A DNA stretch of 60,627 nucleotides, the filler included, from Circinaria calcarea (taxonomy: Eukaryota): the NCBI GenBank assembly GCA_051942165.1. It is 10 parts of 10 records of this genome, joined end to end, with 100 filler letters (N's around TTAATTAATTAA, not from the genome) between each part and the next. Parts side by side here need not be neighbours in the genome. Positions count along the whole stretch, not along the records: positions 24,333 to 30,305 come from JAVECS010001724.1; 9 more parts are not named here. One strand, written 5' to 3'. The position numbers and the translations under genes are program-made. Shown here piece after piece: positions 1 through 60,627 of this stretch. Numbering within the stretch: the stretch's first letter is position 1; the number at the start of each line of letters is the position of its first letter. The notes beneath the pieces were generated by a model. It had not been told where the DNA came from. It was given only the letters and a program-made list of their open reading frames with translations, and made no database searches.

Positions 1-204
1 TATCGGGGTGGGGGGGGGGCGATTCTAAATATCGCTCGGTGAAGGCTCGGGTTTGATTTCATCCGTTTTTATATAATGTCACGCATCTATTTGGTACGGG
101 GTCAATTATCCGGAATGTCCTACAGCTTTGGTCCCGGTCGGATCGTAGCTTTTTGTCTTTGTTCAGGGAGAGGGGTTATCCTTTTTGACTTGATATATAC
201 CCGT

Positions 205-1857
205 TCAAATCCTATTATTCAACCAGGGGTCTTCAAGAAGCTCTTTTGCTGTCTTCCTATGCTCTGGTGCCCATTGAAGCATAGAGGTCATGAAGTTTAA
301 AAAGAGCTCCTTTCTTTTCCCTTCGAGGCTTCCTTCTAATTGCTCTAGGCTAGTGCGATCCGGGATGGGCACAGTGTTCCGCCAGTTTCCTAAATACCCA
401 TGCTCAGCTGCCGGATTCATGAACATATCAATAAGACACCAACCATCGTCATCGAAGAACTCGGCGCTCCTTCTGCCACGTTTGACTAACTCTACAGGCG
501 GCGGCCCAATCAAGGCGATCATCTCTGCAAGATGGGCACGAGTTGAATATTCTTTCCTATCCGGGTCCCGGCCAGAGAATAGAGTCCTTCCTTCGAATAA
601 GTCCCATCTCTTTTCAACGTGAGCATTTCAATTTATTTTTGCGCATGGCTGTGAACTGCAACTTACCATAACGCCAACGTTCCATATGTCAATACTATAA
701 CTCCACTTCATTTCTAGCAGAACCTCCGGTGATCTATAGAGAGATGGCCCAGCTTTCCGCGTGTTATCAGCGTCCCCCTTCTCTGCGGATCCGAAATCTG
801 ACAGGATAGGTTCACCCGTAGGCGGCCATCCAAACAGCCGGGAGGCATAAACAATGGAGTCTTCAACCTGCTTGCGGGGCGACGGATGCTTCAGTTCCTG
901 ATCGACGAAGCTGTTAAGCATGGATCTGTCATCAATCTCCAACAGAATATTATTGGCGCTGATGTCTTTAAATGTCCATAATCAGCAAGAACCTGCAGCA
1001 GCATCACCAGCTTAGAATTATACCTGTATGGATAACTTTCCTATCTGTGTGCAAGTAATCCAGCGCTTGAAGCAGGCAATAGAGAGTGGCTCTAAGTAGC
1101 TGCTCTGTAAATTTCTGGCGGTAGGGATTCCGGACCATCATATCTCTTAAGCTACCCCAAAGTGGGATGTGGACAAGGCAATGATGTTCGCCTCCGGCTC
1201 TGGGTTTCTTGAAAGAGTCTAAAGCTGTCCTGACAAAGCGCTTCCCAATGTGATTTGGATTGCCTTTGCTAAGATGCTCATACATGTCGATTTCTCCATC
1301 ATTCTGATGGTCGCGTGTGAAGACTTTTAGGGCCACATGCCGATGAGCTCTGTGGCGGTATTAGCAAGGACCAAGTAACATTATCTAGTATTTTGACTAT
1401 TGATCTTCGATCCTCTCAATCCAAACAGTCTACATCACGCCTCTCAAGGTTGGGATTATGGTCCAGGGGCTTGAGGGCCAGCATTACGATAAAGAGACGA
1501 ACAAATTGCCGGGTCAGAGACCGGAACTGTGGAGCTATTCGCGTAACATATAATAGATCCGACGTTGGACATTGAACTCCAAAGAGCAGAATGAGAATCA
1601 ACTGCTTACTCCAAGTTTCGCGCTAACCAGACTGTCGACGAGACTCCAAACCCAAGCTTGCCAACAACCTGATATTTTGAAGCGAACACATCTCCTATGC
1701 GTACGGGGTAGTATTTCCCGGTCGTAAAGTCCTCGAATGCTTCCTCCTCCAGCTTTTGAGTGGCGCTGACAAACTCATAATTCGTGTTCAGGAAAGAGAT
1801 TGGTGGAGAAGGAGCTTTCCTAGTACAGTTTCTCACCCATCGTAAGATGGTAGTCAT
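205..1857 (-). CDS. Fungal SRPK-like (CMGC) serine/threonine protein kinase, 5 exons (1857-1610, 1349-1024, 965-667, 609-444, 389-205)
   Basis: Spliced frame gives YYPVRIGDVFASKYQVVGKLGFGVSSTVWLA, HVALKV, catalytic loop HTDISANNILL, LSDFG, YRSPEV, IDIWNVG, HLAEMIALIGPPP and MLQWAPEHRKTAKELLEDPWL. GT..AG introns keep the frame. Confidence 0.9.
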
Positions 1858-2812
1858 GGTTCGAGCCCTCGAAGACAACGTTCCAAAGGAGAGAATGTCC
1901 AGTGGTCTGGAAACAACGTCATGACAACTGAAGAAAAAGATATATGGAAGCGGTATATATTCGCTTACAAGCCGATACTAACCTCATCGGGTAATTAACC
2001 CTAGCACGGCGGGCGGCTTCCGATGCAAGTTTGGGAAGGAATTACACTAAGCAACACAGAATGCTCTGCAGATGTCGGAAGCCTCCTCGAGAGACGGAAG
2101 TGCCAAAGGCCTAGAACTATTGGAATTCCCGCCCTGACGCTGCTTCTTGTGGATGTCAACTCCACCCTTCGTGGAGGGTTTTGCACTCCAAGCGGTACCT
2201 ATTCACAACACCTACGCGTTCGACGTCCAATGTCCCAACAACTCCAGCCGAAGCGGAGGAATCGAAACAGAATCCTCACTTTGCGTTTCCATTCAACATT
2301 GAGCAGGATTAGCATATTTCCCCCTGTTTGAGGCATGTACCACTGGGTCACCTGGACGGGATTACACACCCTACGGCTCCATGTGAGATTACATCATGTC
2401 AACCTGACCGTACATTCGGTCTGATAAGAGAGGGGATTTTACTATTTCATTATCCTGTCAACCTTCCCAAGCACTGGGATCAGCAATCCAACATTGCCAA
2501 AATCCCCCACTTCCCAAACTCTAACTACCGGCCAGGCATTGCATCTATTGTAACTGGGTAGCACTCGGCCCGGATTCAGCCTTTATACAACCCTCACAAT
2601 TGGGGCGTTAAACCTACCAGTTCACCAAATTCGTGCCATGGGGACAAATTCCCCCATCTCTCGTCTTTGTAGATCTTCTCCTTCTTGCGAAAGTTTACGG
2701 TGTCACTTCCAGTGCCATCTCAATGACGATGGCCGTATGCAGATTTTACTGCATAACTTCCAGTGATGAGCGGCCGCATAAGGGAAAAAGCAAAGGCAAA
2801 CAACATAATCAC

Positions 2813-3361
2813 TCAACAATTATACTTTAGAAAGAGCCCTTCGCCGATCCCCTGCGGAACCGACATTGAGAGCGAGGTATTCGCAGCCGACATGCAAGCT
2901 CTGAAATATAGATTGCCGTTGCATGGAATAGTGCCAATAGGGACGTTGCTAACATTAGACCATAATTCCGCAGCTCCGATATAGTTGCCCATGCTTGGAG
3001 CATCGTTCCAACAGCAGGTGGGAGATATCGCATCCTGCAACTCCCATATAGCGACTGCGTGACTGTCGGGGACGAATGCACGAGACCGTGAAGGGAGATC
3101 AAGTTCGAGCTTGCACCCATAAGAGTTTTCGGGTATGGAAAAAGCCAAGAGACAATCGGTCTGGTTGCGTGGCTCCTGCCTCAAGATGATCTGTTTCGAC
3201 TGATTGAGGTAAGTTTGAGGAGGGGCCGAGTAAATAGGTACAATCAGCGAAGGGAAAGCCACCGTACAGGTGCCTAATGACCTTGAGGGATAGTGTCGAG
3301 GAGCCCCAGTGCACCAATTGAACGGGAGGAGTATGAAGAGCCAAAACAAGAGAAGGCTCAT
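2813..3361 (-). CDS. Secreted Cys-containing protein resembling the But2 C-terminal domain family (182 aa)
   Basis: Hydrophobic signal peptide MSLLLFWLFILLPFNWCTGA; motif LLAFSIPENSYGCKLEL; C-terminal GLFLKYNC. Confidence 0.7.
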   Translation of the reverse strand: MSLLLFWLFILLPFNWCTGAPRHYPSRSLGTCTVAFPSLIVPIYSAPPQTYLNQSKQIILRQEPRNQTDCLLAFSIPENSYGCKLELDLPSRSRAFVPDSHAVAIWELQDAISPTCCWNDAPSMGNYIGAAELWSNVSNVPIGTIPCNGNLYFRACMSAANTSLSMSVPQGIGEGLFLKYNC

Positions 3362-3912
3362 CCACTAGCGAAAAAAACGTGCAAACTTTCTTGGGGCTCA
3401 ATAACCGCTGATCACAAACCTTCGGTCAGCTGATCGCCCGGGATTCGTGAAAGCTTAAGGGGAGGTTGCACAACATGGGACCGTAGAGCGGCTTTTATAA
3501 TGTGCCAACCCTTCAACCACTCCGATACAGGACTGACAAAGTATCTTATGACATTAACATTGGGACCTCATAAGAGACTCAGACTGATTTCAGTATTGGT
3601 CACACGGATCATGTTTATCGTTGCCAAGCAGGCTCTTTTGGCATGTTTGCCACTTGTCAGTGCGGCCCGGAGCCGTTTTCTGATCTTGACAAAAGACACT
3701 TCCTGTTAGCGAAGGCGGCAGAGATGCAGTATTCGAAATTATCGGTCCTCTCTGGTTTTGCTGTACCACTAGCCGGCTGCAAAACACTGTATACTTTGAG
3801 ATCATACGTGTAGAACACGATAGATTAGACCTTTTTTGCATAGACACAAAATATACACATGATATCCACTCATCCAAGTCTTTTAGAAACATCATATCAT
3901 ACCTAGATCTCT

Positions 3913-4940
3913 TCATCCCCCTTCCTCCCTCTTCATCCTTCGGCTCTCCACCAAAGTTCTTATCAATTCCAACGCCACCGTCCTTCCCTTGAGCAAATCC
4001 TCCCCTTCCGCTTCCCCGGGGACATGTAGAAACATTACCGGTCTCTCGCCCTTCGGATCCCGCCGCCAGTACTCGACCAGGCCGGTGTAGTAGATGAAAT
4101 CGCAGAGATAATGGCCGGCATCATCCGACTGGCGAATATCTTCCTCCTACACATTGCCGAAGCAGAATTAGCATAGCCCTTCATTTCATCTTCCGCCCTT
4201 AACCCTATCCCTTTTGTATATTAGACGAGAACGAGAAAAGAAACCCCCCCACCCCACTTTTTCTCTCAGACTCACCAACAACCTCGCCTTGACTTTCTTC
4301 AACACCTCCCCAACCGGAAACCCCGTTTCCAGCACCTCCGGCGCACCCTGATACGCTCCCCCCTGCCACAGCTCATCCCCCTCCATCGTTTTCCCATCCA
4401 CATCTCTCCCCGCATACCCATCCCGATGCGCCCGGCTCTCGAGCGTGAAGAACTTCCGCCCCGAGGCCATGCCGATGAACAGTACGATGTCGAAATTGGG
4501 TTGTTCTTTCTCCTTCCCTTTTCCTCCATTGTCTCCGTCTTCGTGGGTGGCGGATGAGGGAGGGGGGTTTTCTTCAGGCGGAGGAAGAGGAGGGAATAAT
4601 AGCAAAGGGATCAGAGCGCGGACGGTCTGGTAGGATACGCGTATGGGCGTCGGGTGGGCGTGGATGTGGACTTGGAGGCGTTGGTGTGGGAAGTACATTG
4701 GTATATGGTGGGGCAGGGAGGTGGCGATACGGTGGGAAGGGTTGTTGGTGTGGGCACCGAAGGCCTGTTGGGGAGCGAGATGTAAGCCCAGCGTTCGCAG
4801 CCTTTTGGCTGGCGGAGAGAAAGAGTAAAGAAAGGAGTGAAAAAGGAAGAGCAGACACCGAATCCAGTAACGAGGATATGGACCTCGGGGTCCGCGGTGG
4901 AGGTTTCCGGGGAGGGGGGTTCGGGATCGCGGGAGCCCAT
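3913..4940 (-). CDS. Pyroglutamyl peptidase I (peptidase C15), 3 exons (4940-4857, 4764-4276, 4146-3913)
   Basis: ILVTGFG-AFGAHTNNPS, TLESRAHRDGY, SDDAGHYLCDFIYY (catalytic Cys) and FLHVP (catalytic His); stop TGA at 3915-3913. Confidence 0.9.
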
Positions 4941-5987
4941 TGTTGCTGTCAGCTTTGTGGGGATGGTAGGGATGAAGGAGAAGATGAGTATGGAGAGAGG
5001 TGGGATAGGAAGGAGAGGGTTTAATGGATAAGTTTGCGGGGAGGCGGGGCCTCGGGGCCCCCAAAGCGTCGGGTAAGTCGAATAGTAGGAAAGGGGATGT
5101 GGAGAAGAACTCCGGCGGAGACGAAAAGGATCTTATCTTATGACATCTTCAAATTCATATCAGCACAAAGATAGGACGAGTTTGCTCTGACTCATATCGA
5201 TTCGTGTGACACAACGCTTTTTCCTTTGGATTGAAGAAAGTAGTTTGCTGGCAAGCAGGCTTTCTTTCCGGTCTGATGTATTTCTTCACCCACGGGCGTT
5301 CTTCCTTTGACCGTAAGGGTAATCGTGGTCGAAAAAACATCAAAAGCGTGGTTACGATAGGAATTCTTGGGAAAGGCAAAGTCTGGGTTCATTTTGTTAT
5401 TTTACATATCAAGTACTATTTAAATTATATCCTCCGTATTTTCCATTATAATTCTCTAGCGAATCGATTTCTATTCTTGTTGTTTACCTCTTTACTCTAG
5501 CCCCTTTCTTCTATTATCATTATACACTTACTAATTATCTCCCTTTCCCTTTCCCTTTCCCTACACATCCTATACCTCGAACCAGCTACATCACCATATT
5601 ACCCCAATTCCAAAACCCCTATACCTTGAGTTGCCCAAGTATCCTTCTTAAACCCCCTACCTCCCCCTAGATTTCTTAGCACAACTGTTTACAGCAAAGA
5701 GGGCTTTTCCCTTTCGCTTTCCGCTTCAATCCCAACAACTAGAAATGCCAGCTCGATGAGCGTCGAAATTGCTTCATCTCCCTATCTCCCAATTTTACCC
5801 CTCCTAATCACCCAAAAATCTCATCCTCTCCAACCGATATCCCATCAGGATCTTCTTCAGTCCTCAACGGAGCTTTTCATCCATTCGATTGCCAATCGTC
5901 ACCAAAACCGCCAAGAAAGCTAGAACCAGCCTCAAACTCCCGTAAGAAAGCACAGAGAAAAGAAAAAGGGGGGGGGGGGGGGGGGGG

Positions 5988-6087
5988 NNNNNNNNNNNNN
6001 NNNNNNNNNNNNNNNNNNNNNNNNNNNNNNNTTAATTAATTAANNNNNNNNNNNNNNNNNNNNNNNNNNNNNNNNNNNNNNNNNNNN
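5988..6087. other. Artificial contig spacer N44-TTAATTAATTAA-N44
   Basis: Identical 100-bp linker with stop codons in all six frames; preceded by a G20 run. Confidence 0.98.
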
Positions 6088-6091
6088 AAAC

Positions 6092-7022
6092 CTACATCAT
6101 CCCTACAGCCAACACTCCCGCTCCCATCCCTAATACCTTCCCGACCATCGTCCTCATGGGCGCCGCCGCACCTGTAAATACCGAGGTAGCGGTTGATGTC
6201 GTCAGGGTTCCCATACCGATTGTCCCCGTCCAGATCGCGTAGGATGAGCTTGGGGACGGGAGAGTGGTGAGGAAACTTGAGGGTGGGGAGGCGGTGCCTG
6301 TTTGGGCGGATGGAGAGGAGGAGGGGGATGCAGGGGAAGGAGACGATGAAGGCGTGGCGAATGTAGAGGAAGTAGGTGAGGGAAATGGGGTGGTCGTTGA
6401 TGTGGTTGTTGTTGTTGTTGTGGATGAGGTTGACGAGACGGTGGTCGAAGTTGCCGAGTGAGCGGAGCTGATGGGCGGGAATATCGGAAACGGTGCTCCG
6501 GCATCGGGATAGACTGTACCTTGAAAAGAACACGCTGCGTCGCCTGCTGAGGGGGAAGATTGATAGCCTATTCTCTTGCGGATCAGCCGATCTGTTCTGT
6601 AGATATCGTAAGAAGGGCGACAGACATGCAGCTATTAATTTCAATCCGACGGGTGGAACGCCTTTGAGACTATTGAACGGGTTAGCTTCTAGGGTATTTT
6701 GGACCGGTGATTCTAACAAGGAAAATTGGGAAGAGTTGGGAGCTGTTACTTTTCATTGCAATTTCCCTCCGCACCAACTCCTCCGGTACAGCGGATGATG
6801 AGGTCGGAGACCAGGGAGGCCGCGACGCAGTAACTGCCACGAGGGACCAGGCACGTGTAGGAGGAAGTTGTGGTGTTGCTGTGGGTGTTAGTAGAGTAAG
6901 GGATGGGAGAGTGGGGACGGGGAGCGATTGGGGCATGGGAGTGGGAGAAAGTACTATATAATTTGAGCCTGGACGAGACAGAGGGAGGTGGAGAGGAGTG
7001 GGAGGAAGGCGGCGAGCTTCAT
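6092..7022 (-). CDS. Secreted Cys-rich, Ser/Thr-rich, probably GPI-anchored cell-surface protein, 4 exons
   Basis: Signal peptide MKLAAFLPLLSTSLCLVQA. Spliced six-Cys domain YTCLVPRGSYCVAASLVSDLIIRCTGGVGAEGNCNENLKGVPPVGLKLIAACYQSSPSAGDAACSFQG. S/T-rich stalk, then hydrophobic tail FTGAAAPMRTMVGKVLGMGAGVLAVGMM*. Confidence 0.75.
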
Positions 7023-7920
7023 GGCGATGTCTCAAACGTGGGATTCAGAGGAAAGCAACAATGGCACGATGCTTCATGGATGGGCAAAGGAAACGAAGAT
7101 CGAAGACAACAACAATGAACGATGGTGGAGGAAGACAAAACAGAGCATGGCGTCTTCATGGACATATTTCTCCCCCGGATAGCTCGGTTCATCTCATCTT
7201 CGATGATCTGCATGGAGCTTTGAAGCTCTCCGAAGCTATCCTGGTATGTCTTCATCTTGCAGACGCGATTTGGCGACCTCACGCTGGGACCTTCTTGGCG
7301 TAAATTGGATCTGTGGTGTTGGGGTGCGAGAAATTACTTGGTTCATGACATGTAGAAACTCGAGGTAAATTTCAAGGTTGTACCGTCGCACGGATGTCAT
7401 CTCAAATGCGGAAAAGAGTGTCTGGATACTGCCGGTTCTTTGGATTCTCGAAATCCGGGGAAACGGAGATGTAGTGTAACATAATCCACGAGGAGCTGCA
7501 AAGTCGGGGACCTGCGTCGTTGCATGAAACACATGGAGTTCAGCATGCTAAGTTCGAATGCACGTCATTTCATCTCCAATACCTATGCCAATGTGCGTCT
7601 CTGGCGGGTGTTGGTAGCAGGGGAAAGCTTGGTGTTCTCGTAGTAGCTCGGTGGTGGGTCTTGGTGGATCGTTCTTTACTCCCCGTCTTTAAGCCCATTC
7701 ATAATACTCTGCCGTCTGGAGGAGATGCTTATCACCAAATTGACTATGTACTTGAGGAGTAGTATGCGGCTGACACCCTCGGTGGTATCCATCTCGGAGC
7801 TATCGTAGCACAGTCCTCATAATCTTCCTCCGCTGCTCTTCGTTCCTTGTCGCATATCGCAACCAGCCCCGGCAGCTTCATCCGAGAATCTCATACTGTC
7901 AATTCGCCGGCTTCTGAAAC

Positions 7921-9058
7921 ATAGTGTACAACTCCCAGATTTCCTTTACGCTTTACATCATCTGTCTGTGGTATGTGCTTTGGCTTATACTAACATCGGG
8001 GCTTACCCTACTTTGTCTGCCGGGACGTATCTCGCTAAAAGGAGGTATGATGAAGTAGTTGCTCCGAATGCGATGTCTTCGCTGTCTGATGGAGACGAAT
8101 CTTCGTTTGCAAGCTTGACGAAGGTGAGTATGTGTTCGTATCTATGTCTTCCATGTCAATATTATCTTATTCCTCTATCCTCCCATCGAACTCGTTCATT
8201 GGGATCAATTTCATAGTTCACTTCACTGAGACACTTCGCCTCGTTCCTCCCCAGGATACTAACGCATCCGCCGTCAAGCTCTCCGGCAATTCCACTCTAC
8301 CCCCGCTTCCAAGGATGTCTCCTTTACCGTCAAGTACTTTCCCTATCAACTTCACCCGGAAGCTAGCCAAGAAGGCGAAGACAAATACCAATGGTACGTA
8401 TCCTGCGATTCTGTCTCGCCTCGTCGGGAGTTATCCGATCAAGGCCCTTGACTTTCCTCGTGGCTAAGCTAAGCTGATACTTTGGACAGATACAAGGAAT
8501 CCAAATTTGGCAACTCGGAAGCGAAGATGAAGATGTACACCACTACTCTCATGTCCGTCTACGGTATTACAGCAGGCTACTACTACCGCTTTGACGGCTT
8601 GGTGGCAAAATACTCTACATGCTCATCGCTTGATACAATATTATCAAGGGAAAAGGGGGCCACGGGGTTACGATTGAGATTATTGATTGTGCGCATACCC
8701 CCGGCTCCCTATTGGTTCTGTATTGGCTTTCGCAAGGAAACTTGGCTGATCAATACTCTACCTACTGCTCTACACGCAGTACTACGAACACGGCCACCAT
8801 CCTTCTTCCCTAAGCACCTTGTTGACGGCAGCAACTGCTGCCGGGATGTCTGAAAAGGAGGCGCGCACATTCATCGGTAACAAGGAAGAAGGAATGCAGA
8901 ACGTGAAGCAATTGATTCGGATACAGGCCTTAAACGGGATCGATAGCGTATCGTATGTCATCTTTGAAGGAAAGCGGAGGGGCTTTACGCTCAAAGGGGC
9001 GAAGGAGGCAGAGGACTATTTAAAAGTTTTTGGTCAGGTGGCAAAGGAGAGTTCTTGA
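7921..9058 (+). pseudogene. DsbA/FrnE-like (DSBA thioredoxin-domain) pseudogene
   Basis: Recognisable segments SQISFTLYIICLW, TYLAKRR, VSFTVKYFPYQLHPEAS, NTLHAHRLIQYYQ and NGIDSVSYVIFEGKRRGFTLKGAKE. Lesions: ATA at the expected start, CGG and CAA at two acceptors, a TG|A stop across an intron, and frameshifts near 8610 and 8662. Confidence 0.8.
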
Positions 9059-10599
9059 GCTGGCGTATTGTATGCACTCTTCTCAATCCCAGTGTCGCAC
9101 CCTAACAGGCATAGCTTAGCTTGAGGCTGGTAAGGAGTTAGGAGCCAAAATAGCCGAGCTTCTCCTTTGACATTCACATATATCTCCTGCCAGCTGAATA
9201 GACCCGGTTCTCCTCGAGTTGTGAGCGTTCAATACCCTGGATCAACTCATCAGACATTCTGAACTGTCACGAAGTCTGGGGACTGAAGCAGGGAAAAAGT
9301 CCCACCAGTCGCTATCCAGCACCATACGTAACGTTCCAAAGCAAGGCTCCGGAACTGGAATTCCCCTACTAGACATAACACTACCGCACAATGGAAGCCT
9401 ATCTCTAGCAAGCTACATGGTAAGCTACATGGCTGGGATTGTCTTGTCGGTTGTATTCCGGCCCTGGTGCGGGATGGGATGAGTTGCTGCAGTTTCAGGA
9501 GAGCGCTTCTGGCTATGCATAATTGCAAGTCAGCAGCCTTCTTCGGTAAAGGTTATTGGACAGATACCAGCTCCCCTCTTTCAGGGGCAAGTCTGGAGGA
9601 TTAACTCGATGTGGACAGCCTCCTCTCGCAAGCTTACGGAGACAATGCTCAACATGGCTGATTAGAAAGCTGATCGAGGAGATAGGCCTACGCGAAAAGA
9701 ATGGATAGATAGCTTTCAATATCTGCCTAAATGCATCTGTTTTTCAACTTATCCAAACTACTTCGGTCAGAATGATGATTCACCATGATGTATTTAATAT
9801 TTTAGAGGGTGTCTTCATGCAAATGTACACCGTAGCAAAATTCCTAGATCGTCGTGGCTCTGAAGCATAGAAGATTTTGGCGGTATCCAGAACCTGATTG
9901 TGCGGTTATACCAGCTCCTGTTGCAGAGTGAATAGAGATCAGAGGATATTTACATAGAGGGAGTTACCATGGCTCACTCCTCCTTTCATAGCTTTTCTAT
10001 ATAAGATGTGCTCCGTAGGCCTTCATTGTCCATGGAAACGACAGCCTGTTGGACGTAATTCTCAGATGACTGCTTTACCTTAGTACCCAGAGAATGATGG
10101 CGAGCTCTCCCGATACTCTGTAGCGCAGGAGGGTACTCGATGGGAATTCCCCACGCGCTCAGCAATGGCATCGAGTCACGATCGTTGTGCTCCCTGGGAT
10201 CATCCAGGAGAGTCGAGTAGTAACAGCGGGGCCTAGGATCCCGAGGATAGGTTTGGATTAGATTGATTTACTCTGGGCCTGTGGTGAGAAATGAGCAGCG
10301 GAACCTAAAGCTTGGGGCATAAGCTTACAATGGTAACCCTAAGTCCAGCAGCATCCAAGCCCTATGGTCAGGCGAGCACTACGGTGACCGAGTACCATAA
10401 CAGTGGTTGGGTGGAATGCTCTTTTGGACACCGCCGTAGAAGTTGGAATCTAAAGACATGTGAAGGCGATGGCGCGTCTCGGTGAACGTCACTGTTGGTT
10501 GCTCGACTAACCCGAACTCCCGTTTATATCTATGTATCTAGTACGACTACTTTCCTAGATATATAGTATGATAGTCAGCGTACTCGATTGATGAGGCTC

Positions 10600-12069
10600 A
10601 TGGACGAGTACACACCAGATGCGTTTGCAAACAGGGACGAGCCGATACCAGCCATTAATGTCTCAGCCAGCAGCGGCACATCGGGTGTATCATCTGACAG
10701 CGAGAGCAAACGTAGCCGACTCAAGAATCTAATACCGTCGCCGAAATTGAAGAAAAAGACACAAGATGCAACCTCCGATGCGGGCGAGTCTGGTCACTCG
10801 TTGCAAGACCGCCTTTTCGCCAAGTAAGCTGGATGAGCAAGCTTTCCTTTAAGAGATGGCATGCTAAGAGGAGACATAGAATTCTACAGCAAGTCATTCC
10901 CGCCGAGGATATGAGGGATAACGGCGACGATGCTCAGGATACACGGTCGCCGAGATATATCAGCCGCCCTGGCTTCAGCCTCCCACTGATGACATATAAC
11001 TTTCGGCGGTTCAACGCCAGGTATGAAGACTACGGCTTCCCCTTTACCAGCTCATGCTGACCTTTTCATTCAAGGATCGGTGTCGTATTTGTCTTTCAAA
11101 ATCGCCTCATCCGTCTCTTGAGCTGGAGAACCCCCTCTCATACTCTTTCGTTTTTCATGATATATACCTTTATTTGCCTTAACCCCTATCTAATCCCTCT
11201 TATACCAATAATCATAACCCTCTTCTTCCTCCTCGTCCCCGCCTACTTAAGCCGACATCCTCCTCCTCCAACCCCCAGCCATACATACTCAATTGGCGGT
11301 CCCCCACTCGCCCCTCCACGAACCATCAAGCCCGCCTCGGAAATGTCCAAAGATTTTTTCCGCAACATGCGTGATCTCCAAAATAGCATGCACGACTTTT
11401 CTACCATCCATGACGCCTTGATTGCTTCCATAACACCCTCTACGAACTTCTCAAACGAACCTCTCTCCTCCACAATCTTCCTCTTTCTCTTTGTCATAGC
11501 CTGTCTCCTCTTCATAACATCTCATCTCCTCCCATGGCGCTTTATCGCACTCCTTTCCGGCTGGGCAGCCATCCTTCTCGGCCACCCGACCATCCAAGAT
11601 CTCGCCTCCCAAAATACCTACAAAGATCACGTCCGCCCTGCATCCGATACCGCGCATTCCTGGCTCGATAGATGGATCGCATCAGATATCATCCTGGACA
11701 GTGCCCCCGAGATCCGCGAAGTTGAGATTTTCGAACTCCAGCGCCGAACCGGCCTTCCCTCCCTCCCCTCCTCTCCCTCCTCCAACCTAGTTTCCGAATA
11801 CGAAAGCTGGGTCTTCAGCCCCATTCCCTGGGAACCACTTGCCCCGGCCCGAGTGGCAGGTGAGAGGGTAAAAGGCACCCGGTTTTTCGAAGACGTCCAA
11901 CCGCCCCGGGGATGGGAGTGGGAAAGCAAGAAATGGGAGTTGGACCTAGGGGCGAGGGAATGGGTCGAGGAGCGGATTGTAGGCGGGGTGGAAGTGGAGG
12001 TTGAGGGGGAGAGATGGGTGTATGATTTGGATGGGGAGTGGAGGCGGAGGAGGTGGGTGAGGATGGTGA
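10600..12069 (+). CDS. Pex24/Pex28/Pex29-family integral peroxisomal membrane peroxin, 3' end lost at contig break
   Basis: MDEYTPDAFANRDEP start, FSLPLMTYNFRRFNAR, LSWRTPSHT, SKDFFRNMRDLQNSM, EVEIFELQ and dysferlin-like WRRRRWVR. Introns at about 10824-10879 and 11022-11074. Confidence 0.9.
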
Positions 12070-12169
12070 NNNNNNNNNNNNNNNNNNNNNNNNNNNNNNN
12101 NNNNNNNNNNNNNTTAATTAATTAANNNNNNNNNNNNNNNNNNNNNNNNNNNNNNNNNNNNNNNNNNNN
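12070..12169. other. Artificial contig spacer
   Basis: N44-TTAATTAATTAA-N44. Confidence 0.98.
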
Positions 12170-12171
12170 AT

Positions 12172-13233
12172 GTTAATGGAAGCGGCATCCCACAGCTCCG
12201 CAACTTCTGTTATACTGTCGCGGCAAATGCGCAATTCCTCGAAGCAAAACATTTCTTACAATCGAGTTTATCAAGTCTAGTGAACTCTGTCAAGTCATGG
12301 GTAGAGAACTTTCGAGGACGGCCAGGCGCTGCAAGTTACCAGGAGATGGAGGAGCTATCGGGGGCCCTCGATAACTTATGTGCGGGGATGGCGAGTATTA
12401 TCAACGACACCAAAACCAGTTCAGCGGAAACCTTTCAAGAACAGTTATGTCTGCTGATGGATAATCGGAACGAGCCATGGGAAGAGGCTGCCAAGGTACA
12501 AAGTTCAAGCTGGACGCGGTGGCACTGGACCCAATATAATGCATGGTGTATTAACAACGGCACTCACTCTACAAAGGGGCGTCCCCTTACCCGCTGGAAT
12601 TCGCTACTCATTTGGAAGATGAGACAGGAGGAAGATTTCCCGTGGACTTTGATCGAAGAAGAGATCCCTGGATACTTCAAAACGCTTGAAGAATCATTCC
12701 GAGAGGAAACGTCGAAAGTTAGAACAATCGCCAGTCAATACGGGAACGCTCCAACATTTAGTCAGGGGATTGCACTGAGGATTGAGGATTTGAAGTATAT
12801 CCTTACTGTTATCCAACGAAATTTTCTCAAAGAGTTTACTGTTATCCGTCGTAATGCGTCCGACGATAACCGTAACTCTTATGTTCTACGAGCAATGCTG
12901 CCATCCTACCGATCTGCCTCTCAAGAGTATGGTAGTGGCAAAATGGCGCGCCAGCACGAGACAATACGATGTCGAATCGCCAATGGAAACTTATTCCCGA
13001 TCATTTCCTTTTCCATTCAACAGGACATGACCGCGTTGATCGATAAGACATTCAAAGACATACAGGAGAAAGTTCAAGGAGTGCTTAACCTTATTCGCGC
13101 AGATCTCGAGATTGTGTTCAGTCAGATGGCTGCTGTCAAAGATGAAGCAAAGGAAGAGCTAGCAAGCCGGGTTGGGTACTTCGAGGAGGAGCTTGAGAAT
13201 GTGTTGGGGAGGATCCCTATGTCGTCGATTTGA
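12172..13233 (+). CDS. C-terminal helical part of a fungal dynamin-like / SLIP-GC-like GTPase, 5' truncated
   Basis: Frame is open from the contig start. Motifs SGIPQLRNFC, WHWTQYNAWCINNG..WN and MLPSYRSASQEYGSG resemble this family, but the GTPase domain is not visible. Confidence 0.6.
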   Translation, partial: VNGSGIPQLRNFCYTVAANAQFLEAKHFLQSSLSSLVNSVKSWVENFRGRPGAASYQEMEELSGALDNLCAGMASIINDTKTSSAETFQEQLCLLMDNRNEPWEEAAKVQSSSWTRWHWTQYNAWCINNGTHSTKGRPLTRWNSLLIWKMRQEEDFPWTLIEEEIPGYFKTLEESFREETSKVRTIASQYGNAPTFSQGIALRIEDLKYILTVIQRNFLKEFTVIRRNASDDNRNSYVLRAMLPSYRSASQEYGSGKMARQHETIRCRIANGNLFPIISFSIQQDMTALIDKTFKDIQEKVQGVLNLIRADLEIVFSQMAAVKDEAKEELASRVGYFEEELENVLGRIPMSSI

Positions 13234-13857
13234 GCGCGTGCAGGTCTTTGGTGTATACGGGCGTTAACCAATGATAGTGTAGCAAATTATAGGTCAGCAG
13301 GCTGTTTAATGTGCAAGTCTCATTACGCATACAGGAAATCCCCAGGCATAGTTGACGGTGTCCACATGAGTATCGAGATTCAGCACATAAAAATGGTCCA
13401 CCCGCGCGCGCTCTTACGTTGGCCAACTAAAGGTTTGTTACTTCCGAGCACTAAACCCTAAACAGAATGCCGAGGTCTGCCGGGAGCGCGCAACCTTGAA
13501 AAATTCATTGCCAGAGATTCAAGAATACATCGAAGTTCAACGATGGTCTGTAAAAACCTCATTTAGGCAGTTCCTAGGCCGGACCGGAGGTCGGGGAACT
13601 GGGAAGGCACCGAAGAAACCTTAGCTTAGACGCGATAGCCCCCGATAATCGCGGTAAACATCCTTATCTGCCTTTAGCCCTTTGGTATCATGTTCATGTC
13701 TCCGATAAGGCACTAAGCAATGTTTTACGAAGGACACTTACTTTGGAACTGAAAATTTGGACATTGATTGATGGCTGTGAGAAAATTGAAGCGTTGCCGT
13801 CATCCCTTTCAATAAGTTCTATGATCTCTTCGCACTTGGAGAGCTCAGACTCCCAGA

Positions 13858-15387
13858 ATGGCGGCCGTTCCCCAAACCTCCACGTCGAATGGGTTAGGGA
13901 TTGAGACGAACAGTTACAGTACCAGCGTTCATACCAATCCTGCTTCTACTACGATAGCATCCTATGAATTTCCAAGACATAAGCTTAAAAGAGTACTTCG
14001 AGATTCAAGCAAGGTCAGGCTGCTCTTCTGAATTTCGATTGCTTTCCGAACGCTCATTGGTAGTACTAGATTCCTTTAGTGCTTGTTGCCTGCGTATGTG
14101 CTTCCCTTGGCTCTGAACCAAAGGCAGTGCTTAAATTTTACTCACAATTTGCAAGGGGAGCTTCTCACCAATCACATTGCTCCACTTACGGTAACATCCT
14201 ATCTCAGCGTCTTCGTCATCCAAGCTAACAATCTTCTATAGCATGTTTAACATTGCTGCCGATTATGCCCGCCTAACTTCCGAGTATGAAGTGGTGGGAG
14301 GGTATGTGCCCACTTCATTACAGCTATCAACTCCATGGCATCTGACAGGGTAGGTACCTTTCACCCGTCGGCGATGCCTATAAGAAGGCCGGTGTGTTGT
14401 AGTCGTATATCTAGAAAACCTTGTATCGCTGACTGCATCTCGAAGGCCTTGCTCCGGCCAAACATCGCTTAGCAATGTGTGACCTGGCCGTTGCAACGCC
14501 TTCAAATTGGCTCATGGTTGATCATTGGGAAGGTCTTCACAAGGAATACCTGGTCAGTATTTCAACGTCCGTTACGATATATCGCGCTAAACCCGTATGC
14601 AGCCATCAGCACAGGTACTCGACCACTTTGATGAGGAATTGAATCGAGACGGCGGGATCGAATGCTCAACAGGAGAGCGCAAGCCGATTACATGTGCCTT
14701 GCTTGCCGGCTCGGATCTTCTGGCTACGATGGCGGTATAGATTTGTCTTCACCTCTCAAGATTATTGTTACTTACTTTTGCCAGATACCCGGTGTCTGGT
14801 CCGATGAAGTAAGTATATCAGTACTCTAAGACCAAGATGCCGAACAGCTCATTACTCTACGAAGGATCTCGATCATATCCTCGAACATCATGGAGCTTGG
14901 ATCATCGAACGTACGGGTACAGGTCAGTGCAGAGAGTTATCACCACTTCAAAGAACGTCACTCAATCTTGGTGAATACAGATATCGACGACTCACTCGAA
15001 GCACTGAAAAAGTATCGGTCCAAAATCCGCGTAGTGGATCAGTTGGTTCAGAATGACGTATCATCCACCAAGGTACTAATCCATTACTCTGAGAATCCAC
15101 CCTTTCTTCCCGAATACCCTGACTGACTAGAACCATCAGGTCCGAATGCTAATCAAACGCGACATGTCAATTCAATACCTAGTCCCTGATCCTGTTAGTC
15201 ACCCCCCCTAATCAACTCCAACCGTACTACCAACCTACCATCCCTCACACACCAGCACACTCACTAACAAAGCAACACTCGACAGATTATTCCCTACATC
15301 ACCGCCCACTCCCTCTACGCACAGGACGGGCCCCCGTCCCCGAGTCAGGGGAGGAGTAGGTTGGAAAGGGGGATTGATGTGCAATAG
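13858..15387 (+). CDS. NMA1: Nicotinamide/nicotinate mononucleotide adenylyltransferase (NMNAT), 12 exons
   Basis: Spliced product contains YEFPRHKL, IPLVLVAC-GSFSPITLLHLR-MF, YLSPVGDAYKK, WLMVDHWE, LLAGSDLL, PGVWS, NDVSSTKVR and SIQYLVP. All 11 introns have GT..AG ends and keep the frame. Confidence 0.9.
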
Positions 15388-16280
15388 GCGGTGCTGTCTG
15401 GCAGATTGATATTTGGTATACTTATTAGAAGAGAAGGGGAAAAGGAGTAGATGGAGGTGTTTGATATATAGAGGTACATTTACCTTTTGGGCTAAGGTTG
15501 ATTATTACTCAATATACAAGATATACAACGAAGCTAACCCACAGACATCCCTCCTCTCTTCCATCTTCATATTCCACAATAACCCCGCTTCCCGCTTTCC
15601 AGCATCTTCCGTCACGTCCTCGAAACCCACCCCTACTCTTCATCCAGGTTCCCATATCATGCCCTCTTCTACCTGTTGTACCTCACCTCCAACCCCTGGG
15701 AGGGGTGGGGGGGATTTAATTCCCTTTCGTAACATGTCATCATCCTCATCATCCTCATCTTCTACCGTGTCTTCCCAAACTCTTTCTCTTTCCAACCCAC
15801 TTCCTAATCCCTAACCAACCCTTTCACCTCCCCTAATTCTGCACACCCCTCCCCAGTTTTCTCGCTCGACGCGTTTTTCCTCCCTTGCTCCACACGGCTA
15901 GGCTAGGCTAAAAAACTTCTACTCATCCTACTCCACTCCCCTTCCATCTTATCTTCGTTCCCGTTCCCGTTCCCGTTCCTAACAATCCTCCACGTGCCCG
16001 GGATCCTGACTCGGGACTCCCGACTCCCGACTCCGTTAAGGTGGTTTATTTCTCTTTTCCCCCTCCTTGGTTTTTCTCTTCTCGGCTTCTCGGCTTCTCT
16101 CGGCTTCTATTTTGCTTTTTCCCCTAGACTAGTCCAGTCTAGTGCAGCCCCTTTCAATCTGAATCCGAACCGGAAGCGGAAGGGGAACCACAACCGGAAC
16201 CGGAACCTTAACTGGTATTTTTATTTCGACGACAACAACGATAAGTCACGGAATATCGGAATATAGGAAATAGGTCGGTC

Positions 16281-16370
16281 GAGAGTTTTGAGAGTTTTGA
16301 GAGTTTTGAGAGTTTTGAGAGTTTTGAGAGTTTTGAGAGTTTTGAGAGTTTTGAGAGTTTTGAGAGTTTT
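16281..16370. repeat. Perfect 9-bp tandem repeat (GAGAGTTTT)x10
   Basis: Counted directly in the sequence. Confidence 0.95.
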
Positions 16371-16450
16371 GAGGTCCCCGGGTAGGATTACACGTAGTAA
16401 GTAAGGATCACTTGGATAGGAACGGATACGATAGGACCAGGACCACTCCG

Positions 16451-16486
16451 TAGGACTAGGACTAGGATTAGGACTAGGATTAGGAC
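16451..16486. repeat. Hexamer tandem repeat (TAGGAY)x6
   Basis: TAGGAC TAGGAC TAGGAT TAGGAC TAGGAT TAGGAC. Confidence 0.85.
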
Positions 16487-16926
16487 CAAGCAAGAAAAGT
16501 GAGAGATAGTTGCACCGTGCACGGTGTGCTTAAAATCCATGCTTTTATTCTCCTTTCTCACGCTTACGCGTAAAAAGGGAAAGCATTTCAAATGTAGAAA
16601 AAAGAGAATGGACATCACAAATGGACAGAGTGTTTTCCTATCAATCGATCCATCATCAAGCATACAAACAAAGCATACTTTGGGTTTCCAATTCAAATTT
16701 TATCCTATCGGAACAGAAAGAGGGTTTTCCATCCCTGTGACACTAGGCCAACCAGATTTCTCCAACCTCCCCTTTCCCTTGGCAACAAAGAATCGAATAC
16801 ACACCAATTCCGTAACAGGTCCAATTTCCCTCCCCGAGCACAGAAATCCTTGCATATTCAGAAAGAAGCGCAGCTTCTCTTCTCGGGCAAAAGAGTTCAA
16901 CCCATTCCATCTTCCCTAGGCTTTAC

Positions 16927-18151
16927 CTAGTTCCGGCGCTTATTGTGCCTACGTCCGTGGCCGTGGCTTCTTCGGAATTTCGAACTATAACTCATGCATT
17001 TTCCGTAGCCGGATTGGCAGCCTGCGCCGCAGTAATCGGATGAGGTACCGCAGTATCTATCATTCAAAAGTCAATATGTAAGCTGAGTCTAAGATGAGTT
17101 CGTTCTTGCTGCTTACCCGTGAGAAGAACAGCACATGCCTTGGGCGCAAGTCGCACCTCCGTTGTTTGAGCCACATTGATTGATGGATTTTTGTTTCCCA
17201 TATGGAGTCGCTGGGGTAGCCGGTTGAGCAGGGGGCGCGGGAGCGGCGGGAGCGGCAGGCTCGGCGGGAGCAGCAGGGACGGCTGGCTCAGCAGGATCTG
17301 ATGAGCCGACAGGCGGTGTGTACCCATCAACTAGATTAGAAGCGGCAGCCGGTGCAGAGGATACCATAGATACATATGTAGCTGATGGAGTAGATGACGA
17401 CATTGGTACATACTCAGCAGCCGACGAAGATGTCGATGCATAGGCAGCTGCTGATGTAGATGAAGACGCCGAGGCATACGCATCTGCCGATGTAGAAGGA
17501 GTCATTGATGCAGCCGAGCTCACTGGTGCAGTCCCAGAGGAAGAATCTGCGACGACTGTATTGGCAGAACCTGAAGAGCCTGAAATCTTATTGGCCGGGG
17601 GTGGTAGGTTCTTATTGATGGATAAAACGGGCGTAAGGACCTTGCCAGCGTCTGGCGGCCCATTAAAGTTCTTCGCAGTACAAGCGTCTTGAATACCTTT
17701 GCACTTTTCTTCCCAAAGCTTACAATTTGCGCCACCAACTGGGCCAGCGCTGCTCCAGCAAACCTTATCTTGAGCCCAGCAATCTTCCGAGGCCTAATAA
17801 GCTGTCAGCTGCCACAGGTTATGCGGTGGAGGGTTCCCATTATACTAACTTTCCAACATCCGGTCTCGTCCGAGTAACTCTTCACCTCAAAACCACACCA
17901 GTTGCTATTCTCCATGACACAATTCGCCGGCCTAAGACCTTCAGTCTGAGTCATCTCTTCACGGGTTTCCAGACTCCGCTTGGAGCTACCTGTGTAAACG
18001 GCCGGACCGAACATGGGGTAAGGTAATGCCATAGGTTGCTGGTAAATATTGAACGTCATCGCGGCGGCGTTCTTATTCATGTCAACGAAACCAGGGATGC
18101 TCACGGTGTCTGTGGGTTTAGCTGCCCCGTTGGATTTTAGAAAGATTTGAG
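16927..18151 (-). CDS. AA9 (GH61)-like LPMO C-terminal part, Cys-rich module, linker and hevein/CBM18 chitin-binding domain; 5' truncated
   Basis: QIFLKSNG..TVSIPGFV..FNIY..PYPMFGPAVY resembles an AA9 C-terminus. It is followed by a CVMENSNWCG..CW..CW..CW..CKLWEEKC module and by [41 protein letters not shown] (hevein pattern). Two introns. Confidence 0.75.
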
Positions 18152-18251
18152 NNNNNNNNNNNNNNNNNNNNNNNNNNNNNNNNNNNNNNNNNNNNTTAAT
18201 TAATTAANNNNNNNNNNNNNNNNNNNNNNNNNNNNNNNNNNNNNNNNNNNN
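18152..18251. other. Artificial contig spacer
   Basis: N44-TTAATTAATTAA-N44. Confidence 0.98.
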
Positions 18252-18877
18252 TTACGCGTCCTCCACTAGTGCCGTCTGTAATCCCTTGGGGTTCTTCACA
18301 TTCACCGCCTGCACGTAGCTGTAGAGCTTCTCCTTGGCATCCTCCTCGTCGTTACGCTTCCTCGAGATACGGACTCGGAGACGGTATGGAACCCCTTTGA
18401 TGCCGGATTCCCAGACTTTCTTATTGAGTTGAGGATCTAGGCGGACGTCGTGTGTTCCCTAACGGTTGAAAGAGAGAGACGGTTAATTCTGCCGACAACC
18501 AAATGACTTTGATGTAGAGATTCGATCCCGGCAGCACGCGCAATTTCGACGCTTGAACATACCATTGCCTTCTCCGCAAATTTCCGAATCTCCTTGATCG
18601 CTCTCGGCGCTCTCTTCTTAAAGGAAACCCCGTGTACCTATTACCCTCCGCAACGAAGGTACCCCCGAATTAGTCTTCCGTCCCAAATGCCCCAGTACCA
18701 GGAGACCGTAAAAGTGGACTTCATCAAACTAATGTGGGTGTATTTCTGTTTTCCAGGATTGAAATGACATACTCGTTTGTGGAGATGGATGGTGTATTCG
18801 CGCGCAACGACGTCGGCGATGGCTGAACGGCCTTTACCGCCGGCGGGCTTAGAGGCGGACTTGGATTTGGGTGCCAT
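18252..18877 (-). CDS. RPL31: 60S ribosomal protein L31e (eL31), 3 coding exons plus a likely 5'-UTR intron
   Basis: [84 protein letters not shown]; stop TAA at 18254-18252. Confidence 0.97.
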
Positions 18878-19396
18878 TGTAGCTAAGCCAAATCAATTAG
18901 CGGAGGCATTGAAAGAGGGAATGAGAGTATACTTGTGGGCCGCGCAGCAGATATTGTCGTTCTTGGGTGGTTTGGGGTTGATGAGCCACAGAAGAGAACA
19001 TCTGATAAATTGGGATTGTGGAAACTCGCTTATTCCAAGTGTGGGGCTTAGTCATTCGGCTTGGCATGTAGGGATGTAACGTGCGGCAGTCCGGGGGATT
19101 CCTACTACTGTGGTTGCAGACATAACAGATGTTGGCGTGGTTGATTTAGGACATCGTAGAAAGGCCCCAAAGACCGTTTGATTTCATACAGAAAGCTGGA
19201 ATGCACACCGGAGGATATTCTCTATATTATATTTCCTGTTCCTAAGAGCTTATACAGCCTTTGCTGACGTTACCGGGATTGGTCGAAAAGCGCGCTAACA
19301 TCTATCATTAACGGCTGCGACCACAGTCAGGTACTGAATGGATGCTTCCTTTCCGTCTAGAAATCCAATTCCGCCGGACGACGCCATCCCATAGTT

Positions 19397-19440
19397 GCCG
19401 CCGCCGCTGCTGCTGATGCTGATGCTGATGCTGATGCTGA
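19397..19440. repeat. Compound microsatellite (GCC)n(GCT)n(GCTGAT)n
   Basis: Seen directly in the sequence. Confidence 0.8.
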
Positions 19441-20308
19441 CACGAGCTCCTCTATTTACGAAATAGGGCAGAAGGGTTACTTACGGAGTGAATACCTCGG
19501 ATGGGTGGAAAGTAGTAGCGACCGAGTGCGGAGATGGACGAATCGACTCACGGTCCTCAACGGGTAAAAATAGGCGTTTGCCCTTCCCAGAATGATGGGT
19601 TGTCTCCGTAGTTGGAAGAGCTCGGCGTCGCCAACGAAGCCTAAGGGAACGAATTCGAATCCGCCCTGTTCGAGGGGAGCCAATCACTTGACTGGGGCTG
19701 GTCGGGGTTCGGGCATTGATTGGCGTATCTTGATCGGCCCGGGATCATCAGACTAATCGGAGAGTGTCGCACTATTTTTTTGATCCGCCTCCATTCATTC
19801 TCCAGACCTTTCCTCTCCCATCGTTTGCCTACCTGAATGCCCAGGTACTCCGTATTGCCTATTACCTGTTGCCTATTGCCTTTTGCTACGGGTTTTAGCA
19901 GGCGAAAAAGGCAAAGAGGTGGATGATGATTGGGGAAAAGTCCCCGTTTGGCCGCCGTCCCTGTGATTGTTAGTTTGTAGGCTTCGATAATTCCGCCCTA
20001 GCGTACTTATTGATCCTCTATTGTCCCTCTTCGCCCACCTTCGTTATTGCTGACACTTTGAAACATCCCCCCGACTTCATTGTTTTGCACGGCCGATGAA
20101 GCAAACGACAATAGCCTTTGTTATTCATTGTGAATACGACTCACGGTGCTCGGTCATGCGCTTTGGCCCCCTCATCAATGGGAGTCAAGGTTTACTTTTC
20201 AACTGCTCCATAGCAGGACTATCTGTGCTTTAAGCTTACAAAAGCCCCGCCACCCCTCAATAGCAACACAACAATAGCAAAATCAACAACACTACCCGAT
20301 TCCTCAAG

Positions 20309-23073
20309 ATGCCTACACTCAACGTTCCCCCCGCTGGACTTGCTCTTGAAGGAGCTCCCAGCACCGACAACTCTCCGTCGAAATCCGAAGTCAAGCCTGC
20401 CCAAGTCCTACAGCTTAACCTGGACAGCGGATTACTGGAGGCCTTGTTGAAAGAAGCTCGTGCTGGAGGGCGAGGTGTTCAGCTAACACTGGGAAAGTCA
20501 CCGGTATGTATCCTCGTCGTCGGCACCGAGCCCATTGCTAACGTAGTTACACACGCACAGGCTCTTCAATTCGGAAACAAGTCCCACAAGATGGTGGCTA
20601 CTACTCCACAGATCTTGCGTACCGACCTCTACAGAGTCGCGGAAGTCAGCAAGGATAAGCACGCTGAAAGGCTCGCTCTTGTGGGGACGTTTAGTCACAA
20701 CATTGAAACGAGGAAACGCGAGAATGTCACTGCGAAAGCTGATCCGGCCATTTTGCAACTTCAGAACAGTCTGGCGGAAGCCAAGAGATTAAGGGAGTCG
20801 AATACGTGAGTCGTTGAGTCTCTCCCTCGACTGCCGTGCATGGCTCACATGTACTTGGTAGTACCATCTTCGTCAAGGACAATTCCAAACTCCCCCCCGC
20901 CAAAGGTGGAAAACGTCCCCCAGCAAAGATATCACCACCGACCCTCCTCAAGGGTCATCATCGTGCTGGACTCTTCGACGCCAGAAATGCTGCCCTCACG
21001 CGGTCAATGCCTACGAGCCCTTCACTTGGAGCTACCTCTTCATCCCTTCAAAAAGCCAACAATGGCCTCACTGCTAAATCTACGCCGAAAGATGATAAGA
21101 CGGAAAAGCTAAAGGCCCTCAAGGTTGCAATCTTACACGTACTTGCCAGTCGCTCCGTATCACAGAAGTTCCTCGCGTCGGCTGTGAATTGCACCGCCGA
21201 AGAATGCAAGCCGATTTTGGAGAAATACGGTCGAGAAGCTCGTCTGGATCCTTCCAAATATGACCTATCCGACAGAGGCTTCAAGGAATTAGACATCTGG
21301 AAATTCCCTTATAAGAACGAAAGCGACCGTGAAGCAGCGGTTGAGCGGGCTGTCTCTGCATTCGACCGCCAACGTATTTCCCGTGAAGAATACATTTGGC
21401 AAATGCTGTTGCCAAAAGAGAAACGAGGCAAGGGGATCATTCTGTCGAAGCTTCAACTACACAATGGTCCAATGCAGCGAGTCAGTACGCCACGCATCAA
21501 CGTTGAAAACGCAGATGGTGCTGGGAAGAATGAAACTTCGACGGGCAGTGACAGCGATAAACGGCCAGGCCGATTGGCTCCTCGGGATACAGAGTCTACC
21601 CGCGCGAGTTCGCAGGATCCTATCAAGAAAAAGAGAGTCAGCGAGAAGGAGGCCCAATCGAAACGATTGCTGTCAAAGAAACCCAAGAAACCCGTGGTGT
21701 CCTCTAAACCCAAAGAGAGCAAGCCAGCTGCTAAAAAGGAGACGAAGAAAGATCCCGCCGTGTCTGCACCAAAAGTCAAATCATCGGAGTTTGTTCGGGA
21801 CTCAGACGAAGAGGTGGATATGGAAGATTCCATTACTCTAGGTGTTCCCCACCCTAAAACCAAAGCCACCACCAATAGCAAACGCGCCGAATCAGCAGAG
21901 TCTACCAAGGTGGCCACTAAGGCGGCGACCAAGACAGCCAAGAAAGCGACTGCAACCTCAACTGCCCCAGTTAAGCCAAAGGCTGCTGCTGCTACTGCCG
22001 CCGCACCAAAGAAATCTACATCAACGGTCTCCGTCACTGCGGAGAAGAAACAAACACCACCTACATCGTCAAACTCAGCATCCAGCCAGAAAAGTATCAA
22101 TGGCAACCAGACGGCTCCTGCCCCCATGAGGAGGACCGTCTCTCATACTCGTAACACCAGTTCTCCGATCAAGCCCTCCCCGCTCGGTTCGTCACCTCCT
22201 ACCAATGCTTCGGACCTCGAAGTCAAGGCTCAATCGCTCCATCCTCCTGCCTCGGATCGCTCGTCCCCTGTTGTCTCGTCGCAAAAGGACGGCAGTACAC
22301 CTATAAACAAGGGTGTTGCACATAGGGTTAAAAAACCCATCGAGAACACATCTGAACACAGCCTAAAGCGTAAAGCCGATGATCTGGATTCAGACATTCA
22401 CAGCCATGGTGGCGATCCTGTACCCAACGGTGTTGATCGTCCTGCCAAGCGGCAACAGACTTCCAAGACCGAATCATCTACGTCCGAACACACCACGATT
22501 CCCTCGTCTACTTGCGGAAATTCAAGGAATCCTTCGTCAACTACCGAACATCCTAAGAATTCCTCCTCGGCCTCTGAAAACAACACGATTCCTTCCTCTG
22601 CATCCGCAAATCCTACGATTCATTCCGCTACATCCGAAAACCCTACGACTGCTTCATCTGCATCCGAACAAAAGCAAATTATGGTTTCCTCATCTACCTC
22701 TGATCGTACAACTGTCCCTTCTTCTACTTCCCAATCGACTTTGAAGCGCAAAGTTGACGAAATCGATTCTACTGCCCCTAGCCAGGGTACGGTATCTATC
22801 ACTAACGGCGTGAATCACCCTGCCAAGCGGCATCAGATATCCACGGTCTCTTCCTCTCCATCCGATAGTGGTAGCAGCATCTCCCCGCCTTTGACGACCG
22901 AGACGATCGAAATGGCGCGAAAGTTCAAGCAGTACTGGACCAAGTACGAACATGAACATCGCGAGCTTTCGGCTTTACCGGACCCGCCAAAGGAGAGGGT
23001 CGAGAAGCTGTTGAGGATGCATAAGACCTTGGAAGATATGAAGGCCAAAATCTGCAAGCGGGCGGCTCCTTGA
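20309..23073 (+). CDS. ELL-like RNA polymerase II elongation factor-type nuclear protein, 3 exons
   Basis: Introns at about 20504-20560 and 20807-20862. Winged-helix-like block ILHVLASRSVS..YDLSDRGFKELDIWKFPY, Lys/Ser-rich disordered middle, and C-terminal helical domain ARKFKQYWTKYEHEH..LLRMHKTLEDMK. Confidence 0.65.
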
Positions 23074-23869
23074 GTCGCAGCCATGAAGACTTGGATCACG
23101 ACGGAAACATTGCATTTTGCATTCGGGTCGGCATTCCTGCTATCAGCGAGGCGCTGGGGGCGTCGTTCTACAGCATTTTCAGACCTTTCCAGGCAAAAAG
23201 AGGAGTTTGGGGTTGCATTGTACAATGAGATGATGCATGGGTACGCAAGAGCTAGTTAGAGCTCGCAGTATCGGAATCGCAGGTATGCACTCGGGCAAAG
23301 GCCGGGCATACTGCGTTTGTATGGTCTTGTGGTGTTCATGAGTGATGTGATGCTCATTCGGGTGGACCACAGTCTCCATATCTGAAGCTTGGTATCACTG
23401 GAGCTGCAGCACTTTTACATCTAGCCTTGTTGGATGTGTCACTTGCTGTTGGTTGAATAGTTGTCCACAAAGGATACATCCCAGTTGGCATGATGATTCT
23501 GGGAGACAAAAGCAGGTTCTAGGTTATGACGAGAATTGGCTCGGGGTTTGAATAGATAGCCCAGAGACAGCGCTAGGAGCAATATGATGATTGATAAATG
23601 ATTGCCATTTCAATGGATTTACTTTACTCTCTGGTCTGGGAAGATGACTATTTAGGGTACTTACCTGGTAACAAATCTCCCATTTTTAAATTTAGCTTCT
23701 CCTAGCACCAGCACCAGCCACTAGTCCCAGATCCCCCGGATTCAATTCGCCCCGGCGAAATCTACATGACGTCATGATGAGCTTTATCCCCCATTACAGT
23801 AATCCCTCCCAGGTACCGCGCCCCACAGCTCTACTTTTTGGGGAGATTTACTACAAAGCTCCCTACCAT

Positions 23870-24232
23870 ATGCCATTTTCTCTTCAAAAACCTCCTCTTC
23901 CTCCTCCCCCATCTTCCACGAAACGATATTCCCCCGATTCCCGTAGCGAACCTCTGCCGCATAGCCCCTACCTCGCGTACATCCTCGCCGCCCTCGGCAT
24001 CGTCATCGCGATTCTGGCGCTGAGACTGTCGTCCAGCATGGCAACGAAACCGAGCAACAGCAACCTGAACGTCTTCCAGAAGCCCCTCGCGCTCTTTTCG
24101 CAGAAACCCATGACGGGCTTCTTTCGCGACGGGTATTGTCGGACGGGGCCGGAGGATCGGGGGAATCATGTTATTGCTGGTGAGTACTTTCAGTTGGGTG
24201 TAAGGCTGGGGGCTGGGGGCTTGGGCTTGAGG
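23870..24232 (+). CDS. DUF2237-family protein, 3' truncated (start at 23870 or 24038)
   Basis: NVFQKPLALFSQKPMTGFFRDGYCRTGPEDRGNHVIA matches the family's N-terminal pattern; GTGAGT donor at 24180. Confidence 0.8.
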
Positions 24233-24332
24233 NNNNNNNNNNNNNNNNNNNNNNNNNNNNNNNNNNNNNNNNNNNNTTAATTAATTAANNNNNNNNNNNN
24301 NNNNNNNNNNNNNNNNNNNNNNNNNNNNNNNN
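24233..24332. other. Artificial contig spacer
   Basis: N44-TTAATTAATTAA-N44. Confidence 0.98.
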
Positions 24333-24796
24333 TTGATGAAGGATTTTCGATGTTAAGGGGATATCTAGGCCTTCCAGCTCTGTAACTGTAACACTGCCTC
24401 TCGACAGCGACAAGAGTGAAATGCCACGACTCTGTACAGACGGTATCTCGGTAGTACAGAAGGGGGACGTAGAGTGATAGGTGGGGTTCGATTGGACAGA
24501 CGCAGCAGCAGAGGCACAGGCAGACGCAGCAAGACGGGACTCGGTTGGTGTGGGTGAGCTTCGTTTCTGATCGATCTACGCCTCTCTGTTCAAACGCGGG
24601 GAATGTGCTAGCAGGGGGGTGAGCAAGGCATTGGCGTGGGGGTCTAGACCCAATCGGGGAGACGTCGACCATTTATTTGGGTAGCAGCTGTCAATGTCCG
24701 TTGTACTGGGCACTTTTCGTAGCCAAGAGCTTTAATTATATCTTCACAGGGCCAAAGGATATCACTGAACCAAAGAAAATCTAACGTCCAAAAACG

Positions 24797-25598
24797 ATGG
24801 CCGAATTACAATCCGCACCGTTGAACTGGGAAGCTTCCGCAACCACCACCCACCCCCAGGTCTCGTCTACCCTTCCTCCAGAGGTAGCGGCTTGTCTGAG
24901 GAATGCGAGATTCGTTAGTCTCCACGGTTCAACATCTCCGGCGCTCTTTCTGACCTGACACCCAGCTCCATCTCGCTACTTGCACCAACCTCTTTCCCCA
25001 CATCTCTCTCATGAACTATACCTACCTGCCCTCGACGCCATTCTCTCCTCATCCGACAATCATCATGACCACAAATCCCTCCTCGAAGAAGACCTTGAAC
25101 CTCATCTCCAACCCGCGCGTTTCACTGCTGGTCCACGATTGGGTTTCTCACCGTCCACCAACACGAAATCCAGACCCGGCTCGGGAAGGATCTCCGCCAC
25201 CTCAGGCCACACGATCTAGTCTAGCGAGCTTATTGTTGAACATCAACACGAGCGCTTTGAGTAGCATCTCCACGACAATCAACGGAGTAGCTCAGCTAGT
25301 GCAGAGTGGCAGCGAAGAGGAGCGGTGGTGCAAGGAAAAGCATTTGGAAAACAATACCTTTGGAGACCAGGCAAGGGAAGAGAGGGGATTCTTCGGGCAA
25401 ATACAGAATGCTTCCGCCAGCGAGGGCGATGGTGGAACGAGTTGCTTCATTGAAGGGGAGGAGGTTCGGGTGGTGCTCGTCAGAGTCAAGGAAGGGAGGA
25501 TAGCGGACTGGAAGGGCGGAGTGAAGGATTGGACGATCATCTCCGAGGATGAAGAGAGGGACCGAGGACGGCATGGGATGTTAAATGGAAGTATCTGA
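24797..25598 (+). CDS. Pyridoxamine 5'-phosphate oxidase-like FMN split-barrel protein (YLR456W/YPR172W-like), 2 exons
   Basis: LPPEVAACLRNARF-LHLATC..PHISLMNYTY..SKKTLNLISNPRVSLLVHDW; intron at about 24914-24965. Confidence 0.88.
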
Positions 25599-26560
25599 TT
25601 TTGGCCGATTTGCATTGGCGGGCGTCAGATCGGAGCATAACTGAGGTGACAGCTTATACGGGACTGGTGTCTGTCGATTCGATCCTTTAACGAATCGATT
25701 GACCCTAATGACGGATATAAGTCAATAGAAATCTGAAACGGGTTCTTCTGTTGCGTTACTTTGCAAGCCAGAAGTGACAAGTAGCTTTTTAATGGGAGTT
25801 GAGTCCAGAATTGGCAAAAGTGTTATTTGTATCCGGAGACGGTTTACTCACTTCTTAAAAGTACTTCAGTATGCAGAGCGTGTAAGGGTTCCTCCACCCT
25901 AACCTGGCAGTAGGCATCTTGGCCCACCCCCTACACCACTTAACCACTCGGTGATAACAGTGTTCCCAATAACCATGATATAGTTGAATGACTACTTTCC
26001 AGAAACCTCACCTTGAAGTCAACTCGGCTCTAGGAACGGTCCAATACTAACCCTTTCCACTTCCCATCATACTCTCCGTAGATCGATTGGTGTTTTGTGC
26101 GGGAATCTTTATATAAATGCTCCGTTGATGATAGACATGTGCCTTCAGGAGACTGGCGACGAATAATAGAATAGCGGTATAGCGCGTGACCTAAGCTTTT
26201 TTCACAAGATTCTCCTTGGGCACACCAATTCCTCCTGACTCGTGGAACCTATACATATACTTATCAACTCAGGTCTTCCGAATGTATGAAGTAATCTTCG
26301 TATCAGGAAAGTCTGGTAAGTGAAGCTTCGACACGTGAAAGGCACTTGTTTTACCCTTCATAATTTAAACGCTTGTACGTCATTTTGCATATCTACGGTA
26401 ATCGCGTAACAACCCTGTTTTTCAACGGCGACGTGAGTTTATTTATGTACCCGCCCTTCTCGGTCATTTGAGGATTACTGACTTGTCATTTTGCCGGCAT
26501 CTTCAATCTTTAGAGGATAATTCACTTGTCAAAGACGCTCATTGGGCGCCTATTCCAAAG

Positions 26561-28104
26561 ATGGTCTACATACGACAGAAAGATCTCCCTGGATTGAAGA
26601 AATACAAGTATTCCGGAGTAGATCACTCCTTGGTGTCACGATATGTCCTCAAGCCTTTTTACAACAATGTGGTCATCGGCTGCTTTCCCATGTCAATGGC
26701 GTAAGGATATATGTTATATTCCATGAGGAGCGTTGCTAATACTCTGACTGTATTTTAGTCCAAACGCCGTAAGTACCGGTGCTAGTGTCAATAGAAATGC
26801 CTACTCAGTTGAAGTTTCTAGATTACTCTTGCGGGCTTTAGTTTTGTCGTTTTGAACATTTTGACCATGTTGTGGTATAATCCTACGCTTGATCAGGATA
26901 TGCCGAGATGGGTCTATGCAAGCTGGTCACTCGGGTTATTCTTATATCAAACCTTTGACGCTGTTGACGGGACACAGGCGTATGTATACTTAACCGCAGA
27001 AAGTTGCGGGATAGACACGCTGATTGAATCTCTACAGGAGGAGAACACATCAAAGCGGACCTCTGGGCGAGTTGTTCGACCATGGTATGAATAAAATCTT
27101 TATAAGGGATAAAACACTAATCCGAACGTCTAGGCGTTGATGCCTGTAACACCGTGCTAGAAGTGCTTTTATTCGCGGCGGCAATGAACCTTGGCCAGAG
27201 TTGGAACACTATACTTACCCTATTCGGCGGTATGTCAAGGAGTTCTGTACATTTATGTTCCAGTGTCTGATTTGAAACCTGCAGCTACGCTAACATTCTA
27301 CGTACAAACATGGGACGAGTATTACACTCAGACTCTCACCCTTGGGATAATCTCGGGCCCAGTCGAAGGTATCCTTACGCTCTGTATCGTCTACGCCATC
27401 ACGGCTGTGAAAGGGGGCGGTAGCTTCTGGCAGCAATCAATGTTACAAACCTTTGGCGTTGCCAAGGGTGGCATTATCCCTGACTACATCTACGACCTCG
27501 CTTTCAACGAGTGGTACATGGTATACGGCGGTATAGTACTTGTATTCAATACCCTTCAAAGGCACATGTTCTATTATCCTCTATATCCTTCCTCAATCAA
27601 CTAACTCCATGCAGCATCTTCAACGTAATGTCCGTTCGCAAAGCTCGCTCCCAGTCCACCCGAACCCCTCTCCCTGGCTTAATCCCGTACTTTGCAACCT
27701 GGACTCTCGTGGCCGCCTACCTCTATCTCCAGCCTATAATTCTCCACCACCACCTCATCCCTTTTGTCTTCTACGTCGGCCTCATCAACGCCTACTCCGT
27801 TGGTCAAATGATCATTGCGCATCTGGTCAAATCGGACAAGTTTCCCATGCAAAACGTCCTCACTATCCCCCTCGGACTTGCTGTGCTGGACTCTATCGGG
27901 TTGAGGACCGGATTGTGGCCTAGTGCGTTGGGCGATGGGACCTATCAGATCGGCTTCATGTTTGCGTGTTTGGGCTTGGGGATCGGGGTGTATGGCAGCT
28001 TTGTGTATGATATCATCACGACGATTTGTGATTATATGGATATTTGGTGTTTGACGATTAAACATCCGTATAGCGAGGTGGATTCGCTGAAGAAGCAGGG
28101 GTAG
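26561..28104 (+). CDS. EPT1: Choline/ethanolamine phosphotransferase (CDP-alcohol phosphatidyltransferase), multi-exon
   Basis: [58 protein letters not shown] (CDP-alcohol motif), QTWDEYYT and DIWCLTIK. Confidence 0.93.
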
Positions 28105-28813
28105 GTAGTATTTAGAGAGGGGGACAGTATGGATTGTGGGATATGTATGCTTGCGTACTCGGCCATGCTGTTGTCTAGCCATGAGTTATTTTAATTGTGT
28201 CCTATTAGATTAGATACCCGTTTCCGTCCTTGATTATTCTACAGTTGGAGATAGGTTTCATGCCTCCACGCCCGACTAATGCCAGACATGTCTTACCTAC
28301 TCAGAGCAAAACTACTCATGCCTGCAAACCTAGTAAACAGGAGCTCAGCACCATTACTTGAAGAACATAAAGCCATTACCCGATACCGCCTCTCTCTTCG
28401 AACTCAGGAAGTAGCCTTAACCCCTTATCTCGAACTCTCCCCTTGTTATTACCCACTCGCCTACAGGAAAGCCCTTGTATACATGTCCCAGACTAAACGC
28501 GGATAGATCAGCCAGGTATCTTCTCCCTGAAAAGGACAGATCGTCATGGTTTATGGAGTAGTTGGATACGAGTTAGTTGGTTGGAAAGGCTTTTCGTGAG
28601 GGGAGTTGGATGCGGGGGATACCATGATGGTGATGGTGAGTGGTTGAGAGTAGGAGAATGGGGGAACGGAAAGGAAGGGGCTTCTCAAACTCCTCGATTT
28701 GGAGTTTTGGGAAGTAGCACAGGGAAGAAAGATATGACTGGACCCTGGAGTCCAGAATTAATTTAAGAAGTCAAGGAGACTTAATCAGTGTTCAGAAAGT
28801 CCAAAACTAAACT

Positions 28814-29068
28814 CGCCAGAAAGGAGAGTCGAACCCACGCCTCCGGTTTCCCTCTTCCCCGTCCCCCCAAAAATCAAATCCCCACAAATGGCAAAAGCTC
28901 CTCACCTATGACCCGAAGGTCATAGGTGAGTACGAAACTCACCCGACTCTACCCTGAGAACAGGGCCGAGTAGGGATGTTGTTTACTTACCTCAGTCGAG
29001 TGGGTGCAGGGGTTACGCTAACCCAAACTCCGTAGAGTCTGCGCCGTAACCACCTCGGCCACCCGACC
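28814..29068 (-). ncRNA. Unidentified structured RNA in a tRNA-Leu-like Pol III frame (A box at the 5' end, T-run terminator, downstream B box)
   Basis: 5' GGTCGGGTGGCCGAGGTGGTTACGGCGCAGACTC resembles a Leu/Ser tRNA 5' half. GGAGGCGTGGGTTCGACTC, about 200 nt downstream, resembles a Leu tRNA 3' half with B box. Between them lie hairpins capped by cUACGg (29024-29041) and cUUCGg (28901-28930, 13 perfect bp). Confidence 0.7.
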
Positions 29069-30078
29069 AAGGTACCTGCTTTGGTTAGTGAGAGGTATGG
29101 TCGCTATAATGTATTTAAGGTCATAATTTGCAAGAACACGGAAATTTTAAAGTGCAGTGGATTCCTAGTGGGCACATGCTGCGAAGATGGCATATAGTTT
29201 GATTGTTGTACGAACACATTGATGGTTATAGGAGAAATTTGTTAGGTGCACTTGAAGAGGTTTCTTTACAAGAGCGGTCTGTACCTTTACTTCCCCCTTG
29301 GTGCAAGCACTACGCCTTGTACATGCTTATATCATGCGTTTCATACACTTATGCAAGCGCTGCGCGTCGTTACATGCTTGGTTTCATGCATAAATATAGC
29401 CTACTATGAGAAGACATCCCCACAGTAGAATCTCTTCAAGAAATGGATTGACTAGACAGATAGCAACCACACTAACACAGCAGTACGAAGTTGGCAATCA
29501 ACTATGAAAGTTTACTGACGCACATACATCCTGCCCATTAGGTGAAAGGCTTTTACTAGAAGCTTGAGTCTCCACGCAGAATAGATGACATGAAGTAATC
29601 GGAGGATACCCTACGTAGCTAAGGCTGTCAAGCAAGGGCTCTTGGTTCTGCTCAGTGCAAACGATCGAGGGCCCAAGGTATGGGTATCCCTTACTGGATA
29701 CTACTGATCGATTACTGTCGTGTCGTGTGGTTAACAAGGATTACAACTTAAGCGCGATGAGCGTCTGGCGTCTGCAATCGGCTACCATACGGCCTAAATG
29801 GTACAGTCAGGCTGAGGCCTCAACCGATACCTAATCATCCGTCTAGAAATATTCTCTGTTGCCTGAGACCCAACAATGAAACAAATGGGAGATTACTGAT
29901 TTGCAGATATAGCGGACTGCATTTCAGGGAATTTCCATCCGCTAAAATATTACAGAATGAGAAAATCTATGCGCTAAGAAAAGGATTTTCTCCAGCCTTA
30001 GACTTCTTGCTGTCCTAACTGGGAATATCGGCTTATTGGCTTATTGGCTTCTGCCTTTTGTCACAGTACGGTAAAGCT

Positions 30079-30305
30079 ATGTCAACCCCCAAAACCCAGG
30101 GGTTGAAAATATTGATGCTCCACGGTAAATCATGTCCTCGATTCGATTACGCCGTTCGTCAGGGTACCGTTTCATGGCTGACCGATCTCCAGGCTATACG
30201 CAATCAGGACCTCTCTTCCACAGCAAAAGTCGCGCTCTGGAGAAACTCCTGTTAAAAGTCTTCCCTTCGTCCACTCTACATTACCCAACAGCCCCGATTC
30301 CTCTG
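30079..30305 (+). CDS. FSH1/OVCA2-family serine hydrolase, 3' truncated
   Basis: LKILMLHG-YTQSGPLFHSKSRALEK..YPTAP; one intron at about 30125-30192. Confidence 0.88.
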
Positions 30306-30405
30306 NNNNNNNNNNNNNNNNNNNNNNNNNNNNNNNNNNNNNNNNNNNNTTAATTAATTAANNNNNNNNNNNNNNNNNNNNNNNNNNNNNNNNNNNNNNN
30401 NNNNN
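30306..30405. other. Artificial contig spacer
   Basis: N44-TTAATTAATTAA-N44. Confidence 0.98.
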
Positions 30406-30484
30406 TGCCGAGAGATCCCTTTTCATCTCCATATGGGCGGATAGCATGGACGGTTGATCCATTTCGTAAAATTTTGATTCGGCC
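30406..30484. repeat. Exact 79-bp direct copy of 31376-31454 (BIG1-like exon) at the contig start
   Basis: Identical sequence, offset 970 bp. Confidence 0.9.
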
Positions 30485-31101
30485 TTTCTTCCATCCCTCC
30501 CTCCCCTATCACTCTTTCTTTCATTCATTCTTTCTTCCTCCGTCAGTTCGCCCAAAACCCCCCAAAACCCAAAACCAAAAAAACCCTTTTCCCCCGAAAA
30601 CGCCCAACCAAGCGTCATGGAGACAACTTATCTTTTTCCAGCGAAATTGCCGAGACTGGATAGTTATACAAACCTCTTAGATCTTACAAACTTCGGCAGT
30701 CGAAGTTTCTTGGTATGGTTGGGGTGTAGTGTCAAGGTTTAGCCGTAGAAGAGTTATTGGAAAGGTGAGAGGGAGGGAAGAGGGGGAAGGGGAAGCGCGG
30801 AGAGTTGGGTTGGGTTCGGGTTCGGGTTGGGGTTTTTGTTTACTGACCGAGGAAGGGGGGAAGAGAAACCTCAATAGAGATCTCCAGCACCCATGACCAG
30901 CCAGAAAAAGTCAAAAAACCACATTAACGCAACACAGCAAACATACAAAATAATCACAAGATCTAGAGCCAACATAGGATAACGATTGTCACCCGCGAAA
31001 TACTTGTCGTCCTACTTCGTAGCCCCAATCCTTTTACAATATAATCTTGTTAGAATATACAAGCGGGATATAAGTCCCCCTCCCGTCTTCCCTCCCGGAA
31101 T

Positions 31102-32251
31102 CTACTGCTGCTGCTGCTTCTTCTGAGCCGCTGGACCCATTTCCTTATCGAACGCGGCGTACGAGACCTGCAAGCTCGAAAGCGCAGAGATACCGACGTA
31201 GAGGATCGAGAAGAGGAGGAGGCCGACGACTAAGCCCATGAAAAGACCTGAGATAAATTAGTGTCATTGCAACATGTAACGTCGCATGGAAATTCTAACC
31301 CGGAGTAAAGAACTGATATCTCTCAAACAGAGGTCCAGGAGGCAGCGTACTGTTCCTATTCGTCGAGTTTCCGAATGCCGAGAGATCCCTTTTCATCTCC
31401 ATATGGGCGGATAGCATGGACGGTTGATCCATTTCGTAAAATTTTGATTCGGCCATTAGGGCTTGGTGGGGCGTCAAAAGGGGAGTGGTGGTGTAGATGA
31501 CTGTAAAGTTGGGGGAGGAAAGGACGTCGAGGATAGAGGCGAGGAAGGGACCTGGGATGAGATTAGTTTTAGAATGATGGGGGAAAGGATGGGAGTTACC
31601 ATTCTCGTATAGTACTTCTGAGCGGGATGGGCCAGTGGGTAGAGCTGGGAAATCGAGCTTGATGATCCGAGGTTTCATGTCGTCGACAATGTCGAATAGA
31701 CCGGCTAACGAGCGTCTATTAGCCATCATCTCTAGCAAAACCTTATATGAAGCTGTAGTGTATAGGTCGCGAAGTTCGGTCTTCGGTCTTATCAGGTACT
31801 TACTTGAAGCATCCACGCTCAGAGTCCCAGCACCGCATCTCTCCTCCAGAGTCCTGACCAAAGCTGGGGTATCAATCTCTCCTAAGACATCCGTAACCGT
31901 AAAGCTTGATCGAATCCTCGAATCCTCTCCCGATATCCATCTCTGGAGGTGGGGCGACGAGAGCTTAGCCTTGTAATCGACCGCACTTACGCCGGGCTGC
32001 GATACGATAACGTATACATCCGAGGGACACTTCTCAAGCACTGATGCAAGAGTTTGCGTCAAGGAGAAAGCGGAGACGATCTTGGGAGACGAGGCAAGGA
32101 TTCTGTAGAGGACGACTTAGCAACGGACTTGGGGGCGGCTGAAGTTGGGGATATACTCGGAGGTCGAAAAGAAGATGAGCGGAGAGGTATCTTGGAAGGC
32201 TGTTGCTGTTGAAAGACCTAGGGCAAGTGCCCCTAATCGTAGTATTTGCAT
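31102..32251 (-). CDS. BIG1 / Voa1 (V-ATPase Ac45/S1-like) ER membrane protein, multi-exon
   Basis: Signal peptide plus AFQDTSPLIFFST; CPSDVYVIVSQPGV; C-terminal LFERYQFFTPG-LFMGLVVGLLLFSILYVGISALSSLQVSYAAFDKEMGP. Confidence 0.85.
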
Positions 32252-32413
32252 CCTGCTGTAAGATGGGAATGGAGCTTCAAGCCGCGGGCTCATGATGGCA
32301 CAGGTTGACGATCGACGTTGCCGCCTTTTGACGCTAGCGAGCCGAAGTTTCGGTGAAAGTTTGAGCTCTCCGAATGCTTAACAAACTTTTATATTCCAAG
32401 AGAATCTCTGGAT

Positions 32414-33155
32414 ATGTTAGGCAAACGAAAACTGACAGGCCTAGCTCCTCCGTTGGGGAAGAGGAGAAAGACTACACCGGCGGTCGAGGAAATCACCTTC
32501 GACTTCAATGCGCGGGAGGACTACCTTACTGGGTTTCACAAAAGAAAACTACAGCGGATCAAGCACGCACAGGAGGAAGCTGTCAAAAGGGCTCGGGAGG
32601 AAAGGGTTATAGCTCGGAAGACTGTGAGCTAAAGGATTACTGTGGGAAAGTTGAGGCGTGCCTGACGTATGTTATTAGCTACGAGAAGGTCGCAAGGCAG
32701 ATCTTGTAAAGCATGTCGAAGAGGTGAATGCTTTACTGAAGAAGGCGGGAGAAGACGGGACCTCTTCGGATGTCGAGGACCATGAGATCAAGTCGCAAGA
32801 ATGGGATGGCATACCAGAGCCTGTACCTATTGACGAGGAAGCCGAATACGTTGACGAAGACCGGCACACTACAGTTACAATCGAGGCAGTAGATGTTACT
32901 AGCGACGGTTTGCAGAAGGTGGTCGAAGAAGAGATAGCGAGCGGCGAAGATGATCACGGATCAGGTAGTGAAGCTACACCGAAGATGGCTGGACAATCCG
33001 AGGTGAAGACCAAAAGGGTATGGACCAAAGAACGGCCTGGAGGTCCGAAGAAGAAAAAGAAGAAGTTCAGGTATGAAAGTAAGGCAGAGCGGAAGGTGAC
33101 CAGGTATAAGGAGAGGTCCGGAAACAGGGCAAAAGCGAAGGCTAGGAAGGAGTGA
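32414..33155 (+). CDS. RRP17: Nucleolar rRNA-processing protein Rrp17/Nop25 (NOL12), 2 exons
   Basis: EEITFDFNAREDYLTGFHKRKLQR and KKKKKFRYESKAERK; intron at about 32624-32678. Confidence 0.92.
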
Positions 33156-33390
33156 AATCCAGCGGATAGCTGTAACATTCTCATCATGTCGATGCCCAGA
33201 GAAACCAACGTGGATATGTATGGCTCTCAATTCGACATGACTGCTACAAAGGTTGAGGCCTCTCTGAAACAAGCAGAACATGCCTCAGCGAGCTCGAATC
33301 GTAAAGGTATTCATGGAACGCCAATCTAATTTGCTCCCGTGACTCAACGAACCCACTTTAGCATGCAGCATCTTGAAAAGCTCCGAAGAG

Positions 33391-34066
33391 TTACATTCCC
33401 TCAATCTCCTGTTTGAAGTCGTCTAGGGCCTTCTGGGCCTCCTTGTACTTCTTTTCCAACTCCTCATACTTCATTTCCCACTTATTCTGTGTTTCCTCCA
33501 GAGCTTGCACTTTGCGTTCGTAATGGCCTGCCTTGATATCGGTCTGGCGTAGCCTGTAGGTCCACATGTCAGTAGCTGGTACCAAGAGCCTACAGCCTGT
33601 AGAAATTCGTAGCCAGGGCATACTTCTCGTTGGTCTCCCTCATGCTCTTATCAGCTTCCTCGGCTTCGTCTTCCAGTAGTTGCAGTCTTCTCTGTAAGGC
33701 TTCGTTCTGTGTGCCGTGATGACTGCTCTGTTCTGCGATAGCCTTTGCGTCTTTGACAGTAGCTTCTAGCTTCTCAACCTCAGCCTCTAAGAGTTGGTTT
33801 CGGTGTGAGAGTGATGTTATTTCCTGCTCTTTGGCTAAGTTTTCTTGTTCAAGCGTCTTCACCTTGGCGGTGAGCTCCTGGTTTTTTTCCTGTGCTTGCT
33901 CGGAATCTATCCGAAGAGTATTCATTTTCTACATGAGGTGTTGGCATCATGATAACCTTCATTATCCAAACATGCTTGGGGTGAATCTTCAAGGAAATTG
34001 GAAGGGTTTCGCCGAGGGCACTGGAGAAGCCCCACGTACCTGCTTGATGCTCTCGAGTGCTGACAT
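33391..34066 (-). CDS. TPM1: Tropomyosin (Tpm1/Cdc8-like), 3 exons
   Basis: MSALESIKQ-KMNTLRID..VKTLEQENLAKEQEITSLSHRNQLLEAEVEKLE..LQRRLQLLEDEAEEADK-LRQTDIKAGHYERKVQALE. Confidence 0.93.
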
Positions 34067-34416
34067 GTTTGCTATGGCTCTGCTGAGTTGGCTGTGAAGA
34101 TGAGGTGGATGTGGTTCGAAGAGACTTGTGGAAGGTGGGTAGCTTTTTGAATGGGCTTGATGCGTAGGTGTCGAGTTGTTTACTGAGGTGTTGGCCAGTT
34201 GCGTGCGTCTTATTCCGACGGCTTTCATGTTCAAGGACCAGGGTCGTCGGCATTGTGCGGTCAGCAATAACTTTTAACCGGTCGGCCGTGTACTGAGTAA
34301 ACAAAGCATCACCGTTACCGACGTACAAACTCCAGAACTGTACATTGATGCACAACTCAATCGGATGCTAGCTTAACATTTTGCGATAATTGAAGGCCAA
34401 ACTGCTGTAAATTGAG

Positions 34417-35917
34417 ATGCTAGCTGCACGAGATCAAGAAAATCTGGTGCATGGGCAGCAAGCTGCCGCAGCATCGAAACCGCTTAACCAAGGCATACGA
34501 CAGCTGCAGCCAAAGACACCCGGCAATAAAGTGCCCAAAACCCCCTTCAAGATACCGCTGAATGATGAGAACGGTGGGCTTGGGAATGGAGGCGGGAAGA
34601 CGGGACTCAATTTGAATGGCAAGGGCAACGAAAACTTCATGACTGTTGGTAAGAAAGGGGGATTGGGCGATAAGAATGCTTTCATTACTCCATTGGGTAT
34701 ATCAAAAGTAACCTTCCGATCGTTTTTATGCCCGGTGCTGATTGAACTTTAGGTCCAAGAACCCGTGCTCCTCTAGGACATAAGACTACCAATGCCAAAA
34801 CCAAAGCATTCCAGACACCTGCCCCGGCTCCGATGGATGAAGAACTAGATAAAACGACCCAAAAGAGCGCTACCGCCCGTAAGCCAAAACCTAGAGTATC
34901 TCATGCTGAGATGACAAAGCTGGATGTACTGGGCGACAAAGATGTACTTGAAGAGCGGGAAATCGAATATATGCCACCTCCTGCCAAGGGTAGGCCTCCT
35001 ATATCCGTACAATGGATATTTGCTGATGACCCATAGATCTGCCCTATCTACCGGACGACATGCCGCACGATCTTGACCTATCTATGTTTGCTAACGGCGG
35101 ACTTACTCGCGGCTACATGCATTACTTTGAGAACGAACCTGACTCCGAAGGACTGAGCTATGTCCAACGGAAACAGATGGCGCAGCAAGAGCTCTATGAT
35201 CGGATGGACAAGAGATACGAGGCCATGATTCTACGAGATGTGGAAAGCGTTCCCTTTCCATGCACCCATTTCCCTGATTGTCCAGGGGACGAATGCAAAG
35301 ATACCGCTGAACAAAAGAAGAAAGCTGAAGAAAAGTACCAGAAGACCATAGCAGCGCTCGACAAGCAAGCCGAACCTGTTAAAAAGAAAACCGCACCGTC
35401 CAAGGGACTCCCACCAACCGCACTCCCCAAACGTGCCGCACCTACCCTCTCTCACACAAAACCAACCACCGCCCTCTCCAAACCGGCCATCAAAGCCTCG
35501 GCAGCAGCAAAATGCAAAACCCCTTTCTTATCGTCAACCTCCATCTCCAGCAAAAAGAAAACCCCGCCCCCCGCCAACCCCTCCCCACTGCGCCACACCG
35601 CCTCCACCGCCGTCTCCAAGACCACAATGGGCTACTCCAAAGGCCGTGCCGCCTCCGCCAACCTCAGGAAAACCATCCTTCCTTCAAAAGCTGACAAGTC
35701 CATACCCGAAGTCCCTGACCCTACCCTTGCTCCGGCGGTTTACATTCAGCGCTTTGGGATCCCGCCGTTTGGGAGTGAGATGTGGACGAGGTGTAAGGCG
35801 AGTGGGTGCTTTGACGAGGATGAGGACGAGGAGAGGGAGGAAGGATGGAGGGGTGGTGCTGGGGCTGGGGAGCTGTTGAGGGAGGAGGCCGAGAGGGATT
35901 TCGAGCTTACGTGGTGA
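34417..35917 (+). CDS. Conserved fungal cell-cycle protein, securin (Cut2/Pds1)-like candidate, 3 exons
   Basis: MLAARDQEN start, several TP CDK-type sites, D-box-like RAPLGHKTTN and EIEYMPP motif; introns at about 34697-34752 and 34990-35036. Confidence 0.6.
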
Positions 35918-36376
35918 GGGCGGCGGCGGAGGTTAGAATGGATTTGGATGTGGTTCGGTTGTGGTTTGTTGGGTGTGAAGGGAAAAAGAGTAGATTGCTA
36001 GTTAGTTGTTCCTCTCTGGCGGTACTCCTTGGTATTCATCACTCATACCTTGAAGTAAGGGAACAAACAAAACACTGTTTGGAACTAGAAGGGCACTTGT
36101 ATTTTCTTGGTCGCTACTAAGCCCCCCTTCCCCCCCCGAATGACAGCTTCATATTAGCCTTGCCTTGCTACGTGCTACACAGGTCTCAAGTTATTTATTG
36201 GTCTCGGCCTAGCAGCATGTAAGATTACAGTAACTACATTTACGACCATAGCCTTTTAAAGTAGCAAGTATCTGGAGTCGACTTTTCGACCCCGCTTCAA
36301 CATACAATACATGCATGCACAGTGCAAAAAAAGGAGACAGCCCATCCGACCACATGAACCATTCCGGTTTTACCAC

Positions 36377-36476
36377 NNNNNNNNNNNNNNNNNNNNNNNN
36401 NNNNNNNNNNNNNNNNNNNNTTAATTAATTAANNNNNNNNNNNNNNNNNNNNNNNNNNNNNNNNNNNNNNNNNNNN
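36377..36476. other. Artificial contig spacer
   Basis: N44-TTAATTAATTAA-N44. Confidence 0.98.
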
Positions 36477-37138
36477 CCACTACCAGAATCCACCCTTACG
36501 AACCGCTTCCCCACCCCCTTCCTCCGATGCGACCCCTTGGCAAAACTCAAGCACCCGTTCCCCACCCCAGCATCCTCGAGCGCAATCCAAAACCCCACCG
36601 CACTCGGCGGATCCGTGTACAAAAAGGTCGAATCCTGATGCGGCGGCACTGCCCCGCCAATCTCGGGCTGCTTGCAAATCACCATGCTCTGCAGCACACG
36701 GGGGTCACGGAAGCCAAGGGAGTGTGCCACGGCAGCGAAGAATGGTGTCAGGGTGGCGGCGCGGAAGGGTGGGGAGAGGGCGTGCAGGTAATGGCCAATC
36801 TTGTTGATGGCGCGTTCTTTGGGCTTGGCGAGGGTGCCGGTGGCGGAGTCGAAGGCGTCTTCTTCGAAGAAGAAGCGGATCTGGTCGCCGCTGGTGAGGA
36901 AATAGTCGTCACCGACGTGGGCCGAGTGTTCGCCCGTGGAGAATTTGGTCATGGGGTGGGAGGAGAGGGGAAAGGAGGTAAGGAGGGAATGGGTTTCCGC
37001 GAGGAGAGCGGAGATGGTGCTGGGGGAGATGGCGTTCGGGATGAGGAGGTAGCCATTGGTGTTGTAGAATTCTAATTGCTTCGGTGAGAGGCCTGAAATC
37101 TTGTCCGTAGGGGGCGGTGAGGTGCGGGAGGGAGCCAT
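36477..37138 (-). CDS. Phytanoyl-CoA dioxygenase-family (PhyH/PHYHD1-like) Fe/2OG dioxygenase, 3' truncated
   Basis: YFLTSGDQIRFFFEEDAF, AINKIGHYLH, QSMVICKQPEIGGAVPPHQDSTFL (HxD) and NGCLSFAKGSH. Confidence 0.92.
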
Positions 37139-37556
37139 GGTGATATCTAAGGATACTGATCCAATTGATCCTAGGTGCAGGTGACTAGAATCAGCTCATA
37201 GTATAATTATGAACTCGGGCAAACTGTATTAGACGATTTGAGCGCCTATTGGTAACCTTATATCATGAAGGATTACTTGTACTCTTGAGACAACAACCTC
37301 ATCATTCATTCACTACATTTTAGGAGCATAACTAACACAGCTATCAACGCATTCAATTATTGTGTGAGTATTCCATTGCATGAATGGTGAAGAGATACAC
37401 AGGCGTGATGACTCGCATCTACCCAATCGCATGAAAGGACCCCCCTTCCGATACCTGCAAAACTTTCCTGAGCTCGTTGAACGTCGCTCAATAGGACTTG
37501 TACATCGAAAAGCCCTCCCTCATATCACTAGAGCTGAGACAATCAACTCTTTCAAG

Positions 37557-39816
37557 TTACCTTTGTCGAGACGAATCGCGTTGTTTACCAGCCGCGCAAG
37601 TATTGTTACTCCAACCTACTTCCAAGTCGTCCATGAACCACGCAACGCGTTCTTCTTCCACCGTCGCGACGATCTGCAGACCAACCAAATTACGAAAGTC
37701 GTTATTGAGGGTAATTGAAAGAAATTCGCAATTGGTCAATGTCGGGCAAGGCGGTTGGTACACCACTTGGAGGGCATTCAGAACAACGTTTTGGAAGTGC
37801 GGCTCGTACGTGTAACCATTGATGGTGATCATGCAGTCGGCCGGTCCCGTATTGTTGCAACCAACATATGCGGAATATGCATTGATCCAGTATGCACTCT
37901 CGGCGTATCTAGGTCCGGCGCCAAACTCGCCATATCCTTCTTCGCCCAGCCCAACGGTACTATTGTCGGCGTGCACATTCGCTGTAGGGTCGGTAATGAA
38001 GACTGCAAGCTGCGGAGGAGAGATTGGAAGGTACGGGTCCTTCGGAGGAGGCACATATGCGAAACCGTTGGCCCAGAAAAGCTTGTGGTAGGTGCTGAAA
38101 ATCGGTGGATAGTTTGTCGTGTTTGGAGACGCAGAAAGCTTAGGTAAATCATCAAACTGCTCACAGGTTAGCATCTGACATACCGCACGAAATTACAACA
38201 TACGTCAATTGTAAAATTTCCAGAGTTTCTAACGGAACCGGTGCAGACAGCCGACGTCGAAGCTGCAGTGGCACTCGTCGTGGTGGACGCATTCGAATAC
38301 GGAGGCGCGACAGTTGTTGTATATCTTGGCGAAAAAGTCGAGCTGGTTGAAAGAAGTGGCTCAAGGCTTATTGTTGACAGACGAGAGTGTCTAATTGAAG
38401 GTGGTCCAAATGGTATTGCTTGGGCTGGAAGAGTTGTGCTTGAAGATGTTACCGTGAAACTAGATGGCATAAAGGAGGTGGAAGTCGAAGTCAGTATGGT
38501 GGTCTCCTCACAACTTGACGAAATGAGGCTCTCCACAGCAATGGTTGGTATGGCAGAAAAAGTAGGCAGAGGTGGTTCTGACGGCATCCCGGTGGTTGTT
38601 AAACTGGAGCTGGGACCAGAGCTCGAGCTGACTGGGGTCGACGTAGCAGGTGAGCCACCGTCATAGTTATTGGTCCAGGAAACCACTACGCCATTGATGG
38701 TTGCCGTGATTATCGCACCAACTTGAGGGGCTCTCTTGATCTTCATTTTACCGTCAGATACATGAGGAGAGGAATAAACAGGAGCAGAAGCAGAATAAGA
38801 TGGTTGAAGGAAACCGAAAGGAATGTTCGCCGCGCCTGTCGCGTAAGCAAACGTGCCCGAGTCGCTTCCTCGTGTCATGCTTTTGCGAAGAGATGTTGCC
38901 GATGAATTCCATCCATGAGTGCCAATACCGGTGAAGCCTCTCGCCAGAGTTGACGATGGAGGAGTTGCTTCTGTTAGCGTGTAAGTAACAGTCTTCCCTG
39001 GAACTGTTCTTGTTAAATGAATTGTCTGAGTGCTTGTGGAATTGATGTGCACTGTGCTTGAGGTAGGTATGTTCATTGTGCTTGGGGTAGTGGTTTTAAA
39101 TATGCTTGAGGAGGTAGTGATGCTTGCAACAGGCACAACGAACACTGTTGCCGTTGCAAGAACATACGATACCATTGCAGGTGGGGTTGACCCCCCGACC
39201 CATACGGTAGTGCCATCATGTACTGAGAAATAGTACGGACCTTGGACTACAAAAGCTGAAGTTGGAGAAGCCTGAATCGCCGTGGTAGAGCTCGTATAAG
39301 TAGCTCCAACTACCGTCACAACATTACTCAAGGTTACAAAGATGGTCGATGTTCCCGTAACGCCTGGTGACAATCCTGAGAGTTCTACTCCGTTAGTCGC
39401 AAAGGTTGAGGGAAAAATTGCCGAAGATGCGAACGGAGATGTGACAGCGATGGTGACGGTCACGGTCTCAGCAATTGTCTCAGTGATCGTACTGGCAGTA
39501 GTTGAAGGAGCGGATGACAATTGGCTCTCTGCAGCGACCGTCTTGGTGACCGTGTCGATAGATGTGACGGTGACAATCCCTCCGGTGCTGCAACCTAGAT
39601 TCCTGCTACCGGATTCAAAGGCGCGTTAGCGTTCGAATGACTTTCAAGAGCAAGAGCTATTTGGTTCTCAAAGCCGGCCCACGAGAGCAGACATAATCGA
39701 CATCAGGAAACAATGCAGCCTGAGTTAAAGAGACTGGTTATGCAAAAGACTTACTCGACAGCTCCGACCGCTGCAACGACACCAGCGATAACTCCTACAA
39801 CCTTGAAGAAATGCAT
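37557..39816 (-). CDS. Secreted Ser/Thr-rich (mucin-like) protein with a conserved-looking Cys-containing C-terminal globular domain, 3 exons
   Basis: Signal MHFFKVVGVIAGVVAAVGA splices in frame to the long S/T exon. Internal VGAIITATINGVVVSWTNNYDG motif; C-domain FDDLP..FWANGFAYVPPP..WFMDDLEVGWSNNTCAAG. Confidence 0.75.
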
Positions 39817-41921
39817 CCTAAACGAGTGTTGTTGAACGAATGACTAAAGACGACGTTTCCCTAGGAAGAATACAACAGGAATCTCCTCTCCAAAACGAAT
39901 GATTGGAGGATAGAGATGTAGGTTAGGTGTGCGGTAATGAAAGGTGGGTGGAGGTGAGGTGGTGAGAAATCGAAGTGAGTGTTCTGAGAGTCGTTTGTTT
40001 AGGGAACCGCGTTTGGTGCGTCGGTTTAGCTTAGGGCTAAACGAAGAGCAAACCCGCGCCGGAAATTAAGCAGAGGCTTGCGTATGACGGAACGGAGATG
40101 ACCACTTGCTTCCATCTGCATGTACATTTTAAACATACGGCAAAAAGACTCTTGGGGCAGGGATCCGCTCGAGATATCGGGTCCCTTGCAGGGCCGCGTT
40201 GCGGGTGACCGAGTTTGTACTTTGGTAGTTTCAAGGTCACCTGCATTTCACGTTGCACTACAGATGTTTCGTAGCTGCCATGTGCAACGATGGGTGCTAC
40301 TAAGGCTAACTTAACTCTGCAATAGCAATGTTGATGGCTTCTGCAACATGATGTTGGCCCAATCGTGCATGTATGCAGGTCGAACCTTTTATGTAAGATT
40401 AACAAGGTCTGTACATTGTGTGGGCGCCGGTCCCTGCAACGAGTATCCGACTCATGACCGGCCCAATGACGGATATGGTAGCCTCAATCATCCGTAGCAA
40501 AGTCTGGTGTATATCTGCAAGTCGGCTATATGCATAGAGAGAGGTCGCTAGACCAGAATATCGGCATTACCCTGGATCTAGGTCTTGGCCAGGCACATAA
40601 CACGTACCTTGTGGGCACATTTCAAGGGCTGCTCTCCACAGAACAGGCGCTTGTGAGGTGTACAGTATCAGAACTTGAAGGGCTGTGGGTAAAGGAAATG
40701 ATGATCGGTACCGTTACCCACTGCTCGGTGCAGGCAAAATAAAACCATTCCCAATTTCCCAAGTCGTGCCGATCGATAGTTACTGGGCCTGCAGCACTTT
40801 AATGTGCTTGCTCTTAGTGACAGCTGAACTTTCCGCACTTCGTTCTACTCCGCCAACGGTGGCAGTTAAGGCGCGGAACGAGCTCCTCCATCGTAAGAGT
40901 CACGAGCCGTCATGGTATGTGTATATGGTGCCAATCACCTCAGCCTTGAAAGCCAGGCATAATCGATCTGATAAGCAGGCCTTTTCGGGCAGCCGTTGTA
41001 TACTCTATATCCGGAATCACTAAGCTTTGTAAACGGATGGTTTCCCATGTTGCTGTCCATGCGCATGAAGGCTCGCCAATTAGGTCCTAGTCCACGCTCT
41101 GTCCTCTTCTCCAAAGGCCTCTTCCCGCAAAGCTCTTTGGATATCCTTTCCCTCAAACTGTAGCAATGAGGTTTAGAAAAGTGTTTGGAGTTGGTGTAAT
41201 TGAATGATTTGCTGAACGGAAACCTGCTCCTCTTCTGGCAATTAGATATCCTCTCTGGTGTTCTTTTCTAGACTAAGTATGCCTTCCAAAGGGAAACTAA
41301 CCACATGGTAGATCTTTTAGTTTGTCGGGGTATCCCATGGAATGCTACTGGGCATTTATATCTGCATCTCTGTGCTCAACCTCGGAGCTCTAGGATGCCC
41401 GTACCTAACCTTTAGAGTAGCTGAAAGGCACATTAGACACAGCTAAAGTCTTTTCCAGTACTGATAGGAAGCCTAGAACAGTTCCGACGTTAGAATGTAC
41501 CAGTGAACACCGTGTGCGTTCAGCCAGTTGCCAAAAACTGAGAAATTTGCTCTCGGTCTACCTGTACTGTAGTGGGTTGAATAGACTATGGAAGGAACAA
41601 CAGGCACCAGAAACGCTGGGCCGAGCAGTATGTCATGCGATATCATGTTAGGTTTATGTAAAGGTAGTCCTAGACCGGAGGTAGCTGTAAGAAAGGTATA
41701 GAAATTACAGGCCTATTCGGCCTTCCACAAGCTGCCGGAAGATATGACTTAATAGTCGCTGATTAAACGTGATTAGGAAGTGAAAGGAGCCGACTACCGT
41801 TTCTCACATGAGATGTAGATACATTATTGTCCGAACATGAGGTACTATTCCCTCGAATCCGACCTCAGAGAGATCGTGAATTCTCAACCTGAATCGAACT
41901 GTGCGAGCTCATAGAGACATT

Positions 41922-42446
41922 TCATCCGCGATGTTTGCACTCGAGGAGATACTCACTTGAAGAGCCACGTCTGTTACCAAGTCTAGAGACTTTCTCCGAA
42001 TTCCGGGAAGCCTCTGTTATGAATGAAGAGCTGTAATTTTCGTGCCCGATGTTGAGCTGCGTTGGAGAGGTCTGGGAGGTAGTTGTAGAGAATAAAGAGA
42101 ATCTCTTGAGGGTGTATGTAGATACAAACCAAGGGATAATTCCTGCCAGACGAATATCCGTGATATATTGTCTTAAGATAATTAACGATGGCCCCCTTCT
42201 CAATGGTGATGATGGCTGAAGGATTCCTTTAATCGTATGTTCCCGTGTGCTGTTGGGCATATCCAGCCTCAGTAAGGGCAACTGGTCTCGGTGGTAGGCA
42301 TAAAAAATCCGGGCTGGCCACGTGGACGTCGACTGCATTTTCTGTAGCAAAGTAGGCCATTGGATTGTATCGTAGTCTGGCTGGTACTTCCATGATTCTT
42401 TGCTTTCAGCTAGTGGTCTAGTGGAGTGATGAGAGTAGTCCAAAAG
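41922..42446 (-). CDS. Hypothetical protein fragment, 5' truncated
   Basis: Frame is open from the contig edge for more than 170 codons; no recognised motif. Confidence 0.35.
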   Translation of the reverse strand, partial: LLDYSHHSTRPLAESKESWKYQPDYDTIQWPTLLQKMQSTSTWPARIFYAYHRDQLPLLRLDMPNSTREHTIKGILQPSSPLRRGPSLIILRQYITDIRLAGIIPWFVSTYTLKRFSLFSTTTSQTSPTQLNIGHENYSSSFITEASRNSEKVSRLGNRRGSSSEYLLECKHRG

Positions 42447-42546
42447 NNNNNNNNNNNNNNNNNNNNNNNNNNNNNNNNNNNNNNNNNNNNTTAATTAATT
42501 AANNNNNNNNNNNNNNNNNNNNNNNNNNNNNNNNNNNNNNNNNNNN
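42447..42546. other. Artificial contig spacer
   Basis: N44-TTAATTAATTAA-N44. Confidence 0.98.
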
Positions 42547-42954
42547 TGGGTATGTGGTTGTGGAGCGAGTAATAGAGGGGCGGGAGGTCTTGAGAGATTG
42601 TGGAGAAGGGGCAGTAGTGGTGAGGATTTGGGGGGGACTGGCGGATTTGAAGGCGCGAAGGGCATCTTCGAAGTCGGTTGCTCGTTCGACTGGGGGTTTG
42701 GAGGAGTTAGCTTGAGTTTTAGGTTTTGGAACGAGGATCATAGGGGGAAAGTTACCTGCTGAAGTTGCTCTTAGGGTGAGGATTTTAATCTGAGATTCTA
42801 GGTCCGAGATCTTCTGTTGCGCATCTTCCCCCGGGTTGTGAGTGGGAGAAGGGAGCTCTACTCCGCAATTTGGACAGGTGGATAAGAAAGATGGCTGGTT
42901 AGATACGCTTTGTAGCTTCTCTTGGTCCTCGACGCCGGCTGTAGACACGTGCAT
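42547..42954 (-). CDS. N-terminal part of a small Sec2-domain (Rab GEF coiled-coil) protein, 3' truncated, start uncertain
   Basis: CPNCG knuckle followed by AQQKISDLESQIKILTLRATSA-(intron)-VERATDFEDAL. Confidence 0.6.
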
Positions 42955-43413
42955 AGCCGGGTATAGGTGGAGGAAGACTCGAATGTACCTTATTTCCTAC
43001 TCTGTAAGTGGCAGAAGAAGTATCGTGCTTGGGCTTTAGGTGTGGGTTGGTACGGCGGATGATCGTCAAAGGACAGATGGCACTTGTAAGGGAGCCCTGC
43101 TAGCCGACTGCTAGCGGGCGGACGCGTGCATTGTGGGGAAAAGGCACTAAACAACCATCAATGAAAAGTGATGCTTTTGATCATCTCTATTGTCCAAACA
43201 TCAACCCTCATAAATTAGCAGAGATCACCAAACCTCCTCGCCAACAACCATGATTTACGAGCTTCAATCCAACTGTAGCTTAGTAGCAATTCGTAACTGC
43301 CGTGACTGCAACTCCTCCAGAAATGCTTCCCACCAAGCCAAGCAACAAACGGACCCTCTAGGAAACAAATTACCTGATGCCATATTGAACTGATGTCCGC
43401 AGCTCACCGTTTT

Positions 43414-44363
43414 CTATTCTACCATGTTGTCACCAATAACCTGCATCTCCACGGCATCCCAACGAAGCAAAACCGATTCCCCGATCGAGCTCTCCAACTT
43501 GATCACACTGACCTTCATTTCTTCATACCTTGTCTCCTTCTCCTTGAACTCCTCTGCCCGTTTCATCTTCAGTGCTTCGAGACGCTCTTTCTCTCTTTGT
43601 TTGTCCAGTTGTTTTTTCTCGGCCTTTTTACTGCTCGCCGCTTTGGCTTTCTCGGCCGCTGTCCTCCTATCAAGTTCGACTTGTTTCAAGAGGACTTCGT
43701 TAGATTCTTGCGGCTGAATTTGCTGCGAGGGTTCCGTCTGCAGTTTCTCTAAGTTTGGAGGTGGTGAATATCGTTTCGCATTGGAGAAGCTGCGTCGTCT
43801 TTCCTCCTCCAAGGCTCTGAATGTTTCATTCTCTTCTGCAATCCTGCGTTCAAATTCTTGTCTTGACACCAGCCTGGGATCCTGTGAAACTGCTCTTGGA
43901 GCTGGAAACCGAATAATTGCTTTGCTGGTTGGCCGTCGAGAATACGTCTTCATCGGACGTCTGATCTGAGATGTGGGCTGAAAGAACACTGGCTGGGAGG
44001 GCGGATGTGTTGGGGAGGCAGAGTGATGCCGGAGGGGTGGCTGGGGCTGTGGGTACATCGGTGAGATAGACTGAGGTTGAACGGAAAGAGAGTCTATGTC
44101 CATGACAGCTTTCATGAAGAATATGTCAATATAATAATAAAATCTTTCAACCGCCGCAGCTTCGAAGAAATACCTCTCGCCACCGTTTCCAACTGAGGCC
44201 TAAGTGGATTCGTGATTCGTTGTGGCACTTGCTGTAGTTGCGGCTTTGGCGCCGACTGATAATTCGGATCGACAGGCCAGGAAATTTGCGGGGTTGAATT
44301 CTCAGGCGGAGGAGCATTACCAGGATGTGGCCTATGATCACCTGAAATAGTTTGTTGATCCAT
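43414..44363 (-). CDS. Hypothetical Pro/Gln-rich, charged coiled-coil protein; exon structure uncertain
   Basis: 233-codon ORF with an E/K/R-rich helix (43414-44115) plus a compositionally similar upstream ORF (44112-44363). Confidence 0.5.
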
Positions 44364-46113
44364 TGGCGCTCGAGAATGATAAGAGGATGCGTTTTAGTTG
44401 ATATACTGTAGTTGCTGTAGGGGCGGACTAGGATTCCGTCTTTCTGGTCGACTCAGATATATCCAGTCGGTGATTGTGCCTGGTTTGGTTTGGATGGACG
44501 CGTGCTGTGTAGGTGATTTTGTCCGGTGCGTGAAGAGATTGGATGAAGTGGGAGTAGAAGATCACCTCGCGTATAAACGGCTCGCTTATACCTTCCGCCC
44601 TGCACTCCCCAAAGTTTACTTGTGTTGAAGAAGGAACAATAGGAACACCTACTGAATTCTACCAAAGCACAGCTGCCGCTCGTTTGTAGTTCTACTTCAC
44701 TGCCGTATCTCAACATGCGATCACCTCCTCTGCTTAAAACCATCCACATCACCACGGTGACCTCTCCACTGAGTTCATAGTCCTATGCTAAATTTGCAAG
44801 GAGAGTGTATCTATGACCAAAGAAGAATCATCCCCATCGTACATTTGATACAATCACATAGAAGCTGACCCTTGGTACAGGAAACTGGTTTACAGACTGT
44901 TTCTGTAAGTGTGGGTCTGTTTATTCTTTGAAGGTCAAATCGTCCATTCCCGCCAGAACTTTTCACTGCTTGAGACGTATGAGATAATCAGATTTCACCC
45001 TTTAGTCACGAACTCTAGTTATTCTTCTTGTTGTATATTTGGGTTTAGGCTCTTTCAGAACTAGCTAACGGATTCACTGTGTTGGTTTGGTGGTGAGGGG
45101 CTTTGAGTACACACAGGAAAGGCGCAATAATTGTGGTCCTGAGGATACCGGAATATCCAATGTTGGCATTTATCGACTGTAACAAGTCACAGCGTTCTGG
45201 AAGAGGTTCTCCCCTGCAGCTTTGTTCGATTTTCTGAGTACGGTATCCACTATCGGGTCAAGTCTATTCGAACTGGAGCCGCAAAGAACTTGGATGGCAG
45301 GTTGACCAATGAATGGCCTGAGAGTCAGGACTTGTATCTGGCTTTAATAAGACACAGGAAGAGGCCTAACTTGCTTCCACTCCATTCTTTCAGAGCGCAG
45401 CATGTGGAGGATTCATCCTGATAATTTGCCCTATTCTGTACTTATATACCTATAGCAGTGTTCCATTGTTGAGCAGCGGGTGCATTCTTTTTTAGACTGT
45501 TCAGAGGTCTTGAAATCCTTTGCCTATCTGCTTGGCCTTCTTTTGGAGGAAGCATGAAATATGGAATGCTGTGAAACTGATAGAATGTGGTGCGAAGCTA
45601 AAGCAAGGAACGGGCAGAAAAACCGATGGAACTGTGAAGATGCCCCTGATGATCTCTGCCGAGATGAACGTTGGCTTAACTACATATGTACGATGGAGCT
45701 GACTTTCATTACAAATTCTCTACGCAGGAAGAGGTCGATGACACTCGGACATACTGTCGCAGTTGACATGCTAGCCGACGGACTGTACACTAAACAGAAG
45801 ATTCTCACATTTGATCTTCAGTTTTGCTCGAGACGCAATCTCATTATTGGCCGTTGTAAGGTTATTGCATCGCAGTAGGTATATGCCGGGCTCAGGGAAG
45901 CGAAGGCGGGGATGAGATGACGCTTCCGTCGACATTTCTCCGCCCGCTTTCTGGCCGAACGACGGAGATGAGCAAACTGTCCTCTACGCCTGCATCTATA
46001 TATTCTCTACAATGGCCTCGCTCCTGGCGACTGCATCTCGCAGATCTTTGTATCCACTCGCTAGAACAGTTGGACGGACACAGGTTCCCCGCTCGTGTTA
46101 CAGAATCGCCAAC

Positions 46114-46779
46114 ATGTCGCAAATCGCAACCCTCGACGTACGTTCTCGGACAACTGGGTTACGCAGGGCTCCTCGGTGACTAACAAGCATGTGAAGACTT
46201 CGCTCAAGAGCCGACTGCCAGCATCAGCTCATACAATGTTCACGGCCAAAGCTGAGAAGAAGCTCAGCTTCGAAGCCATTGCAAAGGAGCTGGATCGCTC
46301 CGAAGTGGCAGTCGCTGCGCTTTTCTACGGCCAAGCCCGGGCATCCGAGGAAGATATCCAGAGGCTGTCGAAGATCCTAGGGGTGGACGAAGGCACCCTC
46401 ACCAAAGAACTTGCTGGCTTTCCCGACCGTGGAAGGACCATTGACATGCCACCCAAGGAACCCTTGATCTACCGTCTCTTCGAGATTGTCCAAAACTACG
46501 GCTACGCTTACAAGGCCGTCCTGAACGAGAAATTCGGCGATGGGATCATGAGCGCAATCAGCTTCTCGACCAAAGTAGAAAAGGAGACGGATAAAGACGG
46601 GAATAACTGGGCTGTGATCACATTACGTGGGAAATGGTACGTTCAGTCATCTTCGAGTGTTGGAATGGCCTTAGCAAGTCGGGTCAGCAGGGGGAGGGGG
46701 CGAAGTGGAATCCAAATCGGAACAAACATGAATCCAACGCTTACATACGACGTGCAGGCTACCATACACGAGATTCTGA
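46114..46779 (+). CDS. CYN1: Cyanate hydratase (cyanase), 3 exons
   Basis: MSQIATLD-..[77 protein letters not shown]. Confidence 0.96.
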
Positions 46780-47417
46780 AATACCAACTCGACCCCCAAA
46801 CTTTTTATGTAGAAACGAAGAGTCAATACCGGTAGCAAGACTACTCTTATCCAATGCGACAATCACCTGACAATCATTGAATCATAGTTGAACTTTCCTT
46901 TGCGTGTTTGGGCGGTCTCCGCCAGCCTCTTACGTTAAATTGTCTTGATTATTTGGAAAGCATCCAATCGCAGGATCGTTACATCGACTTCCGTTTCATT
47001 CATTCTCTTATCGTTCAATCCGTCGCGAAGGATATCCTCGTACTAGCTGGTCTAGTACTTTTCGTAATCTGTCAGTGTTAGCGAGTGCGACGCTGTGGTG
47101 AGTAACAGCCAAGACTTTGCTCTCTACGAGCCTCTCCAAGTCACATCGACGTCCATACAAAACCCTGACCACCGCCCGCTAATCTGACCCTGCATAAGGG
47201 AACCCCATTTCTGCAGCCCTGCAACGTGTCGGCCCTGTACCTGCGTCAGTTGTGCATGAGTCCAAACCGTAAGTAAATTCCCATCCTGCTGCCCTATACC
47301 ATTCCCCATCTTCTATCCTAAGCCGATGCCCTCCACACAGACCTTGCATCCCTTCGATGCGCACCTATCTGAATAGCATCAATCCAGAGACGAGCATAAA
47401 CTACGACTCTCATCAGC

Positions 47418-48146
47418 ATGGGCCAAACCCAGTCCAAACGCAGCTCCACGCATTCTCAGACTCCCCTCAACCCTCGGGATTCAGATATTCAACCTCCCCC
47501 GGCAACCTACGCCGATAACTCGCAGGCGTCTCCTCTTTCCCCTCCGTCTGCTGATGACTCCATCACCCAGCCTCTCCCGCCTCAACATCTCAACCGCATA
47601 TCCGCCCTCATTGACCCACAAGATCTCCTCGGCCTGCATCCCGAAGACTTTGAAGCCAACCCATACGCCTATTCCCCGTTTCCAATTTCCCCCACGCGGC
47701 GGCGTCAAGCCCGCCTCGTCATGCTCTCTCCCTCCGGAAATACCTTTTCGCACACGGCCTACCTCACCCACCCAGACCGACCCCTCACCATCCGCGAGCG
47801 CCAGCAAAAGGTCCGCCTCGCCATGGAGAAACTCGAAGAAGCGCGAGCGGAGAAAGCGGCGATGAGGCCCCAGGGTCGGACTCTGTCGTTTCGACGCGAG
47901 AAAGTGCAGGTGACGCCGGTACCGACGCTGGGGACAGTGAGTGAATTGAGTCCGTTTGAGGAGGCGAGGATTGAACAGGGAAAGAGGGAGTGGGAGGAGC
48001 GGCAGCGGGTCAAGGAGGAGAGGAAGAGGAGGTGTAAGGAGGGGTGTTTGGGCGAGTGTTGGGGCTTGTGTTGGATGTGTCTGAGGAGGAGGAGGGAGAG
48101 GGATGAGGAGGAGAGGGAGCGAAGGAAGGGGAGGGAGAAGGTTTGA
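47418..48146 (+). CDS. Hypothetical 242-aa protein with N-myristoylation motif and Cys/Arg-rich C-terminus
   Basis: Intronless ORF starting MGQTQS; HPDRPLTIRERQ motif; CKEGCLGECWGLCWMCLRRRR tail. Confidence 0.6.
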   Translation: MGQTQSKRSSTHSQTPLNPRDSDIQPPPATYADNSQASPLSPPSADDSITQPLPPQHLNRISALIDPQDLLGLHPEDFEANPYAYSPFPISPTRRRQARLVMLSPSGNTFSHTAYLTHPDRPLTIRERQQKVRLAMEKLEEARAEKAAMRPQGRTLSFRREKVQVTPVPTLGTVSELSPFEEARIEQGKREWEERQRVKEERKRRCKEGCLGECWGLCWMCLRRRRERDEEERERRKGREKV

Positions 48147-48514
48147 TTCTTTTGGTTTTGGGGCGGTTTGATGATTAAGGGGGGGCGAGGTAGGTAGCCT
48201 TATGTGATTAGAAGGCCATTGTTTTTTTCTGTTCTTAAGAAGCGAAAGGGCCCAGATCCCAGAGACGGGTGTTTTAATTTCTGCCGGAGTTGGAGCTGGG
48301 AGCTGGAGCGGGTTGTTACCAGCGATATAAATCTCCCCTTCGTTGTTGCACAAAATCTTACCTATTTAAAACCCCCCCCCCTTTCTCTCCTCGAGTCTCT
48401 CGGGTTGAAAATACATTCCAATCAGCTCCTCTCATCCGAACCCATGCTCTATCGTCTTACCTCCAACTTCCAAACCCGTAATCCCTATTCTTCACCCGTC
48501 CCCGTCTCCGTCCC

Positions 48515-48614
48515 NNNNNNNNNNNNNNNNNNNNNNNNNNNNNNNNNNNNNNNNNNNNTTAATTAATTAANNNNNNNNNNNNNNNNNNNNNNNNNNNNNN
48601 NNNNNNNNNNNNNN
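48515..48614. other. Artificial contig spacer
   Basis: N44-TTAATTAATTAA-N44. Confidence 0.98.
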
Positions 48615-49214
48615 ATCATACAGTCTCTACGTACAATGCCGTCATGGCAACTTGAGCATCGGGAATTTATTCTCTGTTACTGTTTTGAACGGATGTTCAC
48701 ACCATACAGACAGGTAGTCTTGCATGATGTTTTGTACGGAGTACACATGATCGAAGTATGCTTGAGACGGAGCCACCCCGATCCCAAAGAGGTGGATATA
48801 CTCTCGTCCGGTCTGGAAAGGGTGCGCCAGCTCTTGCCGTCGACGGCATATGACGAATTCAAAGAGCTGGTAGTCAAGTTGACCGCGGCGCCGGCCTTAG
48901 CCTCTACATTTGATGCTCTAACCCGACCACCCAAGCGACAGCTCCTGCTTAGACACCACCAGTGGAAAACTGAGTTGAAAGAGTGGGCTTCCAGTGTCTG
49001 GGATCACTCCAGACTCGCAGCATGGAGCCTTTTCGCCAAACCTGGGAACCGGAAGCTTGCTCAGCTCCGGCAAGCAAGGGTTTATCATCAAGAAAGGAGG
49101 AATCAGAGGGGACTGATGTGGACTGGTAAACGAAGGGCGAGCGTTTTTCAACGCGGAGGTAAGTCCCACTTTCTCCAACTATCCGAGACGACCCTGACAC
49201 ACAGTGTTCCATAG
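48615..49214 (+). CDS. Hypothetical protein fragment, probably 5' truncated
   Basis: About 190 open codons next to the contig edge; GTAAGT donor near 49159 suggests a further exon. Confidence 0.4.
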   Translation: MIQSLRTMPSWQLEHREFILCYCFERMFTPYRQVVLHDVLYGVHMIEVCLRRSHPDPKEVDILSSGLERVRQLLPSTAYDEFKELVVKLTAAPALASTFDALTRPPKRQLLLRHHQWKTELKEWASSVWDHSRLAAWSLFAKPGNRKLAQLRQARVYHQERRNQRGLMWTGKRRASVFQRGGKSHFLQLSETTLTHSVP

Positions 49215-50679
49215 GAGCCCAGGATGCGAGTCTGACTGTATGGCCGTCCCAGAACGCTAGCCACCCAGGAAGGCAAGACTAGCCAGTGAAAGACCCGGCG
49301 GTTCAACCAAGGGACTGTGTTGCAAACTGTGCCATAGCTCAAGTACGAGGTAGCTGCCGATGCACAATGAGACTTTCAAACAAGGATACCAAATACCGGG
49401 CCTACACATATGCACTTTTACTCCTTCATGATACGAGTTGCCCTCTGTTGTTGTACCATCTGACAGTCTTGTAAACATGATACACTAGTGGTCCACTCTA
49501 CCAAAAGCAATCATGTACCCCCTCCCCGCCCTTATTAAAGAAAGCGAGGTAAAGTGTAGGATAATAGCACGCTATAGCAGAAATTTATCCCGAATGATTC
49601 GGGGCAGGTAATGGATGCATTCTCCGGATGGTGTGTCTGCTTTTCTAGTTCAGAGATAGGCGAGGGCTAGGATCAGCCCGATGGTAACAGAGCATTCAGT
49701 TGTGGAAACTGAATCAGTGTCCGTCTCCCTGTGACTATTACTACAGCAGCAATTGTATCTGTGAGTATGGCTAGACAACCCCGAAAGTAAACCCCCCATG
49801 CCGTTTATGACCTCCTCCAATGGTCTTAGGGTGGTAAGTTGCTTACGCTGCAAGAACCGGATCTCTACCACTAATCGATGTTAGTCCACCGGGTTACGGT
49901 CTTTGGGCTAACCCAAGGTTTGGTCAGAATGGAGATCTCTCCTCTCATCGCATCTCCACCTACTCGGCGGTTGCTCGGAGAGCTCCAAGACCTGTGGGGC
50001 CTTTTTGTTTTCGGCGCTCGGCCGGACGGGTCTTATCCAAAGATGGTACGATTGGACGTTGATGGCTATCCTAATGGCTTGCAGGACCGAGTTACTCCGT
50101 TCTTCTACCGCTGCGTGTGACATTGCTCACGGATGAACCTCGCATTCACCGCTGCTCTGGATGCCGGTCACGGGATTGCTCGGAATGCAGGGACAGATTA
50201 GTGCACCAGCACCAGAACCGAAATCGCAAATTCCCCGACAGCAATCTGCCCCGTGGAGATCATTTCGGTTGTCGTGGACGAGAACCGACGCATGCCACTA
50301 GGGTTTGACACTAAGCTTCCACCACGCATCGTCTACAGATTACCGATCATAAGCAATGTGCTCAGGAAAGTGAGGTGCGTGGATTGCGTTGCTCAGTGGC
50401 CTACTCTACAATGCCCTAGTGTCCTCTAGGGAGGTGTTGGACGGATCAGGTTTGGGTACACTCGCCACTCTCAAGAATTCTCTCCTTCATCCGTCCCTCC
50501 AACATCTCTACTGCACTGCCAGCAATGCAGAAGCAGCCTTCCGCTTTCATCCCATTCGCAGTTTTTCCGCATCGATATGGGTGACGTTTGCTACAGTCTT
50601 TTTGAATGGTGCGATGAATTTCTATTAAACCTATCCACCCTCCCCTTGGCAACTGTACAATCGATTTCATTGCAGCACC

Positions 50680-53600
50680 ATGACTCCTGATCACGTTTCA
50701 AAGAATGGTTCAGCGTATGGACATGTACTAATAGCCGACCAGTTGGACAGCCTCGCCCAAAGCGATCCAGATCATGTCTTTGCCTCCCTTCCCCGGTCTT
50801 CAACCTTCGCGCATGGGCTTTACCACATCACTCTCCGTACCCTTGCTCGGGCAGTGGACCGCGCTGCTTGGTGGCTTGAGTCGACGCTTGGGAAAAGCAG
50901 CGACTTCGAGACGATTGCGTACATCGGCCCAGGTTGGATCTTGTCACGGTTCAACTTCCTCATGCAGGGCTAATTGGTCATGGCAGCGGACCTTCGGTAC
51001 GTCATCCTCGCAATCGCTGCTACCAAAGTCGGCTATAAGGTGGGCTTCTCGGTCTTCTCGGTCGATCATCAATGCTTGGCGCTCAATAGACTGACTTCAG
51101 TCAAGACCTTGTTGCCATCTCCACGAAACAGCCTCGATGGACAGCTGTCACTTCTGGATTCGACCCAGTGCTCCACGCTGCTCAGCTCTGCCAATAGTAA
51201 CGTCGAAAGTATCTTGGCGAAGCAACAGTTACGTTCCATCGTTGTAGGAGAACTCCACGAGTGGTTGTCGGAGGAGCCTGTGCCCCATTTTCCTTACACG
51301 AAGTCATTTGAAAACTCGGTAAACGAGCCGTGGATTGTTTTGCACACATCGGGCTCTACGGGTGTTCCAAAGCCTATCGTTGTCAAGCATGGGTGGTATG
51401 CTAGTATGGATGCTCAGCATGACTTGTCACCTGTGGACGAGCACGAAATCATGTGCAAAACTCTACAGGATCCAAAGCGGCTTTTCTGTACTCTGCCTCC
51501 TTTTCATGTAGGTTCATCTCCTCCACTCCTCATGCCTAGATTGACCTGACTTGAGATCAAGTACTAACTTGGCTGCATAGGCAGGAGGCATGGTGTTGTG
51601 CCTCGTATTGCCGCTATTTTTCGGCACGACCATTATCTGGCCCCCTGTCGATCGGCCGGTCAGTGCAGACCTTATCGATGAGGTACTAGAAAACGTAGAC
51701 GTAGATGTGTGTTACATGGCTCCATCCGTATTAGAAGAGCTCAGTCGGTCGCAATCGTATTGTGAGAAGCTGAAAAGACTGGAACACGTCGGTTTCCTTG
51801 GAGGTTGGGCTCATTGGACTTACCCCTTATATTTATTCACTATGCTAACTTACTGGTAGGGCCTCTTGTACAACATGCCGGAAACACCGTAAGCAAGTAT
51901 TGCCATATCCTCAACACCGTAGGGTCTACCGAAGCGGCAATGCCACCAATATTTCTGACCGATTCAGAAGATTGGAGGTACTTTCATTATGACAGTAATC
52001 TGAAAGGCATACAGTTCCGAGATAGAGGAGAAGGCCTTTACGAGCAATTTCTTGTGCGTCATCCGTCCACGGACAGATATCACTCGTTGTGGTACACTTT
52101 TCCGGATAGCCAGGAGTATGCAACCAAAGATCTGTTTACGAAACATCCATCTAAGCCGAACTTGTGGTTATACATGGGAAGATCTGACGATGTTATCGTG
52201 CTCTCAAATGGCGAAAAGCTGAACCCTACGTCGATGGAGCAGACCTTGCGGGAGGATCCAGATATCAAAGATGTGGTTATTGTAGGTCAAGGAAAATTTG
52301 AGCCCGCTGCTTTAATTGAGCCCACCAACGGAAAAAGACTTGAAGACGTAATGAAAAGCCTTGAGCCATATCTCATCGAGGCCAATAAGAAGGCTCCTCG
52401 TCACGCAAAGCTCAACAAGGACCACATTGCTCTAACTTTACCTGACAAGCCCATGCTACGTACAGCCAAAGGGACTGTTCGCCGTGGGGCGACTGTCGAA
52501 GCCTATGCGGAAGAGATAGATCATATATATGCTAATGCCGAGGCCCGTTCGTCGACGACGGCTATGCATCTCGAACTCGAAGACAAAGCGTCGTTGACCT
52601 ACTCCCTCCAAGAGATGTTAGAATCTGTCGCGGGAACAGGAAAATTATCGCCTGACCAGGATATCTTTTCCGCAGGAGTGGACTCGCTACAGGTCATGAC
52701 CCTTGTGAGGCAACTTCGACAATCTGTTACCGCTTACGATGGTGGTATTTCCGCGGACCTGGTCACACCACGAATCGTCTATGCAAATCCTACCATTTCC
52801 AAACTAGCGGACGCTCTGCAGGAATTGGCATGCAAAAAAGAGCAGACATTTGAAACGATGGAACAAGACCGGGTTAAGAAAATGGAAAATATGCTAGCTA
52901 AACACTCGGGCAATTTGCCGAAGGCTGATGGACAGGCGAGAGAGTCCTTTGCGAGTGCTGTTGCGTTTTCAGAGGAAACCCTTACCGTCATTCTCACTGG
53001 CAGTACAGGCTCTCTTGGCTCCTATCTCCTAGATTCGATGCTCGCGTCGAAGCGAATAGCCAAAGTCATCTGTCTTAATCGAAGTTCTCATAGCGAGAGC
53101 AAGCAAAGAGATGTCAATGCGTCCCGAGGATTGACTACCGACTGGGAAAACAGGGTGCAGCTTCTTCAGGCTGATCTCAGTAGATCAGACCTTGGCTTAA
53201 ACACCACCAAGTACGAACTACTTCTTCGGGAAGCTTCTTTCATCGTTCGTAAGTACCCATGCAGCTGCTACTTCGCAATAGCCTCGGGGAGTGCTAACTT
53301 GATATCGAAAAGACAATCAATGGCAGGTGGACTTCAATCTTGCCATCGACTCGTTCGAACCGCATATCGCCGGAGTTCGCAATCTTATCAACTTCTCGAT
53401 CAAAAGTTCAAAGCGGCCACCAATCCTATATACCTCTAGCATATCTACTCTAGGGAGTTGGGGACTGAAGCACAGCGGACATAGCGTGCCCGAAACACCA
53501 ATTCATGACTTCAGCGTCACGTCACCAATGGGATACGGGGAATCAAAGTACGTGGGCGAACGCCTGCTTGAAAAAGCGGGAGAAATCTCCGGTGTTCGCT

Positions 53601-54227
53601 CTGCAGTCTGTCGAATTGGACAAATCGCAGGTCCAGTCTTGAAGGGTGGACTGTGGAACAAGCAGGAATGGCTGCCAACCGTACGCCTGTCTCCATTTGA
53701 GTGTCCTTTGACTTCAATGATACGCAAACATCTCATCAAGATCGATCTAACCGCAAATGTAGATTATCGCCAGCTCCAAATACCTCGGCAAAATCCCCCA
53801 AGATCTCGCGGGCCAAGACAGCATCAACTGGATTCCCGTTGACATACTCTCCCAAATCCTCCTAGAGCTCCTTTTCTCTGACCTCTCTTCCCCCGCGCCC
53901 GTCGCCAAATTCCACCATCTCGTCAACCCCCGCGTCATCTCCTGGAAATCCCTCGTCCCCGCCATCATCGCCCATTTCCACGGGCAGTTGAAGCCGGTTA
54001 GCTTCCAGGAGTGGGTAGAGGCTTTGAAAGAGACGTCGGCGCGGACGGAGCATTTGGCGCAGAATCCGGGAGTGAAGCTGTTGGAGTTTTTCGAGAGTAT
54101 GAGTGCCGGGGGGGTGGATGCGGAGTTGGAGACCAAGGAGACGGTGAAGGGAAGCGAGACGATGAGGGGCTTGAAGGCTGTGGGGAGGGAGTGGATGGAG
54201 ATTTGGTTGAGGCAGTGGGGATTTTGA
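50680..54227 (+). CDS. NRPS-like adenylate-forming reductase (A-T-R; carboxylic-acid-reductase type), about 7 exons
   Basis: A domain: LHTSGSTGVPKP, GSTE, GRSDDVIVLSNGEKLNP, RTAKG. T domain: DIFSAGVDSL. R domain: ILTGSTGSLG, GYGESKYVGE, RIGQIAGP. No condensation domain. Confidence 0.92.
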
Positions 54228-54574
54228 GGGATGGGCGGCCGTTTAGGGAAGTATCGTGGGGAGACATGGGACGAGAGGTCTGGGGCAACAATCATGTTAT
54301 GAATTTAGACAACGTGATTTGTGTACCTTGGTAACTAACCAACAAGATGCATAAAATTCCATTAGCAGCCACAACCTCGTACGGCAATCTTGTCTTCATT
54401 CTCGCGCTAACACCGGTTCCACTCTCCATCTCTCGCCCCCGCTAGCTAGCTTGCTACTCTCACTCTTTCTCACGGACGGATGGATTCTCCAACTCCTCAA
54501 ACCCGGCCCCCCAACACATATCTATAAGTACCCATCTTCTCCCCTCCCCTTCCCAAACACAACAATCACGGTAT

Positions 54575-54674
54575 NNNNNNNNNNNNNNNNNNNNNNNNNN
54601 NNNNNNNNNNNNNNNNNNTTAATTAATTAANNNNNNNNNNNNNNNNNNNNNNNNNNNNNNNNNNNNNNNNNNNN
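54575..54674. other. Artificial contig spacer
   Basis: N44-TTAATTAATTAA-N44. Confidence 0.98.
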
Positions 54675-55179
54675 GAATTTGTTTCACCTATGCCGGTATG
54701 TTTGCCCTCGAGTCCCTCGCCTCCGTCGGGGAGAAGTACGAAAACAGTTCCCGTGTCCGCAAAGCCTGCGACTTCTTCCTCGCTAAGCAGAAAGAAGATG
54801 GCGGCTGGGGAGAAAGTTACAAGAGCTGTGAGACGAGCGAGTATATGCATCATGCGAAGAGCCAGGTCGTGCAAACTTGTTGGGCCCTGCTGGGGCTGAT
54901 GGAGGCGGGCTTTCCGGATCGGGAGCCGATCGAGCGGGGAATCCGTTTGGTGATGGGCAGGCAGAAGAGGAATGGCGAGTGGGAGCAGGAGGCTATCGAG
55001 GGGGTGTTCAATAAGAGTTGGTAAGTTTCTCTCTGTCTCTATTCTCTTCCTCCCATCTCGCGATAACAGCTGACGGTGCTTGCCCTAGTATGGTTTCCTA
55101 CCCGAATTACAAATTCATCTTCCCCGTCAAGGCTTTGGGGATGTTTGCGAAGCGATATGGTGATATTGAGATACTATAG
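54675..55179 (+). CDS. ERG7: Oxidosqualene cyclase / lanosterol synthase 3' end, 5' truncated
   Basis: [14 protein letters not shown] repeats [10 protein letters not shown] and [32 protein letters not shown]; intron 55021-55088. Confidence 0.93.
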
Positions 55180-55216
55180 GGTTTTTGGCAGGGCTAGACT
55201 TCTTATCCAAAATAAT

Positions 55217-55545
55217 CAGCTGCCCCCTCCACTTCTTAAACTCCCATGTCTAGCAAATATTTCTTGTGTCGTTCGAGTATTTTCTTGACCACAATTTGTG
55301 TAACTCTTGCCATTCGCAACTGCTGCCCGATAGAAAAACTCCACTTTGGTACTTGTCTTCTCATCTTCTCATCATGATGACTCCACTCCCCTCTCCTCCC
55401 TTGTTTGCAAACAAAGAATGAAAGCCTGTCTGATTAAGAAGCCATCCCTTGGCGCCGCTTTTCTCCTATTCATCGTTTTTTCCCTTGGGGTTGCTTGCTT
55501 GGTCAACGAGGGATTCAAGGGGAATGAATGGGGAATGAATGGGGG
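55217..55545. repeat. Diverged direct repeat, copy A (interrupted by about 165 bp at 55318-55483); copy B at 56566-56728
   Basis: Shared collinear blocks CCACTTCTTAAAC, GTCTRGCAAAYAT, CCACAATT(T)GTGTAAC, CATTCGC and CAAGGGGAATGAATGGGGAAT. Confidence 0.75.
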
Positions 55546-55654
55546 CGGGGGTCGCAATAGTGTAGCGCGAATTAAGCGAGAGAATGTCTTTTCTACAAAT
55601 ATTTCCAGTCTGTATCATATTAGGTGGCAGGCTTCAAACGCGAAATCGAGAATC

Positions 55655-56589
55655 ATGGTTTTGGTAGCTGATATAGAACCGGAGCGCCGCTCCTTTATCG
55701 AACGCCATCTTGTTTCGATTTGTGAGCAGATACGAGCAACTGGGGATTATTACCCCACCGACTTCAATGAGTTCGGGGTGTTTCCCCCCGGTCCAAGATT
55801 GAACCATGTGGCATCCATCCTCGTAAGAATCGTGTTTCTTCCGCGTACAGGGTTAACGGATAGCTAATGTACTATATACCTACAGTCTGATTTTTATGAT
55901 GAGGTTGGCTCGCTTCCCGGCGTGTGTGTCCGGGTATCCCCGTTCGAGCTTGGGTGGAGATATAGTCTCCGGGTCCCTGTTAGTCTCTCATGTCGTGACC
56001 AATTACTGTTTTCAGTTTGAATGTGTTGTAATTCATCGTGCTCACCTCGCCTACTTGAGTTTTGCAGCATCGTAGCTTGAATCATGAAGTTACTTTTCGC
56101 CCACGCTAACAGTTAACATATAGGCAGCATCAGTTTCCTCTGCTCCCCCTCCTCGGCCCTCTCACTCCTCCGCCCCCTCTCTCCCCGTGGCTGGTATGTG
56201 TTAATGGCGTACACTCCCTACTCGTACCTCTAGACTAACGTATAAATTGGAAGGAATCGACCATGGTAGAACGACGGGCCCCGGCCCTACGGATGTAGCG
56301 TAAGTCCCATATTTTCATACATGCCAGACTGATTTTTCGTCTCGTTAGCGATATTTTCATTGCTTCATTCAGACTTGATCGCTGTGGTCATTAAGCTTTA
56401 TATCTTTCTGCCTCTTCTGAATACTGCGATTGTGACTTTGAAGCTGCGTTGTAATGCTAACAATGCGGTACATAAAGACCCCTAAGTCCCCACCACGCCG
56501 CCGCGAGCCTCTCCAGAACCTTTCGGTCAATTCTTCTCCCCGCCGGCCCTCCCCGTCCCCATCACCAGCTACCTCCTCCCACTTCTTAA
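55655..56589 (+). CDS. Orphan 5-exon gene, about 160 aa, Pro-rich C-half
   Basis: Four consecutive introns with donors GTAAGA, GTTAGT, GTATGT, GTAAGT, CTAAY branch sites and AG acceptors splice into one open frame; no recognised domain. Confidence 0.5.
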
Positions 56590-56728
56590 ACCGTCAGGTC
56601 TGGCAAACATCCTCTTCGTCGGGTACTTTGAACTTGCCACAATTGTGTAACCCCTGTCATTCGCTTGGCGTTGCTTGGTCGCGGGGGATCAAGGGGATCA
56701 AGGGGAATGAATGGGGAATAATGGGGAA
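56566..56728. repeat. Diverged direct repeat, copy B
   Basis: Collinear similarity to 55217-55317 and 55484-55545. Confidence 0.75.
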
Positions 56729-57052
56729 TTAGAAGATATTTAAACCCCTTTTTACCGTGAAGGTTTCTTGATACCTGTAGACACGCTATATCGAATCCGT
56801 GAGCAGCATACTGCAGTAGAGATTTGGTTTGATTAGCTTGATTTTGCCTTTGGTTTCCTCCCGCAATTTCCTATATCCTCGCCTTTTCCCAAATTCAAAA
56901 AATAGTGAATCCGGGCAGTCCCCCCATCGAGATGGGAGATTCACAATTCACTTCATTGAATTGGGTCAGTCATTCGGGAGTTTAAGGGAGTGGGGAATCC
57001 GCAACTGAGAGGTTTGGATTTGAGGTCTCTAAGGAGTTAGAGTAGGAGAGGG

Positions 57053-57867
57053 ATGAGGTTGTTAAACTATCTTGGGGGGTTGGGAGTGCCTTCGATTGAG
57101 TTATCCTATTTAGTATTACGGGGTTCACCACTTATTGCTTTAATACAACGGCATGGCCTCATCCCTTCCCAGCGGCTTCCGTCCGTATATATGATATCAG
57201 CTCCATCAAAACATGCAAACAGTTTTACAAAAATGTGTCGAGAATTTATAGAGAGGGCTCTTGCTAACAGTATTACTACTGTAGTGGCAGACCACTTCGT
57301 TGCTTTATTGACTAGTAGATACGAATTCTTTCGCCTTGCACAATCCGACCTTGGTGGTGTTCTTAGGGTACGCTCGATAGAAGAGATGAACGCCTACGTA
57401 CGACACAACGAGGTCATGAAAAGAGTCAATAGAGGGATCCGTATGATGCTTCTGGAACCGCTGATGACGGCTCCCATAGCGGAGCTAGAGTTCATGAGAC
57501 GTTCCGTTTCAGATACGTTGGATGTCGCATCCTTTGGTGTGGGGGTCGGCAGTTCGCGGATCCAGCTCAAGCCGCTGAGGTTGACAAACAGAAGGAGCTC
57601 TGGATGGAAAACGGTATGATCTATCACAGCCAACGTGCTCATTCGCTAACTCAAGTGCTCAAATCAGTCGAAATTGCCGGATCAGCTGTGGAACCAGGCT
57701 CGCGGTCTGGCCAGGAGTCCCTATCCGCCCAGCGGCGGGACCCGCCGCATCTAATGGCAGCAGAACAGCTTCCCAGAGAGACTGAGAAAATGATCACGAT
57801 GATGGAAGGTCAGGACCACGTCCGAAAGCCATCAGATAATGTTGGGGAAGGGAAACAGAGGGACTGA
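57053..57867 (+). CDS. Possible orphan hypothetical gene, structure unresolved
   Basis: 188-aa and 87-aa overlapping ORFs and a GCTAAC..TAG acceptor near 57283; no recognised motif. Confidence 0.3.
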
Positions 57868-60627
57868 GGGATCAATGTCCCTAAGCCTTGGACCAATAGG
57901 CAGCAATATGCCACGACATGTTTCTCGTCACCCATCTACGGGCTATCAAACTAGGGGGTGGACCTCGGTGCATTTTGTTGAACGAAGGCTTATAGGCATG
58001 CATGGTACAAAGATTGCTTGAATCTTCATGTGTTGTCAAGGGGGGTTTCCTTTCTCTTGTCGGGGGAGAAGCTTATGTAATTAAGCGTATTCAGGCAATA
58101 GTTTCTCAAACAATGGAAAACCAATCTACTTACAAAGTTCTGTTGTAGGCACAAGTGATACAGTTGAGTGCGTGGTTTAACCTTCAAGTGCGTGCTATAG
58201 CGTCAATACTACACTAATCCCTAATCGGGTTCACGGCGAGAGTTCCAATATCGAGGAAGTCGGAATGCTGCTGTTTGAGGGGAGTGAGGATGGAGTTGAT
58301 GGATTATCTTGGGGATGGCACGGATTGGGTTGGTTGGGTGGGTTGCTTTGGGGTGTGCTGGGGGAGATACGATAGAAGTTTTATATATATGAGAAACAGA
58401 GGGAAGGGGTATCGATAAGTGTGTTATTGATGAGAGAAAGCAGGGGGAAAAGGTTTGAAGAGGGTTTCGGGAACGGTAAGCTGTGGTTTTCGATGTAGTG
58501 AGGGTATGGTTGTTTTCGCTGACTTGGAGCCCCTGCTTTTAGTTGGAGAAGTAGTGGGGTTTAGGGTTTAGAGTGGAGTAAGAATCCAGTCATGCCTCGA
58601 CCTTCTGGCGACTTGGGATCCTTGAGATAATCTCCCTCAAGCTGATCCTTCTAGAGCGAGAAGGTGTCCCTGAACCAGCGCACGCATCATCAACCCTTCA
58701 GGCGCGCTCCGCCACTACCCTGTCTGTCCAAGTCGGTCGGTTTCCCTTGATGCACGCTCGTTTCTGGTAGATGCTAAGCAACAATGAAAACAGACTGCAT
58801 TTGCGCATGGCGGATCCCTCGGTGGGCGATGCTTATATGAACGAAAAGTTGAAGGCTGGCATTGAGCCATGGAGCACTGCATCCGGCTGAGATATGCCTT
58901 TCAAGATCCACTGCTATCATAATCGAGTCAACACGGTGCTTCGCCTCGGATATCAACGACTCGACACTTCGGTATGAAGACTCTTGAGGGCTCCATTAGC
59001 TTCTGATGTTTTGCGGAATTCAAGAAGCTGCGGAGAGCGCCAATAGGCGGACCTGGACTTGTGAGATGAGTTGAGGTTGGGTTAACCGGTATGGACTTGA
59101 CAATCCATCGTTTCCGGAAAATATCGGCCAGTCGTTAAGTCAAACACATGCAAAAATGCAGGGACAACCGCCTCCTGATATATATTAACGGCACAGCAAT
59201 AGCCTGCTCTTCCCGCCCCTTGGTGAAACGCAATATATGGTATAACAGAGCAATTGGCGGTAAACCACTGGATATATTATTTCGTTTGCTAATAGCTCAT
59301 CTTTTCTATCTTTTCTGCTAGGCTGAAAATCTGAGATTTCTATATATGAGTTTATGGTTTGTTTTCCTTTCCTCAATCGCAGTCTCCGGTACAAAGTTAA
59401 TACTGTCGGGCATTTCCCATCAGTCATAACACCCGAGTAGTGTTCGTTGCAGCTATTTCATTATGACTTTGAACGAGGAGTATTGTCGGCTTGGAGAGGG
59501 ATTCGTATACCTTGGCTATAAAGGTAGCAGCTCGTGTAAGTTGAAAGTTCATCCACTGCTTACATCAACTAATTAAGAACTCCACAGACGGAAACATGTT
59601 CTACCGCGGGTGGGCATGGTCAGATAAAGAGAATTCGGACTAGGCTAGCAAAACGAAATTGCAGTGTCTCGAAGTCGCACAAGATTTCGAAGGGTGTATA
59701 CCCTCGGTAAGATTGAAGAAGGATACAGACTTAATGCGGCTTCGTGATACCTATCACATACGACTGGACGAAAGTGCGGGAATGGAAAAATAAAAAAAGC
59801 TTAATATACTCTTTACCCCTTTCTTTGCCTTTCGCCTCTCCTCGTTCCTCCTATACTTTGATGATCGCCCAAACCTTATTCCAGTTAACCGCTTACGAAA
59901 TAAGTTGCGTATTACAGGGATCCCTTACTAGTCTTTTATCACTCTTTCAGAAAATTTAATATGATATATGTCTATAAGATTAAAAAGTGAACCCGGCCCA
60001 AGGGGGAAATTCCACAATCTAGCCGCAAGACTACCTAGCTGCTAAAACACGGCAGTATAAGCAGCTGGTAGCCGCCAGTCTCAAAACAAGATCTCGACGA
60101 CCTGGCTTACGTCTCTTTCGAAGCTGTATTATGAAGGTCCTCCTATTTGCGTGTTCTGGAAAGAACCTACCCCGTGACGTGGTAGTCGGCCTCGAGGAAG
60201 GTTTCCTAACTAAAACGAAGAGAAGAGACTAAGGCGGATATGTGGAAGAAGCTTCTATAGCGGGAGACTGGGAAGGAAATACCAGAAGCAGGAGGTAGAG
60301 AAGGAGGTGGAGGATAGGGAAGAGAATGAAATAGAGGAAGAATAGAAGGGAGAAAGGGCCCTGAGAGGCGTGAAGCCTTTCTATAAAGCTGGCAGTCGCC
60401 GCTATGCGAAAAGAGGTTGGCTGATGTGGGAGTTCTGGTACTATAACACTGGTGGGGTTTAGAGGGTGTCATGTGTTATCTTGGGTCTGGAGAGAAGGGG
60501 TCTATAGGAAGTGAGAGTGGCGGGGGTTTGCGTTTTAGATTGGGATACAGCATCAGGTTACGTAAGGGTGGTAAAAAAGCTGTATATAGGTGGGAAAGCG
60601 TACAGAGGGGTATCTACGCTATTGAAG

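Follow-up and report, generated by a model that had tools for sequence, protein, structure and literature searches.

Fungal Pol III transcripts beyond tRNA, 5S, U6, SRP, and RNase P RNA are very few, and they have been defined almost entirely in yeasts. Outside the fungi, the tRNA-derived 5' domain of BC1-type rodent RNA folds as a hairpin, not as a cloverleaf. Among the described systems that come closest to the locus reported here, SNR6, the U6 gene of Saccharomyces cerevisiae, is presented in the passages cited as having a TATA element upstream, an intragenic A box, and a B box in the 3' trailer past the terminator (PMC5356446). The same passages present yeast ZOD1 and YGR033C as ancient relics of tRNA genes that are still used by Pol III (PMC5356446). 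AfuSINE2 of Aspergillus fumigatus, as outlined in the part of the source cited, comprises low-copy, tRNA-related SINE-like elements of 140 to 493 bp, with a tRNA-unrelated body before oligo-T (PMC5063351).

Here, we describe a hairpin-rich unit in a window of 60,627 nucleotides from Circinaria calcarea (assembly GCA_051942165.1), the window being the whole stretch of DNA that was analyzed. The unit is a minus-strand stretch of about 260 bases, of which the part from 29074 to 28895 is predicted to fold as a rod-like head and two hairpins. It is neither a tRNA nor a split tRNA. The reading that we tentatively prefer, with a probability of roughly 45%, is that it derives from a tRNA gene and is a Pol III-type unit, part of a small family of SINE-like elements limited to close relatives. 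Judged from its sequence, "undescribed Pol III RNA" is a possible description of its putative product.

Location and predicted fold of the unit

Runs of N with TTAATTAATTAA at their centre are spaced about 6,050 to 6,065 nt apart along the window, which shows it to be a chain of contigs of about 6 kb and not one continuous piece of genome. The contig with the hairpin-rich unit extends from about 24,350 to 30,305 of the window. Within it, the unit sits in a 2-kb spacer, and both bordering genes are on the plus strand. The last exon of the first neighbor ends at 28104, and its product resembles the C terminus of cholinephosphotransferase 1. That exon matches residues 262 to 391 of 393 of PDB entry 8urt (E = 1.1e-11), so the name EPT1 that the earlier note had given to this neighbor holds at the level of the CPT1/EPT1 family. 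The second neighbor begins at 30079 and is presumably FSH1-like, judged by its first residues.

The sequence features named in the earlier note (A box, hairpins, T4 run, T5 run, and B box) all lie on the minus strand where it had placed them (Table 1), and its description of the element as unusually structured was borne out. Indeed, in a fold scan of all 90-nt windows of the 60 kb, taken in 10-nt steps on both strands (n = 11,767), the head (28988 to 29077) and the body (28888 to 28977) hold ranks 1 and 2, and they keep the top ranks once G+C is corrected for. The 255-nt stretch as a whole has a minimum free energy of −114.5 kcal/mol (z = −4.24). The 87-nt head reaches −53.4 kcal/mol on the minus strand (z = −6.65), a value that 0 of 200 shuffles equaled, versus −37.9 kcal/mol on the plus strand (z = −4.30). 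The minus-strand head is the more stable by 15.5 kcal/mol, and the body is of near-equal stability on both strands. The 37-nt core of hairpin ii (28944 to 28980) folds at −14.8 kcal/mol (z = −3.95), the region around hairpin iii (28895 to 28943) gives a fold z score of −5.59, and apart from the 13-bp hairpin no perfect stem-loop in the window reaches 9 bp. The 69 nt past the T5 run (28800 to 28868) are unstructured, with a z score of +2.06 and all 200 shuffles folding at least as well, and the folded unit therefore stops at the T runs.

The helices that the earlier note had drawn in the head are present, but the helix that closes it has 16 bp and begins 6 nt upstream of 29068, which had been counted as the first nucleotide. 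That the closing helix takes in 6 nt of upstream sequence argues against a tRNA-like processing of the 5' end. The head is predicted as an extended rod without a cloverleaf. A cloverleaf-like alternative to the rod (−53.4 kcal/mol) comes to −39.7 kcal/mol; it costs 13.7 kcal/mol more, and its ensemble probability is near 1e-10.

The proposal that two cUNCGg-type loops and the G-U pairs favor the minus strand also stood. There are 11 G-U pairs in the minus-strand fold versus 2 in the plus-strand fold. When hairpins with a 4-nt loop were counted over both strands of the whole window, stems with G-U pairs included, loops of the cUNCGg type were found in 3 of 878 hairpins with stems of at least 5 bp and in 2 of the 137 with stems of at least 7 bp. 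Both hairpins of the latter class are minus-strand hairpins of the unit, at a distance of 117 nt from each other. A DNA palindrome offers no reason for two such loops on the same strand, and this pair therefore indicates that the minus-strand RNA is, or recently was, what matters; we take it to be the best internal evidence for an RNA from that strand. In these predictions, the structure is confirmed as exceptional, far beyond chance, and biased to the minus strand.

Table 1. Features of the unit and matching contigs of the relative (metagenome run X1), in positions of the window
Feature	Position	Strand	Description
AT-rich TATA-like stretch (TTAAATA, then TTATAG)	29104-29118	minus	36-50 nt upstream of 29068; candidate TFIIIB/TATA site
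Head	28988-29074	minus	16-bp closing helix; rod-like interior with GGUUAC/GUAACC helix and cUACGg hairpin
Closing helix of the head	29074-29059 with 29003-28988	minus	16 bp, 3 G-U pairs
A-box motif TGGCCGAGGTGG	29050-29061	minus	Motif scan
Hairpin CAGACUC-UACG-GAGUUUG	29024-29041	minus	7 bp, closed by cUACGg; sequence and fold
End of closing helix and single-stranded linker with GGUAAGU	28979-28991	minus	5'-splice-site-like word; likeness by sequence
Hairpin ii	28940-28978	minus	Interrupted stem, UUCU loop; fold
Hairpin iii	28901-28930	minus	Perfect 13-bp stem, closed by cUUCGg; repeat and hairpin scan
T4 run	28893-28896	minus	4 nt past hairpin iii; candidate weak Pol III terminator
T5 run in GATTTTTGG	28869-28873	minus	Candidate Pol III terminator
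Distal piece with B-box motif GGTTCGACTC at 28835-28826	28814-28852	minus	Weak, unstructured tRNA 3'-half-like remnant
X1 contig, CPT1/EPT1-family exon	27500-27905		23 of 406 letters other, 0 gap letters
X1 contig, 312 nt, unit	28801-29093		26 other letters, 26 gap letters
X1 contig, 241 nt, unit	28886-29093		14 other letters, 5 gap letters
X1 contig, 2,114 nt	29052-29128		13 other letters, 0 gap letters; continues unlike the window
X1 contig, 155 nt	29065-29137		3 other letters, 2 gap letters
X1 contig, 3,465 nt	29065-29118		3 other letters, 0 gap letters; continues unlike the window
X1 contig, 2,919 nt	29302-29548		44 other letters, 2 gap letters
Same 2,919-nt X1 contig	29611-29999		53 other letters, 12 gap letters

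Searches for tRNA genes and known families

The earlier note had read the locus as a split tRNA-Leu gene, with a tRNA-like 5' half and a Leu-type 3' half, and this interpretation did not hold up. At threshold, neither ARAGORN nor the Rfam tRNA model finds a tRNA gene. ARAGORN reports 0 tRNA genes in the window, and again 0 with introns allowed; at lowered thresholds it makes a single call in which the head is not used, and introns of 0 to 300 nt do not join the halves. The Rfam tRNA model (RF00005) has no match at E values up to 10 on 28500 to 29400, 28985 to 29075, or 29010 to 29068, and the head given as a 3'-truncated tRNA is still without a match. When the distal piece is given as a tRNA truncated at its 5' end, the score is 11.2 bits (E = 3), below the gathering score of 29, and two T-stem pairs are non-standard; the names given to the two halves have no backing from tRNA models. 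By eye, the distal piece lacks complementarity to the 5' arm, and the partner of that arm is 29003 to 28988, within the head. The complement of the 5' arm follows the "variable-arm" hairpin directly, and the head, which has no T arm, is thereby closed upon itself. A tRNA gene is ruled out by the ARAGORN count, by the lack of an Rfam tRNA match on the head, and by the score of the distal piece. A split or intron-containing tRNA-Leu gene is likewise ruled out, since the 5' arm pairs within the head, the distal piece is unstructured, and the halves are not joined. The exact D-arm word of the head has 22 matches across 185,579 prokaryote species (one genome each), 0 of the 22 in a tRNA gene; in a test limited to prokaryotes, the word is, by sequence, no known tRNA arm. 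The first 30 nt of the head we take to be like the D arm of a class II tRNA, and the distal piece to be Leu-like, a likeness that we treat as a lead.

The view that the unit has no U1 to U6, SRP, RNase P/MRP, or ribozyme identity was upheld. The Rfam 15 set includes snRNAs, SRP, RNase P/MRP, snoRNAs, ribozymes, and the Aspergillus Afu_* families, and 0 of its 4,227 families match in the window at the gathering score. Weak, unrelated matches alone appear at E values up to 10, the best of them (E = 0.71) outside the unit. RNase P/MRP, SRP, U1 to U6, and snoRNA were rejected in the lack of an Rfam match, with H/ACA and C/D boxes absent by eye. Telomerase RNA was rejected as well, a template-like word being absent from the minus strand of the spacer, as were a Helitron end, a solo LTR, and a MITE, whose termini do not fit by eye, with no TIRs at the edges of the unit. 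A 14-nt word of the head was not found in the full text of the literature. The 5' end of the head has a 16-nt exact match at 11577 to 11592, in coding-like sequence; the match does not extend, and we take it to be chance.

Copies and relatives

The rest of the window, roughly 54 kb of the same assembly, yielded no second copy. A degenerate 24-nt pattern of the head gave 0 matches in metagenome contigs, and the head and hairpin patterns gave 0 and 0 in viral contigs. Homologues beside CPT1/EPT1-family genes, where the earlier note had advised looking, did not turn up with blastn or nhmmer. The synteny set was made from 252 candidate stretches, of which 84 were confirmed and 80 kept, each of the 80 loci carrying a relative of the CPT1/EPT1-family C-terminal exon at 46 to 77% amino acid identity. 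At these loci, the best blastn match to the unit has an E value of 1.2 and nhmmer finds nothing; no class-II A-box head appears in a motif scan, no similarity appears in the spacer, and ARAGORN calls no tRNA gene except for one spurious call with a 2,301-nt intron. A single-sequence covariance model of the 180-nt unit (R1) returns its self-match alone in 504,212 bases. The lack of a match at the 80 loci implies that the unit is phylogenetically shallow or non-syntenic.

A close relative was found in one DNA metagenome run (X1, share 0.05), with contigs matched at a likeness of at least 80% (Table 1). In this relative, the unit is kept at about 90 to 93% identity, and the stretch of the spacer from 29302 to 29999 is kept at about 82 to 86%. 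Among the X1 contigs listed, the body is present in two versions and the junction between head and 5' flank in five, and there is one contig each for the CPT1/EPT1-family exon and for 29302 to 29999; none of those listed lies over about 27920 to 28760 or 29180 to 29263. Likeness to the window ends at 28801, 29118, and 29128, and the match of the 155-nt contig ends at 29137. Judged by their lengths, the 155-nt and 2,919-nt contigs may join as one syntenic locus, to which the 3,465-nt and 2,114-nt contigs cannot belong. The divergence of these two long contigs from the window suggests more than one genomic context. There are more versions and contexts of the head and 5'-flank junction than of the flanking genes. 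This may be a sign of a small family of repeats or genes, as seen in contigs of a metagenome, which cannot tell paralogues from different species. The dispersed multi-copy distribution that the earlier note had named as evidence against its own reading is thereby hinted at, among the contigs listed, but not established. On the reading that we prefer, the unit probably represents one member of a small family of SINE-like repeats or genes.

The listed substitutions of X1 within the unit number three, at 29063 (helix), 29058 (junction), and 28985 (linker). That at 29063 is the sole helix change among them, and it turns a G-U pair into A-U.

Readings of the unit and known systems compared

Were the unit a tRNA-gene-derived member of a small SINE-like family, TFIIIC would recognize the A-box motif (29061 to 29050) and perhaps also the B-box motif (28835 to 28826), and TFIIIB would act on the AT-rich TATA-like stretch (29118 to 29104). 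Pol III would start near 29080 to 29075 and stop at the T4 or T5 run (28896 to 28869). In tRNA genes, transcription starts 10 to 12 nt upstream of the mature end, according to the passages cited (PMC5356446). The product would be an RNA of about 180 to 210 nt, made up of the rod-like 87-nt head, the linker, the interrupted hairpin, the 13-bp cUUCGg hairpin, and a U tail. We infer the Pol III transcription, the RNA ends, and the family and copy status of the unit. As to function, we favor a selfish or neutral RNA, with a TFIIIC-bound relic of the yeast ZOD1 type as the upper limit.

The TATA-like stretch, A box, T runs, and B box stand in SNR6 order on the minus strand, and the A-box, B-box, and Sm-like words are each at chance frequency. 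The A-box motif class occurs 30 times in the window (26.35 expected) and the B-box class 2 times (1.84 expected), and from these counts we estimate at about 0.13 the chance that, somewhere in the window, an A and a B motif stand on the same strand no more than 300 nt apart. The B-box motif lies 34 nt past the T5 run and 215 nt past the A-box motif, and the TATA-like stretch falls within 29065 to 29137, which is common to the window and three X1 contigs. The earlier note had likened this arrangement, with an A box inside and a B box beyond the T runs, to SNR6, and the likeness to the gene as described in the passages cited holds at the level of motifs (PMC5356446).

Several observations count against a SINE. 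Of the A and B boxes looked for in a SINE head, the head of the unit carries an A-box motif only. The B-box motif lies past the T runs, outside the putative transcript, so retro-copies would lose it. The X1 contigs share 50 to 70 nt upstream of the head, which is more in keeping with a gene promoter than with a SINE. The window holds no second copy and no clear target site duplication: an AT-rich 12-mer, 10 of 12 letters identical, stands at 29108 to 29119 and 28756 to 28767, around the 340-nt unit, and it is one of six short chance-level direct repeats in 651 nt. No A-rich, simple-repeat, or LINE-like tail was seen at the unit.

The main rival to the SINE-like reading is the view of the earlier note: a functional orphan ncRNA gene, present once, whose split promoter of the SNR6 kind would drive a Pol III RNA of about 185 to 205 nt that is itself under selection. 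We consider this view unlikely. It is just as unlikely that the unit is the founder of an undescribed Pol III RNA family of about 185 to 205 nt in one Pezizomycotina lineage, its head and hairpins under selection and its expression driven, in the SNR6 arrangement, by a TATA-like element upstream, an A box of the class-II-tRNA type, and a B box past the terminator. An orphan gene would agree with the exceptional, minus-strand-biased structure and its two cUNCGg loops, with the lack of a matching Rfam family, with the G-U to A-U change at 29063, and with the sharing by X1 of both the unit (about 90 to 93%) and the 50 to 70 nt upstream of the head. The layout also agrees with the description of SNR6 in the passages cited (PMC5356446). 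However, with no homologue at the 80 CPT1/EPT1-family loci by blastn, nhmmer, or covariance model, any conservation is shallow, and among the X1 contigs listed the 5' part occurs in more versions than the flanks do, two of them in other contexts. The perfect 13-bp stem, which lacks any G-U pair, looks young, and the pair of A and B motifs could be chance.

More doubtful is a dead relic without RNA function, in which insertions, internal duplications, and DNA-level palindrome formation would have broken up a tRNA gene of the class II type, or a pair of tRNA fragments, with the hairpins as by-products. The sole tRNA-model match is indeed weak, distal, and 5' truncated (11.2 bits, E = 3), the T and acceptor stems are broken, and a perfect palindrome could have originated at the DNA level. 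An 8-nt internal duplication (CACCCGAC, at 28940 to 28947 and 29060 to 29067), together with alternative pairings in the unit, such as that of ACUCACC with either of two GGUGAG words, suggests a history of duplication; the competing pairings may be either a switch or a trace of that history. DNA palindromes, however, account neither for same-strand UNCG loops with C-G closure (2 of 137 hairpins) nor for the 15.5-kcal/mol advantage of the minus-strand head, and the unit is kept at about 90 to 93% in a relative whose contigs turn unlike the window at 28801 and at 29118 to 29137.

We regard as improbable a reading in which the unit belongs to a Pol II product or to regulatory sequence of the spacer, whether an lncRNA or an upstream or antisense transcript of the neighboring genes, and in which GGUAAGU and GGUGAGU would be real splice donors. 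These two words, both like the 5' splice-site consensus, stand within 60 nt of each other on the minus strand. The same spacer holds the stretch from 29302 to 29999 that is also kept in X1, and the 90-nt fold scan shows a further stable fold in it, at 29601 to 29690 on the plus strand. Against this, no ORF of note runs over the unit on either strand, the sixth base of GGUAAGU is altered in the relative (U to C, at 28985), and the candidate introns, judged by eye, are 37 nt long or cut through hairpin iii.

Hardly credible is an Sm-class Pol II small RNA, snRNA-like or spliced-leader-like: a donor-like GAG/GUAAGU stands at the foot of the first helix, Sm-like words (AUUUGUGG and GAUUUUUGG) follow the hairpins in an order of helix with donor word, hairpins, and U-rich site that resembles spliced-leader RNA, the T5-bearing word GATTTTTGG agrees with the Sm-site consensus, and X1 hints at several copies, but words of the Sm type are no commoner in the window than chance predicts (2 matches versus 3.23 expected), no 3' stem-loop comes after it (z = +2.06), and no Rfam snRNA or spliced-leader family matches at E values up to 10. 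To our knowledge, there is no report of spliced-leader trans-splicing from fungi.

A strongly folded, tRNA-promoter-bearing unit without a library match could represent either a further inconspicuous family of the SINE-like kind or a small RNA that is truly new. Were several such families to recur across Pezizomycotina, they would make up a neglected class of tRNA-derived structured RNAs and, possibly, TFIIIC sites shaping chromatin near genes. Were the unit a relic, the finding would be an ordinary one.

Set beside BC1 RNA, the unit is alike in a 5' domain predicted as an extended stem and not a cloverleaf, and the two have no sequence relation. SNR6, in the passages cited, shares with the unit a TATA-type element upstream, an A box that is transcribed, and a B box downstream of the terminator (PMC5356446). 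The unit, in contrast, has no U6 sequence or Rfam U6 match, and its layout is one of motifs, in which 34 nt separate the T5 run from the B-box motif. RPR1 and SNR52 are described in those passages as having tRNA-type promoter elements 5' of a non-tRNA Pol III RNA, which is a further likeness, but their A and B boxes lie in a removable 5' leader, whereas the head of the unit has an A-box motif only (PMC5356446). ZOD1, YGR033C, and RNA170 are alike in being tRNA-derived or unconventional Pol III elements, with weak transcription and no known RNA function in the account cited; they are single loci defined by ChIP and transcription, whereas the unit is known from its sequence (PMC5356446). A sequence relation between them and the unit is not to be expected. 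Compared by eye, none of the 8 sequences in the Table 1 of the AfuSINE2 source resembles the unit (PMC5063351), whose head is without a B box, which has no convincing target site duplication and no repeat tail, and which is far more folded. The likeness of AfuSINE2, as described in the part of the source cited, to the unit would lie in its short fungal elements, low in copy number, whose degenerate 5' part is related to tRNA, bears Pol III motifs, and is missed by tRNA finders, and which also have a tRNA-unrelated body and an oligo-T tract (PMC5063351).

Duplicated words within the unit and a short match to its head

The hairpin-rich, tRNA-related locus on the minus strand (the unit) carries an internal 8-nt duplication, which reads CACCCGAC on the plus strand at both 28940-28947 and 29060-29067. 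Over these two stretches and 28901-28943, the word ACUCACC is a single pairing partner contested by three GGUGAG words. Judged from the sequence, the RNA of the unit could adopt alternative pairings. Elsewhere in the window, on the minus strand at 11577-11592, 16 nt are identical to the first bases of the head, the predicted rod-like fold of the unit, and include the start of its A-box word; this match falls within apparent coding sequence, and the likeness around it does not extend past the 16 nt.

Other stable folds and the neighboring spacer

Stable 90-nt folds were also found outside the unit (see the table). One of them lies in the plus-strand spacer at 29302-29999, upstream of a gene whose first residues look FSH1-like. 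This spacer holds no ORF of 70 amino acids or more and is nevertheless retained at about 82 to 86% in the relative represented in DNA metagenome run X1, in which 62 nt of the window (29548-29611) are swapped for 70 other letters.

Stable 90-nt folds of the window outside the unit
Position	Strand	Stability (kcal/mol)	Standing
14418-14527	-	-42.1	Next in stability after the folds of the unit
21838-21937	-	-40.8	Next in stability after the folds of the unit
29601-29690	+	-40.1	Very stable; rank 12 of 11,767

Make-up of the window and its repeats

The window consists of roughly 6-kb contigs, apparently ordered by decreasing length, chained through N runs with TTAATTAATTAA mid-run (5988-6087, 12069-12169, 18152-18251, 24233-24332, 30306-30405, and onward) that recur every ~6,050 to 6,065 nt; features on separate pieces therefore carry no genomic adjacency. 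At 16281-16370, the 9-mer GAGAGTTTT stands in tandem in about 10 perfect copies. The first copy of an 82-nt direct repeat (30406-30487 and 31376-31457; 99% identity, 970 nt apart) begins exactly at a contig edge, so the repeat may stem from overlapping assembly or from duplication in place.
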